A DNA stretch of 686 nt from Escherichia coli (GTDB lineage: Bacteria; Pseudomonadota; Gammaproteobacteria; Enterobacterales; Enterobacteriaceae): the NCBI RefSeq assembly GCF_003334815.1, contig NZ_QOWO01000122.1. The stretch is one strand, 5' to 3'. Numbering within the stretch: the first letter of the stretch is position 1; each line of letters starts with the position of its first letter. Position numbers and translations under genes: made by a program. A model generated the notes under the pieces. That model saw only the letters and a list, made by a program, of their open reading frames with translations. It was not told where the DNA came from and ran no database searches. Shown here one piece after another: positions 1 through 686 of this stretch.

Positions 1-686
1 CTCTCCCGCACCTACAGCAGTTACCGGACAAAAACGCCCGCGCCGGTGGGGAGCCTCGGCCCCGGCTGGAAAATGCCTGCGGATATCCGCTTACAGCTGC
101 GCGATAACACACTGATACTCAGTGATAACGGCGGCAGAAGCCTGTATTTTGAGCACCTGTTTCCCGGTGAGGACGGTTACAGCCGCAGCGAGTCACTGTG
201 GCTGGTGCGCGGCGGCGTGGCGAAACTGGATGAAGGTCACCGGCTGGCCGCACTCTGGCAGGCGCTGCCGGAAGAACTCCGCTTAAGTCCGCATCGTTAT
301 CTGGCGACAAACAGTCCGCAGGGGCCGTGGTGGCTGCTCGGCTGGTGTGAGCGGGTGCCGGAAGCGGATGAGGTGCTGCCTGCGCCGCTGCCGCCGTACC
401 GGGTACTGACCGGGCTGGTGGACCGCTTCGGGCGCACACAGACGTTCCACCGCGAAGCCGCCGGTGAATTCAGCGGCGAAATCACCGGCGTGACGGATGG
501 TGCCGGGCGTCACTTCCGGCTGGTACTGACCACGCAGGCGCAGCGGGCAGAAGAAGCCCGGCAGCAGGCCATTTCCGGCGGGACGGAACCGTCCGCTTTT
601 CCTGATACCCTGCCGGGTTACACCGAATATGGCCGGGACAACGGCATCCGTCTGTCTGCCGTGTGGCTGACGCACGACCCGGAATA
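1..686 (+). CDS. rhsD: Rhs family core protein (YD-repeat polymorphic toxin), internal fragment of the conserved N-terminal region; partial at both ends
   Basis: Seen in sequence: frame +1 is open over the whole window (228 codons, no stop; last complete codon 682-684). About three quarters of the first 40 codons end in G/C, typical of a real GC-rich gene. Recognised from memory, not a database search: blocks such as LSRTYSSYRTKTPAPVG, SRSESLWLVRGG, SPQGPWWLLGW, VLPAPLPPYRVLTG, GEITGVTDGAGRHFRLVLTTQAQRAEEAR and IRLSAVWLTHDPEY match the N-terminal conserved region of E. coli-type Rhs core proteins, about residues 74-301 of a roughly 1400-aa protein by my estimate. The true start would then be about 220 bp upstream and the stop more than 3 kb downstream. 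The symbol is tentative: residues look closer to what I recall of the RhsD/RhsE subfamily than to RhsA/B/C, but I cannot verify this without an alignment. Family-level confidence is high; paralog-level confidence is about 0.5. Confidence 0.9.
414..421 (+). other. Chi octamer (5'-GCTGGTGG-3'), the RecBCD recombination hotspot motif of E. coli and relatives
   Basis: Seen in sequence: exact GCTGGTGG at 414-421 on the + strand, embedded in codons G-L-V-D (ggG CTG GTG Gac). Established knowledge: this octamer is the Chi site recognised by E. coli RecBCD. Its relevance depends on the host being E. coli-like and on orientation relative to replication, which cannot be determined from this window. The confidence value is for functional relevance, not for the sequence match. 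Confidence 0.4.

What the first reader, a model, noticed from the sequence alone, without database searches (positions are those of the whole stretch)
1..686. Window sits inside the conserved N-terminal region of an Rhs polymorphic-toxin core gene
Frame +1 translates without a stop across all 686 bp and gives a sequence I recognise as the N-terminal conserved part of an Rhs core protein, upstream of the YD-repeat shell. By established knowledge, Rhs proteins are polymorphic toxins used in interbacterial competition, often T6SS-associated via an N-terminal PAAR-like segment. The conserved core ends at a PxxxxDPxGL motif, followed by a highly variable C-terminal toxin domain and a cognate immunity gene. 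The window contains only conserved core, so it cannot itself reveal a new toxin or immunity pair, but it marks a locus whose downstream end is where novelty would be found.
Basis: partly seen in the sequence, partly recalled or inferred. Interest (0 to 1): 0.45.

Follow-up and report, generated by a model that had tools for sequence, protein, structure and literature searches.

The report
Ordinary piece of E. coli rhsC
The window is an internal piece of the long-known E. coli Rhs toxin gene rhsC (identical to the K-12 sequence), encoding part of the lid and the first wall segments of the protein cage that holds the toxin, so it is ordinary and already explained.

Summary
Frame +1 is open over all 228 codons, while the other five frames carry 3-10 stops. 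Composition alone would leave frame +1 open about 0.2% of the time.

The 686 bases are 100% identical to nt 220-905 of E. coli K-12 rhsC (codons 74-301). They differ at 2 bases from K-12 rhsA and rhsB. They occur in 3,886 of 5,426 complete E. coli genomes, with a median of 3 copies.

The interpretation as conserved Rhs core is right. The start lies 219 nt upstream. PISNIDPLGL (a PxxxxDPxGL motif) lies 2.8 kb downstream, followed by a 150-aa AT-rich tip and the small ORF ybfB.

One correction is needed. The window is not upstream of the shell. It encodes the last 50 residues of the N-terminal plug (DUF6531) and the first barrel hairpins. This rests on homology to Tse5 and on an AlphaFold model that superimposes on solved Rhs cocoons.

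The N-terminus is only a single-repeat, PAAR-like stub. None of the four loci examined has a vgrG neighbour, and K-12 has no T6SS.

The identical window precedes at least four different tips at three chromosomal sites, so it says nothing about the toxin. Already known; low interest.

The parts
1..686 (+). Internal segment of an rhs core gene, identical to E. coli K-12 rhsC nt 220-905. It covers codons 74-301 plus the first 2 nt of codon 302, in frame +1.
   Evidence: 100% identity to rhsC. The translation is found at RhsC residues 74-301. NF041261 RHS_core E=3.3e-137. Full-length RhsC scores 2683.5 bits against the curated cut-off of 2000.
1..150 (+). Last 50 residues (RhsC 74-123) of the N-terminal plug or 'cork' domain (DUF6531), which closes one end of the Rhs cocoon. 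It includes the invariant residues R76, Y78, S80, G90, G93 and W96.
   Evidence: Pfam DUF6531 on window aa 1-50, model positions 28-74 of 74, and on RhsC 46-123 in the full protein. Tse5 plug = residues 48-124 = DUF6531 (PMC10684867). RhsC 48-185 aligns to Tse5 shell chain residues 1-143. Conservation from alignment A1.
151..686 (+). First beta-hairpins of the Rhs barrel (RhsC 124-301). These are degenerate YD-type repeats that fall below Pfam RHS_repeat detection.
   Evidence: AlphaFold2 model of RhsC 1-450 has mean pLDDT 85.4 and pTM 0.85, with strands through 131-251 and 289-298. It superimposes on the Tse5 shell 8cp6_B (TMq 0.69, 410 columns, E=9.6e-32) and on 7q97, 8qja-d and 7pq5.
421..435 (+). 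DRFGR (RhsC 214-218): a DxxGR hairpin-turn motif of a YD-type repeat.
   Evidence: Motif scan. The DxxGR turn is described for Tse5. G217 is invariant in A1.
496..510 (+). DGAGR (RhsC 239-243): a DxxGR hairpin-turn motif. Base 505 (G) distinguishes this sequence from K-12 rhsA and rhsB, which have T, giving G242W.
   Evidence: D239 and R243 are invariant and G242 is at least 90% conserved in A1.
535..636 (+). Subfamily-specific excursion: a predicted helix (RhsC 252-266, QAQRAEEARQQAISG) plus a linker (267-285). It contains an indel relative to RhsD and lies within the RhsC 186-285 stretch that did not align to Tse5.
   Evidence: DSSP helix 252-266. RhsC/RhsD alignment shows a 5-aa indel here. 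The gap between the two aligned stretches versus Tse5 covers RhsC 186-285, about 55 aa longer than the Tse5 counterpart.
342..342 (+). Synonymous base (GGC; GGT in K-12 rhsA and rhsB). It is the second of the two positions that separate the window from those paralogues.

Best explanation
The window is an internal part of a chromosomal E. coli Rhs polymorphic-toxin gene of the RhsA/B/C(/F) subfamily, identical to K-12 rhsC.

The encoded 228 residues are structural and are not the toxin. The first 50 complete the N-terminal plug (DUF6531). The remaining 178 form the first turns of the beta-sheet cocoon, which, by analogy with solved Rhs effectors, encloses the C-terminal toxin.

Inferred from homologues, the protein autocleaves at two sites. 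The first is H47|P48, 26 residues upstream of the window. The second lies after the PxxxxDPxGL aspartyl-protease motif, 2.8 kb downstream. The three pieces stay together, and the toxin is released in a target cell.

At the DNA level, this 65% GC stretch is part of a roughly 3.7-kb repeat that is 96-99% identical between rhsA, rhsB and rhsC. That repeat gave Rhs its name, because it serves as a substrate for RecA-dependent rearrangement. It also allows C-terminal tips and immunity genes to be swapped behind an unchanged core.
For: Identity and position:
- The window is nt 220-905 of rhsC.
- Family scores: (2683.5 bits against a cut-off of 2000).

Domain map of the full gene:
- DUF6531 at 46-123, RHS_repeat hits from 361 to 892, PF03527 at 1143-1179.
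- TIGR03696 at 1170-1247.
- PISNIDPLGL at 1238-1247.

Structure:
- Tse5 shell chain residue 1 aligns with RhsC P48, E=1e-125.
- Cleavage is at K47|P48 in Tse5 and the plug is residues 48-124.
- P. protegens RhsA is cleaved at H304|P305, which aligns with RhsC H47-P48.
- AF2 model and fold matches.

Repeat and tip swapping:
- 2 mismatches to rhsA and rhsB over the window; protein identity collapses only after residue 1247.
- At the kdp site, strain E2865 carries the K-12 orphan ybfO tip plus ybfC (99.2% over 506 aa).
- At the yibF site, strain 503025 carries the RhsB tip plus yhhH (100%).
- At the rpmE site, strain 602354 carries another tip.
- GC is 0.61-0.68 in the core against 0.34-0.48 in the flanks and tip.

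History: rearrangement hot spot between rhsA and rhsB (PMC2935791).
Against: - Nothing contradicts the identification.
- The mechanistic steps (autocleavage, encapsulation, delivery) are inferred from Tse5, P. protegens RhsA and P. laumondii Rhs1. They have not been shown for RhsC.
- The delivery route is unclear. K-12 and B strains have no T6SS (PMC6730261).
- None of the four loci examined has a neighbouring vgrG or eag gene.
- An in-silico study of EHEC states it is unclear which VgrG, if any, carries the RhsA/B/C clade (PMC7216683).
- The source genome of the window is unknown, so the locus and tip cannot be assigned.
Confidence: 0.97

Rival explanations
1. The window comes from a non-functional rhs remnant (a pseudogene or dissociated core fragment), not from an intact toxin gene.
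For: Rhs loci are littered with partial core fragments: K-12 ybfO, yibJ, ylbH and rhsE.
Against: - The orphan fragments seen here lack the N-terminus and keep only 3' core (notes 'missing N-terminus'). The window is 5' core.
- The frame is intact over 228 codons.
- Every annotated feature under the 25 best matches is a full rhs CDS.
Confidence: 0.02
2. The open frame is a by-product of high GC content, and the real feature lies on the other strand, for example the 130-aa antisense ORF at 283-675.
For: GC is 64.7%. Antisense frames have only 3-7 stops and yield ORFs of 106 and 130 aa.
Against: - Only frame +1 is fully open.
- It matches a curated family at E=3e-137 and solved structures.
- No antisense gene is annotated in RefSeq K-12.
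- There is no Rfam match and no promoter-like site.
Confidence: 0.005
3. The gene is a T6SS-independent Rhs. In strains such as K-12, RhsA/B/C proteins act by another route or have another role, and the PAAR-like stub is vestigial.
For: - K-12 keeps three intact 4.1-4.2 kb genes whose cores are 96-99% identical, without any T6SS.
- There is no vgrG or eag neighbour.
- The N-terminus matches only the last PAAR repeat, at 16.5 bits against a cut-off of 124.
Against: - The closest solved homologue, Tse5, has the same 47-residue PAAR-like N-terminal fragment, and the authors describe it as necessary for T6SS secretion.
- A review reports that Rhs-CT5 (Z5014, at the EHEC rhsA locus) mediates interbacterial antagonism (Ma et al. 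2017b, cited in PMC6730261).
- Most E. coli strains do carry T6SSs.
- High identity between copies can be maintained by gene conversion.
Confidence: 0.07

Closest known systems
E. coli K-12 RhsC (b0700, NP_415229.1 / WP_000015200.1)
   Same: The window is 100% identical in DNA over all 686 bases. It corresponds to nt 220-905, residues 74-301.
   Different: Nothing differs within the window. The source strain and locus are unknown. The identical 686 nt also occur at the yibF (rhsA) site and the rpmE site in other strains, with other tips.
E. coli K-12 RhsA and RhsB
   Same: 99.7% DNA identity over the window. The architecture is the same, and PxxxxDPxGL sits at the same residue, 1238.
   Different: Two bases differ: 342 is synonymous, and 505 gives G242W in the DGAGR turn. 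The tips (130 and 164 aa) and the immunity genes (yibA, yhhH) are unrelated.
E. coli K-12 RhsD (RhsD/E subfamily)
   Same: Same gene organisation. The first 73 aa are nearly identical.
   Different: 76% DNA identity and about 66% ungapped aa identity over the window. There is an indel in the 267-285 linker.
Pseudomonas aeruginosa Tse5 (PDB 8cp6), T6SS Rhs pore-forming effector
   Same: - Closest solved structure: E=1e-125 to full RhsC.
- Same 47-residue PAAR-like N-terminal fragment.
- The cleavage site X47|P48 aligns.
- The DUF6531 plug is followed directly by the YD barrel.
- The AF2 model of RhsC 1-450 superimposes with TMq 0.69.
   Different: - About 31% identity in the structural alignment.
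- RhsC 186-285 has no aligned Tse5 counterpart and is about 55 aa longer.
- The toxin tip is different.
- RhsC cleavage and secretion are untested.
P. protegens RhsA (7q97) and P. laumondii Rhs1 (7pq5), class I prePAAR Rhs effectors
   Same: Cocoon plus N-terminal cork/plug and C-terminal aspartyl-protease plug. The H|P N-terminal cleavage site of RhsA aligns with RhsC H47-P48.
   Different: They carry N-terminal regions of about 290-300 residues with prePAAR, transmembrane helices and a full PAAR domain, and they need Eag chaperones. RhsC has only 47 residues before the plug.
Tc-toxin BC components and teneurins (YD-shell proteins)
   Same: The same beta-spiral YD cocoon fold is detectable by Foldseek (E of about 1e-7 to 1e-10).
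   Different: They have different N-terminal closures (beta-propeller; FN-plug) and poor superposition (TMq 0.17-0.38). See PMC8765631.

Membership tests
RHS element core protein (NCBIfam NF041261; E. coli RhsA/B/C/F subfamily) | Full-length match to the curated equivalog model above its cut-off | tested here: met
   The K-12 gene that contains the window scores 2683.5 bits against a cut-off of 2000, covering profile 1-1261. The window alone scores 459.2 bits, collinear with profile 74-309; a fragment cannot reach the whole-protein cut-off.
RHS element core protein (NCBIfam NF041261; E. coli RhsA/B/C/F subfamily) | Near-identity to named rhs genes of E. coli | tested here: met
   100% to rhsC, 99.7% to rhsA and rhsB, 76% to rhsD.
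RHS element core protein (NCBIfam NF041261; E. coli RhsA/B/C/F subfamily) | GC-rich core (about 62%) in an approximately 51% GC genome, with an AT-rich tip | tested here: met
   The window is 64.7% GC. The core is 0.57-0.68, and the tip, immunity gene and flanks are 0.34-0.48.
Rhs/YD-repeat polymorphic toxins | Multiple YD/Rhs repeats forming the shell | tested here: met
   In the full gene: 10 Pfam RHS_repeat hits at E<=0.001 between residues 361 and 892, and TIGR01643. Within the window there is no RHS_repeat hit, only three DxxGR turns. The predicted beta-hairpins superimpose on solved shells.
Rhs/YD-repeat polymorphic toxins | Core ends with the Rhs-associated core / aspartyl-protease motif, PxxxxDPxGL | tested here: met
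   PF03527 at 1143-1179, TIGR03696 at 1170-1247, and DPIGL...PISNIDPLGL at 1238-1247. This lies outside the window and was tested on the K-12 gene.
Rhs/YD-repeat polymorphic toxins | Variable C-terminal tip followed by a small immunity ORF | tested here: met
   Identity between RhsA, RhsB and RhsC drops from at least 0.86 to 0.18 or less after residue 1250. ybfB, yibA and yhhH follow immediately. Toxin and immunity activities of the RhsC tip and YbfB were not tested, and no family hits were found.
T6SS Rhs effectors with N-terminal plug | DUF6531 plug/cork domain directly before the barrel | tested here: met
   DUF6531 at RhsC 46-123, E=2.2e-17. The window holds model positions 28-74. It is equated with the plug in PMC10684867.
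PAAR-Rhs T6SS effectors | A complete PAAR domain at the N-terminus | tested here: not met
   No Pfam PAAR hit at E<=10. NF033420 scores 16.5 bits against a cut-off of 124, covering only profile 68-94 of 94. The result is a single PAAR-like repeat, as in Tse5-NT.
PAAR-Rhs T6SS effectors | Genetic linkage to vgrG, eag or a T6SS cluster | tested here: not met
   No such neighbour within 8-9 kb at four loci. The literature reports the same for the EHEC rhsA/B/C clade. K-12 lacks a T6SS.
PAAR-Rhs T6SS effectors | T6SS-dependent secretion and killing | not testable with these tools
   This needs competition assays. It is reported only second-hand, for Rhs-CT5/Z5014.

The most novel reading that the evidence does not exclude
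The window itself is fully explained. The most novel reading still open concerns what it is attached to. Either the unknown source genome carries an undescribed tip and immunity pair behind this core, or the RhsA/B/C subfamily has a delivery route or role that does not depend on a T6SS. The second idea draws on its 47-residue single-repeat PAAR-like stub, its lack of a vgrG neighbour, and its retention intact in T6SS-less K-12. The window's sequence neither supports nor tests either idea.
Probability: 0.05. Interest if true: 0.4.

Novelty: already known. Interest (0 to 1): 0.05.

Why it matters
It matters little. The sequence is a textbook E. coli repeat, described from 1984 onward, and it is present in about 72% of complete E. 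coli genomes.

Two points are useful. First, this stretch is not 'pre-shell' sequence; it encodes the plug and the first cocoon turns. Second, a core window has no power to predict the toxin tip, because the identical 686 bases sit in front of at least four different tips at three loci. A scan that flags such windows will re-find the same repeat thousands of times.

Tried and rejected
- Rfam at a permissive E-value found no RNA family on either strand.
- The promoter scan found nothing. The terminator scan gave two overlapping weak 5-bp hairpins at 577-594, inside the CDS. I treat these as chance.
- The repeat search found only one 24-nt pair at 75% identity (402-425 and 522-545) and no inverted repeats. 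I treat this as chance or codon-level similarity between hairpins.
- PADLOC gave no defence-system match for the window protein, the RhsC tip or YbfB.
- The antisense ORFs of 106 and 130 aa were rejected as GC-driven artefacts.
- Plasmid origin was rejected. The 8 'plasmid' records are either 0.28-4.8 Mb replicons or contigs of 5-15 kb. All 8 are non-mobilizable and are probably chromosomal sequence.
- A literature search for RhsC/YbfB function returned only incidental mentions.
- Two literature searches failed for lack of capacity.

Full report
**Observation**

The window reads through in frame +1 for all 228 codons. The other five frames contain 3-10 stops each. With 64.7% GC, the per-codon stop probability is 0.027, so a 228-codon open frame is expected about 0.2% of the time. 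Frame +1 was open in 7 of 5,000 shuffles. GC at codon positions 1, 2 and 3 is 0.69, 0.52 and 0.73. The open frame is therefore real and is more than chance would give.

**Identity**

Megablast against 5,426 complete E. coli genomes found the window in 3,886 of them, at a median of 3 copies per genome. The best copy is at least 99% identical in 3,293 records, and the features underneath are annotated rhsC, rhsB or 'RHS element core protein'.

In E. coli K-12 MG1655 the 100% match lies at nt 220-905 of rhsC (b0700). The window therefore covers codons 74-301 plus two bases, in the gene's own frame. K-12 rhsA and rhsB differ at two bases: 342, which is synonymous, and 505, which gives G242W. rhsD is 76% identical.

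The translation matches NCBIfam NF041261 'RHS element core protein' at E=3.3e-137, collinear with profile positions 74-309. The full K-12 protein scores 2683.5 bits against the curated cut-off of 2000.

- The start codon is 219 nt upstream of the window, and the protein begins MSGKPAARQGD.
- PxxxxDPxGL occurs once, as PISNIDPLGL at residues 1238-1247, 2.8 kb beyond the window. It lies within PF03527 and TIGR03696.
- After that motif, identity between RhsA, RhsB and RhsC collapses from at least 0.86 to 0.18 or less.
- GC falls from about 0.62 to about 0.34 at the same point.
- A 108-aa ORF, ybfB, follows at once. After it come an orphan core fragment (ybfO) with ybfC, and then ISAs1/H-repeat remnants.

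All of this is the classical Rhs element layout (PMC2935791; PMC3150448).

**Where the window sits in the protein**

- Pfam places DUF6531 at RhsC 46-123. The first significant RHS_repeat hit is at residue 361, with a weak one at 318. The window alone hits only the C-terminal part of DUF6531.
- The closest solved structure is P. aeruginosa Tse5 (E=1e-125). The first residue of its shell chain aligns with RhsC P48.
- The Tse5 paper shows cleavage at K47|P48. It shows a 47-residue PAAR-like N-terminal fragment and an N-terminal plug at residues 48-124, which it equates with DUF6531. A barrel of 40 hairpins with DxxGR turns follows directly (PMC10684867).
- P. protegens RhsA is cleaved at H304|P305 (PMC8765631). 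That site aligns with RhsC H47-P48.

I then collected diverse relatives of RhsC 1-450. There were 2,367 cluster representatives at E<=1e-10. I aligned 22 of them, at 33-76% identity, and predicted the structure. The model has mean pLDDT 85.4 and pTM 0.85. It is beta-hairpins from residue 55 onward, with one longer helix at 252-266.

The model superimposes on the Tse5 shell chain over 410 columns (TMq 0.69, rmsd 4.0 A, E=9.6e-32). It also superimposes on six other T6SS Rhs cocoon structures at TMq of about 0.6.

The window therefore encodes two things:
- The last 50 residues of the plug (nt 1-150).
- The first barrel hairpins (nt 151-686), including DxxGR turns at nt 421-435 and 496-510.

There is also a DNGGR at nt 124-138, within the plug.

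RhsC 186-285 did not align to Tse5 and is about 55 residues longer than its counterpart. That stretch contains the predicted helix and a linker, and the linker carries an indel relative to RhsD.

**Mechanism**

The following is shown here: the sequence identity, the domain map, the predicted fold and the modular tip replacement.

The following is inferred from homologues. The protein folds into a cocoon closed by the plug and by the C-terminal aspartyl-protease plug. It cleaves itself at H47|P48 and after the DPxGL motif. It keeps the toxin inside until delivery.

Delivery is the weakest step, for these reasons:
- The N-terminal 47 residues match only the last PAAR repeat, at 16.5 bits against a cut-off of 124, and there is no Pfam PAAR hit.
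- None of the four loci I inspected has a vgrG or eag neighbour.
- K-12 and B strains lack a T6SS (PMC6730261).
- An in-silico study of EHEC states it is unclear which VgrG, if any, carries the RhsA/B/C clade (PMC7216683).
- On the other side, the same-sized Tse5 N-terminal fragment is described as necessary for T6SS secretion. A review cites T6SS-linked antagonism by Rhs-CT5 (Z5014, at the EHEC rhsA locus).

**The window cannot predict the toxin**

The identical 686 bases occur at three chromosomal sites with four different arrangements:
- At the kdp/ybfA site in K-12, with the RhsC tip and ybfB.
- At the same site in strain E2865. Here the gene carries the tip that is an orphan (ybfO) in K-12, at 99.2% identity over 506 aa, followed by ybfC. 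This is a clean example of C-terminal displacement.
- At the yibF (rhsA) site in strain 503025, with the RhsB tip (100%) and yhhH, followed by yibA.
- At the rpmE site in strain 602354, with another tip and 'dsORF-f3'.

**Other strand and non-coding features**

Nothing was found: no Rfam match, no promoter-like site, one weak intragenic hairpin and no meaningful repeats. The antisense ORFs are what a 65% GC coding sequence produces.

**Verdict**

The feature is already known and is among the most frequently re-sequenced repeats of E. coli. Interest is low.

Noticed in passing
window 505 (RhsC G242); L002 and L003 (K-12 rhsA, rhsB): K-12 RhsA and RhsB carry Trp instead of Gly at residue 242, the glycine of a DxxGR hairpin turn. 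That glycine is at least 90% conserved among 23 diverse relatives. The window has the conserved Gly. It is odd that two of the three K-12 paralogues share this substitution; gene conversion between rhsA and rhsB may explain it.
   Followed up: partly
L006 7782-12547 (E. coli E2865, kdp/ybfA site) versus L001 13332-15418: The tip that is an unexpressed orphan (ybfO) with ybfC in K-12 is fused to the full-length rhs gene in E2865, at 99.2% over 506 aa. The RhsC tip and ybfB are absent there. The boundary motif is PVQYIDSMGL (DSMGL, not DPxGL), so the strict PxxxxDPxGL pattern misses it.
   Followed up: partly
L007 7782-13319 (E. coli 503025, yibF site): The gene at the rhsA chromosomal site carries the RhsB tip (100%) and yhhH. 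It is still followed by yibA, the gene that follows RhsA in K-12. This looks like a displaced-tip arrangement that retains the earlier putative immunity gene.
   Followed up: partly
L001 12523-13301 (RhsC tip residues 1248-1397 and ybfB): The 150-aa cysteine-containing RhsC tip and the 108-aa YbfB have no hit in Pfam (tip only), NCBIfam or PADLOC. A literature search found no functional study. This is an uncharacterised putative toxin/immunity pair in K-12.
   Followed up: partly
plasmid collection hits H26-H33: Eight 'plasmid' records contain the window. Five are 0.28-4.8 Mb replicons and three are contigs of 5-15 kb. All 8 are non-mobilizable, and one 5-kb record is labelled Klebsiella oxytoca. 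They are probably mis-assigned chromosomal sequence or repeat-induced assembly fragments.
   Followed up: no
window 535-636 (RhsC 252-285): A predicted 15-residue helix (QAQRAEEARQQAISG) and a Pro/Gly-rich linker interrupt the hairpin series. The segment lies in the stretch that did not align to Tse5, and it holds an indel relative to RhsD. It may be a subfamily-specific surface element; its function is unknown.
   Followed up: partly
window 577-594: A short GC-rich hairpin followed by a T-rich run scores as terminator-like, inside the coding frame. The stem is only 5 bp, and shuffles give a mean of 0.3 sites. It is probably chance.
   Followed up: no

Follow-up and report, generated by a model that had tools for sequence, protein, structure and literature searches.

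A Chi octamer in the rhsC core of Escherichia coli, very probably a codon-derived, ordinary Chi site with no special tie to Rhs

The DNA analysed here is a single stretch of 686 nt (hereafter the window), which corresponds without a mismatch to gene nt 220–905 of rhsC (b0700) in E. coli K-12 MG1655 (NC_000913.3), or positions 24802–25487 of the 50-kb rhsC locus (L001), in which rhsC nt 220 lies at 24802. Frame 1 of the + strand is open end to end (1..686) and encodes aa 74–301 of RhsC, an internal part of the core ORF. In a profile search the window matches positions 74–309 of the NCBIfam RHS_core profile NF041261 (E 3e-137), and full-length rhsC scores 2683.5 bits on this equivalog, for which the cut-off is 2000. 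YD repeats and the Rhs-associated core domain are both recognised in RhsC (matches to TIGR01643 and TIGR03696), and PISNIDPLGL at aa 1238 is the end of the core, fitting a family that ends in PxxxxDPxGL. Among 5426 complete E. coli genomes, 3886 carry the window, with a median of 3 copies per genome, and its 100%-identical chromosomal matches are annotated as rhsC, rhsB or “RHS element core protein.” A C/T difference at window position 341 (rhsC gene nt 560-561), where rhsC reads GGCTGGTGT and rhsA/B read GGTTGGTGT, identifies the window as the K-12 rhsC allele. An earlier interpretation of this DNA from its letters alone (the sequence-only reading) had placed it, with a GC content of 65%, inside an Rhs core in an enterobacterial host; the measured G+C is 64.7%, the core assignment is borne out by the profile match and the exact identity with rhsC, and the host is E. 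coli, a species whose Chi is GCTGGTGG and which carries rhsC/rhsB-type cores 100% identical to the window. On the - strand of the window, 119-439 and 283-675 form antisense ORFs of 106 and 130 aa with GTG starts, as is usual for GC-rich coding sequence, and nothing suggests that they are genes.

The exact Chi octamer GCTGGTGG occurs once in the window, at 414..421 on the + strand (0 mismatches), and will be called Chi-1; it is divided among codons as G|CTG|GTG|G and lies in Gly-Leu-Val-Asp, aa 211–214 of RhsC. Three one-mismatch octamers accompany it on the + strand: GCTGGTGC at 201..208, which encodes part of Trp-Leu-Val-Arg in the same CTG|GTG frame as Chi-1, GCTGGTGT at 341..348, which is specific to rhsC and falls on Gly-Trp-Cys in another frame, and GCCGGTGG at 42..49, on Ala-Pro-Val-Gly. 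A search of the minus strand of the window for Chi with up to one mismatch returned none, and all four octamers are on the + strand. The sequence-only reading had correctly located Chi-1 and the octamers at 201-208 and 341-348, and the one at 42-49 was missing from it.

How far these counts depart from expectation depends on the null. Dinucleotide shuffles, which take no account of coding sequence, give a mean of 0.07 exact Chi in the window, with at least one in 14 of 200, and 1.22 octamers with up to one mismatch against the 4 observed, a number reached by 6 of 200 shuffles. When synonymous codons are instead shuffled within the gene, so that the protein and the codon usage of the gene are both kept, the mean for exact Chi rises to 0.15 and 15% of shuffles contain at least one, in agreement with the sequence-only reading, which had itself considered a single Chi here statistically unremarkable and “a note rather than a discovery.” The same codon-aware shuffles yield 2.96 octamers with up to one mismatch on the + strand of the window, 32% of them reaching 4, and far fewer on the - strand. 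The apparent excess of octamers and their strand asymmetry are both to be expected from the encoded protein and its codon usage.

The codons that make up Chi-1 are GGG-CTG-GTG-GAC, and both exact Chi of the core (gene nt 633 and 2433) have the form nnG-CTG-GTG-Gnn on Leu-Val. Likewise, of the 12 + strand octamers with up to one mismatch that rhsC contains along its full length, 8 sit on Leu-Val in the nnG-CTG-GTG-Nnn frame. In this GC-rich gene CTG makes up 62% of the Leu codons and GTG 63% of the Val codons, and within the Leu-Val dipeptides CTG is used in 9 of 10 and GTG in 6 of 10; whether such a dipeptide gives a full Chi is decided by the initial G of the next codon, which is that of Asp at nt 633 and of Glu at nt 2433. 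The genome as a whole offers a close parallel, since among the 1008 Chi of E. coli (217 per Mbp) 99% lie inside ORFs, where 79% follow the coding strand and 68% use the CTG|GTG frame, and codon usage is reported to explain how frequent Chi is (Subramaniam and Smith, preprint, bioRxiv 10.1101/2021.07.08.451572). Chi-1 would then have arisen as a by-product of translation, the Leu-Val of the RhsC shell protein being written in the preferred codons CTG and GTG, with GGG before and GAC after completing the octamer.

Other elements that might share the site were also considered. The window was checked for structured RNA (Rfam, E up to 1) and for promoter-like sites, and neither was found, so that a structured RNA or regulatory element overlapping Chi-1 was rejected. 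An internal repeat that includes Chi-1 (D1, 402-425 and 522-545, 75% identity) consists of two short copies only and was treated as chance. Elsewhere in the coding sequence, window 459-490 holds an inverted repeat, CGCCGGTGAATTC / GAAATCACCGGCG, with 13-nt arms and a 6-nt gap, whose predicted RNA fold has a free energy of -20.7 kcal/mol (z = -2.7). A terminator-like hairpin with a T-rich tail (GGACGGAACCGTCC GCTTTTCC) lies on the coding strand in mid-ORF at 577-603, the terminator-like matches being two overlapping ones of weak consensus vs 0.3 expected.

Beyond the window, rhsA, rhsB and rhsC each carry two Chi on the coding strand and none on the other, at gene nt 633 (Chi-1) and nt 2433 (Chi-2, 2433-2440), and a search of the rhsD core and of the core of rhsE, a pseudogene, found zero. 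The genes rhsA, rhsB and rhsC were counted as one lineage, given an identity of 95-100% across most of the core and of 88% in a single patch. For the two Chi in the 3741 nt of this rhsA/B/C-type core, the expectation is 0.81 at 217 per Mbp (Poisson p ~0.20) and 0.70 from codon-aware shuffles, 12% of which contain at least two; these shuffles also reproduce the strand asymmetry, with 0.70 Chi expected on the + strand vs 0.10 on the - strand. The density of this core, 2 in 3.74 kb, is 2.5x the genome average and as such counts against reading its Chi as ordinary, while the two independent core lineages pooled (rhsA/B/C type and rhsD) give ~2 Chi in 7.5 kb, essentially the genome average. Octamers with up to one mismatch number 11 in the core vs 6.2 expected, a total reached by 1.4% of codon-aware shuffles, which is a nominal value, uncorrected for ~12 comparisons, and which concerns sequences without known activity. 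The five 50-kb rhs loci together (250 kb) contain 60 Chi, or 240 per Mbp, in line with the published 217 per Mbp. Among these, a + strand Chi at 27711-27718 of the rhsB locus L003 (NC_000913.3 3,623,711) lies in yhhH, the small gene directly downstream of the rhsB toxin tip, and, given the leftward action of Chi, would have its effect over the core and C-terminal tip of rhsB; yhhJ in the same locus has two - strand Chi that start 9 bp apart (L003 30101 and 30110).

The octamer of Chi-1 is identical in rhsA, rhsB and rhsC, and at least 11,381 of 11,970 window copies across E. coli genomes (at least 95%) retain the 40-mer centred on it, as counted by megablast, whose word size means that every match has the octamer intact; the corresponding 40-mer for Chi-2 occurs 8,073 times in E. 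coli genomes. The near-fixation of Chi-1 reflects how little the paralogs vary in this stretch of the core, and not preservation of a signal. In rhsD, which is ~70-83% identical to the rhsA/B/C-type core, the first site reads GGG ATG GCG GAC (Met-Ala) and has no Chi, and the second site keeps Leu-Val, but as CTG-GTC, and again has no Chi; rhsE has CTG-CTG at the second site. Judged by this comparison of rhsD and rhsE, the octamer is not conserved as a signal within the Rhs family. The Chi-like octamer at 341-348 is copy-specific, as follows from the C/T difference at 341: it is confined to rhsC, and rhsA/B have GTTGGTGT there, with two mismatches.

With oriC annotated at 3,925,744-3,925,975 of NC_000913.3, the five rhs genes are all on the + strand, rhsD at 523 kb, rhsC at 729-730 kb, rhsE at 1528 kb, rhsB at 3619 kb and rhsA at 3762 kb. 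The GC skew of the + strand over the 50-kb loci is positive at rhsC, rhsD and rhsE and negative at rhsA and rhsB, signs that fit the right replichore for the former three and the left replichore for the latter two. The same core Chi are co-oriented with replication in rhsC and anti-oriented in rhsA and rhsB, and the rhsA and rhsB sites make up 4 of the 8 anti-oriented Chi in a left-replichore sample of 100 kb. For a Chi site, co-orientation with the leading strand is a tendency and not a requirement. The core Chi show no replication-orientation bias, only the usual coding-strand bias. As for transcription, rhsA (L002 22183-26316) and rhsB (L003 23192-27427) are transcribed head-on to replication, and rhsC, rhsD and rhsE co-directionally. 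For Chi to be recognised, RecBCD has to unwind the DNA from the right of 5′-GCTGGTGG-3′, and the effect of Chi is on the DNA to its left (Taylor et al., 2016, PMC5041463); from this polarity, the core Chi of rhsC would face a RecBCD returning toward oriC from a collapsed fork, and those of rhsA/rhsB would not.

Approached correctly, Chi-1 is expected to be active. A RecBCD entering at a double-strand end on the gene-distal 3′ side and moving toward the rhsC start would recognise Chi-1 and nick nearby, and RecA loading would follow on the 5′ side of Chi-1, in the same way as at the other ~1000 Chi. From the 3′ side of the gene the enzyme would meet Chi-2 first, so that Chi-1 would be used by a RecBCD that passed Chi-2 unrecognised or entered between the two; with purified RecBCD, cutting at any one Chi has a frequency of only about 10-40% (Taylor et al., 2016, PMC5041463). 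The sequence on the active side that paralogs share is short, only about 630 nt 5′ of Chi-1, and upstream of the start codon the identity of rhsC with rhsA/B is 93%/77% in the first 100 nt and ~50% beyond. The 3′ flank of Chi-1, ACCGCTTCGG at 422..431 (+), has GCTTC at nt 4-8, with no A and with T at nt 6-7. An A-rich nt 4-7 (AAAA/AAGG) is favoured at this position and GGGCTTT/GGGCTTC is disfavoured, the difference between favoured and disfavoured flanks being about 1.5- to 2-fold in vivo (Taylor et al., 2016, PMC5041463). With GCTT at nt 4-7, Chi-1 lacks the favourable A-rich sequence and is closer to the disfavoured flanks, and the GCTT(C) context probably makes it weaker than maximal; the flank modulates Chi activity and does not abolish it.

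Little should be expected of the one-mismatch octamers. The variant GTTGGTGG cut hotspot activity from 14.1 to a background of 2.1 (Taylor et al., 2016, PMC5041463), and chi*, 5′-GCTGGTGCTCG-3′, which is recognised by RecBC1004D and in which every base of CTCG is needed, has no hotspot activity in wild-type cells. We considered window 201-211 as a chi* and rejected it, as it reads GCTGGTGCGCG, with one mismatch in the required CTCG. A full-text literature search for GCTGGTGC returned only primers and unrelated sequences and no activity data. On these grounds the one-mismatch octamers, two of which the sequence-only reading had presented as Chi-like, should not be counted as Chi, and a hotspot role is not expected of them.

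Differences between rhsC and rhsA/B are unevenly spread along the core. A block at gene nt 220-953 (735 nt), which holds Chi-1, contains only 2 differences (nt 561 and 724), vs ~3% elsewhere in the core, which suggests recent gene conversion between paralogs. The block nearly coincides with the window, the preceding difference, at nt 219, falling on the base immediately 5′ of the window. Further along, the most divergent patch of the core (nt 2215-2407, ~88% identity) ends 26 nt 5′ of Chi-2, and rhsC does not differ from rhsA/B between nt 2407 and 2704, a stretch of 297 nt of which 264 identical nt lie 3′ of the Chi-2 octamer. The divergent patch and the identical stretch together occupy L001 26797-27286 (rhsC gene nt 2215-2704) and meet at a sharp boundary, seen in one independent comparison. 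Taken as a mosaic, these differences speak for past exchange between paralogs and not for Chi as its cause. A Chi-polarised homogenisation of the paralogs was considered and found unsupported, the polarity being opposite at Chi-1 and Chi-2 in what is one independent comparison. The low-difference block at Chi-1 and the divergence boundary near Chi-2 may hint that the two coding-strand Chi bias where conversion tracts between paralogous rhsA/B/C-type cores begin or end, an idea to which we give hardly any credence; if it were true, Chi would help to shape the concerted evolution of this toxin-shell family.

The sequence-only reading had stated that RecA-dependent recombination between Rhs cores produces duplications, and it was right on the history: the name comes from the amplification of glyS through recA-dependent unequal crossover between rhsA and rhsB (Jackson et al., 2009, PMC2935791). 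From this it went on to suggest that a Chi in the core would stimulate RecBCD-dependent exchange between paralogs; that the Chi are selectively maintained for such exchange (duplications, gene conversion, homogenisation) we hold to be very improbable. Two Chi in the same orientation within 3.74 kb might seem to call for such an explanation, but the density is not significant (p 0.12-0.20), and the observed 2 vs 0.70-0.81 expected in the rhsA/B/C type, with zero in rhsD/rhsE, make the core statistically indistinguishable from the genome average, essentially the outcome under which the sequence-only reading was prepared to give up a special tie to Rhs. Orientation relative to oriC, which it had also proposed as a check, is mixed, with rhsC co-oriented and rhsA/rhsB anti-oriented, and shows no bias; indeed the rhsA/rhsB Chi face the wrong way for a RecBCD coming from collapsed forks. 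Retention of Chi-1 in at least 95% of ~12,000 copies is what maintenance would predict, yet the rhsD and rhsE cores do without Chi, and rhsD has GTC at the conserved Leu-Val. That paralogs have exchanged sequence is indicated by the near-identity block at nt 220-953 and by the 297-nt identical stretch by Chi-2, and that rhsA-rhsB unequal crossover depends on recA is established, but since Chi acts leftward only the ~630 nt of shared core lie on the active side of Chi-1. Moreover, no rhs-mediated chromosomal rearrangement has been reported from sequenced genomes, so that no natural case is known, and the “hot spot” phenotype has been judged artefactual, a product of the selection applied (Jackson et al., 2009, PMC2935791). 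Among the papers searched for Rhs together with Chi and RecBCD none linked Chi to Rhs, and those returned mention Rhs only as multi-copy sequence that is masked in read mapping.

It has also been proposed that Chi is over-represented on the leading strand because it serves the repair of replication forks, and Chi-1 could on that account be kept by weak genome-wide selection, with nothing specific to Rhs. Both rhsC Chi do lie on the leading strand of the right replichore, in the orientation met by a RecBCD moving oriC-ward, and Chi is described in the literature as polarised on the leading strand; the very same Chi, however, lie on the lagging strand in rhsA and rhsB, where they contribute 4 of the 8 anti-oriented Chi in the 100-kb left-replichore sample. 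Codon usage and gene orientation are reported to explain both the frequency and the orientation of Chi (bioRxiv 10.1101/2021.07.08.451572), and the codon-aware shuffles performed here need no selection to give the observed counts, so selection for fork repair, too, strikes us as very unlikely. We therefore consider it very probable that Chi-1 is a by-product of codon usage and at the same time a genuine Chi, and that nothing points to placement, enrichment or maintenance specific to Rhs, a view grounded in its identity, frame, density, orientation and absence from the sister subfamily, all of them directly observed. So understood, Chi-1 is ordinary and already explained, one of ~1000 in a genome where a Chi is expected in ORFs about every 4-5 kb, and its ordinariness removes a tempting but unsupported link between the name “rearrangement hot spot” and a recombination signal. 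Had Chi shaped exchange between Rhs cores, this would bear on how toxin shells stay homogeneous while their tips diversify, but there is no present reason to think so.

Set beside known systems, the window is the Rhs element core of RhsC itself, the YD-repeat shell of a polymorphic toxin (NF041261), and as the same gene it shows no difference from it. The designation of Rhs as a “rearrangement hot spot” goes back to a laboratory selection rather than to any role demonstrated in nature (Jackson et al., 2009, PMC2935791). With chi* the window shares the first eight bases, GCTGGTGC at 201-208, and differs over the full 201-211, GCTGGTGCGCG. From the Chi of E. coli at large Chi-1 differs in nothing of kind, only in a 3′ flank (ACCGCTT) without A-rich nt 4-7 and in having rhsA/rhsB copies that are anti-oriented to replication; as an exact octamer within an ORF that reads CTG|GTG for Leu-Val along the coding strand, it belongs to the modal class of Chi in the genome.

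What the first reader, a model, noticed from the sequence alone, without database searches (positions are those of the whole stretch)
1..686. High GC content (about 65%), consistent with the compositionally atypical Rhs core
My hand count gives 444 G+C in 686 bp, about 65%. If the host is E. coli or a close relative (genome about 51% GC), this is far above background. That matches the established observation that Rhs cores are GC-rich (about 62%) while their C-terminal tips are AT-rich, which has been read as evidence of horizontal acquisition of the core. If the host genome is itself about 65% GC, the observation carries no signal.
Basis: partly seen in the sequence, partly recalled or inferred. 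Interest (0 to 1): 0.25.

Follow-up and report, generated by a model that had tools for sequence, protein, structure and literature searches.

The report
GC-rich piece of E. coli Rhs core
The window is an internal piece of the E. coli rhsC/rhsB toxin-shell gene; it really is about 65% G+C in a roughly 51% G+C genome, but this is the long-known odd composition of Rhs cores, so the finding is correct and ordinary.

Summary
The count is exact: 444 G+C in 686 bases, 64.7%. The window is 100% identical to nucleotides 220-905 (codons 74-301) of E. coli K-12 rhsC, and to rhsB or "RHS core" copies in about 3,900 complete E. coli genomes.

- **Against the host:** the K-12 flanks are 51.7% GC. None of 602 flank windows of 686 nt reaches 64.7% (maximum 60.8%).
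- **Predicted GC drop:** the core is 61.3% GC (GC3 0.715) up to the PISNIDPLGL motif. The tip is 41.3% (GC3 0.31) and the next gene, ybfB, is 31%.
- **Source of the excess:** about half comes from amino-acid composition and half from G/C-ending synonymous codons, including the host-rare CGG, AGG and GGG.
- **Family-wide or not:** Rhs genes in distant hosts roughly track host GC, from 36% to 71%. Enterobacterial cores exceed their hosts by 5-19 points.
- **Age:** the locus is collinear in E. albertii, so acquisition is not recent. Polarised substitutions run net GC to AT, which fits a slowly decaying GC-rich ancestry.

Verdict: observation confirmed, interpretation supported, with the caveat that horizontal origin is old and only inferred. 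Already known; low interest.

The parts
1..686 (+). Internal part of the rhsC (also rhsB) open reading frame, codons 74-301 of the 1397-codon gene; 64.7% GC, GC3 0.728. No start or stop codon lies in the window.
   Evidence: Frame +1 is open throughout. 100% identity to K-12 rhsC at locus L001 20001-20686, with the gene at 19782-23975. NCBIfam RHS_core E=3e-137, model positions 74-309.
1..150 (+). Codes for the C-terminal part of the DUF6531 domain (RhsC residues 74-123), the N-terminal element that precedes the Rhs repeat shell.
   Evidence: Pfam DUF6531 matches window protein residues 1-50, E=8.9e-7. In RhsC the domain spans residues 46-123, E=4.8e-18.
28..342 (+). Segment whose product aligns to residues 33-145 of the solved Rhs toxin Tse5 of Pseudomonas aeruginosa, at the start of the Rhs cage.
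   Evidence: phmmer against PDB sequences: 8cp6_B, E=2.7e-9, query residues 10-114.
151..686 (+). Codes for RhsC residues 124-301. No Pfam family covers this stretch, which lies upstream of the first recognised RHS repeats (weak at residues 318-351, significant at 361-392). It holds the GC maximum of the core, 68-72% in 100-300-nt windows.
   Evidence: Pfam scans; composition profiles.
414..421 (+). Chi octamer GCTGGTGG. Incidental and not needed to explain the GC content, but relevant to Rhs cores as recombination substrates.
   Evidence: Exact match, 0.07 expected in shuffles of the window. A second co-oriented Chi lies in the core at L001 22214. The whole 40.7-kb locus holds 13, the usual E. 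coli enrichment.

Best explanation
The window is coding sequence from the conserved core of an E. coli Rhs polymorphic-toxin gene (rhsC, identical here to rhsB copies). It encodes the end of the DUF6531 domain and the first strands of the YD-repeat shell, which in solved Rhs proteins encloses the variable C-terminal toxin.

Its 65% GC has two roughly equal sources.
1. Amino-acid composition. Arg, Gly, Pro and Trp are enriched, and Lys, Ile, Asn and Met are depleted. This alone would give about 59% GC with host codon choice.
2. A strong preference for G/C-ending synonymous codons. GC3 is 0.73 against 0.58 expected. The preference includes host-rare CGG, AGG and GGG, so it is not the bias of highly expressed E. 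coli genes.

This synonymous bias is shared by enterobacterial Rhs cores down to 58% protein identity, but not by Rhs genes of low-GC hosts. It is therefore best read as inheritance from a GC-rich ancestral lineage that is only slowly decaying toward host composition (inferred).

The sharp GC fall at the PxxxxDPxGL motif exists because tips and immunity genes are swapped in from a separate AT-rich pool by recombination at that motif. The boundary is shown; the exchange mechanism is taken from the literature.
For: - **Identity and family:**
- **Domain placement:**
- **Decomposition:** window GC is 0.649 observed, 0.594 expected with host synonymous usage, and host CDS is 0.533. GC3 is 0.728 observed against 0.581 expected. 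For host genes, observed minus expected GC3 has mean -0.01, sd 0.043, maximum 0.055.
- **Codon table:** CGG is 26% of Arg codons against 11% in host genes, AGG 7% against 1%, GTG 67% of Val against 39%. Core against host chi2 is 340 on 41 df.
- **Enterobacterial homologues:** the same segment is 59-68% GC against 52-55% flanks, with tips at 36-39%.
- **Distant Rhs genes track host GC:** Bernardetia 36/30, Acinetobacter 42/35, Nostoc 43/42, Methylomonas 51/54, Streptomyces 68/71. Cronobacter (63.5/48) and Rahnella (67.6/49) show the large enterobacterial excess.
- **Residence:** E. albertii is collinear from the kdp operon to the last base of the DPLGL motif. Core identity is 91.7% against 89.5% for flanks.
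- **Net GC to AT change in both lineages:** implied equilibrium GC3 is 0.46-0.64, below the present 0.715. With unanimous outgroups, S>W against W>S is 15:8 in E. coli and 29:7 in E. albertii.
- **Junction:** core 61.3%, tip 41.3%, ybfB 31.2%.
- **Literature:** G+C-rich core and A+T-rich tip, tip displacement, and an ancient family (PMC2935791).
Against: - No donor lineage was identified, so GC-rich ancestry is inferred from composition only.
- The polarised counts are small. Parsimony in GC-rich sequence over-counts GC to AT changes, and bacterial mutation is AT-biased in general. No matched control on host-typical genes could be run, because no outgroup sequence was available for the kdp flank.
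- At window size the general codon-usage chi2 (87) is not exceptional: 6 of 68 host blocks are at least as high. Only GC3 and the whole-core test separate it from host genes.
- The host sample is 26 neighbouring genes, not the whole genome.
- PMC2935791 reports that rhs genes of one clade in different genomes differ in base composition. That implies some adaptation to the host rather than a fixed foreign signature.
Confidence: 0.8

Rival explanations
1. The GC excess is purely a protein-level effect. The repeat shell needs many Gly, Arg, Pro, Asp and Trp residues, whose codons are GC-rich, and nothing about origin is implied.
For: GC1 (0.69) and GC2 (0.52) are raised as well as GC3. With host codon choice the window would still be 59.4% GC against 53.3% for host CDS, about half of the excess. 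Low-GC hosts also show a +6 point offset of Rhs repeats over flanks.
Against: GC3 is 0.728 against 0.581 expected from the same protein with host codon choice, about 3.5 sd beyond host genes. It exceeds all 68 host blocks. For the whole core, amino-acid composition explains only about 3 of 8 points.
Confidence: 0.1
2. The core was recently transferred into E. coli from a high-GC donor and has not had time to ameliorate.
For: Atypical GC3 and use of host-rare codons. ISAs1 transposase remnants and AT-rich accessory genes lie directly downstream. Only 3,886 of 5,426 genomes carry a close copy.
Against: E. albertii carries the orthologous core at the same position next to kdp. The alignment is collinear at 90%, and core divergence (8.3%) is similar to flank divergence (10.5%). 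Diverged enterobacterial paralogues are all GC-rich. PMC2935791 concludes that the family is ancient in Enterobacteriaceae and that some loci predate E. coli.
Confidence: 0.05
3. The high GC is actively maintained. Either GC-biased gene conversion among the multiple nearly identical cores does this, or selection does, for example to keep the core free of H-NS silencing or to preserve recombination homology.
For: Cores are multi-copy, with a median of 3 places per genome, and near-identical, so conversion is plausible. Chi sites lie in the core. GC-richness persists across paralogues as low as 58% identical.
Against: Polarised changes are net GC to AT in both E. coli and E. albertii, and the implied equilibrium GC3 is below the present value. 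From those counts the relaxation time is about 12 times the depth of the E. coli / E. albertii lineage (own calculation and 40 counts). Passive persistence is therefore sufficient.
Confidence: 0.05

Closest known systems
E. coli K-12 rhsC (RhsA/B/C/F subfamily; Clade I of Jackson et al. 2009, PMC2935791)
   Same: 100% nucleotide identity over all 686 bases. Same reading frame, same GC-rich core and AT-rich tip architecture, and the same PxxxxDPxGL junction downstream.
   Different: Nothing differs. The window cannot by itself be assigned to rhsC rather than rhsB, because both annotations occur among the 100% matches.
Serratia marcescens Db11 clade II rhs (SMA1610), described in PMC2935791
   Same: Core G+C well above tip G+C (67.7% against 46.4% in the paper; 61.3% against 41.3% here), with a low-GC trough extending downstream and orphan core-fragment/tip modules.
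   Different: Different clade and host. Absolute GC is higher, in a higher-GC host.
Pseudomonas aeruginosa Tse5 Rhs toxin (PDB 8cp6)
   Same: The window's product aligns to the N-terminal region of this solved Rhs cage protein, E=2.7e-9, residues 33-145.
   Different: Distant sequence, and only about half of the window's product aligns. The host there is GC-rich, so its composition is not atypical.

Membership tests
Rhs element core protein (NCBIfam NF041261 RHS_core; E. coli RhsA/B/C/F type) | Sequence match to the curated core model above its cut-off | tested here: met
   The window fragment gives E=3e-137 and 459 bits over model positions 74-309; a fragment cannot reach the 2000-bit cut-off. 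Full RhsC from the identical K-12 locus scores 2683.5 bits over model positions 1-1261.
Rhs element core protein | YD / RHS repeats | tested here: met
   TIGR01643 YD_repeat E=9e-41 in RhsC. Pfam RHS_repeat at RhsC residues 361-392. Both lie outside the window; no repeat model matches within the window itself.
Rhs element core protein | Core ends at a PxxxxDPxGL motif, followed by a variable C-terminal tip | tested here: met
   PISNIDPLGL at RhsC residues 1238-1247. TIGR03696 Rhs_assc_core at residues 1170-1247. E. coli / E. albertii homology stops exactly at the last base of the motif. The tip has no Pfam match.
Rhs element core protein | GC-rich core with AT-rich tip and downstream gene | tested here: met
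   Core 61.3%, tip 41.3%, ybfB 31.2%, flanks 51.7%. The same pattern holds in E. albertii and Citrobacter youngae.
Rhs element core protein | Multi-copy, near-identical cores within one genome (rearrangement hot spot) | tested here: met
   11,970 places in 3,886 genomes, median 3 per genome; 3 in K-12.
T6SS PAAR-Rhs effectors | N-terminal PAAR domain and an adjacent vgrG/T6SS gene | tested here: inconclusive
   PAAR_motif matches only weakly, E=0.18, at RhsC residues 2-20. No vgrG or T6SS gene is annotated within 20 kb of K-12 rhsC.
Horizontally acquired gene (compositional definition) | Codon usage and GC3 outside the host range | tested here: met
   GC3 excess of +0.15 over expectation against host sd 0.043. 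Whole-core chi2 is 340 on 41 df. At window size only GC3 is outside the host range, not the general chi2.
Horizontally acquired gene (phylogenetic definition) | Absent from syntenic position in sister taxa, or phylogeny discordant with the species tree | tested here: not met
   Present at the same position in E. albertii, with divergence like that of the flanks. Any older transfer is not testable with these data.

The most novel reading that the evidence does not exclude
The GC-richness of enterobacterial Rhs cores is not a passive relic. It is held up by GC-biased gene conversion among paralogous cores or by selection on DNA composition, for example to escape H-NS silencing, which would explain its persistence across paralogues only 58% identical. 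The net GC to AT substitutions seen here would then be partly a parsimony and mutation-bias artefact.
Probability: 0.07. Interest if true: 0.35.

Novelty: already known. Interest (0 to 1): 0.08.

Why it matters
It matters little. The GC-rich core and AT-rich tip of Rhs elements have been textbook features since the Hill laboratory's work of the 1990s, and they are restated in PMC2935791. What this check adds is mostly book-keeping:

- About half of this window's excess is amino-acid driven.
- The window lies on the GC peak of the core.
- Rhs composition is not constant across bacteria; the large excess is seen in Enterobacterales.
- The rhsC locus predates the E. coli / E. albertii split and appears to be decaying slowly toward host composition.

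For annotation pipelines, one practical point follows. An atypical-GC flag on this region should not be read as a sign of recent transfer.

Tried and rejected
- **Chance fluctuation:** rejected. None of 602 flank windows reaches 64.7%.
- **Host is itself GC-rich:** rejected. The host is E. coli and the flanks are 51.7% GC.
- **RNA gene or regulatory element in the window:** no Rfam match at E up to 1 and no promoter-like site. Two overlapping weak terminator-like hairpins at 577-594 lie inside the ORF and were set aside as probable chance.
- **Antisense genes:** the long minus-strand ORFs (130 aa at 283-675, 106 aa at 119-439) are what GC-rich coding DNA produces and were not pursued.
- **Genome-wide cross-species scan:** it returned only 10 loci, all Enterobacteriaceae or contaminant contigs. 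The host-GC range was too narrow, so I widened it with a tblastn search of plasmids.
- **Primary Hill-laboratory paper (PMC107404):** not held, and one call failed on a short search term. Two other papers from the search had nothing on core composition.
- **General codon-usage chi2 at window size:** not discriminating. Only GC3 and the whole-core test are.
- **Control for the polarised substitution test on the kdp flank:** not possible, because none of the outgroup loci is syntenic there.
- **Formatting and file errors:** searches failed for these reasons and were rerun.

Full report
**Observation.** The window holds G 232, C 212, A 126 and T 116, so G+C is 444 of 686, or 64.7%, exactly as counted by hand. 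Local GC in 100-nt windows ranges from 54% (positions 101-200) to 72% (positions 301-450). Frame +1 is open from end to end, and the other five frames are interrupted. GC by codon position is 0.69, 0.52 and 0.73.

**Identity.** The window is 100% identical to E. coli chromosomes.
- 3,886 of 5,426 complete genomes have a match, 11,970 places in all, with a median of 3 per genome. These are annotated rhsC, rhsB or 'RHS element core protein'.
- In K-12 MG1655 the window is nucleotides 220-905 of rhsC, locus L001 20001-20686 with the gene at 19782-23975, in frame as codons 74-301.
- The translated window matches NCBIfam RHS_core at E=3e-137, model positions 74-309. Full RhsC scores 2683.5 bits against a cut-off of 2000, and also matches the YD-repeat and Rhs-associated-core models.
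- Pfam places DUF6531 at RhsC residues 46-123, so window codons 1-50 encode its C-terminal part. The first recognised RHS repeats lie at residues 318-392, downstream of the window.
- The window's product aligns to residues 33-145 of the solved Pseudomonas aeruginosa Rhs toxin Tse5, PDB 8cp6, E=2.7e-9.
- No Rfam family and no promoter-like site is present.

**Is the GC unusual for the host?** Yes.
- The 31.4 kb of K-12 sequence flanking the Rhs element is 51.7% GC.
- 602 overlapping 686-nt flank windows have mean 51.8%, sd 4.8 and maximum 60.8%.
- Twenty-six flanking genes have GC3 of 0.45-0.65.
- GC3 of the window (0.728) exceeds all 68 window-sized blocks of those genes, whose maximum is 0.671.
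- The window sits on the 5' GC plateau of the core: 686-nt windows over the first ~1.1 kb of the gene are 65-66% GC, mid-core falls to 58-59%, and the 3' third is about 62%.

**The predicted GC drop.** The PxxxxDPxGL motif is PISNIDPLGL at RhsC residues 1238-1247, L001 23493-23522.

| Region | GC | GC3 |
|---|---|---|
| Core up to the motif | 61.3% | 0.715 |
| 453-nt tip | 41.3% | 0.311 |
| Next gene, ybfB | 31.2% | 0.303 |

A second, smaller GC peak and drop follow at the orphan core fragment and ybfC (L001 24332-26418), followed by AT-rich ISAs1 remnants. The tip has no Pfam match.

**Where the excess comes from.** I re-encoded the window's protein with the synonymous codon frequencies of the 26 flanking genes (8,686 codons).
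- This gives an expected GC of 59.4%, against 64.9% observed and 53.3% for host coding sequence. About 6 of the 11.6 points come from amino-acid composition and about 5.5 from synonymous choice.
- For the whole core the figures are 56.1% expected and 61.3% observed.
- Arg, Gly, Pro and Trp are enriched in both the window and the core; Thr, Tyr and Asp are also enriched across the core. Lys, Ile, Asn, Met, Val and Ala are depleted.
- Observed minus expected GC3 is +0.147 for the window and +0.149 for the core. Host genes have mean -0.01, sd 0.043 and maximum +0.055.
- Core codon usage differs from the host pool: chi2 is 340 on 41 df, and size-matched resamples of host codons give at most about 64.
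- Host-rare codons are over-used. CGG is 26% of Arg against 11%, AGG 7% against 1%, and GGG 21% of Gly against 15%. GTG is 67% of Val against 39%, and Ser AGY is 76% against 45%. This is not the bias of highly expressed E. coli genes.
- At window size alone the general chi2 (87) is not exceptional, because 6 of 68 host blocks are as high. The window-scale signal is specifically GC3.

**Is ~62% a constant of Rhs cores?** No. In Enterobacteriaceae relatives found in reference genomes, the segment homologous to the window is 59-68% GC against 52-55% flanks, and tips are 36-39%. This covers E. albertii (96% protein identity), Pseudocitrobacter (80%), Atlantibacter (71%) and three Citrobacter youngae paralogues (58-69%).

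Distant Rhs genes on plasmids and megaplasmids give these values for the repeat region against local flanks:

| Host | Rhs repeat GC | Flank GC |
|---|---|---|
| Bernardetia | 36% | 30% |
| Acinetobacter | 42% | 35% |
| Nostoc | 43% | 42% |
| Methylomonas | 51% | 54% |
| Burkholderia glumae | 68% | 61.5% |
| Ralstonia | 71% | 64% |
| Streptomyces | 68% | 71% |
| Cronobacter | 63.5% | 48% |
| Rahnella | 67.6% (GC3 0.83) | 49% |

Rhs composition therefore broadly follows the host, with a small positive offset attributable to the protein. The large excess is seen in the Enterobacterales sampled. PMC2935791 reports 67.7% against 46.4% for core and tip in Serratia marcescens, and describes the E. 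coli core as G+C-rich and the tip as A+T-rich.

**How old is it?**
- The E. albertii contig aligns collinearly to K-12 from speF/kdp through the entire rhsC core: L003 1-13522 against L001 10019-23522, 90.1% identity.
- The alignment ends on the last base of the DPLGL motif. Beyond that point the tips are unrelated.
- Core identity is 91.7% and kdp flank identity is 89.5%. The core has therefore been at this site since before the species split and has diverged like its neighbours.
- This agrees with PMC2935791, which calls the family ancient and places some loci before the origin of E. coli. Recent transfer into E. coli is excluded for this locus.

**Direction of change.**
- I polarised E. coli / E. 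albertii differences with Pseudocitrobacter, Atlantibacter or C. youngae as outgroup. GC to AT changes outnumber AT to GC changes in both lineages with every outgroup.
- At synonymous third positions the counts are 21:7, 25:18 and 20:7 in E. coli, and 19:11, 41:23 and 28:11 in E. albertii.
- These counts imply an equilibrium GC3 of 0.46-0.64, below the present 0.715 and near host values.
- Requiring at least two unanimous outgroups gives 15:8 in E. coli and 29:7 in E. albertii.
- From the per-site rates the relaxation time is roughly 12 times the depth of the E. coli / E. albertii lineage (my calculation and 40 counts). A GC-rich ancestry could therefore persist passively for a very long time.
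- Caveats: the counts are small, parsimony over-counts common-to-rare changes in biased sequence, bacterial mutation is AT-biased generally, and I had no outgroup for a control on the kdp flank.

**Conclusion.** This is the known compositional signature of the E. coli Rhs core, with the known AT-rich tip downstream. 'Horizontal acquisition' should be read as an old GC-rich ancestry, inferred and with no donor identified, together with a protein-composition effect of similar size in this window. It should not be read as recent transfer. Nothing here is new to specialists.

Noticed in passing
window 414-421 (+); also L001 22214-22221 (+): A Chi octamer GCTGGTGG lies in the window, and a second co-oriented one lies later in the rhsC core. 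The whole 40.7-kb locus holds 13 against 1.5 expected from shuffles, so this is the normal E. coli Chi enrichment rather than something specific to Rhs.
   Followed up: partly
window 283-675 (-) and 119-439 (-): Long antisense ORFs of 130 and 106 aa starting with GTG. This is what GC-rich coding DNA with few stop-codon opportunities produces. No evidence of genes was sought.
   Followed up: no
window 577-594 (+): Two overlapping terminator-like hairpins (5-bp stems followed by CGCTTTTCC) lie inside the ORF; 2 were found against 0.3 expected in shuffles. They are weak stems and probably chance.
   Followed up: no
L001 23522 / L003 13522: E. coli / E. albertii homology across kdp and the rhsC core stops on exactly the last base of the PISNIDPLGL / PLSKIDPLGL motif, and the tips beyond are unrelated. 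This is a clean natural example of C-terminal tip replacement at the motif.
   Followed up: partly
L001 24332-26418: Downstream of rhsC-ybfB lie an orphan core fragment (GC peak 61-65%) with its own AT-rich tip and ybfC (36.7% GC), followed by ISAs1 transposase remnants (39-41% GC). This matches the 'dissociated tip' arrays described in PMC2935791.
   Followed up: partly
L002 (Oscillospiraceae MAG, 2.7-kb contig) and L009 (Rheinheimera sp. A13L, 553-bp contig): Short contigs in unrelated assemblies encode 99%-identical copies of the E. coli Rhs core segment. They are most likely E. coli contamination or mis-binning in those assemblies.
   Followed up: no
plasmid records NZ_CP069827.1 (K. pneumoniae, 2,340 bp), NZ_CP069930.1 (K. 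oxytoca, 2,724 bp), CP061233.1 (E. coli, 1.0 Mb 'plasmid'): Two very small 'plasmid' records match the Rhs core: the match spans essentially the whole K. pneumoniae record, while only the last 156 bp of the K. oxytoca record match. A 1-Mb E. coli 'plasmid' carries three Rhs places. These are probably assembly artefacts of a repeated element, though PMC2935791 proposed circular intermediates for rhs exchange.
   Followed up: no
rhsC core, L001 19782-23522: Serine is encoded 76% by AGC/AGT in the core against 45% in flanking host genes. This codon-usage signature is not explained by GC content.
   Followed up: no
L001 19782-19841 (RhsC residues 2-20): The PAAR motif matches only weakly (E=0.18), and no vgrG or T6SS gene is annotated within 20 kb in K-12. 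The delivery route of K-12 RhsC is therefore not evident from this locus.
   Followed up: partly
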